Source of the DNA: Protoeuglena noctilucae
Lineage: Eukaryota
NCBI GenBank assembly: GCA_958009085.1
Contig: OY253676.1
Span: 248,001 to 312,000, forward strand
Direction: 5' to 3'
Length of the DNA stretch: 64,000 nucleotides
Positions 1-64,000 of this stretch are shown one piece after another. Positions within the stretch are counted from its first letter, which is position 1, and each line of letters opens with the position of its first letter. The notes below the pieces were generated by a model. It saw nothing but the letters and a program-made list of their open reading frames with translations, searched no databases and had not been told where the DNA came from. A program made the translations under genes and the position numbers.

Positions 1-46
1 TCCCCATCATAACCCTCCCCATCACAGCCCTCCCCGTCACACAACC
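1..46. repeat. Intronic ~15-bp imperfect tandem repeat (about 3 copies)
   Basis: tccccatcataaccc / tccccatcacagccc / tccccgtcacacaacc, upstream of the AG acceptor at 71-72. Confidence 0.55.
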
Positions 47-72
47 AACCCTGTGTCTCTGCCATCACTCAG

Positions 73-2215
73 GTGCTCCTGCCTCCGCTCGTGTCGCTCC
101 TGGCGTTGACGGACGCCGCGGCGGTCAACGCGGCGTGGGAGGCCCTGGGGACGCTGACGTTGTCCATTCCCAAGGAGTCGTACCCATCTCTCGTGCGCAA
201 CATGCGGGACGCGGTGGGTGCCGCCACAGAGCGTGCGAGGTCCCGAGGAGAGGCCACGGTCGCTGGGCTCTGCCTTCCCAAGGGCATGCAGCCCATCGTG
301 CCCATCTACATCCAGGGACTGCTCCAGGGCACGTCGACCGAGCTCAGGTGACGTGACGACTGCGCGTTGCTGGCGCCGTCTCGTGCACAGAATGATAGGT
401 GTATGGATACTAGCATGGATACTAGCATATAGACTGCACAAACCCTCTTTTCTGCCATCGCTACCTACTAGTTATCAGCAGCATTTTTAACACCCAACCA
501 CGTCTCCATTCCCGACGCAGGGAGTCCGCGGCACGCGGTCTGGGGGACCTGGTGGCCGCGACGACCGAGGAGGCCCTAAAGCCGTTCGTGCTCCAGATCA
601 CGGGCCCGCTGATTCGCATCATCGGCGACCGCTTCCCGTGGGAGATCAAGGCCGCCATTCTGCAGACGCTGGGCCTCATCATCGGGAAGGGCAGGGCGGC
701 CCTCAAGCCCTTCGTGCCGCAACTCCAGACGTCCTTCCTCAAGTGCCTGACAGACACGACGCCGCAAGTGAGAGCGGGCGCTTTGCTGGATACCCCAGGC
801 GTGCCACTGCGTGTGTGGAGAGCCTGGGGCTGCGTGCGGCACGCGACTTGCCTCCTTGGCTGGGCGCTGCCGACTGCCCTTGTGCATGTGCGGTGGCTGA
901 CGTGTTGTTTGTGGCTTGCTGACGCATGCAGACCCTCCCGGCGCAGGTACGGGGCACGGCTGCGGCCAACCTGGGTTCCCTGTCGCGCATGAGCGCCCGC
1001 GTCGACCAGCTTGCCACCGAGCTGGCGTCGTCGGCAAAGGTCCAGGACGCCGCCTCTGCCGAGGGGTTCCTGCGGGCGCTGCGTGGCGTTCTGCATGAGT
1101 CCGGGGAGAGGCTCAAGGAGGACTCGCTGGGCACTATCGGAGAGGCGCTGAGGTGAGTGGCTGGGCCGGTGAAGGTGGGGCCGTGCGCACATCAGATGAC
1201 GTGCGACGCACGGCCAGCCAGCCACGTCGACTGTGCGCCGCGTTGCGCAGGTCGCTGGCCGCGCAGCACCGGGGGAGCACGGAGCACGAGGCGACGCGGT
1301 CGGCCCTGGCCGGGTGCATTGGGGCGTTTGTCGGGTGCGCGACTCCCGCAGATGCCGGTGAGATGCTCGCCACGTACGCGGGTGGGGACCCGGGAGTCCC
1401 CCGCGAGGAGATCCACTTCCAAGCTCTGGTTCTCGTCGCGGCGGCGCGGTTCAGCGCCGCTCGGTCGTTCGAGGTGGGCAGGGGGGATGAGCGGCAGGGG
1501 AATGCACAACATGCGCTGGTCTGGCGTGTGGCAGCCGGGCGATGGCCTGCGGGAGAGCAAAGCGTTTTTTTTGTGATATGTGCAGGTCGCGGGTGCGGCT
1601 GAGATCGCCGCGGGTATCGTACGGCTGGCGCGCGTGGACTGCTTTGAGGCAAGGGACTGCCTGGGGGCGGCCATCGCTGGGTTCGCGGAGACCGAGCTGG
1701 CCCAAGGCCGGCGCGAGTTCACGCTCGCTGTCCTCTCCGCCTTCCCCATCCTGCTGGGCCCGGACATGTTCGCCTCGGTGCAGGTGAGGAGGGCGAATTG
1801 ACAGCGTAGCGCATGTTAATGCCCATCTTGTGGTCGCTGCTTCGCGTCCGCACCTCCCGCGATGGAATCTTCATGATCTGATCTTTGCGATGTCGCGCAG
1901 GTGAATGCGCTCCGCGCGCTGCGTCGGATGGAGGAGGCCAAGGAGGGCTGCCTGCTGGACCAGCAAAACGTGCTGCTGCCCGCGCTGTGCACGTCCGTGG
2001 ACGCCCTGACGGGCCTGCACAAGATTTACGCCGAGCGCACCCTTGGGCGCATCGCGGGCGTCGTGAGCGGGAGCGGGGCGGTCGAGGCGTTCCTGGCGTC
2101 TGGGGAGGCCTCCGCGGGCGTCCGGCGCATGCTCAACGATACCTATCTGCAGCGGCTCATGCGGCTTGCGGAGACGCCCGAGGAGGAGGACGAGTTCGAC
2201 GACCTGGGACTCTAA
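73..2215 (+). CDS. GCN1: GCN1/ILITYHIA HEAT-repeat translational activator, 3' part (5' end outside window)
   Basis: Spliced exons give ESAARGLGDLVAATTEEALKPFVLQITGPLIRIIGDRFPWEIKAAILQTL...LKPFVPQLQTSFLKCL, matching the GCN1 C-terminal HEAT region as I recall it. GT-AG introns; TAA at 2213-2215. Confidence 0.88.
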
Positions 2216-2491
2216 AGAAGAAGACCTGATGCGCTGGGGATCGCAAATTTCTGACGGCTGCTTACGCTTTCCATGCCGAGATTTCTGCGGAGTTTCTCCG
2301 GCAGTTGTTGAATAAAGGTTCGCAACTACAGCTAGATCAGGCCTGGCGCACTCCCAATCGCTCCCAATTGCTTCCCGTAAGGCTTGCAACAAGGGTCCTG
2401 TCCGGTCCTGCGACGAGGGAGGGCTTGGCATCAAAGCGCGCTTTCCCACGCATTCGAGATACATCACCGTAGGCAAGGGCACCCGCGCCCC

Positions 2492-4905
2492 ATGGCGCGG
2501 GCTCTGAGTGACGAGCAGAAGGCTGCGGCGGTGGAGGCGTTCCGGGCCCTGGGTCTGTGCCAAGAGCTGGCCGAGGCCGCCGCGAGTCTGGTGAGTGGAA
2601 GATGCAGCTTTGGATGGCAGGCTGCAGTGGCAATGGAGCTTGGCGTCGTCCGAGCACTCTGCGGCGCGCGGGCCCCGGGCAGCAGCCGCCGGGTCGCAAG
2701 GCGCGTGCGCCGTCCCCGAGCTTTCGCGACCCAGGACAAGCAGGCCAGCGCACTTCCTCTGTAAATTTTGTATTGCTGGCGCGTCCTCGTCGCGCGAGCA
2801 GGAGCCTGCGCGCAACCACGCTGCCCTCACCTAAAAGTGGCTGGGCGCGACAGATTGCTTGCTCTCACACCCTTCCCAATGCTCAGCGCGAACGCAGTAA
2901 TCATGCTTGATGTCTGTGCAGGGATGGGAGCGGCCCACACCGGTCCAGGAGAAGGCGGTGCCCCATCTCCTGGATGGCAAGGACGTGATCGGGCTCGCGC
3001 AGACGGGGTCGGGGAAGACAGGTCCGCGCATGATGCAAGATGTTGTATAGATGTCGCTGCAGCGCTTGGTACCGCGCGTGATGCTTACGGATGCCCGTAC
3101 TGCGCTGCGCAGGGGCCTTTGCGATGCCCATCATCCAGGGCCTGCTTGACAAGCCCCAAGCGCTGTACGCCCTCGTCCTCTCTCCGACGCGTGAGCTGGC
3201 TATCCAGATCGCCGAGCATTTCGAGGCGCTGGGGGCCGGGGTGGGACTCAAGACGGCAGGTGTGACGCTGTGCAGCTCGCTGTTGCGCCCGCCGTCTGCT
3301 CACTGCACCACGTGTGCGGACAAGTCTCGGTCTTCGCACGCTTTTCGCAGTGCTTGTCGGGGGCGTCGACATGATGGCGCAGGCCATCGCCTTGGCCCGG
3401 CGACCCCACGTGATTGTGGGCACGCCGGGGCGTGTCGTGGACCATCTGAGCAACACCAAGGGCTTCAGTCTCAAGGCCTTGAAGCACTTGGTGCTCGATG
3501 AGGCCGACAGGTGGGCGCCAGCTGCATGGAGAGGGAGTTGCGGGGCGCCTATCCACGGGCAATGCGTTTGGCCAGCACCTGCGCTGCAGAGGGACGGCCA
3601 ATGTGTGATCGCCTGCAGGCTCCTGAACATGGAGTTTGAGCAGGAGATCGACCAGATCCTCAAGGTCATTCCCCGGGAGCGCCAGACGCAGCTCTTCAGC
3701 GCGACCATGACCAGCAAGGTCCAGAAGCTGCAGAGGGCGTGCCTGCAGGTGCGACAGTTGCAACGTAACTGAAACACGACACACGATGCTCTCTTGGCAG
3801 TGTCTGTTGACCAGTGCGGTGTGCTGCAAGTCTTGGGTCCTCATCGCTGCTGCGCAGAACCCCGTGAAGGTGGAGGTGGCGTCTCACAACCACCAGACCG
3901 CGGACAACCTCCGGCAGCAGTACCTGTTCGTCCCAGCCAAGCACAAGGACTGCTACCTGGCCTACGTGCTCACGGAGATGGCGGGGTCCACGGCGATGCT
4001 CTTCACGAGGACCTGCGACGCCACGCGCCGAGTGGCGCTCACGCTGGTGAGGTGGTGCGCAAGGGTTCGCCGCGTCTGCATCATGCGTGGCTATAGATGG
4101 CCAGTGCCAATGTCTTTGCCCTGTGTTGGCGTCATTGACCTCGTGTGCATGTGTGTGCCCGCAGCGCAACCTGGGCTTCGGGGCCGTGCCGATCCACGGG
4201 CAGATGTCCCAGCCCAAGCGCCTGGCGGCTCTCAACAAATTCAAGACTGGCGATCGCAACATCCTCGTGGCGACGGACGTGGCCTCCCGTGGCCTCGACA
4301 TCCCTAGTGTCGACTTGGTCCTTAACTACGGTGAGAGGCACGAGAGGCGCTGGGGGTTGCCCTAAAGGGTGATAGCACGTGCTGCGGGGTTTACTTGGAC
4401 TGCATTGTGCAGGAGAAAGGTTGAAGCCGAGCTGGGCGTACTGAGTGGTACGATGTGTGCGTGCGTCACCCGCAGACGTGCCGACCAACAGCAAGGACTA
4501 CGTGCACAGGGTCGGGCGCACGGCGCGTGCGGGCCGCAGCGGGCGGGCCGTGACGGTCGTGACGCAGTATGACGTGGAGATGTTCCAGCGCATCGAGGAG
4601 CTGATCAAGGCGCGTGGCACGTGGCGACGCTCGTTGCCTATGAAGCACCTCGCTCGTCCTCGAGCGCACCGACGCGACCGTCCGATCGTGCTCTGCACTC
4701 GCAGCTCAAGATGGAGGAGTACCCGACGCAGGAGGACCAGGTGCTGCTGCTGCAGGAGCGGGTGTCCGAGGCACAGCGTCTGGCGGCGATGGTGATGCGG
4801 GAAAAGGACGCGGCGAGGAAGGGGAAGCGCAAGGGGCGCGGGGACGACGAGGAGACGGCAGCGGGGCTGGGGATGAAGCTGGGGGGCGGCAAGCGGCGAA
4901 AATGA
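2492..4905 (+). CDS. DDX47: DEAD-box RNA helicase DDX47/RRP3
   Basis: Motifs [66 protein letters not shown] and [12 protein letters not shown] are typical of RRP3. Last intron (4610-4704) is GC-AG. Confidence 0.93.
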
Positions 4906-5115
4906 ACAGCTCTGGCGCGAGTAGCGTCAGAGGATGCGGATTGAACTGAGCCGTCGACGCTGCAGAGCATATCTGACGCAGGTTACCTGTGTTTGGCCAC
5001 CTGCCGCGAGCCTTCGCGCAAATCGATCTCATTCCTTATTCAGTCACCAACTTGCTGTTGATGAAGCTTTGGCACACCGGCTAGGGCGCCGGCGACTGAC
5101 CACACTGCCTTGGAG

Positions 5116-7306
5116 ATGGCGAGCGGGACCGGTAGGGCGGGCGGGGTCGATGAGGACCTCGTCATAGGCACTGGGGAGTTGACGTTCGGGAAACTGCTCG
5201 GTCGGGGCGCTTGGGGCGAGGTCTTCCGCGGCAGGCTGCGCAATAACCGCGAGGTCGCCATCAAGCTTCTGGACCTGGCGGGCGTGGCGCAAGCTTCGCA
5301 GTTCCTGCGCGGGAAGGAGGCGCTGCTGCGGATGGCCGCGGATCTGAGGGGCAGCAAGCGCGTATGCCGGCTGCTGGGCATCGGGGTGAAAGACGGAAAG
5401 CCGTACGCTGTTATGCCACTGTTCCGCGAGTCGCTGGCGCGGCGCGTCATAAATCAAGGCCCTCTGAAGCCGGACGAGTTGCTTGAGGCGGCAGTGCAGG
5501 TGCTGGAGGGGCTGCAGGACCTCCACGCTCGCTGGATCGTGCATGGGGCTGTTAAACCGTCCAACGTGCTGATGGAGGACAGCGGTGGATTGGTCCTGGC
5601 GGACTACGGGCTCAGGAGCGTGGCGGAAGCGATGGGCGTGCCGGTGAGCGCGGCGAGGTAAGGACAAGGCGGGGTTGCCACGACAGACAGACCGCAGCGT
5701 GCGACCCCGTTGCCGTGTCTTGTGCCGCAGTTCGACGAGCAAAGCGCAGTAGGAGGGGCCTTGGCTGCGCAGTACCTGCCGCCAGAGGGTTGGACTTCGG
5801 AGCTAGGATCAATGACGGCAGCGTCGGACGCGTACGCGGCGGCGGCGACGCTGTGCTTCGCAGCTTCGGGACAGCCGCCGTTTGGGTCCAAGAGCGTGTT
5901 GCAGGTCATGGCAGACGTGCTGACGCTGAAGCGGCTCCCAAAGGTGCCCGAGACCGTGCCGGAGCCGCTGCGGTCGGCGCTGCGAGGGGCGCTGGTGTCC
6001 CAGCCGGGGGAGCGGACGACGGTGGCGGAGATGCTCAGGGCTGCGAGGGAGACCAGGCGAGCATAGTGCTGTAGTCGACAGGGCAACAACCCGGGAACAA
6101 CCTGGGAGTTCCAAGATGTGATGCGCAGCTCGTGTTTGCCCTTGCAGAGAGTCCCGCAGGCGCGCGGAGGGAGCTGAGGCAACACATGCGACGGGGACGG
6201 AGGCGGGAGGGTCGGAGGATGCGGCCGTGCGTGCCGAGAGGAGGGGTCGCTTGATCGATCTGCGTGGCAAGGACATGGTCCTGTCGGAAGCGCTGGTGGC
6301 GGATGGGCCGAACGCGGTTATCACGGTGCGCGGCGGGTCGGTGACGGCGCCGACGAATTGGTTTGGGTCCGCGAAGCCTTTCGCCCTCGTGGCACGCAAG
6401 GGAGGGCTGCTGCGGCTGGACAACGTGCAGGTTGTCGCATCGGGGGTGCTGTGCGAGGACGGCGGGCGCGTGGAGTTGGTGCAGTCCATGATCCTGGGGG
6501 CGCCCTCCGAGGGGATGATGTGCAAGGGGACGGGCAGCAGGGTATCGATGCAGGGAGGGGTCATTAAGGACCCATCCATGCACGGCATCATCTGCGACAT
6601 GGGCAGTTATGTGGAGCTGCATGGCGTGGAGATTTCCGACTGCCATTACATGGGCATCGTGCCCCGTGGCCCGGACAGCAAGGTGGTGGCGGACGGGTGC
6701 CGCATCTCGCGGTGTAGGCACGCCCATGGGGTGTCCTGTGAGGATGGCGGGCGGGCCGAGTTGCGGGACGTGAGGATCGCGGGGTGCGGGGGTGTTGGCG
6801 TCTATTGCGAGGGTGACGGAACCTCTGCGGTCATTCGGGGGGGGCGCATTGCCGATACCACGCAGGCAGGGCTGGTCTGCCGAAGCGCAGCGCGGGTGGA
6901 GATGCGGAATGTGGAGATTGCAAAGTCTAAGGGCATCGGCGTGGTGGTCACCCATCGGAGGAGCAAGGTGGTTGCGCAGGGCGGACGCATCAAGGGCTGT
7001 AACAACAAAGGGATCCTATGCCAGGATGGCGGGACGGTGGAGATGGGGGCCGTGGAGGTCAGCAATTGCCGGGGCGGCGGCTTTCACGTGCAGTCCTCGG
7101 GGAGCAAGGCGGTCGTGCGTGGGGGCCGCATCGCGGGCTGCAAGGAGGGCGACGGGGTGTGCTGTGTGGACGGCGGGCAGGCGGAGGTGCGGGACGTGGA
7201 GATCGCAAACTGCGGGAAGTACGGCCTCTGTTCCTCAGGGGGCAGCGTGAGGCACAGCGGGTGCACCTTCACGGGGTGCGGCGAGGGGTCCCGGTTCGGC
7301 TGTTAA
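5116..7306 (+). CDS. Protein kinase-fold (probable pseudokinase) fused to right-handed beta-helix repeats
   Basis: Exons 5116-5643, 5731-6056 and 6148-7306 join in frame (second intron GC-AG). GRGAWGEV, VAIK, HGAVKPSN, DYG, YLPPE, followed by ~23-aa G-x-x-C/V-x-x-G-G repeats. Confidence 0.75.
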
Positions 7307-7351
7307 GGAGGGAGCATTGCCATGCGGCCGTTTCAAGCGCGTCCTTTTGAA

Positions 7352-10145
7352 CTAACTCTTGCCAGATGGCGACCGGGCCAGCTCCCTGCCCAGCTCAATG
7401 CCCAAACTCGTCAAGCGAGACACCGCCCTGCCGATCCCGCCACTTATGCCGGCGACTGCACCTGAAGGGGCTGCCCCTTCAGGCCTGCCGCCCTGCTCCC
7501 CACCATCCTCGCCCCTACCGTGTCCGTCCTTTATGACTCCCTCCAGCATGCTGGCGCCGCGTATGGCCATGGACACGGCGCTCCGCATCAGATACCGCGC
7601 GCCGGACCCAGCCGCTGCTGCCCACGGGTGCCCCGCCACCCCAGGCCTCAACAGAGCGCCCTGCCACCCGTCCGCCGGCCCAGGCTCCGCCGCATGCACA
7701 TCCTCTTGGCCTCCCCTCCCAGAGTGCCGCTCCGTGAAGCTGTGCACCTGCAGAAGCAAGTGGCGTGCAAGGCATGTACCAGTCGTGAATCCATGACCCC
7801 ACTTACACGCGCCCTTGTTGATAACAACTGCGTCGCTTACCATTACGAACCCTCCCTCGTCGTCGTCCATATCCTCCATCTGCCCACGCGCCCAGGGCCG
7901 GTCCGCCCAGCCGCCTTCCTCCAGGGCAGCAAGCACGCGCATCAGCTGAGGCCGACTCTGCGTTGTAACAGCAAGACGGCCTCTCAAAGTGGCACCACGA
8001 GACACGCCAACTCAAGTTCCTAACAAGATGCTTCTGTTGCTGAAAAACCTCACCTCACGAGCTTCACCCAGAGCCGCCACCGCAGCATCACCCGCCGATC
8101 CGCGCCCGCCCCCCGCCACCCCCGCCAGCACGCTCGCAGCCATCAGCCCCTGCCGCTTGCCCAAGCGGCCCCAGAGGCCAACCGCGTCCCCCGCGGGACT
8201 CCACACGCTCATCGCTGGGTCGTGCATGCTTCGATGGCCCAGCATCGCCGATGCCGTCGACAGTCGCGACAGTGCCTTGGCTGCGCGGACCAACTGCGGT
8301 GATAGAGAGAGCACGAAGCAATGGATCGAGCAACTACCTACCCACGAAGCGGCATTAGCACCTCTCAGACGCAGTCACATGAGCTCACGGAGAGCAGCCG
8401 ATCCCGTGTCTCACCAGCACCGTCGGTGGCCAACCGCTCTCCTCCGCCACCCTCTCCCTCGCGGCCCATGGCAGCGCCTCCACTGCGACGACCCGCATGT
8501 GTCGGAACAGCCCCTTCACCCCGTGTGCCAGCGCCAAGAGCTCCGCCTCTGCCACCGCCTCTGCAGTCACCCCCGCCGCCCCGGCACCCGGCGCGCCCGC
8601 AGCTGACCCCACGCCGACGCCGACGCCCACGGCGTGCGCAATGTCCTCGGCTGCGGTGGTCGTCGCGGGCAGCCAGGCCACCGGGAGGCGCGCATCGCTT
8701 GGAGTCGGGCCCATGCAAGACGCAAACGTGCTCGGCACCACGCAACGGGCGGTGGGACCGGCGCCCTCGAGGTGGACGAGCACCGGGGTGGCGCGCGCGA
8801 GCGACAGGGCCTCGGCGAGCGCGGCGAGGGCCTCGAGGGCAGCGCAGGCACGCTGAGCAGCGGCCTCATCACCGGGGCGCGCCACGGGGGGCATGCCGAC
8901 GAGGTCGAGGGCTTTGGTCGGGACCAGCACGCTGCCCAGGACGACCGCGGACGGGACGGGCGGCGAGGGCTCGGCGCCCGCGGGCCGGTCGCGTGGGCGC
9001 GGCTTGGCCACCCCTGTGGTCGAGTCAGGGACGTGGGGCATCGCACATGCCACTGGCGTTGCACGAGTCGGTGGAGGCGGAACGCATGCAGAGGGCGGCC
9101 TCACTCTGCGGGACCAGCATGTGCGCTCCCAGGCACCGCCGCATGGGGCCGATGACCGTGGGCAGCACTTGCTCGACGCGGAGCTGGCTCAGTCGGCAGG
9201 CGACCTCGAGAGCGTCGCGCGCCGCTTGACGCGCCTCGTCTTGGTGCTTCTGGGAGGACGGGGGCCCGCGCGAGGCACTGGGCGTCGCACTATATGCGAG
9301 AAGTGAGAAGCATCGCAAGCCGTGTCCCTCACTACTCGCCTCCCACTGCGCGACGCGGTCTCGCAAGCGAGCCAGGGACTCTTTTCGCCGACGCACGTCC
9401 ATGTCAATGCTTTGCACGCGGTCCTTCGCCTCCCTGGGGGCGCAGCAAGGGTGGGGCGTTGCAACACAATCACGAAATCCTTTGAAGCGTGACCCCGCGT
9501 AGATATTCTCTCACGCGACCAACTCCTCAGCGACGCGTAACCGCGAACGTGTGCTCTCCAGACGCGCGCGGGCCTCCGTCACGGCTGCGGCGCGCTCGGA
9601 GAGCCGTGCGCGCATGGCCACGTCCTCTGCCAGCTGCGTCGGCGATATCGGTGGCGCGTCGCTCGCAAGTCTCATCCACCGCAGCACTCTGTACCTATAT
9701 AAGGAGGACGGTCTGCAAACGGGCCATTTCATCGGCACGGGAAGCGGTAACTCGCCGTGACCCTAGGCGCGCTCGTCACCTGCCCGCGGAGCGTCTCTGC
9801 CTTCGACTTGGCCTCCGCCACACGCTGTCGGAGAGTGCGACACGAACGTGCCACGCATGGTGGGCAAACGAGCTGCGAGGGAAGCCACGGAGAGGCCGAT
9901 GACGCACGCTTTGGTTAACCGCGTTGCGCGGAGCCCGCAAGTCGGTTTGGCCACGCGCGCCGCGCTGGGTTAGTCGAGGGACCGCAGTGCCTATGCGCAC
10001 TCCCGCAATTCGCTCCGTGGCAGGCGCGGTCAGCGCCCATCACCTGCCCTACGTGGTTGTGGCACAGGTGGCAAGGGGCCACCGCTGCCCTCGCCCGCGT
10101 CGAGGTGCCAGCGGCATCGATGGCGCCCTGGGCCTCGTCCGACAT
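7352..10145 (-). CDS. ATG14: ATG14/UVRAG-like PI3K complex subunit (multi-exon)
   Basis: Spliced N-terminus ...CHLCHNHVGQ|LVCPPCVARS gives the paired CxxC motif, then coiled coil (RQRVAEAKSKAETLR, LSERAAAVTEARARLE). Acidic DDDEGGFVMV near the C-terminus resembles an ATG8-interacting motif. Internal exon limits are approximate. Confidence 0.6.
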
Positions 10146-10433
10146 CTCGGGCCAGCACGCAGGCCAGCGAGTAGCTATCCCCTGCACCCCATCATCAATC
10201 ACGGGATAGACTTGATGGTGTGCAAATTACCAAGCTCTGCAACTTTGTTGGGTTCACGATGCGTCTTCCCTGTAAACCATGGCCCCAGGTAGGTCCCTGA
10301 CGCCTCGCGTCAGCGACACGGGTCAGTCTCTGCTCTGTTCATGGGGCGCAGGTGGGAGCCAATGCGCGCAGAGCATATTGCGATGGCAACAACGTGTGCC
10401 ACCCCGTGCCAGGGTAGCGTCCACCCCCTCTAG

Positions 10434-10950
10434 ATGCTGGCGTGGCGGCCACCGGCCCCGGAAGTGGAAATCTGTGTCGTGTTCGGAAGGCTCGTGCTCT
10501 TCGGCAAGCACTGTGAAGCGCTCGCATATCTGCAACGCGCTGCTGTCTTCGCTGGGCTCCTTCTAACCGTGCTTTTGGTCGCTTGCGTGCTGCGCCCGGG
10601 TGAGCGACGAGCAGACGCGACGACGACCGTATCTCGCGGCTCCCATGATTGTGGAAACCCTGTCTGACGCACATGTCACGGCGTCGCTCTCCCCAGGACG
10701 GTGGCGCGCACGGCGGCCGCCCCGCTTGCCCAAGGACGGGCCTGCGAAAGCCGCCCCGCTGGCGCCGCCCAACGTCTCGCTGTGGGACGACGTTGACGGG
10801 GCGTTTGGTCACGATGACGAGAAGGAGGCGACGCTGATGTGGGGCAGCGCGACGGGGGACCCGCGCGAAAGGGAGGCGGATGGCAGCGCACCCGCATCTG
10901 GCGACCCCGTCCGCCACGTCGTCGATGCCTTTGCCAGAATGCGTCTCTGA
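10434..10950 (+). CDS. Hypothetical small single-TM protein (2 exons)
   Basis: Exon 10434-10599 (hydrophobic AAVFAGLLLTVLLVACVL) splices via GT-AG 10600-10696 in frame to an exon ending TGA at 10950. No family recognised. Confidence 0.4.
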
Positions 10951-11126
10951 AGCGCCGACGAGGTGAGCGAAGCATCCAGCGCGTCCCAGGCGAGCGCAGG
11001 CACCCATTCATGACTTGCGCGTGCCACGGTCGTGCTCGCAGGCTTCCACTTCTCTAATTCTCTTCATCTACAACTGCCTATTGCATTTGTCGGCCGCTTT
11101 ATCTCCCTGTTCCTCGCTGCTTTCTG

Positions 11127-12873
11127 CTAGACTGCCCTGTCCGCCCCGGACCCCTGGTGGCCCTCCGCGGCCCTTTTCCTCCCTCCTTTCCGCCTCCTGC
11201 GGGTAACAGTTGCCGCCGTCGTAGCCCCGTGCGCCGGCAGCAGCGTAGGCAGGCCGCCGCGGCCATTCGCTTACCGGATGCCATCGGGGGTGACCTGGTA
11301 CGGCACTGTGGCCTGGGGCATGTAGGGGCACTTGTGAAGGTGCGCATACGCTTGTCCGTCCTGCCAGAACAAAATGACACGGCTCGACGCGATGTGGCCC
11401 CACGAGTCGCCCAGGGCCGGGACCTGCAAGCGAGCAGTCGTGTTGCAACTGGTTCTCGCGTTAAGCCCGCCCGACCCAGACGCGCCTGTCGCAATGTCGC
11501 ACAGCTACGGCGTTCGAAGAGAGCGGCGTGGCCAGTCACCAGGCGGCTTGGTGCCCCTTGCGCTCCGGGCCGCGTGGTGACTTGGTTGATGAGGACCATG
11601 GCCACGTCGTGCTTGTCCGCCAGGCTCGCCAGCGTCTGCGCCATCTGCGCCAGCACGCGGGCCCGCTGCCCCGCGTCGACGACCCCTTGGCGGAAATGGA
11701 ACGTGATGGAGTCGAAGACAACCAGCCGCACGCGGGGGCTGCTCTCCAGGATCTGCACACTTTGCGGCAACGTGGGCCAGCGAGTTAAGGGTTCACCAGA
11801 GTGTGACGCGTCGGTGCATGATTCTACGGCGACTCCTGTGGAAGGACGCTGCCATGGCTGCATCCAGAACAGGTCTAAAATGTCTCACAAAGACGCGCCT
11901 GGGGGAGGTGGGCCACGAGCGCCATCTGCTCGGCGTAGTCGTGGATCCGGTAGTACCGCACGCGATCGAGGATCGCATGCTCCGTGAAGCCCTCGAGGGA
12001 CGCGCGCAACTGCTGTGCCACGGCCTCCTCCCGCCCGACGATGGCGCCCTCAAGGTGTCTGCGGGGGAGGTCGCATGTAGCAATCGTGGGCAGCAAGCGC
12101 GCACTCGCGGCCGGCGCAGACATGCCGGAGATGCATACATTATCGTAGAGTCCACCATCGCGCCCGCAAACCAGCACAAACAGCCCTGTCCGTGCGCGCT
12201 CACCTGCGCGCTCCTGCGGCAATGTCCTGGCATCTTTCCGGCGTGAAGGAGCCCTCCGTGTCGACGTAGATACACTCGCCGGCCGTCCCGCCGAACGAGC
12301 CCGGGAGCTGCACGGCGACGGCCAGCTGCATCGCCAGCTGCGTCTTGCCGACCCCCGGCACACCGCAGAACTCCGTCAGCTGCCCCAGCTTCACGCCCCC
12401 GCCAAGCATGGCATCCATCTCGGGACTGCGCGGAGAGCAGGACTGGCCTTGGTTGCGCCCGGGTGCCTTCCAGTGCTACTGGAAGGGTGGCGCTATTGCT
12501 GCTGGGTCCTTCGGCATCCCTCACCAGAACGTCGGGATCCCCGGCCCGCGCCTCCGCTCCTCGTCCAACATCTGAAGGGCGGTCCTCGCGTTCCTCGACT
12601 CATTCTCGGCCTTGCTCAATCGCGCGACCTGCGCAGGAGCACGCTGCTACCTCCGGGCCATGCCGCCAGCAACCGTGCATCCATCCGACGGGGCAAGGGC
12701 CGTGTCACCTTCAGAGTGAGGAGGGCGTCTTCGTGGGAAATGCCCGCGTCCCGGGCCAGGGTCAGAGGGTCCCATCCGATGAGGTCACGCAGCGTGTGGA
12801 ACCCAGCCTCCCCCAGGCGCTGCCGCACGGCAGGCGAGAGGGGCAGCGACGCCACAGGCTGCGAAGGTATCAT
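11127..12873 (-). CDS. RAD51C: RAD51 paralogue RAD51C
   Basis: [21 protein letters not shown] (Walker A), [20 protein letters not shown] (Walker B), [27 protein letters not shown]. Confidence 0.88.
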
Positions 12874-13406
12874 GTCGTCAGCCCGCGCCAGGCATCATTT
12901 CAGGCCACAGGCTCGAATCGCGGGCACGCACGCTGTGCGCAGTGGAGGCCCTGCTGCGCGCTAGCGAGGGCGGTCACCGACGCCAGAGCACGCACCGCAG
13001 CGAGTATGATGCTCGTTGGATTCTGCGAGCGTACTCGCGTCCCGATCCGCCGTCGAATCGAGCCAAACAAGGGTTGGGGTAATCTATTGTGTCAGAGTAG
13101 GGCGCCGGTGACTGATGGTGATGGAGACCACGTCGCTGACGTTTAGAACGCAGCTGGAGTGCAGACGTGAGCTCGGACGAATCCCCCTGATAGCTCGGCC
13201 CGGCGAAGTGTGGACGGCCGTTCCTAGCGCTTTTCCTCGCCCAATCTTCGTTGTGCATATCGGCTGGTGGGTTTGCGGGATCAATCCACCCCTTTGGCCT
13301 GGCTGCGGGCAATGGTGGTGCGGCGCCTCCGCCAGGAGAACTGAGTAGCGAGGGAGAGGTCCAAATCTAGGCTAGACGCCCTTCCGGCGGGCAGGGTCGG
13401 TGCTGG

Positions 13407-16400
13407 ATGTCGGATCAGCAAGCTGGTGCAGGGGCGCAGCATGCGTCGCCTCTGCTCCCTGGCCAAGCACCGCCCCAGCAGGGACCGCAGCCGCCGATGA
13501 TGGGTTCTCCTTCCATCTTGGGGACCGCACCGGTCGGAGTCACGAGCCACCGGCCAAACCATGTCGGCCAGATGCTCATGACGGCGCCTGTACCCGGCGT
13601 GGCCCCGGTCGACGCCCCGCCGGCTCAGCGGTTGGAAAGGTTAGTGGCGAGTCGCATGTGCGTCTTTGATTGTCGTGCTATCGGGTGGCTCACAGCTGCG
13701 CTGCTTTGCCGAGGCAGCTGACGCAGAGCACACACTCGAGTGCGCGAACATCTAAGGGCCCTCCTTTCCGATGCGGCCCTCATGCAGGGCCGCCATGCGC
13801 GCCGATGACACCTTTAGTCGTCTTTTTCTGTCGCTGCAGACCGTCGCCGCCTCAGATGCCCGTCCGGCCCGCGTCGTCGGGGTTTCAGGCCCCACCGCCA
13901 CAGATCGGTGAGCCTCCGCGCGCCGCACGCCCGCTGCTGCCGGCCCGCGTCACTCCTTCGCGCGACCATGTCCTTATTGCCTGGCTGCAAAGACTCCCAG
14001 GCTCTTTCGACGCCCTCCCATGCCCTTCCTCTGCAGGAGACGGCATGTTTGCCCCTCCGTCCTTCATGGCGAGTGGCCCGCCGACGAGCGCGCATTCCCA
14101 GCCTCCCGGCGCACCTGGCGTCCGGCCTCCCGGTTCCTGGCCCCGGATCCCCGTCGCTCAGGCCATGTCGGTCGGCTCCCTGGGTCGCGAGAGCGGGGGC
14201 GCATCCTCCCCTCGCTCCACGGCGTCTGGCCCCCCCATGCCGACCGGGGGTGCTGGCGTGCGACCTGCGCCGCGCTCCGCTGGCTCGGACAACCCGCCGG
14301 CGCCCCCTCAAGCCGAGGGAGGGCCACGGTCGGCCAACGCGATGCTGGGCATCCCCCACAGCATGGCGCCGTCTGCACGGCCCGGGTGGCCCGGGCAGCC
14401 CGCCATCCCCGTCTCGACGTCCGGGCCCGCCCCGTCGCCACTGGGGCCGGGGCAGGGCCTGGCACGCTCCTACTCGCAGCCCCCGATCGAAGCCTCCGGC
14501 CTGCCTGACGCCGTGACCTCCCCCACCGGGACCCAGTCCGCCCGCGCGAGCGGCGAGTTCCAGCGGCAAGCCTTGGGGCGCGTGGAGGGGCCCCGCATGC
14601 CCTCCCGGCTCGGGGCCTTGGCGCCGGCGCAAGCCGCGGGGGTGAGCGGTCCCCCGGCGGCCGTGGCGTCGTTGGCGTCCACGTCGGTAACGCAAATGCC
14701 GCGCCGGATGAGCCTGGGCATGAACGGAGGGGAAGAGGGCTCCCCCGCGCGGCCGCTCGTGCAGCCCCGCCAGCATGCGCCTTCCATGTCAGGGGCCATG
14801 GATCCCGGCTATGGGGGTGCAGAGCCCACGCTACGGCGGATGCCGTCAGCATCGGCGCACTTCGGGGGCGGGGTGCCGGCCTCGCAGCCCCCCATGGTGC
14901 AGCCGCGGCAGGCCGCGGGGTCGGCCTTTGTGGGCGGATCGGCGGCTGGCCCGGTGCAGGCGCGGCCGCCATCGGAGAGCACGCACTTTGGCGGGGGCGC
15001 GGACGATGCCGTCCCCCCGGTGCAGCGCCGGCCTCCGCAGCGGTCCTTCAGCATTGGCGGGGGCAGCATGGGTGGGCGGGTGAGAGCGGGGTCCGTCAAC
15101 TTTGGAGGGGGCGCCCCTCCCTCGACAGCAGATGGCAGCCCGGGGCTCGGAACCCCCGTGGGCCCATCGCCAGGCGGGCCACCCGTCGTCGGACGCCCCG
15201 GGTTCCAGACCGCCCACTTCGGGGGCGACGCCCCGTCCCCGGCGCCGCAGGCCGCGCCCCCGCGGGTCGTGCCGCGGCGAGCGGCAAGTTCGATGATGAT
15301 GATTCCCGGGCCCAGCGCCTCGCCTGCGGGGCCCCCGACGGTCGTGCAGCGGCCGCCGATGGGTTCTATGGGGCCCATGGGAATGGGGGAGGGTCCCTGG
15401 GAGCCCCGGAGCCGCGGCAACTCATCTATGATGGGCGGAGCAGCGCCCATGCAGCGCAGGGTGAGCTACAGGCCTTCGCCATGATGCTATGCTGCAGTTG
15501 ATGATGTCAGCGAGATGTGCCTGCCCCCCACCGCCCCACTCGCAGCCTCGCAACCTGTCCTTGGTGATTGATAAGGCGCCCATCGCGGCGCCCTTCATGC
15601 CCTCGGCGCCCCCCACGGGTCCTCCCCAGACCTCTGAGCTGGAGAGCCAGACCTCGGCGCCCGCCATCGCCGTCAGCCCGCCCAGCTCCGGGGCGACGCT
15701 GGGGCGCCCCGCGGTCCTCCGCACCGCCAGCCTGGGCTTGGCGCAGTTCCGGAGCCAGGAGCTCCTCAGCATGGGCAACTCCGAGGCAGCAGAGGTCAGG
15801 GAGGCGCTGAGCTCCCCGGCACCGGCGCCCGAAGGGCCCCCGGTGCAGTCGCCCTCCGCGGCGATGGACACCAGCGTGGCGGTGCAAGTGGGACCCGGGG
15901 CGCCCGGCGCAGGCGGTCAAGCCGGGTCGGAGGACGCGGCGGCTGCCGACGCCAAACAGTCGACGACGGAAGCGCCGAAGAAGAAGGGCATCGACCCCTC
16001 CAAGATGCCGAGGCCCCCGGTAAGTGGAAGCCACTGCGAAGGCTTGATGCGAATAGGTACCTGAGCCAAGTGATTGACGAGAGACAGAGCGATTGTCGAC
16101 TGTGGCGCAAGCACGTGGCACCTGGCAACTGCGGTGCCTTACACGGTTTATATGCCATGCTTGCCTCGCAGACGATGGATGCGGACCCGGTGGAATTCGT
16201 CACGCTGGACTTGCGCGCGGCAGGGCCAGACGGGGAGGCTGCCGTACGCCACCCGCCACCCCCGCCCTCCACGTCGCGCTTCGTGGTCCGCGATCGCGGG
16301 AACTGCGGGCCCAGGTTCCTGCGACTGGTCCTCAACAACGTCCCCGCGGACCCCAAGCTCCTCGCGTGAGTGCCGGCAACCAGACACCGACCACGCAAGG

Positions 16401-19400
16401 GCCAATTGCAATCGATCAAGCGTACGCCATGCCATCCCTGCCACCCCTGCGCTTGCCTGCTTCGTGTCTAGGATGGTCTGCATTTGCCGCCTTTCACCCG
16501 GTGGGCTCGCTGTCCCCCGCAGAGGCTCTGCGTTGAGCATGGACGTCCTCATGCAGCCCCTGGCCGAGTGCGACCCCGATGACGACCCCGTCCCTGTCGT
16601 CGACATGGGCCACCGGGGCCCGCCACGATGCGCCCGGTGCCGCGCATACATCAACCCCTTCATGCGGTGGGTCGATGGCGGCCGAAGGTTCGTGTGCAAT
16701 ATGTGCGGGGCGGCCAACGAGACGCCAGACCACCTCCTGTGCCCTCTCTCGGAGACCGGCCTGCCCACGAGTGAGTGCAAGCGCGCGCACGCACCACGCC
16801 ATCCACTGAGCGAAGGCGCCACAAGCTGGGCGCACAAGCTAAGCCTCTTGGCTGGGCACACGAGCTCGACGCACCTGTGTCGTTGCCTATGGTCCGCAGA
16901 CCACGCCGAGCGTCCCGAGCTGTGGAGTGGTTCAGTTGACTTCGTTGCGTCGGAGGTGTACCGAGCGAGGCCGGGGCCCGCCATGCGCCCGGCACACGTC
17001 TTTGTCATCGACGTGTCGGCCAGAGCCGTCAAGGCGGGGTGGACGGAGGCCTGCGCTCGCGCCATCGACTTCGCGCTCTCAGGTGAGCGCCGCGCAGTCA
17101 TCGGGCTCACGGCCTGGGTCAGCGCCATGGTGTACAGTTGCGCCATGACGGTGTCCACCTGTCCTGATTCACTCTTATCATTACTTTGCAAAAACAAACA
17201 CCACAACCACTGCCGCCTCAGGGATCGCTGCACCCGACCGTGCTCTCTTCGGCATCGTGACATACGACCATCAAATCCACTTCTACGCCCTGCGCTCTGG
17301 CACGGACGCCTACCAGGTGCGTCAGATGGCCGCAGCCACGTCTCTCCTCGCTGCCAACCGCGCCCTTTGCGCCTCTGCATGAGACAGGACCTCTTGCCCA
17401 TGAGTGCCACGGACCCGCACACGCAATGCCATGCACCCCATTGACACCCTTGCAGGTGGTGGTGGCCCCCGACCTGTCAGCCACGTTCGTCCCGCCCGTC
17501 CCCAACCTCCTCGCTCCCCTGTCCGAGACCGAGCCCGCCCTCCGCGCCGTTCTCCGGGACCTCGTGGCGCTCTACCCCGCGGACGCAAGCGGGGCGGGCG
17601 CGACGTGCCCGCTGACCGCGGTGATGGCGGCCGCGAAGCTCATGGCCGGCAACGGCGGCCACGTGCACGCCGTGGTGGGATCGCGGCAGTCGCAGGCAAG
17701 TCGCGATGGGTCAGATGGACTCGGCAATTCCCATCATCTCCCGGCACATGTGCAGCCTATGACCTGACCGAGCGTGCCTGCTTGCAGGGCCAGTGGAAGT
17801 TCCAGGACCGGTCGCCAAGTGGGCCCATGCCAGACACGGCCCCCTTGAAGGACCTCGCGCCCCAGGTGGACATGCAGGCTCTGTCCAAGGAGTGTGCCGA
17901 CGAGCAGATCGCCGTGTCCCTCACCTTCCTCACCACCGCCAAGTGAGTGCGGACAAGGGAGCGCAGATGTGGTGCGAGTAGACCCGCGTGTTTAGCGAGC
18001 ACGACCCGTGCGTGCCAGCCCTGTGAGCCGTGGACCTTTGCAACGAGCCACGCGGCCGTGTCGCTTTGTGTATGTCATCGCTTCCCCACGTCCCGCGTCT
18101 CGCAGGCAATACGTGGACGTGGCGACGCTCTCAGAACTCCCCACCAACACGGGCGGGGAGATCCGAACGTGGCAGGACCTCACTCTGTCAGACTGGCCTG
18201 CCCTGGGGTCCTCCTGGCGGCGCATGCTCAGCCGAGAGCAGGTGCGCCTACGTGGGGTTGTTGGTTCTCCCTGTACCTTGCATGGACTGTACATGTGCAT
18301 GTTCCTTTCCTCCACAGCCCCGCTACAGCTGCCCCTTGCCCAGGCAAGCCCCGGCCAGCATGCCCGCCCCTTTTAATCGTAACCCGACCGCCGGCGTCGA
18401 TCGTTGTCGCACCTCGCAGGGCCTCGAGGCCATCTTCCGCCTGCGCGTGTCCTCGGGTCTGAAGGTGGCATCCTACGACGGCGCGTTCTTTCGGAGGATT
18501 CCGACAGATGTGGACCTGCCCCAGATCGATGCGGACAAGACCATCACGGCGACCGTAGCGCACGACGCTACGCCGCTCCACGGCCGCCCCGAGTGCTACT
18601 TCCAGGCTGCGCTCCTCTACACCACGCCATCCGGGGAGAGGCGAGTTTGCCCGGGTCGTTGTATTGCAAGTGCCTGGCATGGCTGTGAGCCTCTGTCTGG
18701 GCCGACACGCAGGGTTATGCCCGGACCCTGCCCCGACTTGGGCCCTCAGCGGTGCCCTGTCCGCCCCCGCTCCGCAGACGCATTCGCGTCCACAACCTGG
18801 CGCGCTCGGTGACCCCCCTCGTGTACGCCATGTACAAAGGGGCCGACTTGGACGCGTATGTCGCGTCCCTGGCGCGCCGGACCCTGACGCAGCTGCCCTC
18901 TCACACGCTGGAGTCGATGCGGGCCCTGCAGGCCGCCGACGCCGCCGCCACCCTGCAGGTCTACCGCCGCCACTGCGCCCAGGCGGCCCTCGCCGGGCAG
19001 CTCATCCTCCCCGACGCCTTCAAGATGCTCCCGCTCTTCTCGTCGGCCCTCTTCAAGTGCCCCGCCATGCGCGGCGACCTCTCTCCGGACACCCGCGCCG
19101 CGTTCGCGGCACACATCCGCGCCCTGCCGCCCCACCGCGTCTCGGCCCTCCTCTACCCCTCTCTCTTCCGCATCGACCGCCTCCCGCAAGACTGCCCCTG
19201 GCTCCTCGCGCCGCCTCCCGAGGGCAGCACCCACGCCCTGCCACCCCGCATGATGCTCTCGGCGTCCGTGGTCGACCCGGACGGGGTCTACCTGCTCTGC
19301 GACGGGGAGGAGGCGGTCGTGCACGTCGGGCGCAGCGCCGCTCCGGACGTGGTGGCGCCGCTCCTGGGGCCTGCAGTGCTGGAGGATAGGTGAGGGAATG

Positions 19401-19975
19401 GAATGTGGCTGGTTTTCGACAACACACCCGTCGCCTGCAAGGAATGGACGGGTCACTCCACCGCACCTGCGACTGCCCTGACATGGCATCGGTGACGCGT
19501 CAGCCCTCGTGACTGTCGTCCTGTGTCTTTCATCGCTGCAGGGCGCCGCAATCCAGCGAGGGCCTGGTGCTGCCCATGCTTCCCAACCCTTTGTCGGCGT
19601 CCCTCTGGGCGCTGCTGGCGGAGCTGGAGAGGAGACAGGGGTTCGCGCCCCGCCTGGTCCTCTTACGTCGCATCGACAAGTCCGAAGCCCGGTTCTTCGA
19701 CAGGTGAGGCGTGAGCCGTTGTTTGCTGGGTCGCAAGATAACAGGCGTCCAAACACTCGCTCACCCGCCCGTCGCCGGCACGTGCTGCGCCTTGGCGTCC
19801 ATGCAGCCAGGCTGCGCCGGGGGCTCTTAAACACCAATGACAATGCCGCGTCAAACTGCCTACGCTGTTTCCGCTCCTCTGGCCTCGCAGGCTTGTGGAG
19901 GATCGGTGTCACGGGCTCACGAGCTACATCGAGCACCTGCAGCTCCTGCACAAGCACATGCAGACGCGAGCGTGA
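13407..19975 (+). CDS. SEC24: COPII coat SEC24 (Sec24C/CEF-like) with long Pro/Gly-rich N-terminus
   Basis: IDPSKMPRP, zinc finger RCARCRAYINPF...FVCNMC, FVIDVS trunk motif, FQAALLYTTPSGERRIRVHN, QLILPD, C-terminal LVEDR...SYIEHLQLLHK. N-terminal exons splice in frame. Confidence 0.88.
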
Positions 19976-20578
19976 CGGCTCGCACTGGCAGTGATGGCAG
20001 GCACGGGGCCTGCAGCAGCGGGGAGCCACCCCAAACCTTACCACAGGTCGATCGGCAATGGACTGTGCACGCGACATGTTCACGGTTCTTGCCACCCCGA
20101 CCCGACCCTTTCCCTGTCGCGAGCGGAGTTTGGGTCCTCCCCTGGCCTCTTGGCGGGGTCAGCTGCAGCAGCGTTGCCACCCCACCCCTCGTCGACCCGG
20201 CCCTCCCCACCCCACCCCACCCCTTGTCGTTTCGGGTCACCTCACCCCCATCGTTTCAGCCCACCTCTCGTCGTTTCAGCCTCGTCGGCAGAAGCAGCCG
20301 AGCGTCAGATCCCCACTCGGCCCACACTCTGTTGCACGAGGGATGCTCATGAAAGGCATGTGCCAGTTCTAATCAGCGCAGGGCTTCTGTGCCAGGGTGT
20401 CACGCCCTCGAGGGATGCCCTTTGAAAGCAAACTAGCCAACCCACAGCAACTGACGCAACTGCAACTGCCGCGGCATCGCAGTCCAGCGCAGGCCGCTGC
20501 AAGACGCGGTGCCGGCAGCGCCACATGTGGCGCCCTGTTCCGCGCCCCGCGTCATGCCCAGCTCCGCACCCGCCGCGC

Positions 20579-22673
20579 TCACTTGCCAACGGCCTTGCGG
20601 ACGGCAGCCACGACATCCTTGACCTGCACGATCGTGTCGGCCTCGAGCTGCGCGGCGTAGGCGGTGGGCATGTCCTGGGACGACAGGCGCACCACCTCGT
20701 GGTCCAAATCGTAGAAATACTTCTCGTTGATCAGCGCCGAGAGGGAGGCCCCGATGCCGCCCGTGCGCATGCACTCCTCCACGATCACCACCCGCCGAGT
20801 CTTCTGGACCGACTTGGAGATGGTACTTAGGTCGAAGGGCTTGATCGAGATCAGGTCGATCACCTGCGCGCAAGGAAAGCGCCTTTTGTCGCACGAATGC
20901 CCAAGGCAGGTTACCATCGGGGAACACGATCCCGGGCGTGACACCCAGCTAGGCCTCTCCCAGCCAGGCCTGTCCCTTGCCTCGCAGTCGATGCCGTCCT
21001 TGGCCAGCTCGTTCGCCGCCTGCATGGCCGTGTATCGCATCCGAGAGTAGGTGAAGATGGAAACGTCCTTACCCTCCCGCGCAACCTGCGGGCGCGGTGT
21101 CAAGACCAACGGATTGTGAATGCCAACGTCACCGCCAACTCTCATGACAGCCAGCGCCGGTGCAGCACGTCGCGCCAGGTTCTGGAGACACGACAGCAAG
21201 AGCGTGGCAGCCCCACGTCAGTCCAGGACAGCCCCCCGCCAGCGCACAACCCCACACGCTGCCCCTCGCCTCGGCGCGCTCGAGGCTCTGGTAGTGGTCG
21301 CGGCCCTTGGGAGTCCCCTTCACGTTGTAGAGGAGCACGTGCTCGAAGAAGATGATGGGGTTGTCCGACCGGATGGCCGACTTGATCAGAGCCTTCGAGT
21401 TCTCCACCGTGCTGCACGCCACCAGCTGCACGCCGGGGATGGACTGCGAAAGCCAGAGGAAGGAGGGCGCGGGTGACAAGCGGGGAGCCAAAGAGTGAGG
21501 GCACAGCAGAGGCGCCCTTGCGCAGCAGACAGCATAAAACATCGCCGTGGGGGCGACGGGGCAGGCGGGCCAGAAAGCCTGGGCGGCTAATGTCAGCGGC
21601 GTGGGGTGGGAATCTTGCCTGGAAGTAGGACTCGAGGCGCTGCGAGTGCTCGGCGCCCAGCTGCTTCCCGACACCGCCAGGGCCGCGGATGACGATCGGG
21701 ACCTTGAACTGGCCGCCCGACGTGTAGTGCAGCATGCCGCAGTTGTTCGAGATCTGGTTGAAAGCCATGAGGAGGAAACCCATGTTCATGCCCTCCACGA
21801 TGGGCCTGCGGGGGCACAGTCCGGGCGGGCAGTGGCGGCAGGGAGACGACCGTCGGCTCCTGAGGTGCCAGCGCGCCCTTCCCGGAGCCGGCTCCCCGCG
21901 CCTGCGCGTCTGGGGCCGCGCATCTCACCTCAGACCCGTCATCGCTGCACCCACACCCATGCCCAGGAAGCCGTTCTCGCAGATGGGCGTGTCGAGAACC
22001 CGCAGCGAGCCGAACTTCTTGTACAGGCCGTACGAGACCTTGTAGGAACCCCCGTAGTGACCCACGTCCTCGCCCATCATGCAAACCTGCGACAGAGGAG
22101 CGGTGGGCGGTCTCGCGGTCCATCTTCCACGTCCAGCATCATCGGACCCCTCCCTCCCTCGCGGCCAGCTCCAGGGGCAGCGCGGGCCGGCCCACCAGCG
22201 GGTCCATCTCCATCTCCTCGTCGATCCCCTCACGAAGCGCCTCCCACATCATCTTCTCGTTCGTCTTGGCAGCCACCGCCCTGCTCGCCACTGCAGAGGA
22301 GGGGGATGTGGGGCGGCCGTTCGCCGACCGCGCGGTCCGCGGAGGCCCCGAGATCCGGCGCATATTCGAGTAAACGATCGAAAAGAGCACGCTGACGGAG
22401 GGTCGGGGGCATCGGGCAGCAGGAGCGCGCCCCCGCACGGATATCGACGGTCCCCGCGCCGGGCGACCGCGAGAGCCCGCGCTCGCACGGCTCCCTTCGC
22501 GATGGACGACAACTACAGCGCCCGACCCCGAGGCGGGTGCTCGGCGCCCGAGGAGCCCGCTTCGCACGCAAACAAGCCTGACCTGCGCGCGATGGGGCCG
22601 TCCTGCGAGCTGCGCGGCCCACATTAGCAGACACGGAGGCCTGCGACCTCTGGGCCCCGCACACCGCCCTCAT
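20579..22673 (-). CDS. pdhB: Plastid pyruvate dehydrogenase E1 beta subunit
   Basis: Transit-like [16 protein letters not shown]..., [61 protein letters not shown]. Three GC-AG introns. Confidence 0.95.
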
Positions 22674-22988
22674 GTGCCGCGCGCCCCCAAACAGCCCAGG
22701 TAGGTTCACGTGTGGCTTAACGAACGACGCTACGCGCGCGAATGGATATAAGCGTTGGACCAGAGATGGCAACTAGTCCGCTCGTCCGACGGGGAAGGTC
22801 CTGCGCGCCACCGAGCTCTGGCAGGTCATGCCAAGGGTCACTCGCTCACCTGACGTCCCGCTCCCCTCAAACAGAATCTCGAGATGGTCTATAAGCACAT
22901 ATTCACCCCTTCGTGCCCCCATCGTTCTCATCTGCCCGCTCTGCGCACGCCCAGGCCTTGGTCACCCTCGCTCAGAAAACGGCGCCCC

Positions 22989-23989
22989 ATGTCGCGCCTC
23001 GAGTACCATCCGCCGGGCTTCGTGGTACCCGCGACACCAGAACGCGGGGATCCATCGCAAAAGGTCATCCTTTTTGGGTGAGGAAGTCGAATAGACGCCA
23101 TGCTCAGCAGTGCGCGCTTGGACGCCTTGCCGGGGGAAATTGCGGGCCTGCAACGACCTCTCGCAGGCGCCAGAGGGGCGAATCTCAAGCGTCCAACTTC
23201 TCGCACTTCGTCACCAAGACCGAGGCGTTCCTGCGCCTCGCCGGCATCCCCTTCGAGGCGCGGGCGACGGGGCCCAGCCCCGCAGGCCCAAAACAGAAGC
23301 TCCCCTGGATCCAGCATGGGCCCCAAGAGGTGGCAGAGACCGAGCTGATCCTCGACTTCCTCGAGCGCACGTACCCGGACAAGGCAGAGCCGCTGCGGCC
23401 ATCGCCTGACCGCCGGGCGCGTGCCATCGCCGCGCGCATTGTGAGCGAGGACGAGGTATACTTGCACAGCGTGCACTTTCGGTTCTGCACCGAGGAGGGG
23501 TGGGCAGTGACGCGGTGCCTGTTCCAGGGGCTCCCCGAGAAGGAGAGGGATGCGCTCGCTGAGGAGTCGCAGAAGAAGCGGGCACAATCGCTGTGGCAGA
23601 TGGGCATCTCGCGGCACGCGCCCCAGGACAGGGACGCGGTAAGAGGCGTAGAGGGTGGGGGCCGGGCCATGGATCATAGATGGCCCATACGCATCGGGGG
23701 CATCTCTGTCTGCCCGCAGCTGTTGCGACGGGCGCTGGACGCTCTGTCTGGACTCCTCGGCGACGACGACTTCTTTGGTGGTGCCAGCCCCTGTCGCGAG
23801 GACTGTGGCGTGTTTGGGATGCTGGACTGTATCCTGTACTCGCCGGCGCCGGAGGCGGTGGCAGGGCTCATCCGCCGGGACTACCCAAGCCTCGTTTCCT
23901 ACACAGAGCGTTTCCGCGCCAGGGTCTTCCCCCACATCGCATCGCGCCAGGAGCTGACTGACGGGTCGGTCTTCCCGCTCCTGCCCTGA
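22989..23989 (+). CDS. FAX/metaxin-type glutathione S-transferase-fold protein
   Basis: SNFSHFVTKTEAFLRLAGIPF...GPKQKLPWI...AETELILDFL and ALDALSGLLGDDDFFGGASPCREDCGVFGML. Introns 23078-23166 and about 23639-23719. Confidence 0.8.
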
Positions 23990-24100
23990 GACAGAGTATT
24001 CTGTTTTTTGTGGACCTCGCAGCATGCTTGCGAGCACCATGGCGCATGGATGTGCGGCCATGGAGAGCACTCAAACTCTAGCGCGCCCCGCTGCGAGGCT

Positions 24101-25606
24101 ATGTTGGAAAGAGAACCCGGCAAGCGTCAGGATGGCGCCATCTCAAGCGCAAACGGCCCTCAGTCGTTGTGGAACCACAGCGCCAATCCGGGTGCGTCAC
24201 TGGGAGGTGCAACCCGATCGCTCGATGCACGAGCCGGGTCGTGGATCGGTGACGTTTCCGCTCGTGCAGGATGGAGCGCCGAGGAAGCACAGGTATTCAA
24301 GCTTTTGCTGAAGAAGTTTGGGGTGGGGAAGTTTGCGCAGATCCAATCGTGCGGCCTGCTCCAGGGAAAGACGGCCAGTCAGCTATGCAAGTTAGCCCAG
24401 GTGATCGCCTGCTGCGTTCGTGGGACGGACCGGGCCACGGAGCCTGCGGCCTCGCGTGATGAAACACAAGGCCCTTGTGCCCCCCCTTCCAGCGTCTCCT
24501 GGGACAGCAGTCGCTCGACAGCTTCCGCGGATTACGAGTGGACGTGGATAGAGTGCGCGCGGACAATGACGCCAGGGAAGGAGTGCAGGTGACGCCACGG
24601 CAGGCCGTGCGGTGCAGGCAGGAATGCCGCGAACAAGCACCGCGCACGGGCGCGTCTGAGACGCATGAGTTCACTCGCAGCGTAAACGACTGTTGATATA
24701 CAACTCGGGGCCGCCGCCTGGCAAGGCGGAGACGGAGGCTGCACGAGCTGCGAACCAAAAACGGTACGGCCTGACGAGCGAGCAGGTCGCCGAGGTCGAG
24801 CGGGCCTTCGAAGCGCTTTGCCAGAGCAAAGACCAGCCGAGTGCATTTGACTGGGCATTTTAGTGCGCCAGTTAATGCTACAGCAGCCCAATTGAAGTTT
24901 GCTTTGCCTTCGCGTTCACGCAGGGCAGTGTTGCATCCATCGATGCAGAGACCGCGCAGCTCCTTGAGGCGGACCCGGAGGTCGGTGGCTCGCGGACGGT
25001 CGCTGCGCACTTGCTGCTTTCTGGATGGCTGCGCATGCGATGCAGACCTGTGTGATGTCCCACAGGGCCTCGACCGTGCCGGGAAGCTCACCCTGGTGCA
25101 GCGCCTCCTGTCAGCCATTCACGAGCGAAGGAGAAACAGAGTTGCCGAGGACCTCGCGGGCCAAGGTCCCGGTGAAGGTGCTGCAGCGCCAGGGACCAGC
25201 CGCATGCAGCGACAGTTGTGACAGTGGGGCTTGTCAAGCGTTCCGGCAGGCAACGCCCATGTTCGCGTTCCCGGCGCCGCCGCAGGAGTTCCAGCGGAAG
25301 ACAAGGTCGAGCGTCGCCGTGTTGGGAAGAAGCCCGGGCGCAAGCGTAGGCCTCGGTGAGTGGCAGTTGCTGCGGCGCCCGTCTCATTGCCCCTTGCTGT
25401 TGCCCTAGCTCCCTCACCGTCCGCGGCGACGTCGGGTGCGCCTCAGGGACGCGTGCGAGGAAATGGATGGGGAGCTCATCAGCGCCGACATCGAGGACCT
25501 TCTTGCCATGGGCTTCACGCGTGCCGATGCCGCTGACGCCGTCCTGCTGGCCGGCCCGGGCAACGTCGACGGCGCGCTCGAGTGGCTGTTGAACAGGCGA
25601 AGCTGA
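24101..25606 (+). CDS. Probable MTA1c (DNA N6-adenine methyltransferase complex) p1 subunit homologue with C-terminal UBA domain
   Basis: Spliced product SLWNHSANP|GWSAEEAQVFKLLLKKFGVGKFAQIQSCGLLQGKTASQLCKLAQ|RLLGQQSLDSFRGLRVDVDRVRADNDAREGVQ|RKRLLIYNSG...NQKRYGLTSEQV resembles ciliate/fungal p1 as recalled. Last exon LLAMGFTRADAADAVLLAGPGNVDGALEWLL is UBA-like. Start may be 24050. Confidence 0.72.
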
Positions 25607-25825
25607 TCAGAGCGACACCGATGGTCCGTGTGTCGATCTACGGCAACACATGCGCCCCTCCGCCCCTGGCATGGCAATGTGGACAGAGACGGCACCGGTG
25701 ATTCAACACCACGACGAGACTGGTACATGGCGAGCCTTGCAGGCCTAAGGCGCCCGCCTAGCATAGGTGCATCACCAAGCAGGCGCGAGCCACGTGGGGG
25801 TCTGTCCCGGCGAGCCCTAGCGCCC

Positions 25826-27301
25826 TCATGCCTTGACGACCGCCTTCTTCGCGTTCTTGATGCCCTCGATCGCATCCTTGTACGACTTGGCGCCGAAAAC
25901 GGCCGAACCCGCCACGATGGCGTTGGCCCCCGCCTCAATCACCTTGTGCGCGTTGGCCGGGCCCACGCCGCCGTCCACCTCAATCCACGGGTTCACCCCC
26001 TGCGAGGAACGCCCAGTGCGCCGTCGTGTAAGTCATCGAGTCAAGTCAAGGCAGGCCACAAGGAAGCCTCCAACATCCCGCCGCTTATCCCATCCTGTGG
26101 TGCGGCACTGCGGCCCGCCCTATCCCCCACCCCTCCATTCGCTGCACCCTTGCCTTGGCCTGGCACATGGCCTTGAGCTTGCGGATCTTCTCGACCTGCG
26201 ACTCGATGAACTTCTGCCCGCCGAAGCCGGGGTTGACCGACATGATGAGGACGAGGTCCACGTCCGTGATGACCTCCTCGATCGCAGACAGGGGCGTCGC
26301 GGGGTTGAGCACGACCCCGGCGAGGCACCCGAGGTCCTTGATCTGGTAGACCACGCGGTGCAGGTGGATGGTCGAGGTCTGCTCGGCGTGCACCGAGATG
26401 ATGTCCGCGCCGGCCTGCGGGTGAACGGGCGGGGAACGGGCCGAATGGAGCGATGTTGTTCCGGTGTGCAACCACGCGACTAAGCGCCTGGCGCGCGGTG
26501 CGGAGGGGGCCCTGGAAGGGATGCGCACCTTGGCGAAGTCCGCCACGCGCTGCTCGGGCTCGACAATCATGAGGTGGCAGTCGAGGACCTTGTCCGTGAT
26601 GGGACGGAGGGCGTCGACGACGAGCGGGCCGATCGTGATGTTGGGGACGAAGCGGCCGTCCATCACGTCGATGTGAACCCAGTCGCAGCCGGCCTCATCG
26701 ATCGCCTTGACCTCCTCGCCGAGCTGCGCGGGCCGGGCGCGCGTCAGAAGTTACAAGTCCGACACAACAGTCGCTCGCTGGCCCGGCGCGGGCTAGGGCG
26801 GGGTTCCCCGCGCGCCAGCCTGCCGGGAGCTGATCCGAGCAGGGCTTGGGCGCCGCTGGCGCGCCATGCGCGGACGGACCTTCGAGAAGTTCGCGGAGAG
26901 GATAGAGGGCGACACCACGACGGAGTCCTTGCTCTGCGTCACCCGCTTGGACCGCGCCACCACCGACCGGCGAGCCGGCGCAGCGGCAACCTGCTGGCAG
27001 GGCAAGCGAGGCGGTCCGGGACTGCTTGGACATCGCGCTGACGTATTCGAGCACAAACGGGCGCAAGCTATGCCCGCATAGGGGCCGTCGGGGCCATCGA
27101 CCCGTCCGGACGCGCGGAAGCGCGGGTGACCCCGGACCGCAAGCAAGGAATCGCCCCGGCGTCGTCTCCGGGCCCGGCACGCCCGCAGTGAATGGGCGCG
27201 AAAGAAACAAATGCAATAACTGAGACGGCTGGGGCGCGCGCGTCACACGGCGAGCCCCACACCTTCCCCGCGAGGGCGACCCCGGCCATCGACAGCGCCA
27301 T
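25826..27301 (-). CDS. RPE: Plastid ribulose-phosphate 3-epimerase
   Basis: [66 protein letters not shown]; transit-like N-terminus. Confidence 0.95.
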
Positions 27302-28079
27302 CTTCCTCCTGTCCACTATACTTCGAGAACTTACGGTGCAGGTCGGTCGCACAGGGTCGCTCTGCAGCCGCTTCGGCGACGGCCGCGCCAATCGAGTTTG
27401 CTTGGGATACCCTCGCCAGTCTTCCAGTGTCGAGCAGGCAGAGCCCTGCCCATGCGCCCCCCATGGCCCGTCCAGATCCAGAGTTCAACACCGCCGGCGT
27501 CTTAGCGCGCCAGTCACGGTGAGGGTGGCGATGCACGGCACATCAGGACAATCCAAGGGCTCCAAGCCGGTACGCGACATGCACAACAGAAAATGAAACA
27601 ACAAAAATGAAACAAAAGGAAAGACAAGGACATGGCAATCGCTCCCACCATGGAACCCAGTGATACAGGCAAATGGTGGGAGCGGACGGCCATGGCTAAA
27701 GGAGGGAGTCCGGCGGCCGGCTGCATGGGAGCAATGGTAAGCCCCATGCGCCCGTGAAACGTGGCCCTCCGCGTGCCGCACTCGGCGGCATGCATGCTAT
27801 GCTTGCAACTGTGCCTAGCAGAGTCCTGCCTTTGCGTGAAAAGCAAAACGCTGCGCTGTTACGTCGCCTGTGGCTGACCCAGCAACGCGGGGCAGAGTGC
27901 TGGAAAAGGTTTGCTCCTCGCGTGCTGTGCTATCCGAGCTGCTCACGTAAATGGCTGCTGAAGTGATGCCTTCCGTAAGGCTAGCTGCTGCCCACCTGCC
28001 CTGCAGTCTGCCTGCACACTCGCTATGCTGTTCCTGTCCACTGTAGGCAGAATGTCCCTGACATTCTGAAAGGTCGCAC

Positions 28080-31000
28080 TCAGGCCGTCCCCTCCGCCTT
28101 TTTGGCGAGGGTCGTCGAGCCCCCGTCCACCGTCGAGGCTCCCTCGCCACCCTGCAGGGGCGCAGACGCACCCAACTCAGAGCAGCGCCCAACTCAGAGC
28201 AGCGCAAGTCACTGCAGAATCTGTTGCCAAGTCCCATGCCTCGGAAGTTGCAGGAGCCAACCATCGCTTGCTTCCCACAGCAACCCCTGGCGACGACCCA
28301 AGCACACTCACTACGGCACACTCGCATCCCACATATGAGGAGCCCAGCCTCACCTGGGCCTCGCCCGTGGTTGCTTCCCCTGCCTCCGTCATGTCCATCA
28401 AATTGGCCTCGTCTTGGCTGGAGTGCAGCGCCTCCTCTGCGAGCTTGACCGCCACTTCCTCGATGCCCAGCTCCTGTGGCAGCTCCGCCATGAGGAACGA
28501 CAGGCGCCTCGACTCCATCGCAAGCAGGTGCTCCATGGGGCGCAAAAGCAGCACAGCGAAGCTGCGGGGGTGTGTGGGGCGGGGGTGCTTGGGTGCTTGC
28601 TGCGGAGGTGTGCTGCTGGGGTGTGTGGAGTGCGTGGTGTGAGAGTGCGGGTGCAGGTTCCAGTTGCGGTGGAGGCGAGAGAGCGTCTCACGGCGCTATG
28701 TGCATCACGTGACCCACCTGACGCTGGTCAAGACGGTGAAGACGAGGAGCATGGCGTGTATGGCCTCGATGGTGGTGATGATCTTGCCGTCCGCGTCGAT
28801 TTGGGAGCGCAGCTGGGTCTGCCCGTTGCGCACCGAGTCCTGCCCATTCGTCACAATCCACTGGTACCTGGCGTTGTCAGGCACGAGCTTGTCGTCGGCG
28901 TCGTTGGCGATCAAGTCGAGCTGGTCGAAGTACGCGATCATGAGAGCGTAGAAGCCGCGGTGAAGGGACGGGTAATTGGGATCGGAATCCACCGGGCAGG
29001 TCACGAGGCTGAAGCACTCTTCGGCAAAGAAGTAATCCAGGAGCGTTTGGGACCAGAACACGGTGCCCGTCGGGATGGTGTGCCCCGTGAGGTTGCTGCC
29101 GCCCCAGATGAGCGACGAGACGGCGTCGCGCGCCACCATCCTGTCCGCCACCAACGAGGTCCTGCAAGGGAGCAGATGAGAGTGGGGTGTCAGTCAAGCC
29201 ATTGTTTGGGCGGCGCAGGTGAAGCCACAGCCATGGCAGGCAGCTAAGCAGGCAGGCGCCGCACCGGATGGGAGCGGTGGGGCTCGCGAAGGCGGAGCCC
29301 TGGATGCCGTTGAAGCCGTTGATGAGGAGGTCGGCGGTGCGGGCCATGGTGCGTGCCGTGTAGGAGACCATGATGTAGGCCGCGCGGGTGGGCTCCATCT
29401 TGATGACCGTCTGCGCCTGGAGCGAGTAGGTGACGCCGTAGAAGAGGGCCGCGATGGCCGCCCACGTGACGAGGGGCGTCATGATGCAGAACTCGACCCT
29501 CCATTGCGACCGCTGCTTGGAGCGCTGCGACAGGACCTGGTCGCGGCACACTGCGGGGGCGGCGCGATGATTTGTAAAACACGCTCACGCACACCACGCC
29601 ACAGAGGCCGTATGTCGGGGCATCAGGCACTATCACAACATGCCCACTGCCCCATCTAAGCAAGGCTACGCTGCCCAGCCCGGCATCGTGTGGCCTGAGG
29701 CACGCGCCGCGATCCTCACCCGTGACTCGCTCGAAGTCGAGCCTCTGCGCCAGGAGGAGCCGCATGGCCTTGGCGGACATCCGCGACTCGTGTGCGGCTG
29801 CGTCGCGTGCGTTCTTGGCGTCTGAGTCCTCCTCCTCCTCCTCGTCCAGGTACTCAAAGGACTCCAGGTGCACAGGGCGCTTGGACATCTCAGACAAGAG
29901 GCCGCGGGGCACGGAGGCCAGGATGGCCATGGGCCCGGCGCGCACGCGCAGGACGGCCCGGGACCGCTGGTGGATGAGCCAGAGGGCGAGGGGCAGGAGG
30001 CCATCCACGTTGAGGCAGAGGAAGACGAGGGCGACGTTGCCGAGGTCGTTGAGGTTGGAGTTGGCGCGGTCGACGAGGGCGTTCATCAGCTTGATGTACC
30101 TGCGAGCAGGGACACAGCCTCACTCGCACTTGCACGCGAGGGCCGCAGTGGATTGCGAGACGCCCCGCGGCTGGTTAGCGGGAGCCGCCGCATGCCGCTC
30201 ACCTCTCCCCCAGCGGGCTAATGCCGTTCGCGGCGACGTAGAAGAAGGCGCTGTTGCGCCCCATGTCCATCTCCATGGCGTCCGACAGCGACATGCGGGC
30301 CAGGTTGAGGGCCTGGGCCGCGTAGATGTTGCCGGCTTCCCACAGGTTGTCCTGCTCCACGCGCACCACCGCGGTGGCCAGGTCGGGCCCGTTGAGGCGC
30401 TGCAGGGACATGTCGTTGGACAGCCAAATTGCCTGGAACTCCCGGTGCCACTTGGGGACGTTGAAAGCCGAGGCCGTCTTGTAGAGGTAGTTGTGCTGCA
30501 CGGAAGCGGTTGACGGCGTCGCTGAGCTCAGCCTGGGTCTGCTCAAACGAGGAGCCCGGGATGGGCACGCCCACGGACACGCCCTGGAGGAAGCGGGCGT
30601 AGCGGGCGATGTCGTGCAGGTCCTGCGAGCGGAGCGGGGCAGGGGAGGTCGCACGCTGGTCCTGTGCAGTCTCTCAACGATGCGAGATCGTGGGAACGTG
30701 CCAGCAAAGAATGCATCATATCAGTCGCTTCACCTTGAGGTTGGAGCCGCATGCCTTGAGGAAGGAGACGGCGCTGGCGTGCTTGGTCATGTAGGCGAAG
30801 ATGCGGTTAAAGGCAATGGCCTCCACGATCGTGATGACCGCCGCGATGATCCACATGGCGTACCGTGCGTGCTTGAGGGGCCGCAGGAGGACCTCGGACG
30901 TCACCACCGTGTGGATGCGCTTGAACTTCCGCGCCCGCACCTGCCCCGTCTCCTGGTCCAGCATGTCGATCGCCTGCGCGTCGTCGTCATCCGCCCGCAT

Positions 31001-32135
31001 CGCCCGCGAACGATTGTGATGTTAAGCACCCACATCCACAGCAGGGCGATGGCCGCAGCCGTGACGGTCCGGTCATACCCGACCGTCAAGTGGATGACGA
31101 GCTGCGGGGAGAGAACGGCTATTGATATGATCTTTTGATTTCTCTGGCCCAGAGAGACCAGCCTCTGTGAGGAGCGAGGGACTGGCGGCGTCATGAGCCT
31201 TGGCTCAGAGCGTTACGAGAGCAGGGGCTCGGCTGCGGGTGCGACCGCCAATGAAACTCACCAGGGAGAGCACTTTCAGGGGCTCCATCCGGGCCACGGC
31301 GGTCATCGACCCGGCGGCGAAGGGGACGCGGGTCAGCGGGTCGAGCTCGCAGTCCTTGACGCACACGGTCAGGTACAGCGGGATGTGCAACAGGAAAGCC
31401 ACCGCGAGGCCCACGAGGCCCAGGAGGGTAAGGCTGCTGCACTGCTTCTCAGGCAGGAAGACGTTGTGCCCTACGGCGCCCGTGATGTGGCCCGTGGCGT
31501 CGCAGGTGAGCGGCGCGAGGAGGACACCCAGGGCGGGCAGGCCCAGCATGTTGAAGTAAAAGACCTCCACGAGTCGCATGGCGACGAGCTCGACCTTGCG
31601 AGGCGCCTTGCCCCGCCGGACCAGCAGCCACACGTGGGCGGACAGGAGCGCATAGGCGGCGGTGACTGCGATGGCCACCAGCATCAGCCCGATCTGCGCA
31701 CGATCGCGAGCGGTCATGGATGAGCAACCCGCGTCCTTGCCAAATCCGCAGAGTCTGTCGAGCCGCGGCATGTGCGCACCAGGACTCGCACGTCACCCGA
31801 CACCGCGGCCCACCCATGGCCCTGAAGCCGCAGTGCCCAGCGACCGACGGCGTTGTTCCAGGACAGGGGGAAGCCCCACATCGGATGTGTCGCGTAGATG
31901 GCCACGAAGATGTACGTGTACACGAGGAAAAAGCCCTGTCATGGAAGGACGTCCTTGGGCAGGTGAGGGTCAGCGTAGCAACCACAGGGCGCGCACATAG
32001 ATGCGGGCGGTCCCTGCGCACCTGGAGCTTCCATGACTTCTCGAAGGGGAGCCTGCCGGCGGCACCCGCGAAGCTAAAGACGTGGTCAACGATGCTGGTG
32101 CGCTTGGCGAGGCCGATGCCGCCCAGCTCGCCCAT
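28080..32135 (-). CDS. TmcB/TmcC-like multi-pass membrane protein, apparently lacking the central region (possibly disrupted)
   Basis: N-terminal TM bundle (DCELDPLTRVPFAA...EPLKVL) and C-terminal features (RARKFKRI, NLWEAGNIY, FFYVAANG, ASVPRGLLSEM, ESRRLSFLMAELPQELGIE). Frame breaks near 31008 and 30502. True start is uncertain. Confidence 0.55.
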
Positions 32136-33003
32136 CTGGGAGAGCGCGGCCAGGGACGACGCCGCGACATCCGAACCGTGGTCACGGGAGCCCAGAGAGC
32201 TGCGAGGGCGGGCGCAGGGCGACGTAGAACAGGCTGCAGCGTCCGAGCGTCCGAAGGGACACCCGCTGCGCGCTCGGCGCACGGGCTACGACCTCGCATC
32301 TCTGTCCGCGTACTTATTACATCGATCGTTTTGCTGCCTGTCCCCGGCTCGCAGCCTCAATGAGCCTCTATGTGGGCCAGTCAACAGGCATGGAAGGTCT
32401 CGTCTTGCACTCGCCCCCGACGGCCAAGGGGGCGGGCGCGGGGACCTTGCCGAGGCCGCCCGGTGCGCACTGAGATTATACTCACTGTAGGACCACATTT
32501 CCAATCACGGGGCGGCCTGCAGCCTGAGAGCGCCCCACCTCTGATCGTACGACGAGCTTCCGCCCCCCTGACTCGAGCTGTCCGCCATCTTCTAAGTTTT
32601 CGTCGACAACGATGCCCTGAAGGCGGCGCGTCTGGGGCCCGGCGACGACTTTGGGGGCTCGCTGCGGTCCGAGAGGCCCGAACTCTCAATCGCGCCCCGG
32701 CCCCGTGGAGGGACGATTGCTCTGGCCAGGGACCCCGCGGCCGGGCCCAGGTCGTGGTATCCGCGTTCGGGCGTTTCGCCGTCAGAACTCCGGCCGACCC
32801 CCGAGCGGCCTCTCCCGCGCAGTGGGTGCCATCAAGTCCGAGAGACACGCGTGATCGAGCCCGCTGGCTGGCTTGCAGCGCTGTTGGGTCGCCTGTGCAG
32901 TCGGAGGGTCCTCCAACGTGGCTACGACAGCCCCCGCGCTCAGTTTTTGTTGATTCTTCACCAAGAGGTCGCCCCGTCGGGCTTTTTCAATAGAACAAGT
33001 CGA

Positions 33004-36000
33004 ATGAAGGCGTGTGTCGCCACCACTGCGGGCCCGGCGCGCGCTTGCACGAGGTGGGCTGCTTGCGGCACCTCCTGCGCGCCCCCCGGGGCCGAGCAGC
33101 GGCGACCTCGCGGCAAGCCTGCGATTTTTCATCGGAGACTTGGCGGCACGGTTGAGAAATGGCCGATTTGATTGGGGCGCGGCGCTCCCACACTCCCACG
33201 ACATTGCCGCTTGGACAGCGGGGACACAGGGCCGCGTTCCGCGCCGCGCCAGCGGTCATCGATTCCGGTCGTGTCTCCATCCGCGCAGGCATCGCGCCCC
33301 CCGGAGCCCCGCGCCCGTCTCGGCGCGGACGCCACGGTGCGCTCGCCCGTCCCCCCTGCTCCCCGCGCGCGCCGTCGCGGAGGGGAAGAACGGTGAGCGC
33401 GCGACTCCACGATGCATCCGCTGCCCCGGCACTTGCGCCCGCGTGCGGCCGATGCGGCTGCGCGCGCCGCGTGGGAGGCGCGTAGGGGGGCGGCGGCTGT
33501 TGGGTGCGAGGGCGTCCCCCGCGCGCGATGGGTCCTCGGCGCACCACGAACTCCCGCTGCCGCCGAGAAATAGCGTGTCGCGATCTCGCGGTCTGCGCCC
33601 GCGCCGCGCCCTCCCCGTCCAGAGCCGGTGCCCCTCCTACGCCTCCCACCTGCACGTCCGTTGGCCCCTCCGCAGACCTCCTGCCGTGGCAGGTGGCGGT
33701 GGACGGCGTCAAGAAGCGGACGGACCTGAAGCGCATCATGATCATCGGCGCGGGCCCCATCGTCATCGGCCAGGCCTGCGAGTTTGACTACAGCGGCACC
33801 CAGGCGTGCAAGGCGCTCAAGTGAGCCCCTGCTCTCGCCTCCGCCGCCCCCGCCGCCGCCGCCGCTGCTGCCGGCAGACTTGCAACGTCGCCACCTCCCG
33901 GCCGCCGCAGAGCCGAGGGCTATGAGGTGATTCTGATCAACTCCAACCCCGCGACCATCATGACCGACCCCGAGACCGCTGACCGCACCTACGTGGGCCC
34001 CATGACGGGTGAGGGAGCAGGCGAAAGCGCGTGTGCTGTCGTCAGCGCCACCAGGCCGTCCAGGCGTTTCCTGCTGCACCTCTGCTTGCACTGGGGCAGG
34101 GGTTGTCATGCTGTGGGCGATAGATGCAACTGCCCCTGCGTTGCGCGCAGTGGACATGCTGGAGCAGATCATCCAGCGGGAGAAGCCGGACGCGATCCTG
34201 CCCACGATGGGTGGCCAGACGGGCCTCAACTTGGCCAAGGCGCTGGCGGAGGCGGGCAAGCTGAAGCAATACGGTGTGGAGCTGATCGGCGCCAAGCTCG
34301 ACTCCATCAACGTGGCCGAGGACCGCCTGCTGTTCAAGAACGCCATGGCTGAGATCGGGCTCAAGTGCCCGCCTTCTGGCACGGCCAACACCCTCGAGGA
34401 GGCCATCCAAGTGGCCACAGTGCGTGGGGTGGCGCGGCAAAGGGCGATGCTGTATCAGAGGCGGCTGGCCCTGCCTGGACATGTTTGGGTACCTCCGTTT
34501 TTACAAGTGCGCGGTGTCACCTATTCATACACCCCTTCCGTGTCTGCGTGGCGCCCAGGAGCTGATCGGCAACTTCCCCATCATCATCCGCCCGGCCTTC
34601 ACGCTCGGCGGCACGGGCGGCGGCATCGCCTACAACATGGACGAGTTCAAGGAGATCGTCAAGCGCGGCATCGACGCGTCCATGACCAACCAGGTCCTCG
34701 TGGAGAAGAGCCTGGTGAGACATGACACGATCTCGACCTCGAGACTGTCACTGTGACCGCCAACACGTCCGACGCTTCTGCCCCAAGCCGGGTGCTGATG
34801 CCTGGCTTGGCATGTCACTCAGTGCTAACACTACTCCCTGGTGCTATAAGAGCTGGCTGGGTGCTGCAGGGCGTGCTTCTGCGGGGATGGTGTGTCACGG
34901 CCATATTCGGAGTTGGCAACACGCTTCCCACCCCTGGACTTCGCAGATCGGGTGGAAGGAGTTCGAGCTCGAGGTCATGCGTGACCTGCGGGACAACTGC
35001 GTCATCATCTGCTCGATCGAGAACATCGACCCCATGGGCGTGCACACGGGCGACTCCATCACCATCGCCCCTTCTCAGGTGCACGCCGATTTTATGCATG
35101 TAGGGTATAGGTGCATACCTCATCATGCATACCAGGGGGTGCATGCCATTCATTAGGGCAGAGCGGAGGCGCCCCGCCGTTCGACACAGCGCACCCTGCA
35201 AGTCGTGGGGTAGTCGTGGCGTAGTCTTCAGTATTGATATATGACGCGCTCCCTGCCCCGTCCGTTTTCGCAGACGCTGACCGACAAGGAGTACCAGCGC
35301 CTGCGTGACGCAGCCATCGCCATCATCCGCAAGGTCGGCGTCGAGTGCGGTGGGTCCAACGTGCAGTTCGCCATCAACCCGGAGGATGGGGAGGTCATGG
35401 TCATCGAGATGAACCCTCGCGTGTCCCGGTCCTCGGCCCTCGCGTCCAAGGCCACCGGTGGGTCGCCTCATGCGCCGCTCGATGCGCATCGCTCGATACA
35501 CTCACCACACTTGGTGCACCGCTTGAGACACCGGTTGGTACACTGAACCAACGCGCCATGCACAGCGCTTGGTACACTGACACTTCGCTCCATGCACACC
35601 GTTCCGCCACACGACGCCCCCGCAGGCTTCCCGATCGCCAAGTTCGCCGCCAAGCTCGCGGTGGGCAGCACGCTCGACTCGATCGCCAACGACATCACGC
35701 GCAAGACCCCCGCGTCGTTCGAGCCCTCGATCGACTATATCGTCACCAAGATCCCGCGGTTCACGTTCGAGAAGTTCCCGGGCGCGGACCCCGTCCTGAC
35801 CACGCAGATGAAGTCCGTGGGCGAGGCCATGGCCATGGGACGCACCTTCCAGCAGTCCTTCCAGAAGGCCATGCGGTCCATGGAGGTGAGGGCGCAGGTG
35901 GCGGGTGCGGTTGATGGAGCTTGGCAGCCGGCTTAGTTGTGACGCGCAACACATGTGTCTGCTCAAGGGACAGTAGAGATGGCGTTGGTGGGCCACCAAA

Positions 36001-37103
36001 TGGCGCCCAGTCATTGCATCGCCGCGCCTCAAGCCTTCCAGCGTTGCTGGGTCTTGGGTGCAATCAGGACACGTGCTCTCTTGTCGCGTGTCCCGCAGAC
36101 GGGCCTGGACGGCTTCTCGATGCCCAGGACGTGGGAGGCCGAGCAGGTGGACGAGGCCAGCCTGACGTACCACCTCCGCACGCCCAACCCCGACCGCATG
36201 ATCTACCTCTGGAAGGCTCTCTTTGGTGAGAATGGGTTTGTGATAATGGTGTGACCACTTCTATTGATATGCTGGCACTCGACTGCATCATGCTAGGCTC
36301 CACGTGCTATACAGTACCCACAGCCACGCAGCGCCTTCCTTGCGCCTTGCTGCTCTGTCGGGACCCCTGGCTCGGCACCCGCGCCCGCAGACGGCTGGGG
36401 CGTGGACAAGGTGGTGAGGCTGACGAAGATGGACCCGTGGTTCATCCAGCAGTTCGACGAGCTCATCAAGGTCGAGAAGTGAGATGCGCGCAGTGAGGCA
36501 CCCACATGCACGCGACAGTCGCCAGGCGCCAACTCACTGCGCTCGCAGCTGCCCTATGCTTGTGGCCACCCCTCCTGGCCTATGCCATGGCACCCCGAGC
36601 CGTTGCGCTACCTTGAGCCCCGCAACGCTGTTCTGAGCCGCAACGCTGCCCTGCCCGCGACCCCAAACCTGCAGGTGGCTCCGGACAACGCGGCTGGGCG
36701 ACCTGACCGAGGACGACCTGCGGGAGGTGAAGCGCAAGGGCTTCTCGGACGCGCAGATCGCCCGGTGCGTGGGCGTGGACCCTCTCGAGGTCCGCGCGCG
36801 CCGCAAGGCCCTAGGGGTGGTGCCCTCCTACAAGCGCGTCGACACGTGCGCCGCTGAGTTTGAGGCCAACACGCCGTACCAGTACAGCTGCTACGACGGC
36901 GTCTGCGAGGCCGCCCCCACCAAGAAAAGGAAGGTCCTGGTAAGCCCTGCAGCTGCGCAGGCCGGGCTGTGGGGCCGGCGCTGGGTCTGGTGCTGGGTCG
37001 TGCGAAGGTCGCCACACGCGGCACCATGGTACGTGATGATTGCCGCGGGACGCGACGCTCAGCGCACTCTGCCCCGGCGTCCCCGCAGATCCTTGGCGGT
37101 GGC

Positions 37104-37141
<38 letters not shown>

Positions 37142-38840
37142 TTGCTGCCACACGTCCTTCGCGCTGCGCAAGGCCGGGTTCGAGACGATCATGATGAACA
37201 GCAACCCCGAGACGGTGTCGACGGATTACGACACGTCGGACCGGCTGTACTTCGAGCCCCTCACGGTCGAGGACGTGCTCAACGTCATTGAGCTGGAGCG
37301 GCCCAACGGCGTCATCGTGCAGTTCGGGGGCCAGACGCCGCTGAAGCTCGCCACGCCCATCCAGGCCTACCTGGACAGCAACCCCATCAAGACGGCCGAC
37401 GGCACCGACATCGTCCGCATCTGGGGCACACAGCCCGACGCCATTGATGAGGCCGAGGACCGCAACCGGTGGTACGCCCTCCTCAAGAAGCTCGACATCC
37501 GCCAGCCGGCCGGCGCCATCTGCGCGACCGAGGTGGGCGGCTGTGCGTTGCTGCGCCGCACCGCCCTGTGCCTCGCCACCTGTGCCCGGCTGCCCAGCTC
37601 CACCCAGCCCTGCCCCGCCTGCGCCACCCTTTGCACCGTGTAACCCATTCGCTTCTGTCCGCCCCATTCGCAGCGCGAGGCGGAGTGCGCCGCGGCGGAG
37701 CTGGGCTACCCCGTGATGGTGCGGCCGTCGTACGTGCTGGGTGGCCGGGCCATGGAGGTGGTGTACTCCGAGGCCGACCTGGCGCAGTACGTGCGCACGG
37801 CTGCCAAGGTGGAGCCCGGGAAGCCCATCCTGGTGGACAAGTACCTGGCGGGGGCGACAGAGCTGGACGTGGACGCATTGGCAGACAAGGACGGCAACGT
37901 GACCATCTGCGGCATCATGGAGCACATCGAGATGGCGGGCGTGCACTCCGGGGACTCGGCGTGCTCGATCCCCACGCAGACGCTGTCGCCCCACGTGCTG
38001 GCGACGGTGCGCGACTGGACGACGCGCCTCGCCAAGGCGCTGCGCGTGGTGGGCCTCATCAACATCCAGTACGCCGTCGTCGATGACGTCGTCTACATCA
38101 TCGAGGCCAACCCGCGCGCCTCGCGCACCGTGCCGTTCGTGGCTAAGGCCACGGGCCACCCCATCGCCAAGTACGCCTCGCTGCTCATGGCCGGTCGCAC
38201 CCTGCCGGAGCTGGGCTTCACGGAGGAGCCCGTCCCCGACTACGTGTCGGTGAAGGAGGTGGTGCTGCCCTTCGAGAAGTTCCTGGGGTGCGACGTCATC
38301 CTGGGGCCGGAGATGCGGTCCACGGGGGAGGTGATGGGCATCGACGAGGACTTCGCCACGGCCTACCTCAAGGCGCAGCTGGCGGCCGGGCAGCAGCTGC
38401 CCAAGAAGGGCACGGTGTTCGTGTCAATGAACGACCGGGACAAAAAGGCGGTCGTGCCCGTGGTGCAGGAGCTGCTGGGGTTAGGGTACCGGGTGGTGGC
38501 GACGTCGGGGACGGCCGCGGCGCTCGAGGGCGCGGGTATCCGGGGGGTGGACACGGTGCTGAAGGTGCACGAGGGGCGGCCCAACGTGGCCGACATGATG
38601 CAGAACCGGGACATCCAGATGATGATTCTGACGGCCACGTCGAACGACCCCAACGACCGCCGCGATGGCAAGGCCCTGAGGCGGCTGGCTGTGGCCATGA
38701 AGGTGCCCCTGGTGACCACCGTCGCCGGCGCCGTTGCCACCGTCGGCGCCCTCCACGCCCTCCACGCTGGGGAGCTCCGCACCCAGACCCTCCAGGAGTA
38801 CTTTGCCCAGGACCCCAAGAGCGCTGCTGCCCTCGTGTAA
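33004..38840 (+). CDS. carB: Carbamoyl-phosphate synthase large chain, plastid
   Basis: Transit exons [10 protein letters not shown]..., then [77 protein letters not shown], and an MGS-like C-terminus. Confidence 0.97.
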
Positions 38841-39142
38841 TGGCCCGGGGCGCAGGGGCGGGGCTCCCATTTCCCACCAGCCCACATGAGCGCGCCTATT
38901 GCTCCTGGCTTTGTCTGGCCCGCGGCAAGCGCTGCACTAGTACGTTGCTGAGCCATCGAGGTCACCTTTGTGGAACCAATCTTTCAAGTGACTCTGCGTC
39001 TCGCTCGCTACCCATATCCGTGATCGGGGCACACCCGGCGCGACAGAGAAACTCCGAGGCGTGGGAGCCTCCAGGTGCCTGCGCGATGTTCCATGGTGCT
39101 CCGTGCTAGTACGGAGTCGCATCGCGCCCTTTGTCAGCATGC

Positions 39143-40711
39143 CTAGTCGTCCTCGTCCAGGTCCTTCTTGTTCTGCATCGACCACTCCTCCAGCTTCTTC
39201 CGCACGCCCTCCTCGTCCCCGCCCTCCCCCGCAAAGGCGTGCGGGTTGAGCTGCGAGCGGTGCCACACAAGGCGCACGTGAGATTCCCGCCTGCCCGCCC
39301 CCAGCCCCGCCCCCATCCCCGACAGCCAGGTCTCCTCTCCCCCCTCCCACTCCCGCGCTCGCCTGCGACGCCCGCTTCTCCACTTGCTCGCGGAAGTTGG
39401 CCACCGTCCCGTGCAGCTCGTTCTTCTCCACCGACGCGTCCTTGAACCACTCGTGCTTGAGCGCCTCCTCGGCGCTCAGGCGCTTGTCCGGGTCCGTCGT
39501 CAGCAGCTTGCGGATCAGGTCCTTGGCCGTCTCTGCGTTGCGCGCACAGGGCCACAGCGTCATCCAGCGCCCCGCCGGCCCGACTTGCCAGCACAACCCC
39601 TCCACCGTGCAGCAGCCGCGCCCCGCTTTGCGCCACGCACCCGACACCTTGCTCCACACCGGGTCGTCGAACGAGTACTGGCCGCGGCGGATCTTCATGA
39701 ACAGCCGAGGCTCGTGCTCGTCGTAGAAGGGCGGGTAGCCCCCGAGCAGGATGAAGAGGATCACGCCCGCCGACCACAGGTCCACCGTGAACGTGTACTT
39801 GTTGCCGGGGATGCCCAGGATGACCTCGGGGGCCACGTACTGGGGCGTGCCGCAGATGGTCTCCATCGTCGACTCCGCCGCCCGCTTGGCCAGCCCGAAG
39901 TCTGCGATCTTGACGGTCGCGATGTCCTCCTTGCGGTCCAGCAGCAGGTTCTCCAGCTTCAGGTCCCTGTGCGCGATCTTCTTGGTGTGCAGGTACGACA
40001 GGCCCTCCAGGAGCTTGTGGAAGCACAGGCGCGCGTCCGCCTCGCTGTAGTGGCCCTTCTCCAGCACCGCGTCCAGGAGCTCCCCGCCCGTCAGGAGCTC
40101 AGTGATCAGGTACACCTGCGCGGTCGCCAAAGCGGTGGCGGCGTGAGCGACCAGCTGTTCGACATGCATGGCTGCACGGGGCAGTCCGCAGCCTGCAGGC
40201 TGCGCGGCAGCACCTTGTTGTTCTCCTCGAAGTACTCCTTCAGGAACATCACGTTGGGGTGGTCGCACCGGGCCAGAATGTCAATCTCCTTCAGGATGTC
40301 CTCGCGCGAGCTGCAAGCATGTGGGCCGGCGGGCATGGAACGTACGTGCACGCCCCCAGGTTTTTGAGACTCAGCCACGCGACTGGAGAGGACGCAAGTC
40401 GGCGAGCGCGCGACGGCCACGCTGATGGGTCCGGGGACGGGACTGCCACGCACCTGATGGACGGGTCGGGCAGTGACATGATCTTGCACGCATACTGCTT
40501 GCCCGTGGAGCGCTCCACCGCGAGCTTCACGACGGAGAACCCTCCCGTCCCGAGCGTCTTGCCCAGCTTGTAGACATCACGCACCTGCGCGCAGGCCAGC
40601 ACACCATCTCTGGTGCTCCTCCCGCCAGCCGCGCCGCCACTCCGCGCCGTAGCACGCCGCCCGCCTCGTCACCTTCACGTCCGTGCGGAACTTGCCGTGC
40701 TCGTCCCCCAT
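39143..40711 (-). CDS. CaMK-group Ser/Thr kinase, copy 1 (9-aa in-frame deletion)
   Basis: GTGGFSVV, ACK, HRDLKLEN, DFG, CGTPQYVAPE, GYPPF; no EF-hands; lacks TKGKKANDP present in copy 2. Confidence 0.88.
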
Positions 40712-41585
40712 GGTGTCCGCGTCACGCAGTCCTAGATCTGCACAGACCAGGTGGGCAATGCTTCAGGCCGCCCGCGCGGCACCCGCGACGCCCCCCCGCT
40801 TGCGCGATGGACTGCTGCCATGCTAAGTTCGCCGCCATTCTTTGCGGAAGCCACGAAGACCGAGGCCCGACGCGGAGGGGGCGCCCGCCTCCCTGCGCAT
40901 CTCACCGCCACGCCTGGGCGTCGGAACGGATTCCTAGCGTCAGCGTCCCCTGGCCGCACTCCTGCGCGCAAACTGGAGGTGTCTTCAGTCTCCGGATCCC
41001 TCCACCCTGCTCGGAATGCGCGAATCGCAACAGCTGGCAGGCGCGCCAAGCGCGGCCATGACGCCCCGCGATCTGGGGCTCGCCACGGACCCCGCGTGTC
41101 CCCGCGCGTTCCGAAGCCGACATAAGGTCGACCGGCGCCGCGCGGAGCCTGGAACGGCCCGGGCCCGCGGCTGGCGAGGGAGAAACGGTCGGGCTGGCCC
41201 GTGGGCCCGGCGCGGCGGCCAGCGGGGGCCAGACCACGTGCCATTGGATGGAAAATGTGACAAAAAGAACTCCAACCAGGCTGTGCCACCTATTGAGCGT
41301 GGCAAAGTCGCCCAACTCATTCGCATGCCCTTCCCCGCGTACAGGCGGACGCTGGGAGGCACACGACGGCAAGAGTGCCTTCACAAGGCATCGGCAAAGA
41401 CGGTCGTAAGGACCAGGGACTTTGGCACCTGCGCACCTGGATGCTGCTCCAATCCCGGCGCTGATTGGGGCCGCTTCAGATCCACGGCGCTATCCGTGAA
41501 CAGGATCTGATCGCCGGCGGGCCAGGGCGGCCGTGATCGCAAACGTCAAAGGGTAAATGTACTCGAGTCAGGTCAAAAGGGCATT

Positions 41586-41785
41586 NNNNNNNNNNNNNNN
41601 NNNNNNNNNNNNNNNNNNNNNNNNNNNNNNNNNNNNNNNNNNNNNNNNNNNNNNNNNNNNNNNNNNNNNNNNNNNNNNNNNNNNNNNNNNNNNNNNNNNN
41701 NNNNNNNNNNNNNNNNNNNNNNNNNNNNNNNNNNNNNNNNNNNNNNNNNNNNNNNNNNNNNNNNNNNNNNNNNNNNNNNNNNNNN
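41586..41785. other. Assembly gap (200 N)
   Basis: Run of N between the inverted arms. Confidence 0.99.
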
Positions 41786-41953
41786 GCTACAGGTGACTCA
41801 GCTACCGGCCCAGGGGCCTTGCGCACGGCATGAGGGTCGCTACAGCACTTTCGCATGAATCTCTCTTATGCTGGTGGCGCCGTCCTTGGATCTTTTGGCG
41901 AGAGAAGAAGCGCCATGCCAGGCCATGCGGGGACGGCACCTGGACCCCACCCG

Positions 41954-42083
41954 GCAGCTCCGGGTCTGTCCAGAGAGTTTTTGGAGTTGCACTTGGGCGC
42001 CTTAGCCCCCGCTGGCCGCAGCTCCGGGTCTGTCCAGAGAGTTTTTGGAGTTGCACTTGGGCGCCTTAGCCCCCGCTGGCCGC
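41954..42083 (+). repeat. Exact 64-bp tandem duplication
   Basis: gcagctccgggtctgtccagagagtttttggagttgcacttgggcgccttagcccccgctggcc starts at 41954 and again at 42018. Confidence 0.93.
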
Positions 42084-42586
42084 CGCGCCGGGCCCACGGG
42101 CCAGCCCGACCGTTTCTCCCTCGCCAGCCGCGGGCCCGGGCCGTTCCAGGCTCCGCGCGGCGCCGGTCGACCTTATGTCGGCTTCGGAACGCGCGGGGAC
42201 ACGCGGGGTCCGTGGCGAGCCCCAGATCGCGGGGCGTCATGGCCGCGCTTGGCGCGCCTGCCAGCTGTTGCGATTCGCGCATTCCGAGCAGGGTGGAGGG
42301 ATCCGGAGACTGAAGACACCTCCAGTTTGCGCGCAGGAGTGCGGCCAGGGGACGCTGACGCTAGGAATCCGTTCCGACGCCCAGGCGTGGCGGTGAGATG
42401 CGCAGGGAGGCGGGCGCCCCCTCCGCGTCGGGCCTCGGTCTTCGTGGCTTCCGCAAAGAATGGCGGCGAACTTAGCATGGCAGCAGTCCATCGCGCAAGC
42501 GGGGGGGCGTCGCGGGTGCCGCGCGGGCGGCCTGAAGCATTGCCCACCTGGTCTGTGCAGATCTAGGACTGCGTGACGCGGACACC

Positions 42587-44182
42587 ATGGGGGACGAGCA
42601 CGGCAAGTTCCGCACGGACGTGAAGGTGACGAGGCGGGCGGCGTGCTACGGCGCGGAGTGGCGGCGCGGCTGGCGGGAGGAGCACCAGAGATGGTGTGCT
42701 GGCCTGCGCGCAGGTGCGTGATGTCTACAAGCTGGGCAAGACGCTCGGGACGGGAGGGTTCTCCGTCGTGAAGCTCGCGGTGGAGCGCTCCTCGGGCAAG
42801 CAGTATGCGTGCAAGATCATGTCACTGCCCGACCCGACCAAGGGGAAGAAGGCTAACGACCCGTCCATCAGGTGCGTGGCAGTCCCGTCCCCGGACCCAT
42901 CAGCGTGGCCGTCGCGCGCTCGCCGACTTGCGTCCTCTCCAGTCGCGTGGCTGAGTCTCAAAAACCTGGGGGCGTGCACGTACGTTCCATGCCCGCCGGC
43001 CCACATGCTTGCAGCTCGCGCGAGGACATCCTGAAGGAGATTGACATTCTGGCCCGGTGCGACCACCCCAACGTGATGTTCCTGAAGGAGTACTTCGAGG
43101 AGAACAACAAGGTGCTGCCGCGCAGCCTGCAGGCTGCGGACTGCCCCGTGCAGCCATGCATGTCGAACAGCTGGTCGCTCACGCCGCCACCGCTTTGGCG
43201 ACCGCGCAGGTGTACCTGATCACTGAGCTCCTGACGGGCGGGGAGCTCCTGGACGCGGTGCTGGAGAAGGGCCACTACAGCGAGGCGGACGCGCGCCTGT
43301 GCTTCCACAAGCTCCTGGAGGGCCTGTCGTACCTGCACACCAAGAAGATCGCGCACAGGGACCTGAAGCTGGAGAACCTGCTGCTGGACCGCAAGGAGGA
43401 CATCGCGACCGTCAAGATCGCAGACTTCGGGCTGGCCAAGCGGGCGGCGGAGTCGACGATGGAGACCATCTGCGGCACGCCCCAGTACGTGGCCCCCGAG
43501 GTCATCCTGGGCATCCCCGGCAACAAGTACACGTTCACGGTGGACCTGTGGTCGGCGGGCGTGATCCTCTTCATCCTGCTCGGGGGCTACCCGCCCTTCT
43601 ACGACGAGCACGAGCCTCGGCTGTTCATGAAGATCCGCCGCGGCCAGTACTCGTTCGACGACCCGGTGTGGAGCAAGGTGTCGGGTGCGTGGCGCAAAGC
43701 GGGGCGCGGCTGCTGCACGGTGGAGGGGTTGTGCTGGCAAGTCGGGCCGGCGGGGCGCTGGATGACGCTGTGGCCCTGTGCGCGCAACGCAGAGACGGCC
43801 AAGGACCTGATCCGCAAGCTGCTGACGACGGACCCGGACAAGCGCCTGAGCGCCGAGGAGGCGCTCAAGCACGAGTGGTTCAAGGACGCGTCGGTGGAGA
43901 AGAACGAGCTGCACGGGACGATGGCCAACTTCCGCGAGCAAGTGGAGAAGCGGGCGTCGCAGGCGAGCGCGGGAGTGGGAGGGGGGAGAGGAGACCTGGC
44001 TGTCGGGGATGGGGGCGGGGCTGGGGGCGGGCAGGCGGGAATCTCACGTGCGCCTTGTGTGGCACCGCTCGCAGCTCAACCCGCACGCCTTTGCGGGGGA
44101 GGGCGGGGACGAGGAGGGCGTGCGGAAGAAGCTGGAGGAGTGGTCGATGCAGAACAAGAAGGACCTGGACGAGGACGACTAG
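42587..44182 (+). CDS. CaMK-group Ser/Thr kinase, copy 2
   Basis: MGDEHGKFRTDVK|VRDVYKLGKTLGTGGF... to ...KDLDEDD*; all catalytic motifs intact; last intron GC-AG (43963-44074). Confidence 0.9.
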
Positions 44183-44345
44183 GCATGCTGACAAAGGGCG
44201 CGATGCGTCGTTATAGGCCAGTCGTTTGAGGTGCAGCGCTAAGGCACAGGAAAGTGTTGTTTGTCCTTTTAAAGCGTCGCCCATCAATCTGTCGGAATGT
44301 CTACCTCACAATGCGGCTTCCAGTCACTAACGGTCAGCTCATGTT

Positions 44346-47300
44346 CTAGGCAGGCCTGCCTTCCTCCTCCCTTGCGACTCTGCCGCTCCCCTCTGCGCCC
44401 CCGGCTACTCCGCCCCTGCCCTCGTCAATGCTCCCGGAATCCCTCTCAGCCTCTGACGCGTGGCCTCGCCCCTCTGCACCTCCGTTGGCCCTCAGCACGT
44501 CCCCGTTCCCATCAACCGCGTGGCCGCCCTCATCGCGAGGCCCCGCCAATTGCACGCCATTCTCTCCAGGGACGTGATGATCGTCGTCGCGCGCCACCAT
44601 GCGCCGCAGCACCCGCTCCACTGCCCTATGAAGCACGCCTCGCGCCACGTTGGCTTGCCGCACACCCCGCGCCAGCATCACCGCCAACACCACTGTCAGG
44701 AGCGCCAGCAGCGTCAGGACCAAGTCCTGAGTCGAGGCATCCCTGCGTGCATCGCCGGGCGCGAGGGATGTCATCCCTGGATGGCTTCATACACCGACGA
44801 CGACAGCCGCCGCCCTTCGGCCTCCCCGACCCACCTGAGCCCCCCCAGGCCCCCCTGAGCCAGGGCAAGCCCCACGCGCCCGATCGCGCGCACGACCTCC
44901 AGCGCCACCCTCACACGGGCTTCTAGACGACCCGGGAGCTCCCGCAATCCACGAGCTATTAGGGCCCCCGCCTCCATCAGCGCCCCGGGGAGCGACAGAG
45001 GAACGTGCACCACCCCCCCGCCCTCTCCCTGCCACCACCCGGCCTCCTCCACTGCCTCCGACACGTCCCACACGCCCTCCACCGGCGAGCGGCTCGAGCC
45101 GACGAGAAGAGCGCTAACCAGCCTCCCGTGCAGGCTTGCCAGAGGTGCGCCCAGGAGGCTCTTGGGCCCCCCAGCGGCGACGGAGGCCCTCGCCACGGCA
45201 ATGGCAGCCGACGCGATGCCCACCGCCAGCCACGACCCACCACGCAACGCCAGCGCCCTCGAAAGTCGCTCCTCTGCTCGGTGCAGGTCCAGCGGCAGGC
45301 CCAGCCCCGACAGGTGGGCCACTGCCAAATTGTACTCCGCCTCTGCGTTGCCCAGTTGCGCCACAGCGTGCCTGCGGACGACGGGACATGGGACAGCCTT
45401 AGCACGGCCCTGCTCGTGGCAACCCGCACCGCCCGTCACCCAGCCACCTGGCCGCGCCCTCACCACAGCCGGACTGCCTGTTCGGGCGAGCCGCCCCCTG
45501 GCGCCCGCCCGGAGAAGTGAAGCTGTGCCAGGTCCAGTGCGGCACCACCCTGCCCCGCTTCCGCAGCCAGGTGCAGCAGTGCGCCCCGCACCGCGTCCAC
45601 GCGTTCGCGCCCACCCCCGAGCACGGCCTCCGCCTGCGCGGGCTTCTCTCTCATGATCCACGCTGCGTTGACTGCAGCCGTCCCATAGCCCAGGTCGGCC
45701 CCCCGCAAGAAGAGCACGAGGGCCGCCCTGGGGTTGCCCTCCAAGTACGCATCCATGCCCCATCGCTGCACCCACGTCCACGGGCCGTTCACCGCCGCCC
45801 CACGCGCCAGCGCCGCACCGCGCCGGCAGTTCCTCGGCACGTGCTCTCCCAGGTAGTAAAGCTCGCCCAACTCCGTCCTGCGAGGGTGCAGGGACACAGG
45901 GTGCAATAAAGCTCCCCAAAGGACCTCGGCGCTCTGCTTCTTCTGACAACCTTTGCCAGGTGTTCTCATTCTTTCCTGTTCGCCGACGGCGCACCCAACC
46001 GAGCCCCAGCAACGCACCTGGCCCCCATCGCCCCCCGGGCCGCTGCCGCCTCGTACCACCGCACGGCCTGGGTCATGTCCTCAGGCCCCATCCAGCCATT
46101 GCGATAGCAGACGGCAAGATTGCCCATCGCTTTCACGTCCCCTGCGGTCACCTCTTCATCCAGCAGATCGCAACACCCACCACCCGGCAACAAACCATAC
46201 GATGCCCCGTGCCCAGTGAAATCACCTCTTTCGGCGCCGACTTGGAAGTATTCGCACGCAAGCGTCCTATTGGCCGGCTGGTCGGGGAAACCCTCGGTCC
46301 AAAGGTACCCCAGGTGGGCGGGGGCAGCCGGGTGGCCCCTGGCTATCGCAGCCTCCAGGAGATTGCGGGCGCGGACGGTGTCCTGCGGCACGCCCAGCCC
46401 TTTCGCGTGCACGGTGCCCAGCAAGTACTGCGCCTGCGCGTGGCCCTGATCTGCCGCAAGGCGCAAGTTCCTGCGCGTCGGCGGAGGCGGCATGATCACG
46501 TCCGCCCCTGCCCAGCATGCGCATGCAAGTGAGCGCGGCTTGTTCCACGCACCGCTCCGCTACTGCGTAGTCCATAGGGAAGCCCTCCAGGCCGAACAGG
46601 TAATGGTAGCCCATGCTGGTGAGGGCGTCCGCGTTGCCCGCCTCCGCGAGCACCTCGGTCAGCCGCGCCCGGTCGTTCTTGACGCCGCGCTCGCCCATGG
46701 TATGCCGCGGCGCAAGGCCAGGCCCGCGGCCCCCCTCCGCGCCCAGCATGTCAAACTCCGCCTCTTGGGGCACCGCCTCCGCCAGTCGGAGCGCTTCCCT
46801 GCCTGCCCCCACAAAGTGCTGCGCCGCCTCGCAGTGCGTCCCGTGGCCTTGCGCAAACCGGGTCCCCAGGGCCAGGGCACTCGGCACGTAGCCACCGTCG
46901 TGGGCCGCCGTGTGCAGGAGCATCGCCGCAGCGCCATCTGGGGACGTGCCCAAGCCAAACTCGTACATCGTCGCCAGCCAACTGCGGGAGGGGAGAAGGG
47001 GCGCGATGCGTGCGCCCTGTCCGCCTAGCAACCATCGGCTGCCAAAGTCGCGACCGCGGAACGTGATCTGGGCTCGACTTGGCAAATGTCCCAGCGCTGC
47101 CGGCTGGGAGCGGCACGCACCTCTGGCACTCGCTAATGCCCTCTGCTGCACACTCGCTCATGAGATCGAAGGCCGCTTTTGGATCTGGGGACGCCCCCAC
47201 ACCAAATAGGGGCTGCAGCGCACGCAACAACCACGCCCTGGACCGGCTGAGAGGCCCCGTCGCTTCACCCGCAGCCATGGCAGCCAGCTCCGAAGCCCGG

Positions 47301-47610
47301 AACTCGCCAGCCGTGACCACGGGGCTCGCCCACTGGCCGGCGTATGCCTCGGCGCTGTTCTCCCCGGCCTGCTCGACCTTCTCGCTGTCCTGCGCGCAGA
47401 AGCCTGGCAATAGCGTTCACAAAGGAAGCGCAGCTTGGATATCAAGCATCGTGCATCGTGCCTCTCGCGGGCCGGACGCCTAGGAGCGCATGTTGGAAGC
47501 GTGAGATCCCTGCGCCGTTTCCCGGCACCCACCTGAGCAGCGCACGAGAGGCATCCTGAGGTCAAGAGGAGCGCGGCGACGGCCGCGGCTCGGACGGCGT
47601 GCCTGCACAT
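44346..47610 (-). CDS. HRD3: SEL1-repeat ERAD component HRD3/SEL1L-like
   Basis: Signal peptide MCRHAVRAAAVAALLL, many Sel1 repeats (AQYLLGTVHAKGLGVPQD, GNAEAEYNLAVAHLSGLG), AYLEGNPRAALVLFLRGADLGYGTAAVNAAWI, and C-terminal TM DLVLTLLALLTVVLAVML. Confidence 0.75.
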
Positions 47611-48046
47611 CGCCCCACCCCTCCCCTTCTGCCCAGCATAAAGCTCTTGCGCGCCGCGTCTCGCGCGAGCGAGAGCGCCACGTCGGTGGAATCTGATCGA
47701 AACAAGGACAGCACTGCAGCAGCAAATGGCTGCGTTCTGCTTGTGAAGACTTCGTGCTGCCTCTGCTAGGCGTGGCGCAAGGCCCTCTGCTGAACTAGAC
47801 GCTGCAACTGTACCACTCGCCGGTTCACGGAGCGCCGGATAGTCGAAATCCTGCTCTGCCGCGATACCACTCGCCAGCAGAGGTCTGAGGCGGCAGCTGC
47901 GCCGCCAGTGACTTCGCGCTGTGCCAGACCTTCCAGACGAAATTACCAATTCCTTTCAAAGTCTGCCGAGACTCGGCGCAGCGAACGAACACAAACCTGC
48001 AGGGGGGCATGGACACCGAGCAAACCCAGTACAGAGCAAACACCCA

Positions 48047-49197
48047 TCACTGCAAGGCTGCCGCCTCGAGCGCCTTCTTGGCGTGCGTGATGCGGGACTT
48101 CCTCCGCGCCGCCGTGTTCTTGTGGATCACCCCCTTGGACACAGCCTTGTCGATCTCGGAGAAGGCCTCGGAGAGCAGCGTCTCAACCTTGTCGAGCTGC
48201 AGTGGAAGAAGCAGAAGCTGTTCTTTACGCCTGCCGTTGCCCAAGAGGCCGAAGCAAGGAGGTCAACGACGCGAGAATAAGACAAGAGCGGATGGGACGC
48301 ACGCAGCAGATACTGAGGTCAGCCGCTGGGACTCACTGGCTCGCTGGCTGCGCAGGCCGACAGGACCTTCTTCACCCGCGTCGCCACCGCCGACTTGCGC
48401 GCCTGTGCATGCCACACCGGGTACCTCGATCAACATGCAGTCCGCCAGGCTCGCGAGCCCGCTGCCAACCTCGGCCGCGTGGGGCGAGGCCGGGCCACGA
48501 GCATGCTGGTGGTGGGCAGGCTCCACGCCGAAGCCGACTGCCGCGCCACACGCCGCGGTGCATGGAACGCAAGCCTCTCACCCGGTTGTACAGCCGTGCC
48601 GCCTCGCTGACCCGCTGGCGCTTGAGCACGGAGAGCTTCCTCGTGACCTTCCCCGCCGCCATCACCACCACAGACGTGCGCCCGACGCTCGGCGCGCACG
48701 ACGGCCCTGCAACGACGAGGCTCATGTCAGTCGACGGGGCGCCAGGCGAGCCTCCCAGCGGGGCCCGGCGAGTGGTGGCGGATGAAGACCGCGGCTAGAC
48801 CCGTCACGACCCGGCCCGAGGTTCCGTGGACAGCTGCCACGAAAGAGCTTCTACCGAAACGCCTGGGCCGCCGAAACAGCGCCCGGGACGGCCCAGGGAG
48901 GCCAAGCAAGGCATATCCGTCGTCGCGGCGCAACAGAGGAGGCCGATAGACGAGGTGGGGCAGCCCGGCTCTTCGCGACAAAACCAGCAGTTGCTTGGAG
49001 GGAACAGGGCCCGATTGTTTGCGGCCACGACGCCGGTCACAGCTCTGGAAACGGCGTGCGACGGCCATGGAGGGCCAGCGCTGATGATTCTCAAAGGGAA
49101 CCCTTAATAGATCCTCACCCGCGACAGCCTGCCCGCGGAACGCCGACGTGGACGCCCCCACGCTCAGGCGGCCCATGGCCGAGCACAGCGAGTTCAT
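48047..49197 (-). CDS. rpsT: Plastid 30S ribosomal protein S20
   Basis: Transit peptide MNSLCSAMGRLSV..., KRQRVSEAARLYNR|ARKSAVATRVKK, SEIDKAVSKGVIHKNTAARRKSR. Confidence 0.92.
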
Positions 49198-49438
49198 GGC
49201 GACCCGTTCGTCGTGACCCCCGAAGCAACTAATGAGCGCAGGAAAGGAAGGGGGCGGCGCCGCTTCGGTCGCGACCAAACCCCATCTCGCCAGTAAACGG
49301 ACCCCTGACGCTTGTGAAACTCGGCCGCTCCTGGTGCCGGCGCCATGTGCCGCAGCAAAAGTTAATCTCACTCGATCGCATAGGCCATTGTTGACCTTGT
49401 TTCGCGCGCGAGTACTGTCCTGGCCTGGAAACACGCCG

Positions 49439-50776
49439 ATGCAAGCTGCCTGCGTTGCCGCGCCCGTGCAGGGGCTGCGCACAGGGATCGTCTCCCGGAA
49501 TGCGGCTCTGTCGCACCCTGGTCCGGGCGTCTCGTCCCTGGGGCTCTCCAGGTGGGGTGCACGAAATCCACTCCAATCGCTCGCTCGCGAAGCGGGCTCG
49601 CTGCCCTCTCTCGCTCGCCTTCCCCATGACCGCCACGATCCTGTTCACGTTCGCTGCCGATGCACCTGATGTTGGCTGGGTGACCACCATCCGCCCAGGT
49701 CTCACGGCACGCCTGCGACGTGCCCAGCTCCCGTCCGGGGTGCGAAGATGACGGTGGTGCGCGCCGCGTCGACCGAGACGCAGACGGATGCGCAGGGGTA
49801 TCTGGTCGACACCGATGGCGCTCTGGCCAAGGTGAGCTCAACCTAGCACACGAACGCATGGGGCCGTGGTCCCCCCCTCCCACCGTGGCAGCCCTCCTGC
49901 TTTCCTGCAGCTTTCTCTGGCGTCCTTTGTCCTGCCCATCGGCTCCGTGTTGCTCGGCTACGGCTTCGGGTGAGGACTGACGTAGCTGAGGCGGGATGTC
50001 AGCGCCCCTCAACCACTGTCCAGTGATTGCGCTGCACAGTCCTTCCTTCACACCCTGTGCTGCCCCGCGCAGGGCGTACTTCAACATCGTTCCCGGTCAG
50101 GACGTGGCTTCCCTGCTCCTCGTCTACGGCTTCCCGGCCACGGTGCTGGGCTTTGCACTGAAGTACGCAGAACTGAAGCCCGTGACCCTGCGGTCCACAC
50201 CCGAGGCGAGGGCATGGCGTGGAGAGGCTGCAGCGCTGCGTATGTACAGTTTGTGCTCTGGTGATGATGCTGGGATGGTGCTGGACACAAGTACAAGGTC
50301 CTCTTGCGCAGGCGGTGAAGTTGCGCGAGAGCCAGGCGACAGAGATCCAAACGCAAGTGCGCAACGACTGCTGCCGGTACCGGTACGGGGACGAGCAGCA
50401 CCTGGACGAGGCTTTGGGGCGTGTCTTCTTGTTCAACCGGCCCCAGGGCATCCCCCGGCGGATGTCCCCGACGCTCGTTGGGCTGCGGTGCGTGCTGGCG
50501 GCACGCCCTGCGCTTGGATGGCCTCGTGTGCTGTTGGAGAACCCCGCGGCCTGATCCACGCTGCGCAGGGAGGAGGTCCGCGAAGGCAAGTACACGCTTG
50601 TGATGGAGTTCGAGTCAAAGAAGGAACTGACGGAGGAGCAGTGGCGCGAGCGGCAGGGGAAGTTCCAGTCCTTCTTTGGGCCTGGCATCGAGGCGGCAAT
50701 GGAGAAGACGCCGGTTGGCATGGATGTCGCGCTCGTGTGCGACGGCTCGGGCCTGGGGAGGCCCAAGGCCAAGTGA
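49439..50776 (+). CDS. APE1: Thylakoid protein APE1 / DUF2854
   Basis: Transit-like start, YGFG|AYFNIVPG..LLLVYGFPATVLGFALKYAELKP, RESQATEIQTQVRND, RYRYGDEQHLDEAL, KFQSFFGPGI. Confidence 0.85.
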
Positions 50777-50875
50777 ACCCAAAGTAGGGTCGACCGCCCT
50801 TCAATTGTACGCGACGCCCTAGCGCACCAAACCCCGTGGGTCCCCGCTGCCCCGCAAGCAGTCTCGTCGGCCGCG

Positions 50876-51928
50876 CTAGAACGTGGTGCCCTCCGGAGGC
50901 TGTGCGAGCTTGCGGTTTGCCGGTGATGCCATTTCCTTGCGAAGGTCCTTGAGCACTGACTCGAGCGTGCTAGCTTGGTTCCAGTGGCCCAACGGCGCGA
51001 ACATGCGCGGCTCAACCTTGCCATTGGAGCTGTTGACGCAACCTGTGGACAGGGGAGGGCAGGGGTCAGAGCTGGGCAGAGCTAGCCACGCCCCCAGCTG
51101 CACACCTGCATCGCACCGCGTCCCATACGCACCCATGTTGACCCGCGTGACGAAGTAGATCTCGGGCGGACTCTTGGGGTAGTTGTCCCCGCAAAAGATT
51201 CGGAGGGTATAGATGCGTGCGTCGTGGATCGTGCCAGGAGGACCTGCGGGGGGAGAATGCAGACAGCCATTGGCGCAGGCCGTCGCGCGGACACCACCGC
51301 AGCCTCTTCGATCGCAGCTCTCACCGATGATGGACCCGTTCCAGTGCCGCATCATGTTGTCGTCATTGTTGTCCAGCCCGTACGACACGGTGCCGTCCCC
51401 AATGCCCTTCTCCCCCTTCTCCAGCTCGTCCAACAGGCGGAAGTTGCGGAGCACTGCGCAGAGTCGGTTCGCAGTGGTCAGCGTCACGGGGCGATGCACC
51501 GGCGCAGGTGGGTGCCAAACCAAGCCGCGCGAGGGGCGCCGGTGCTTGTCCCTCTCGCTAGGCACGCCTCGGCCGCCCCGAGGGACCGCCTCCGAGTCCG
51601 CGCATCAAAGCCACAAGCGAACTACATTCCCCGTCAGTTATGGTACACGGGGTCGCGCCGCGCGCCCGACAGGCCACGCGTCGGTCTGTGTGTCTGCTGG
51701 GGGCGAGCCCCGCAATTGCCCGATGGCATTGCGTGGGAAATCTGTCAAGGGCCCCTCCTAGTCTGCTGTAGCGGGGCACGGCAGCCTCGAAAAGCCAGCC
51801 CTGGCGAACCACGGCCCCGGCAGGGACGCCCCTCGGGTGTGCCAAGGGCCCACAATGCGTCGCAGGGCGCTGAGCACCGGCATGCCTGTCCATCGCCGCG
51901 ACCTCTCACCCTCCACAGGCCCTGCCAT
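50876..51928 (-). CDS. UEV1: Ubiquitin E2 variant UEV1/MMS2
   Basis: RNFRLLDELEKGEKGIGDGTVSYGL...WNGSIIGPPGT...RKLAQPPEGTTF; short first exon MAGPVE. Confidence 0.93.
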
Positions 51929-52355
51929 GGTTCCCTGCCCTCCCAGAACGACACCGGCTCTCCCTTGTTATCCCGATTACGGCGACGGCAGCCCCCGAAG
52001 CGCACCTACTCCGAAGCTTCGACGTGTCTTCAGAATGGCCGGCGCGCGGCAAATGGAAATCTAGATTTTGCGACCAATGTTTCTAGCACGTCGATTGCCC
52101 CTCGCTTTGGCTGCCCAATCAGTGCCACAGTGCCGCTGTCTTCATTCGCGTTGCTGTCCTGGCAGAGCGGACCCCACGCACGTCGGCTGTGCTGCAGCTC
52201 GTCCCATTGTTGCCCAAGCCGCGTTCCGCGCCTGGCAGCGGTCGGCAGCCGCGAGGGAGGGAGGTGGCTGGGAGTGCGGTGGACACCTCGGGGAGTCGTC
52301 GACAGGAATGGCGAGGGCGGGGAAAGGCCAATCGTGACGACCGCATTTGACGCGG

Positions 52356-54569
52356 ATGGTGTGGGGATACCTGGGCCCCCTCGTCGGAATTGGTGGGCAG
52401 GTGACCCGTGGTTTGGGCTTCTTCACGGCGAACAGGCCGCCAGGGCGGGCGATATCGAGCGCGACGCGAGTATTGACGCGCAGGCTCGCTTTCCTGCCTG
52501 GCTCGCTGCGCTCCGGACGTTCGCCTCTCCTTTCGCATGCACAGGAAACAGGGGCAGCGGGTGGAGCGGGAGGCAGGGATGACGCCCTCGAGCGGTACAG
52601 GGAGGGGGTGCGTCAGCTGCTGAGCCTATGAGAAATCCGGCCCCTGTCCTGTGTTAACCCCGCGCCGACTGCCCCGCCCTGGCAGGCGCATTCTGTGTTT
52701 CCGACCTTCACCTGCAGCCTGCGCCCCCCGATACAGGCTGGGAATGCCTCTCGTGCCCGCAGAGCGACACGGGGTCTGAGGCGGGGACGAGCGCGCGAGG
52801 GCAAAGCCGTGGCGGCAAGGAGCAGGCGAGTCGCGGACGGGAGCTTGTCAGCAGGATATCCGATGTTCATTTTCCATCCAAGCGTGGTTATCGGAGCGAA
52901 TGCGGCCTTGATATGCCTTCACAGACGCCACCACTGCCATATCCAGATCCTGCCCGCCCGCACAGAAAGCTTCTTGCCTGTGTTTCGGGGGAAAGAAGAG
53001 CGGGAGCAAGAAGAAGCTGCCTGCGCCCGCAACCAAGGACCGCGTCCCGGCCAAGGGGGCCGACCGTGATGCAGACCGCCCCAGGCACCAGGCCTCCTTC
53101 AGTGCCCTTGACAGAGGCCCTGCAGGGGGCCCGGGGTCTCAGGTGTGCGCCGCTGGATGCCTGCGATCCGCTCGAGTGCCCAGATCCACCTGTGCTGCAA
53201 CACAGCAATCCCGGCCCTCGCGCCTCATCGCAGACCAGCAGACGCGACCCTGCCGCCATCGCCATGGAGGTGCAGGAGGCGGCTCGGCAGCGGCTCGCAG
53301 GCCAATGTCAGCGCACTCAGGTGCGTTCGGAGCCGCCTGCGCCTGACATCGAACCCGGGTTAGGCGCAGTGCAGTCGCCATGGCTCCCTCCTCCCCTCCT
53401 TCCAGAACCAAATGCTGGCGGGTCAGAGGTCATCCGAACGCAACCTGGCTGGACCGCGATCGCTGCCGCCGGACAGCGCCCTCCTCCGCATGACCTCCAC
53501 CAATCGGGCGACCGCTCGCAACCTGCGGCTCTCGAACGGCCCCCCCGTGACACCTCAGCGTCGCACGAGCCTGCGATCCCAGGTGACCGTCTGTGCGCCC
53601 ACTCAACTCGCTCTGTCGTCGCGCTCGTAGGGCCCTTGCGAGGCTGGCACGGCCCACGCGGTCAGGCTGGGCCTAGCAACGGGTTCAGTGACCTCAGCCG
53701 CGCCATCCCCGCAGCTCCTTCGCTCCGGCTCCATCCTGGAAGGCGCGGGGTCGGATATCAGTGGCTCCGTGCGTGTTGCACGCGCCAAGGCTTTTTCGGA
53801 GTTTGACTCCCGCAGCGCACCCATCCGCACCCTGTGAGTCCTCGCTCCATGGCACGACACCTCGCACAGCGCTGCGCTCCGTCGACGCATGTGCCCTCAC
53901 TTTGCGCCCTGCGCCCTCTTGCCCGCAGTGGCGCCCCGGCCAGCACCATATGTGAGGCGCACCGCCATCACCGCTCCAGATACCCGCGCTCTGCGTGCTC
54001 GTGGCACTCCGCTACCAGCATCGCCTACTTCGGTCGTTGCGCTCAAAACAACACTTTCCTCATCTGTCCCCTCCACACCATTCCTCTCTCGCTCCCTTCC
54101 CAGATGCCGGATCCGACAGGGTCGCGAGGCTCCAGCGCCGGAGGTCCATGCGCAACACGCCCACGGCCGCGGAGCTCCAGCAGTACGCCAGGTGCGTCTG
54201 GCAAAGATATTGCTCAAGTCTGTGATCCGGGCAAGGGCGTGTTGTTGGCGGTGCCAGGCATGACGTGCTTTCGGCCCTCGCGTGACGTGCTTTGACGGGG
54301 CTGTCGCAGGGACCACGAGGACGCCACGGAGCTGGGGACCGGGCCCGGTATTCTCACCGACATCGCCACAGGGATCACGAATATGATTTTTGGGGAAGCC
54401 AAGGGCGCCAAGGTGAGGGACGAGTACGAGAGTAGGCCGAGCCTTGTAATCACACTCGTCTGTGCCCTGAGCTATAGAGACGTGCCTCCCCACGCCCCTC
54501 GCGCAGGACCCGTACGATCCCTACAACCACGCTGCGCCCGAGCTGGGAAGCCGTAACGAGTTTGGTTGA
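52356..54569 (+). CDS. Hypothetical multi-exon low-complexity protein
   Basis: In-frame exon chain MVWGYLGPLVGIGGQ|ETGAAG...|PAPPDTG...|TPPLPYP... and terminal exons ...AELQQYAR|DHEDATE...|DPYDPYNH...NEFG*. Middle junctions are uncertain; no family recognised. Confidence 0.45.
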
Positions 54570-54960
54570 GACTGGGACGGCTTTCAACTTCAGTGTTGCG
54601 TAGAGTGTCACGGCACGCCAGGTCAGGTCTCGCACAGCCAGGACAAGGGCAGGTTGAACCGCGATCGAATTGCTCGCGGAGGCACAACAGCGAGCCGCGC
54701 TCCGCACAGCTGGAGGGCAGCGGCTGCGCTCGATCAAAGGCACGGGTGATAGCGGGTGGTTCTGTTGCGTAGGTAAGGGAGGTAAGGGTCAGCGGAAAAG
54801 ACCTTTGGGTGGCCGCGTGCGCTGAAGAGGCCGCGCCCGGAGGGGCCGCCGGCTGCTGAGGGGTCACGGCGAACCAATTCCACAAAAAGCGGCACATGGT
54901 ATGCACCGTGAAGGGAGGCGTGACCATGGGCGATTCGCATGGGCCTCAGGCGGCGGCTCG

Positions 54961-57900
54961 TCAGACGCCGGGAGTCTCGCTTATCACTTTCTCCCAGCGG
55001 CGGTGGTCACCGACCAAGTTGAGTCCCAGCCGCGTGAGCTCGGAGTCGCGCCCCACGACATCCAGCAAGTAGGTCTCCATAATGCCCTTCCCTGCGTGGG
55101 TTGGGTCGGTGCGGGGGTCACAGGGGCTCATTCATGATGCCCCAGCCACACCAGAAGCATGTGCTGCACTGTCACGCCCCAGAGCGTCAACGCTTAATTA
55201 CCGACGCCAGGCACAACTGCACATCATCGTCCACCACTCGCCTTTAACGTCGATGACGCGCTTGGTGAAGAGACCCTTGAACCTCTCCGGAAGACCCTCC
55301 CAGAAAGCCTGGGGACACAAAAGGGTGGTCGAACAGGGCTGAGGAACGGCACGGCATCTCGGTGACACGAGCAGTATACGAGGTGAGGTCAGGATCAGCA
55401 CGTCATGGCGCGTGTCGCCTTGGTGGTGGTGATGTGGAGGGGCAGGGAGTTGGACTCCATGCGGCTCGCCACGTTCATCGTGTCCCCCACGAGGCTCATC
55501 ACGCGGCGCTTGAGGCCCAGCACGCCCGCCGCCACTGCGGGAGGCCGAGCGAGGGTGCGCGGGAAGTCATCATCAGTCACTCCCAGCGCAGGAGGTGCCA
55601 TGCTCGCATACAGTGACGGGACGCGGTAATGCGAGCTCCCGAGCTCACCTGGCCCGGTGTGCAGCCCGACGCGTGCTTGCAAATGGACCTGCCCGGTTGG
55701 CAGGCTCAGCACCGTGGCTCGCACGACGTTTATCAGCGTGACTCCCATGATCAACGCCGTCTCCCGGTGGCGGGGATCGCTCTTGACGAGGTTACCCGCG
55801 ACGATGTATGCGTCCCCGACTGCGGGTGCGTGGTAGCAGCGCTTGGGTATCAGTATCACGCTATGCGACATGTAAGGCACACCGCTGCATGTCGCGAGCG
55901 CAGCTGAGCCAGGCTGAGGGCGTGTCGTCACCTGTCTCGTACTTGTGCACGTCCAGGTAAGTGCTGACTGCGAGCAGGGACGACAGCGTCGGCACCTCAC
56001 AGCAAGGCAAGCGCTCTGTGGCCCCTGCCCCGCGTGTAAGTGCTGCTTCCCAAGACGAGCCGAGGAGCACGGGTGATTAACTAGCAACTGCTCACCCTTG
56101 TCTAACACGGAGAACATCGAGTGGAGCGTCATGAGCGTGACGCGCGGGTGCAGGTCGGTCGAGATGGTCGTGAAGCCCACGAGGTCGGAGAACATCATCG
56201 TCACTTCCGAGTGCTCCTTGTAGAAGGCCAGCGACTGGGTCGTGAAGCCGGGCACCCCCGTCAGGCTGAAGGGCGGGTGGTAGCCGTCCTCCTCGTCTCG
56301 ATCCAGGGACTGCTGGCTGCGCGTGCTGCACGTGGGGAGGGAGCCAAGGTCCTTGAGGTGATTGGAGGGACTGTTGGAGCCAAGGGATGCTAAGCCAGCA
56401 AACACTCTCGAATGGCCAGACTGACGAGGCATGGGGTTTTGACATGCGCACTCGACATGCGCTTGGCTGCCACCGTGATGGCCTGCCGTGAAGGCAAGGG
56501 CCATAACATGTTGCGACGAGGGAGGCACCTGCTGGGGACGGGCAGCCGGCCCTTGTGGCTCAGGGACCGCCGGCGTTGCATGGACACGGCCGGCTCAATG
56601 CCCGACTCTGAAGCGGACGTGGGCTCCTCCGCAGCCCGGGACAAGAGCGGGGTGGGCAGTCTCTGCAGGAAGATAGCCAGGCGCGCCAGGGGTGAGCCAA
56701 GCTGTAAGCGAAGCAGCCGGTGTGGCAAGGCGACGACAGCGGCTGGCATCGTTGGTTCACGACAGACTGCACAGCAGCTGGCTTTCTGCTCCGCTGGAGC
56801 TGCATCGCAGGGCTGCAGTCACCTCTCCTGCCGCCGTCTGCTGCGAGCTGCTGCCCTTGCTCCCCTTGGAGCTCTTCTTTCCTTGGGGCGCTGACACCGA
56901 GGCGTCCTCCGCGGGCCTAACCCTGCGTGCCAATCGATGGTGCCCATATCAGCAACAGTGCTGTCATGACTCTGACGACTCTGACGACTGCGTTGCTGCA
57001 ACCCCGTCGTAAGTGCGACGCGCTAATGACTGCACGCCTGTCGACCACCAGCACACCGCACCCCACATACCAATCATGCCCACTCAGCTGGGTGGCTGCG
57101 ATGCATTCTCACCGGATGCTGTTGCCGCCCATCCTCGTCTGCAGGCGCTCGACCTGCCTACGCGAGAAGTTGAGCACCAGGGTGTCTGCCACCTCCCTGG
57201 GCACCATGTCGCGCAAAAGGCGGTCCCTGCATACGAAGAAAGGGGCAACACGTCATTGTGAATAAGATGGTTTGATTGCAAGCATCATGGTACCACCATG
57301 ATGCCAAGCCAGTGCAATGTTATAATGAGAAAGGGCCCGTGGCTCCCTAGAACCTCGCAAGCCCGCCGGGGGTCCCCTTCCCACACTCCCGCCCCGCCCC
57401 GCTTTGATGCGACACCCACCTTTGCTCCGAGATGACCCGGGAGGCGCGGATGCCGATTCCCATGACCAGAAAGACGCAGACGAAGACGAGGATGGCCGAG
57501 GCGCACTCGTAGCCCGAGATATAGACCACGGTGGAGCCCGAGTAGGCGTAGGGCACGGCGACACGCCAGCCGGCGAGGAGCAGCGTGGCGGGGCACACGA
57601 CCCAGAAGAGCAGGAGGAGGATGTGCAGCATCAGCACCTCGTCCACGCCCTTCTCGTAAGCCGTCTACGAGAGCCGAGGCGCACAAAGGTGACATTTCTG
57701 TGACATAAACCCACGGCATACATGCACTGCACTGAACACCGAGAGTCGGCGCAAAGTACTGAAACAGTCGCAGCCCAGGCAGCGAGAGCCCGCTTGTCAC
57801 CTCCCAAATGCAGCATGCGTCGGCGCCGTGCTCGTAGGTCGACCGGCACTTGCGGCAGTTGCACATGCGCTTGCCGAACGGCCCCCACGACATGGGACGG

Positions 57901-59627
57901 GGTCCTCCGGGCCGGTGGATGATCTTGTCGCCTTTGCCTCTCTTGCACTCATACTGCGCCGCCAGCTTGGGGTCATCCTGCGCGCACAGACACAGCCGCT
58001 TGTCGGCACCTGTGTTGAGCACCGTGCATGCACACGCATGCCAGCGCCACCAGTGACAACTTCGGCCGAGCGCAGGGCTCACGTCGCGAATGGCGGCGAA
58101 GAAGGTCCACCAGCAGAGGCACAGGGCGAGGTAGACGAGGACGACCACCACGATGCGCACCACGCTCATCACGCCGTCGAAGCCCGTGTCCGGGAGGCGC
58201 GTCTCGCCGAATATCTGGCTGGCCAGGAGGGCAAAGAAGCCGAGCGCCATGCTGAACGACGCGGGGATGTGGGAGAGGTGGGACGCCGAGCCCCCAAACT
58301 GCGAGTGGAAGGCACCCGCATGAGGTGGGCTTGCTGGGTTGCTTGGATAGTTTGGCTGCATTAACTGTGCAGCTGGGTGCCGCAATCTGAATGTCGGAGA
58401 GAGATTGCTCTTGTTGTATTGTATTGCTCATTCCATCGCATGTCTCACCAGGAAGGCCCAGGCCAGGCTGACCATGGTCGCTGCAGACATGATGCGTCGC
58501 CAGTTGGCTGCTTGCCCTGGGAACCTCGGATCGGCCATTTGAAGGAACTGCGCGAACGGCAAACACGGCGGATCACGCTGGTAGGTGCGACGGGCAGAGC
58601 GGCGGCGCTGGTGCCGTGCTGGTGGGTGCTGCGCTCATGGCCTGCGTGACGCACCTGGAAGGGCAGGTACTGGGCGAACGACACGCAGTCGATGTACGGG
58701 AGGTGGACCATGGTCCATCGGGACGTGGATGGGATGAGGACCCCCGCAGCTGCCACTGCCAGCGGTATGATCCCGAAGGTCGCCAGCCACAGCGACGCCG
58801 TCATCACCTCCTCGACGCGCCTGCGCCGTGGTAGGAATGACTGTCAGGTCTGGCAGTGACGGCGCACGCCCGCAGCACGTTCACAGTGCAGTCAGGACGG
58901 ATGCCAGCAGCTTGGCACAAGCATTGGCGCTTGCTGGCTCTCACCAGGCCTCTTCGTAGCTGAGGCTGCGGTACTTGATGTACTGGTGGACGTCGATCCG
59001 GTACATGAAGATGTCCGCAAAGCGGAACTGCACCGGCGAGGCGATCTGGATCATGTAGAGCACTTGCGCGCAGATGAGCAGGGCCCGGAAGCACGCGACT
59101 TTGATGGGCGTGTCGAAGATGAAGCCCTTCTGGAGGCTCCCGAGGATGAGCTTGATGTCGGGCGAGAGGAAATGCGCGAGGGCGTTCTGGATGCGCCCCA
59201 GCCTGGGCCGCCTTTCCTTTATCTTTGGGCTGGATGGCGCCAGAAAGACCTCCCTCGGTCCAGCTGCGTACTCCGATGCCGCCTGACTCGAGAACGGCCT
59301 GCGTACGGCATCAGCGCGCGTCATGGCGCCTCGAGCAACGTCGGTGCTGCAGCTGCGGTGCTCAGGTGCGGTCCTCCCGACGCCAACTCACCCCCGCGCG
59401 ACGCTCGGTCGGGTGTCCGACGTCCCGGGCTCCTCCGTGTGACAGCGGGACCGAGGGACCGTCGCAGGCCCTCCCGCCGGGGTAGCATCGACGTCTGCAA
59501 GCTCGTCTTGCTGCCCAGGGGCGTTTTCAGAGTCCATCTGCTCCGTCTCCCGAGGCTCCTCTGGAACAGCTGCACAGGAACGGAAACGCGGCTCTGTTCG
59601 CGGGCCCGCTGACGGGAGTGCAGCCAT
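54961..59627 (-). CDS. Membrane class III nucleotidyl (probably guanylyl) cyclase with ~8 N-terminal TM helices
   Basis: VTMMFSDLVGFT, KYETVGDAY, RVGLHTGP, SLVGDTMNVASRMES, VKGKGIMETY; signalling-helix-like DRLLRDMVPREVADTL after the TM bundle. Start codon uncertain. Confidence 0.85.
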
Positions 59628-60637
59628 GCGTGGCAGGCGCCCCGGCCTCAACACCCAGAGCCGCGCCGTTGTCGGGTCGTGGGCGCAATGTGCGCGTGCG
59701 TTTACGCGCTTGACACATGACAATTCCGTCTCTCGCCTGGAACGGACGGGCCCGGGGCCAGCGCCGCCTGCCGAGGCTCTGGATCCTCCAGGTCGCGGGC
59801 GGTCACCGTACGGAAGAGACCAGAGCGGCCGATCACCAGGGGAGACGGTGGTGACATGTTGGGATGCCAAGATGAAGGGACGACCGTCCGGGACGACGCG
59901 CGTGCGACCCGGCGCGCCCACGAAGCGGGGCCTGCGATGGCGAGCCGGGATGCAGCGGTAACGCGGCCGCGCGCCTGCGTCCACTTCTCAGGGCAGCACA
60001 AATGGTCGTCCATCGCAAATGCGCGGGTGCGGAGGCGCGGCTAGGGTCGCCACGCGCGCGAAAGGGCACCCCACATCTGTTGGCTCCCAGAGCGCCGGCG
60101 ACCGCGGTTCGTTTAGGCTGGGAAGGGGCCGTGCCAGGCAGGACCGAGAGGTCACATGCTGACGTTTTGGCTGCTGCCACGCTACTAAAGGCCATGTGAA
60201 AGCTGAGGCCGCAGCACAGCCACGCGACACACACTTCTGCAGCCCCAGCAGTTGTCCAAGGCCGAGGAATGCTGATGCATGCCTGCAGCTACTTAGTTCG
60301 TATAAAAGAAAGCTTCTGCATCCACGCGCGTGGCGCCCCACCCACCAATGTGGCACGCTCGACATCTGAGAAACTTGCCTGGGCACCCCTATGCACGCCA
60401 ATCAATGTGCGTCCCCGCTTGATTCTAACTGTCGCTCCTAATGTCCATGCCGTGTCGTCCCGCGTCGTCCCGCGCCTGCTTCAGCGGGCCTCGCGTCTCG
60501 CGTTCGACTGGCCGAGGCAGTTCGGTTCAATGCTCTAACAAGCCGAGGCTCTTCACACTTGAACAACTATCGCAATGCGCTTGTTCTCGTCGATGCTAAA
60601 CACGAAACAACGAAACCCTAATGCACTTTCGACGCTG

Positions 60638-63600
60638 TCAGCGCCGATATTTGTCAAATCCGTCACCGGCGACAGCACGAATCACCGAAAAGACGGCAGT
60701 CGCAACGCCGGCTGCCGTGAAAACACCTCTCGACACCGCCAGGAGCCGGTTGCCTCTGCGTGAGGTGTTCTCCCCCCCCTGAGAGCTGCGGGCAGCTTGG
60801 GCCCGGAGCGAGGCGCGACGGGCCTGGTTCCGGGAGCTTGCGGCCGTGAGGGGCGAGAGGTACACGGCAGGCAGCGGGCTCTTGCGCCGCGGGTCGTTGC
60901 TCCCGGCAACGCTGCGAGGGCGAGAGCGTGGAAGGGCCAGGTCAGGGGCTTGCACGAACCCATAGACGGCCCAGCGCGGCCCGGCGCCCCCGGCACGCAC
61001 CTGTGTGTGCCCGGGGAGCGCAGGAGGAGGCTTGCGGGAGTGGTGGTACCGGGGTCAGGCGCTCCAAAGGCTGGCACCACTGAGCGCGGCGATGCTGGCG
61101 CGGGGCTGGGCGCCAGCGGCGTGGGCGGGTAGGCACCGCCTCCGGCACCGCCCGGCGGGCCCCCCGCGGGCGCCCCCGCAGATGCCCCGCCGTCGTGGAC
61201 GGCGGCGAGGAGCACGTCGTATGCCGCTTGCACAGCGGCCAGCTGCTGGGCCGCGGCGCGCGCCCGTGCGTCCGCGGCTGCCGCGTTGTCCTCTGCCCGA
61301 GCCACCTCGGCCGCCCACCGCGCGTCCGCCCCGCCACCCTTGCCGCTGGGCACCAGGCCCGCTGCTGCGCGCGCCCTCTCGTCCGCGTCTCGCCGCTGGG
61401 CCTCCGCAGCCTGGCGCGCGGCCTCGGAAGCCTCCGCGGCGCGCGCGGCAGCCGCCAGGCGCAGTCGCTCCGATGCCAACGCCTCCTCTAGAGCTGCGCA
61501 CCTGGCACGCAAGCGGGTCGCCTCCACCTCTGCCGCCGCGACTCTCTGCGGGAAAGCAGACGAGCCGCAAAGCTCATTTCCCGAACTGTGCACGAACGGC
61601 TCGAGCGCCGCGCCGCACGACATGTCGGGACATTGCTTCTCGTCACCTGCGCCAGTCCCGTCGCCGCCTCTGCCGCCCTCTTCTCGTCTGCCGGCCCCAC
61701 CCCCGCGAGCCGCGACTGCAGCGCCGCCACGGTCGCCCGCAGCGACGCTGCCTCCTCCTCGAGCTCCCGCACCCGCGCCCCGTACACGTCCGCCACCCTC
61801 GCAGCCACGGCATCGCCAAGGGACTCCGCCCGCAGAGCTGCAGCGACCGGGCCCACACCCTCGGCACCCAGGCCGTCGAGGGGCGCCGGGCCCGCCGCGT
61901 TCCTCCGCACAGCGGCGTCCCTCTCGGCCCGGACTGACGACGCCTCTGCCATCCACCGTTGGGTGGCCGCCTCCGCCTCAGCACGCTGCCGCTTGGCATC
62001 GTCCGCCTGCCGGCGCGACCGCTCGGCGTCGGCGACTGCAGCGTCGTGCAAGGATCCCAGCGCGGCGCAGGTCCCTTCCAGCTCCACGACCTGCACCGGG
62101 GAGCGAAGGGGTCACGGCATATGGACTTAAATGACTGCAAGTGTTACTTCACTGCTCATAACGGCAGCAGAAGACCTGAACATTTTCATCGGCGCATCGC
62201 TTGCGCATTCCCATTCCCCAGCCTACCTTGCGCTTGAGGTCCTCTGCCGCCGCCTCCAGCTCTGCCACTTTCATCGACCCTCCCAACGCTGCGGACTCCA
62301 CGCTCGCTCGCACGCCCCCTCGGGACTCCGCCAACGCCTTGCCAGCCTCGCCGCCCTTCTTGGCACCTTCCGTGCCGCGCGAGGTGCCGCCCACGGTCCC
62401 TGCACCACCAGCACTCGGCACCGTCGCCCCCGTTGCATCCCGCACCATCTCGGCCGCCAGCTCCCGCAGCTTCCCCCGCAACGCCGCGACCTCCTCGTCG
62501 CGCTCCTTGAGGCGCTTGCGGAAGGCAGTCTCCGCCCGCTGGGCCGCCTCAGCAGCGGCGGCCGCAGCTATGTCCGCCGCAGACGTGCCAGTCGCGCCCC
62601 CGCCCTCGCGCCCGTCCCCGCGGCCCGAGCGCCGCGCCTCGCGAGCCTTATCGGCCGCAGCCTCGAGGGCCGCGACGCGGGCCTGCGCCGCTGCGAGGTC
62701 CCGCTCCAGCGCCCGTGCTTGCGCTGAGCCATCCGCAACCCCCGTCGATGACGCGGCACGCAGCGCGCCTGCAGCCGCCTCCAGAGCCCGCACGGTCGAG
62801 CGCAGACGCGCGCACTCGGCCTCCGCTGCCACCGCGCGCCTGTTTGCCTCCGCGGCGTCCCCCGTTGAAGGTCCCGCGTCTGCCCCACGCACTGCCCCCG
62901 ACTCCCCATCAGCCCCCACTGCCCCTTCCGCCGCCCCTTCCGCTGCGCCCTGGGGCCGGGCCGAGGCGGGCGCGCGCGGCGCTGGCATGCGGAAGGGCCT
63001 GCGGCGGATGACGCCGTCCTGCCGGGCGTGGACGTCACCTCGGCGGCAGTCACGGAAGTTGCACCCGCGCTCCTCAATGACAGCTGGCCCCCAGCACTCG
63101 AGCCCCGCCTCCCCGCAACGCGTCACGATGGTCCCCTCGAAGGCAGCCTGGCCCCCGTTGAACACGAATGCGCCGTTGCGCTGGCAGTCCACGATCTCGC
63201 TGCCGCGCATCGCGAGCCGCGTACCTTGGTTCTGCACGCTGACGCCCATGCCGCCGCTGCGGTTGCGGCATTCCCGCACCGTGCACCCCTCCACGTCCAC
63301 GTGTGCACCCCCTGCCACCATGAGACCTCCCCCCACGAGCGTGACGCCCGCCAGGCGCAGGGATGCCCCATCCGACGCCCGCACTGCAAAGGGCAGGTCG
63401 CACCGCAGCGTGCCCCCGGTCACCGTCACGGGGCCATGATCCCCGCGGACGTCGAGCGGCCGCGACAACGCCAGCTCCCGGCCACCCAGGTCGATTGCCC
63501 CGCCCCTCGATACTGCAGCTCGCAGAGACGCCTGCGCACGCAAGGAGACTGGCGATGGAAGACTGAAGCCCAGAGACGATGCATGACTTGCCAAGACTGA

Positions 63601-64000
63601 TACAGATAGTAACAGGAGACAGGAACAGTCACAAACAGGATCGCAGCTACTACTGATCGACATGATGCATCGACCCACCTCGTCTGCCACGGTAGCAACT
63701 GTAGCCACGCCGGAAGCTGGCCCCTCCGGAGCCCCCGCCCGCTCCCATGACGCGTCCAGAGGAGGCGTGGCGTCGTCGGCGCCTTCATCTGGCAACGCTG
63801 TGCTTCCAAACCCGGACGCTCGTCCCTCGACACCGACGCTGTCGTCACCGCCGCCATTGCTGCGTCCAGTTCCCGTAGCTAAATCGTGCCGAGACCCATC
63901 CGCGCCTGCCTGGCTCTGAAGGCTCCCCTCCTGCTCGCCCGAAGCCACCCGCTGAGCGTGCATGTCGGCAACTTCGGCGTCGCGATCCGCCAGGGCACGC
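60638..64000 (-). CDS. Right-handed beta-helix plus coiled-coil protein with hydrophobic C-terminal tail (5' end outside window)
   Basis: IDLGGRELALSRPL...EGCTVRECR..GVSV..GSEIVDC..GAFVFNGG repeats, long Ala/Glu/Arg heptad regions, tail GVFTAAGVATAVFSVI. Confidence 0.65.

What the first reader, a model, noticed from the sequence alone, without database searches (positions are those of the whole stretch)
24101..24840. Likely p1 subunit of the MTA1c DNA 6mA methyltransferase complex
Seen: four small exons (to 24191, 24270-24400, 24493-24588, 24681-24840) splice into SLWNHSANPGWSAEEAQVFKLLLKKFGVGKF...GLLQGKT..QL...QRLLGQQSLDSFRGLRVD...RKRLLIYNSG...NQKRYGL, which is not visible as one ORF in the track. 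Established: MTA1c (MTA1, MTA9, p1, p2) writes ApT 6mA in ciliates, with homologues in early-diverging fungi, and Chlamydomonas has ApT 6mA. As I recall it, p1 has a Myb/homeodomain-like WN....PGW..EE...L...L..FG.G.W, GK, QRLLGQQS pattern. Inference: this alga encodes an ApT 6mA system.
Basis: partly seen in the sequence, partly recalled or inferred. Interest (0 to 1): 0.75.

Follow-up and report, generated by a model that had tools for sequence, protein, structure and literature searches.

The report
Algal DNA-methylase helper with ubiquitin-binding tail
This gene encodes the DNA-gripping helper subunit of a known enzyme complex that marks adenines in active genes; the green-algal version carries an extra ubiquitin-binding-type tail, and in this alga the transcripts seen are spliced so that none yields the whole protein.

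Summary
Spliced exons 1-3 match ciliate p1 at E 7e-19, gapless over 86 aa; the next hit is at E 0.5. RNA contigs confirm the three junctions. The genome also has AMT1 with DPPW. p1 in green algae is already known.

(1) The gene runs on to 25606 through four more exons: the likely MTA1-docking helix-turn-helix (HTH), a basic patch and a C-terminal UBA domain. UBA is on 16 of 17 named chlorophyte p1s, including Chlamydomonas. It is absent from red-algal, chytrid and ciliate-code p1s. I found no paper noting it. The contigs show intron retention (stop at 24861), a frameshifting donor at 24763 and exon-4 skipping. None joins the whole DNA-binding region to the HTH. Either an in-frame form was missed or the donor is damaged.

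6mA was not measured; p2 and AMT6/7 were not properly testable. The system is known; the UBA variant is new and testable.

The parts
24004..24191 (+). Exon 1 (leader and N-tail). In-frame ATGs at 24050 and 24101; 24101 fits the family N-terminus best. SLWN motif near the end.
   Evidence: RNA contigs reach 24004; alignment A1; ATG list
24192..24269 (+). Intron 1, 78 nt, GT..AG
   Evidence: joint in 3 of 4 runs, loose ends in the fourth
24270..24400 (+). Exon 2: homeobox-like/Myb-like DNA-binding helices
   Evidence: Pfam Myb_DNA-binding E 1e-4, below the curated cut-off; ciliate p1 20-63
24401..24492 (+). Intron 2, 92 nt, GT..AG
   Evidence: joint in 4 of 4 runs
24493..24588 (+). Exon 3: QRLLGQQS p1 signature
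24589..24680 (+). Intron 3, 92 nt, GT..AG (retained in the transcript contig behind P0001)
   Evidence: joint in 4 of 4 runs; P0001
24681..24863 (+). Exon 4 reading frame: last loop and helices of the DNA-binding region. 3' end unresolved: donor after 24763 (frameshift), or read-on to TAG 24861-24863 when the intron is retained.
24764..24923 (+). Variable intron 4 region: retained, spliced from 24763, or removed together with exon 4. The GT at 24841 would give a typical 83-nt intron but is one base out of phase, has A at -1 and is not used in any listed joint.
24924..24980 (+). Exon 5: start of the helix-turn-helix (about 24942 on), phase 0 with the downstream frame
   Evidence: acceptor used in two joint types
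25066..25177 (+). Exon 6: long helix of the helix-turn-helix (to about 25107), likely MTA1-docking element
   Evidence: 16.2 bits to the family HTH profile for exons 5+6, 0 of 500 shuffles as high
25286..25355 (+). Exon 7: Lys/Arg-rich patch, possible nuclear localisation signal (inferred)
25447..25606 (+). Exon 8: C-terminal UBA domain (about 25484-25597, MGF loop at 25508); stop TGA 25604-25606
   Evidence: Pfam UBA_7 E 6e-8 and UBA E 9e-7, both above cut-off; PDB UBA hits; RNA to 25606

Best explanation
This is the single p1 (AMTP1) gene of a green alga, of the chlorophyte type: DNA-binding N-terminal region, helix-turn-helix, basic patch, C-terminal UBA. The identification as p1 is about 0.98 on its own. 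Mechanism, inferred from Tetrahymena: the HTH (exons 5-6) docks on the N-terminal helix of AMT1. The N-terminal region (exons 1-4) clamps double-stranded DNA, so that AMT1 can flip and methylate the adenine of ApT, mostly in linkers just downstream of transcription starts. The UBA is inferred to bind ubiquitin, either to recruit the complex or to control its turnover. In this reading the full-length protein comes from a low-abundance in-frame splice of intron 4 that the assembled contigs lost, while most RNA in these samples is spliced unproductively. Shown here: homology, exon structure, AMT1 presence, UBA distribution. Inferred: complex assembly, 6mA, ubiquitin binding, the in-frame isoform.
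For: p1 homology E 7e-19, family profile E 7e-58, fold match. 9 of the 19 ciliate p1 contact residues named in PMC12485025 section 9 are identical by my hand mapping. One p1 locus found in the genome. AMT1 can be spliced to a complete frame with all four motifs tested. Exons 5-8 are open to the stop, keep HTH and UBA, and are spliced in RNA, which suggests they are still used. 89 enumerated GT/GC-AG models give an in-frame product, including GT donors at 24785 and 24794 with the acceptor that RNA uses. This alga uses a GC-AG intron in the neighbouring gene. AMT1-encoding species, chlorophytes included, have TSS-proximal ApT 6mA (PMC12695648).
Against: No in-frame exon 4/exon 5 joint in 4 of 4 runs. 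Contig depths of the retained and frameshifted forms add up to about the exon 3-4 joint in two runs (12.5 against 12.8; 7.0 against 6.7), leaving little room for a fourth form, though contig depth is a poor measure. The in-frame GT donors at 24785 and 24794 would cut a conserved helix. The window's p1 has the longest branch of 60 rows (1.72 against a median of 0.13), and the nearly invariant Trp is Phe. Four out-of-frame ATGs lie in the leader. AMT6/7 was not found and p2 was not searched.
Confidence: 0.6

Rival explanations
1. It is p1, but the intron 4 donor is damaged and the gene is hypomorphic or decaying, so ApT 6mA is reduced or being lost although AMT1 is intact.
For: Retention, an upstream cryptic donor and exon skipping together are the usual outcome of a weak 5' splice site (own knowledge). 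The natural-looking GT at 24841 gives an 83-nt intron, inside the gene's 78-108 range, but is one base out of phase and has A at -1, whereas 7 of 7 RNA-used donors in this gene have G. Ciliate p1 lacking the HTH (1-145) loses MTA1 binding (PMC9174199 passage), so the retained and frameshifted products should not dock. The skipped form lacks DNA-contacting residues. The branch is very long.
Against: Exons 5-8 have no stop and keep HTH and UBA. An unnamed relative, P0003, shares the divergent recognition-helix sequence, so part of the divergence is old. The RNA comes from one study, and contigs drop rare forms. p1 loss abolishes symmetric 6mA and slows growth in Mucor (PMC11258239 passage), so a fixed lesion would carry a cost.
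Confidence: 0.27
2. Function is split between two partial isoforms: the retained form supplies the whole DNA-binding region (166 or 183 aa), and the exon-skipped form supplies HTH and UBA (238 or 255 aa).
For: Both forms are seen in RNA, and the skipped form is in frame to the natural stop. The ciliate N-terminal region binds DNA alone and also touches MTA1, p2 and MTA9.
Against: No precedent found. The skipped form is seen in only 2 of 4 runs. The retained form has a stop upstream of three introns, which suggests a decay target (inference).
Confidence: 0.08
3. The UBA exons belong to a separate small gene, and p1 ends at 24863.
For: The retained form stops at 24861-24863.
Against: RNA joins exon 3 and exon 4 to 24924 and on to the UBA exon. 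98 of 116 full-length homologues carry the UBA on the same chain.
Confidence: 0.03
4. It is a generic Myb/SANT or telomere-repeat-binding protein unrelated to 6mA.
For: Weak Pfam Myb hit, below cut-off; Atlas clusters labelled Myb-like.
Against: E 7e-19 to p1 against 0.6 to TRF Myb. Homology extends well beyond the Myb helices.
Confidence: 0.01

Closest known systems
Tetrahymena p1/AMTP1 of MTA1c (PDB 7F4L, 7YI8, 8XYL, 9O6K, 9U9E)
   Same: Gapless match over the N-tail, homeobox-like helices and QRLLGQQS; same order of DNA-binding region then HTH; partner AMT1 with DPPW is in the genome.
   Different: The ciliate C-terminal region is described as unstructured and acidic, with no UBA; here there is a basic patch and a UBA. 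10 of 19 named contact residues differ. Intron 4 splicing is unresolved.
Chlorophyte p1 homologues, e.g. Chlamydomonas CHLRE_11g467637v5 (P0045) and Micromonas MICPUCDRAFT_38841 (P0091), named in databases as UBA domain-containing or hypothetical proteins
   Same: Same architecture, core-HTH-basic-UBA, ending at the C-terminus. P0045 hits ciliate p1 at E 2e-30 and UBA structures.
   Different: The window's copy is far more diverged (branch 1.72), and no in-frame full-length transcript was seen.
Mucorales Mta1c P1
   Same: Same complex; P1 deletion removes symmetric 6mA (PMC11258239 passage).
   Different: The one named fungal p1 in my hits (a chytrid, P0137) has no UBA; Mucor P1 itself was not examined.
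DNMT1 recruitment through ubiquitin-binding RFTS (recalled, no call)
   Same: An analogy only: a maintenance DNA methylase machine with a ubiquitin-binding module.
   Different: Different mark, fold and subunit; nothing tested here.

Membership tests
p1/AMTP1 (MTA1c subunit) | Best sequence match is p1, extending beyond the Myb-like helices | tested here: met
   E 7e-19, 86 aa gapless; next hit E 0.5; family core 154.7 bits over 126 of 126 positions
p1/AMTP1 (MTA1c subunit) | Homeobox-like helical N-terminal fold | tested here: met
   Model of P0001 (mean pLDDT 64.6, about 92 over residues 51-90); top two Foldseek hits are chain C of MTA1c structures, E 1e-4 and 2e-3. The last 35 residues of P0001 are intron.
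p1/AMTP1 (MTA1c subunit) | DNA- and partner-contacting residues conserved | tested here: inconclusive
   9 of 19 residues named in PMC12485025 section 9 are identical (S15, K44, Q61, R68, Q73, S74, K101, N107, K114); W45, K46, Y63, M64 and six others differ; hand mapping
p1/AMTP1 (MTA1c subunit) | MTA1-docking helix-turn-helix after the DNA-binding region | tested here: met
   Exons 5-6 score 16.2 bits on the algal profile, 0 of 500 shuffles as high. The algal profile against the ciliate-code HTH gives hhalign score 15.4, E 0.004, probability only 8.6%, 0 of 100 shuffles. The algal HMM alone did not detect the ciliate HTH, so the link is modest.
p1/AMTP1 (MTA1c subunit) | One transcript encodes DNA-binding region and HTH in frame | tested here: inconclusive
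   0 of 3 assembled forms do; contigs only, 1 study
MTA1c/AMT1 system | Catalytic AMT1/MTA1 with DPPW | tested here: met
   L001 = G000:C7:233293; E 1e-35 to MTA1 against 2e-11 to METTL3; complete splice model possible, not RNA-checked
MTA1c/AMT1 system | AMT6/7 (MTA9) partner | tested here: inconclusive
   Not found with Pfam MT-A70 (3 candidates scored) or two AMT1 pieces; these searches are insensitive. Ostreococcus and Micromonas are also listed with none.
MTA1c/AMT1 system | p2 partner | not testable with these tools
   No stored p2 sequence or family model was available as a query
MTA1c/AMT1 system | Symmetric ApT 6mA downstream of TSSs | not testable with these tools
   No raw-signal data
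UBA domain | Profile match above cut-off with MGF loop | tested here: met
   Pfam PF22562 32.8 bits (cut-off 27) and PF00627 29 bits (cut-off 22.4); MG[FY] in 100 of 102 family UBA hits
UBA domain | Binds ubiquitin | not tested
   No binding data; no complex was folded

The most novel reading that the evidence does not exclude
Chlorophyte algae have grafted a ubiquitin reader onto the 6mA writer. The conserved C-terminal UBA of p1 would couple ApT methylation to a ubiquitin signal, such as ubiquitylated histones at transcribed 5' ends or the replication clamp. That would offer a route for targeting 6mA to the first linkers of active genes, possibly standing in for AMT6/7 where that subunit seems missing. 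In this alga, unproductive splicing of intron 4 would additionally throttle the docking-plus-UBA half of p1.
Probability: 0.3. Interest if true: 0.7.

Novelty: new variant of a known kind. Interest (0 to 1): 0.4.

Why it matters
That a green alga has p1 and AMT1 is expected. The useful part is how the AMT1 complex finds the 5' ends of active genes, which remains open. A UBA kept at the very end of nearly all chlorophyte p1s, with its MGF loop intact, gives a one-mutation test in Chlamydomonas (CHLRE_11g467637). It also re-labels a family now filed as 'UBA domain-containing protein'. If the intron 4 donor is truly damaged, this alga would be a rare snapshot of the AMT1 pathway being lost, a loss that PMC12695648 reports happened repeatedly.

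Tried and rejected
- A search for longer proteins containing exon 4, to see what follows it in transcript-derived proteins, scored 0 of 127 candidates (weak).
- A metagenome scan with P0001 confirmed 0 of 241 pattern matches, so no close relative's locus was available to show the ancestral intron 4 donor.
- My first trial donors (24786, 24795) were off by one; the correct 24785 and 24794 are.
- Ranking 89 in-frame splice models by profile score mostly rewards keeping the exon 4 helix and cannot pick the true junction.
- One run's contig break near 24757-24782 looked like a branch for donor 24785 but is better read as a coverage gap; not used.
- AMT6/7 searches were negative but insensitive.
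- The upstream GST-like gene had no RNA cover in the four runs; no conclusion drawn.
- ApT observed/expected of 1.07 in the window says nothing about 6mA.
- The tree's placing of the window row beside two Chlamydomonas species is not trusted (long branch). That tree left out loci with in-frame TAA/TAG, short or low-scoring cores, and duplicates.
- Atlas hits (0.81-0.93) are leads only.
- No complex was folded: the HTH is split by an intron, and UBA-ubiquitin is a textbook pair.

Full report
OBSERVATION. The window is G000:C9:248001-312000 of a 26.3 Mb, 27-contig genome. Of 24 listed runs, 4 RNA runs hold the stretch; I laid those four, which are at most 3 samples from 1 study and are contigs only. 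They join introns 24192-24269, 24401-24492 and 24589-24680 with no base or indel differences from the genome. They also join 24981-25065, 25178-25285 and 25356-25446, and RNA runs from 24004 to 25606. So the gene has eight exons, not four.

IDENTITY. The unspliced reference 24101-24400 already ranks ciliate p1 first (E 2.5e-4; telomere Myb 0.2). P0001, from a JGI contig spliced at introns 1 and 2, matches p1 at E 7e-19 without gaps over 86 residues; the next of 10 hits is at E 0.5. A 27-sequence family profile hits p1 at E 7e-58. The predicted model's best two fold matches are chain C of 9O6K and 9U9E. One p1 locus was found in the genome. By hand mapping, 9 of 19 contact residues named for Tetrahymena p1 are identical. 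The row is strongly diverged: end branch 1.72 against a median of 0.13 among 60 rows. An unnamed relative, P0003, shares part of that divergence. Green-algal origin is inferred from the UBA architecture and from the neighbouring ribulose-phosphate epimerase, whose best hits are 7B1W and 1RPX (that these are Chlamydomonas and potato plastid enzymes is recalled).

PARTNERS. Pfam MT-A70 finds two loci. L001 is AMT1/MTA1 with DPPW, E 1e-35 to ciliate MTA1 against 2e-11 to METTL3; GT..AG models give a complete frame of about 300-335 aa with the four motifs tested, not checked by RNA. L002 looks METTL4-like by my reading of its frames (not tested). AMT6/7 was not found, but the searches are insensitive, and Supplementary Table 1 of PMC12695648 lists Ostreococcus and Micromonas with AMT1 and no AMT6/7. 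p2 could not be searched. 6mA was not measured.

THE 3' HALF AND THE UBA. Read in phase from 24924, exons 5-8 give a short helical motif, a Lys/Arg patch and a UBA above Pfam's cut-offs. The helical motif scores 16.2 bits on the family profile, with 0 of 500 shuffles as high. It aligns without gaps to the motif at the end of ciliate-code p1s (hhalign E 0.004, probability 8.6%, 0 of 100 shuffles). I take it as the MTA1-docking HTH (Tetrahymena 152-183) with moderate confidence.

The UBA is a family trait.
- Among 173 stored proteins, 98 of the 116 with a strong core and at least 280 aa carry it. Of 102 UBA hits, 100 have MG[FY] and 100 end within 2 residues of the C-terminus. The profile was built from 20 of these sequences, but the precomputed Pfam columns agree.
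- Of 24 named rows that I picked by hand, 16 of 17 chlorophytes have it (Prototheca does not). 0 of 4 red algae, 0 of 1 chytrid and 0 of 1 Prasinococcus have it, and one row labelled Pavlova does. I left out two short second models of Volvox africanus and Apatococcus that lack it (P0039, P0037); four unnamed transcriptome proteins also lack it.
- Of 80 metagenome loci, 47 have UBA and 10 are too short to judge. 18 of 18 judgeable loci with in-frame TAA/TAG (ciliate code, inferred; many near-identical) lack it, as do 5 other AT-rich loci.
So the UBA looks like a chlorophyte addition, on thin outgroup sampling.

THE SPLICING PUZZLE. No joint uses 24840. Three forms are seen:
- (A) Retention of 24764-24923, with retained sequence in 4 of 4 runs; stop at 24861, 166 or 183 aa.
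- (B) Donor after 24763 to 24924, in 3 of 4 runs; frameshifted, no HTH or UBA.
- (C) Exon 4 skipped, in 2 of 4 runs; in frame to HTH and UBA but missing the last DNA-contacting loop and helices.
Contig depths of A plus B roughly equal the exon 3-4 joint in two runs (12.5 against 12.8; 7.0 against 6.7), fall short in a third (36.1 against 42.8), and the fourth shows only A. The tool warns that such depths are poor measures, that contigs drop rare forms, and that 31 rows of its piece table were not shown. In Tetrahymena, p1 1-145 without the HTH loses MTA1 binding, so A and B should not dock. The GT at 24841 would make a normal-sized intron but is one base out of phase and lacks the -1 G that 7 of 7 used donors have. 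In-frame options exist but are unseen. I cannot separate a missed minor isoform from a damaged donor.

MECHANISM. Shown: orthology, exon structure, AMT1 in the genome, UBA distribution. Inferred from Tetrahymena structures: the HTH docks on AMT1's N-terminal helix, the N-terminal region clamps DNA, and AMT1 methylates ApT. Inferred from comparative data: the mark sits just downstream of active TSSs. Conjecture: the UBA reads ubiquitin on chromatin or the replication clamp, or governs p1 turnover.

LITERATURE SEEN.
- PMC12695648: abstract, outline, Results part 1 of 3, one Methods section, and searches of its 12 supplementary files.
- PMC12485025: passages and section 9.
- PMC9852454, PMC9174199, PMC11258239 and bioRxiv 10.1101/2025.02.07.637104: passages.
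- Others: search listings only. Beh et al. 2019: not seen (recalled).
p1 in green algae is stated in print. No listed paper had UBA or ubiquitin-associated with 6mA terms. The Chlamydomonas gene id returned 0 papers. One search gave 2 papers; the one I opened mentions only a ubiquitin-like protease. The library lacks most subscription papers and all figures, and bioRxiv supplements were closed, so earlier notice of the UBA is not excluded.

VERDICT. Real, and correctly identified. The system and its presence in green algae are known. The chlorophyte UBA tail is an apparently undescribed variant with a simple test, and the unresolved intron 4 is a genuine oddity on thin RNA evidence. Novelty: new variant of a known kind. 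Interest 0.4.

Noticed in passing
window 26000-26153 (minus strand): RNA-supported GC-AG intron (154 nt) in the ribulose-phosphate 3-epimerase gene, joined in 4 of 4 runs.
   Followed up: yes
window 24024-24060: Four out-of-frame ATGs lie in the RNA-covered leader. Three share a frame that overlaps the p1 start and stops at 24309; two have strong-looking contexts. They could damp translation if the start site is at or before 24004.
   Followed up: partly
window about 23190-23989 (+): GST-like gene (Pfam GST_N_4 and GST_C_6) ends 111 nt before the p1 ATG at 24101; the spacing is very tight.
   Followed up: partly
window 25606-25690: p1 and the epimerase are convergent, and their RNA contigs end about 80 nt apart.
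   Followed up: no
L002 (G000:C1:732282): Second MT-A70 gene with DPPW, METTL4-like by eye. No METTL3 or METTL14 was found among 3 candidates; several chlorophytes are listed without them.
   Followed up: partly
L057-L086 (20 loci with in-frame TAA/TAG): Read with table 6, all 20 frames end 167-174 residues after the SLWN motif, right after the HTH: possibly minimal ciliate p1s, or introns follow.
   Followed up: partly
P0033: A p1 with UBA labelled Pavlova lutheri falls among green-algal rows (open fork); it may be contamination or a mislabel.
   Followed up: no
L021 1514-1642: The UBA lies in a different frame from the core, unlike its near-identical neighbours; frameshift or assembly error.
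   Followed up: no
whole window: TpA is depleted (observed/expected 0.45), while CpG (0.98) and ApT (1.07) are not.
   Followed up: no
P0065: A Coccomyxa model fuses p1-UBA with ARM repeats; probably a merged gene model.
   Followed up: no
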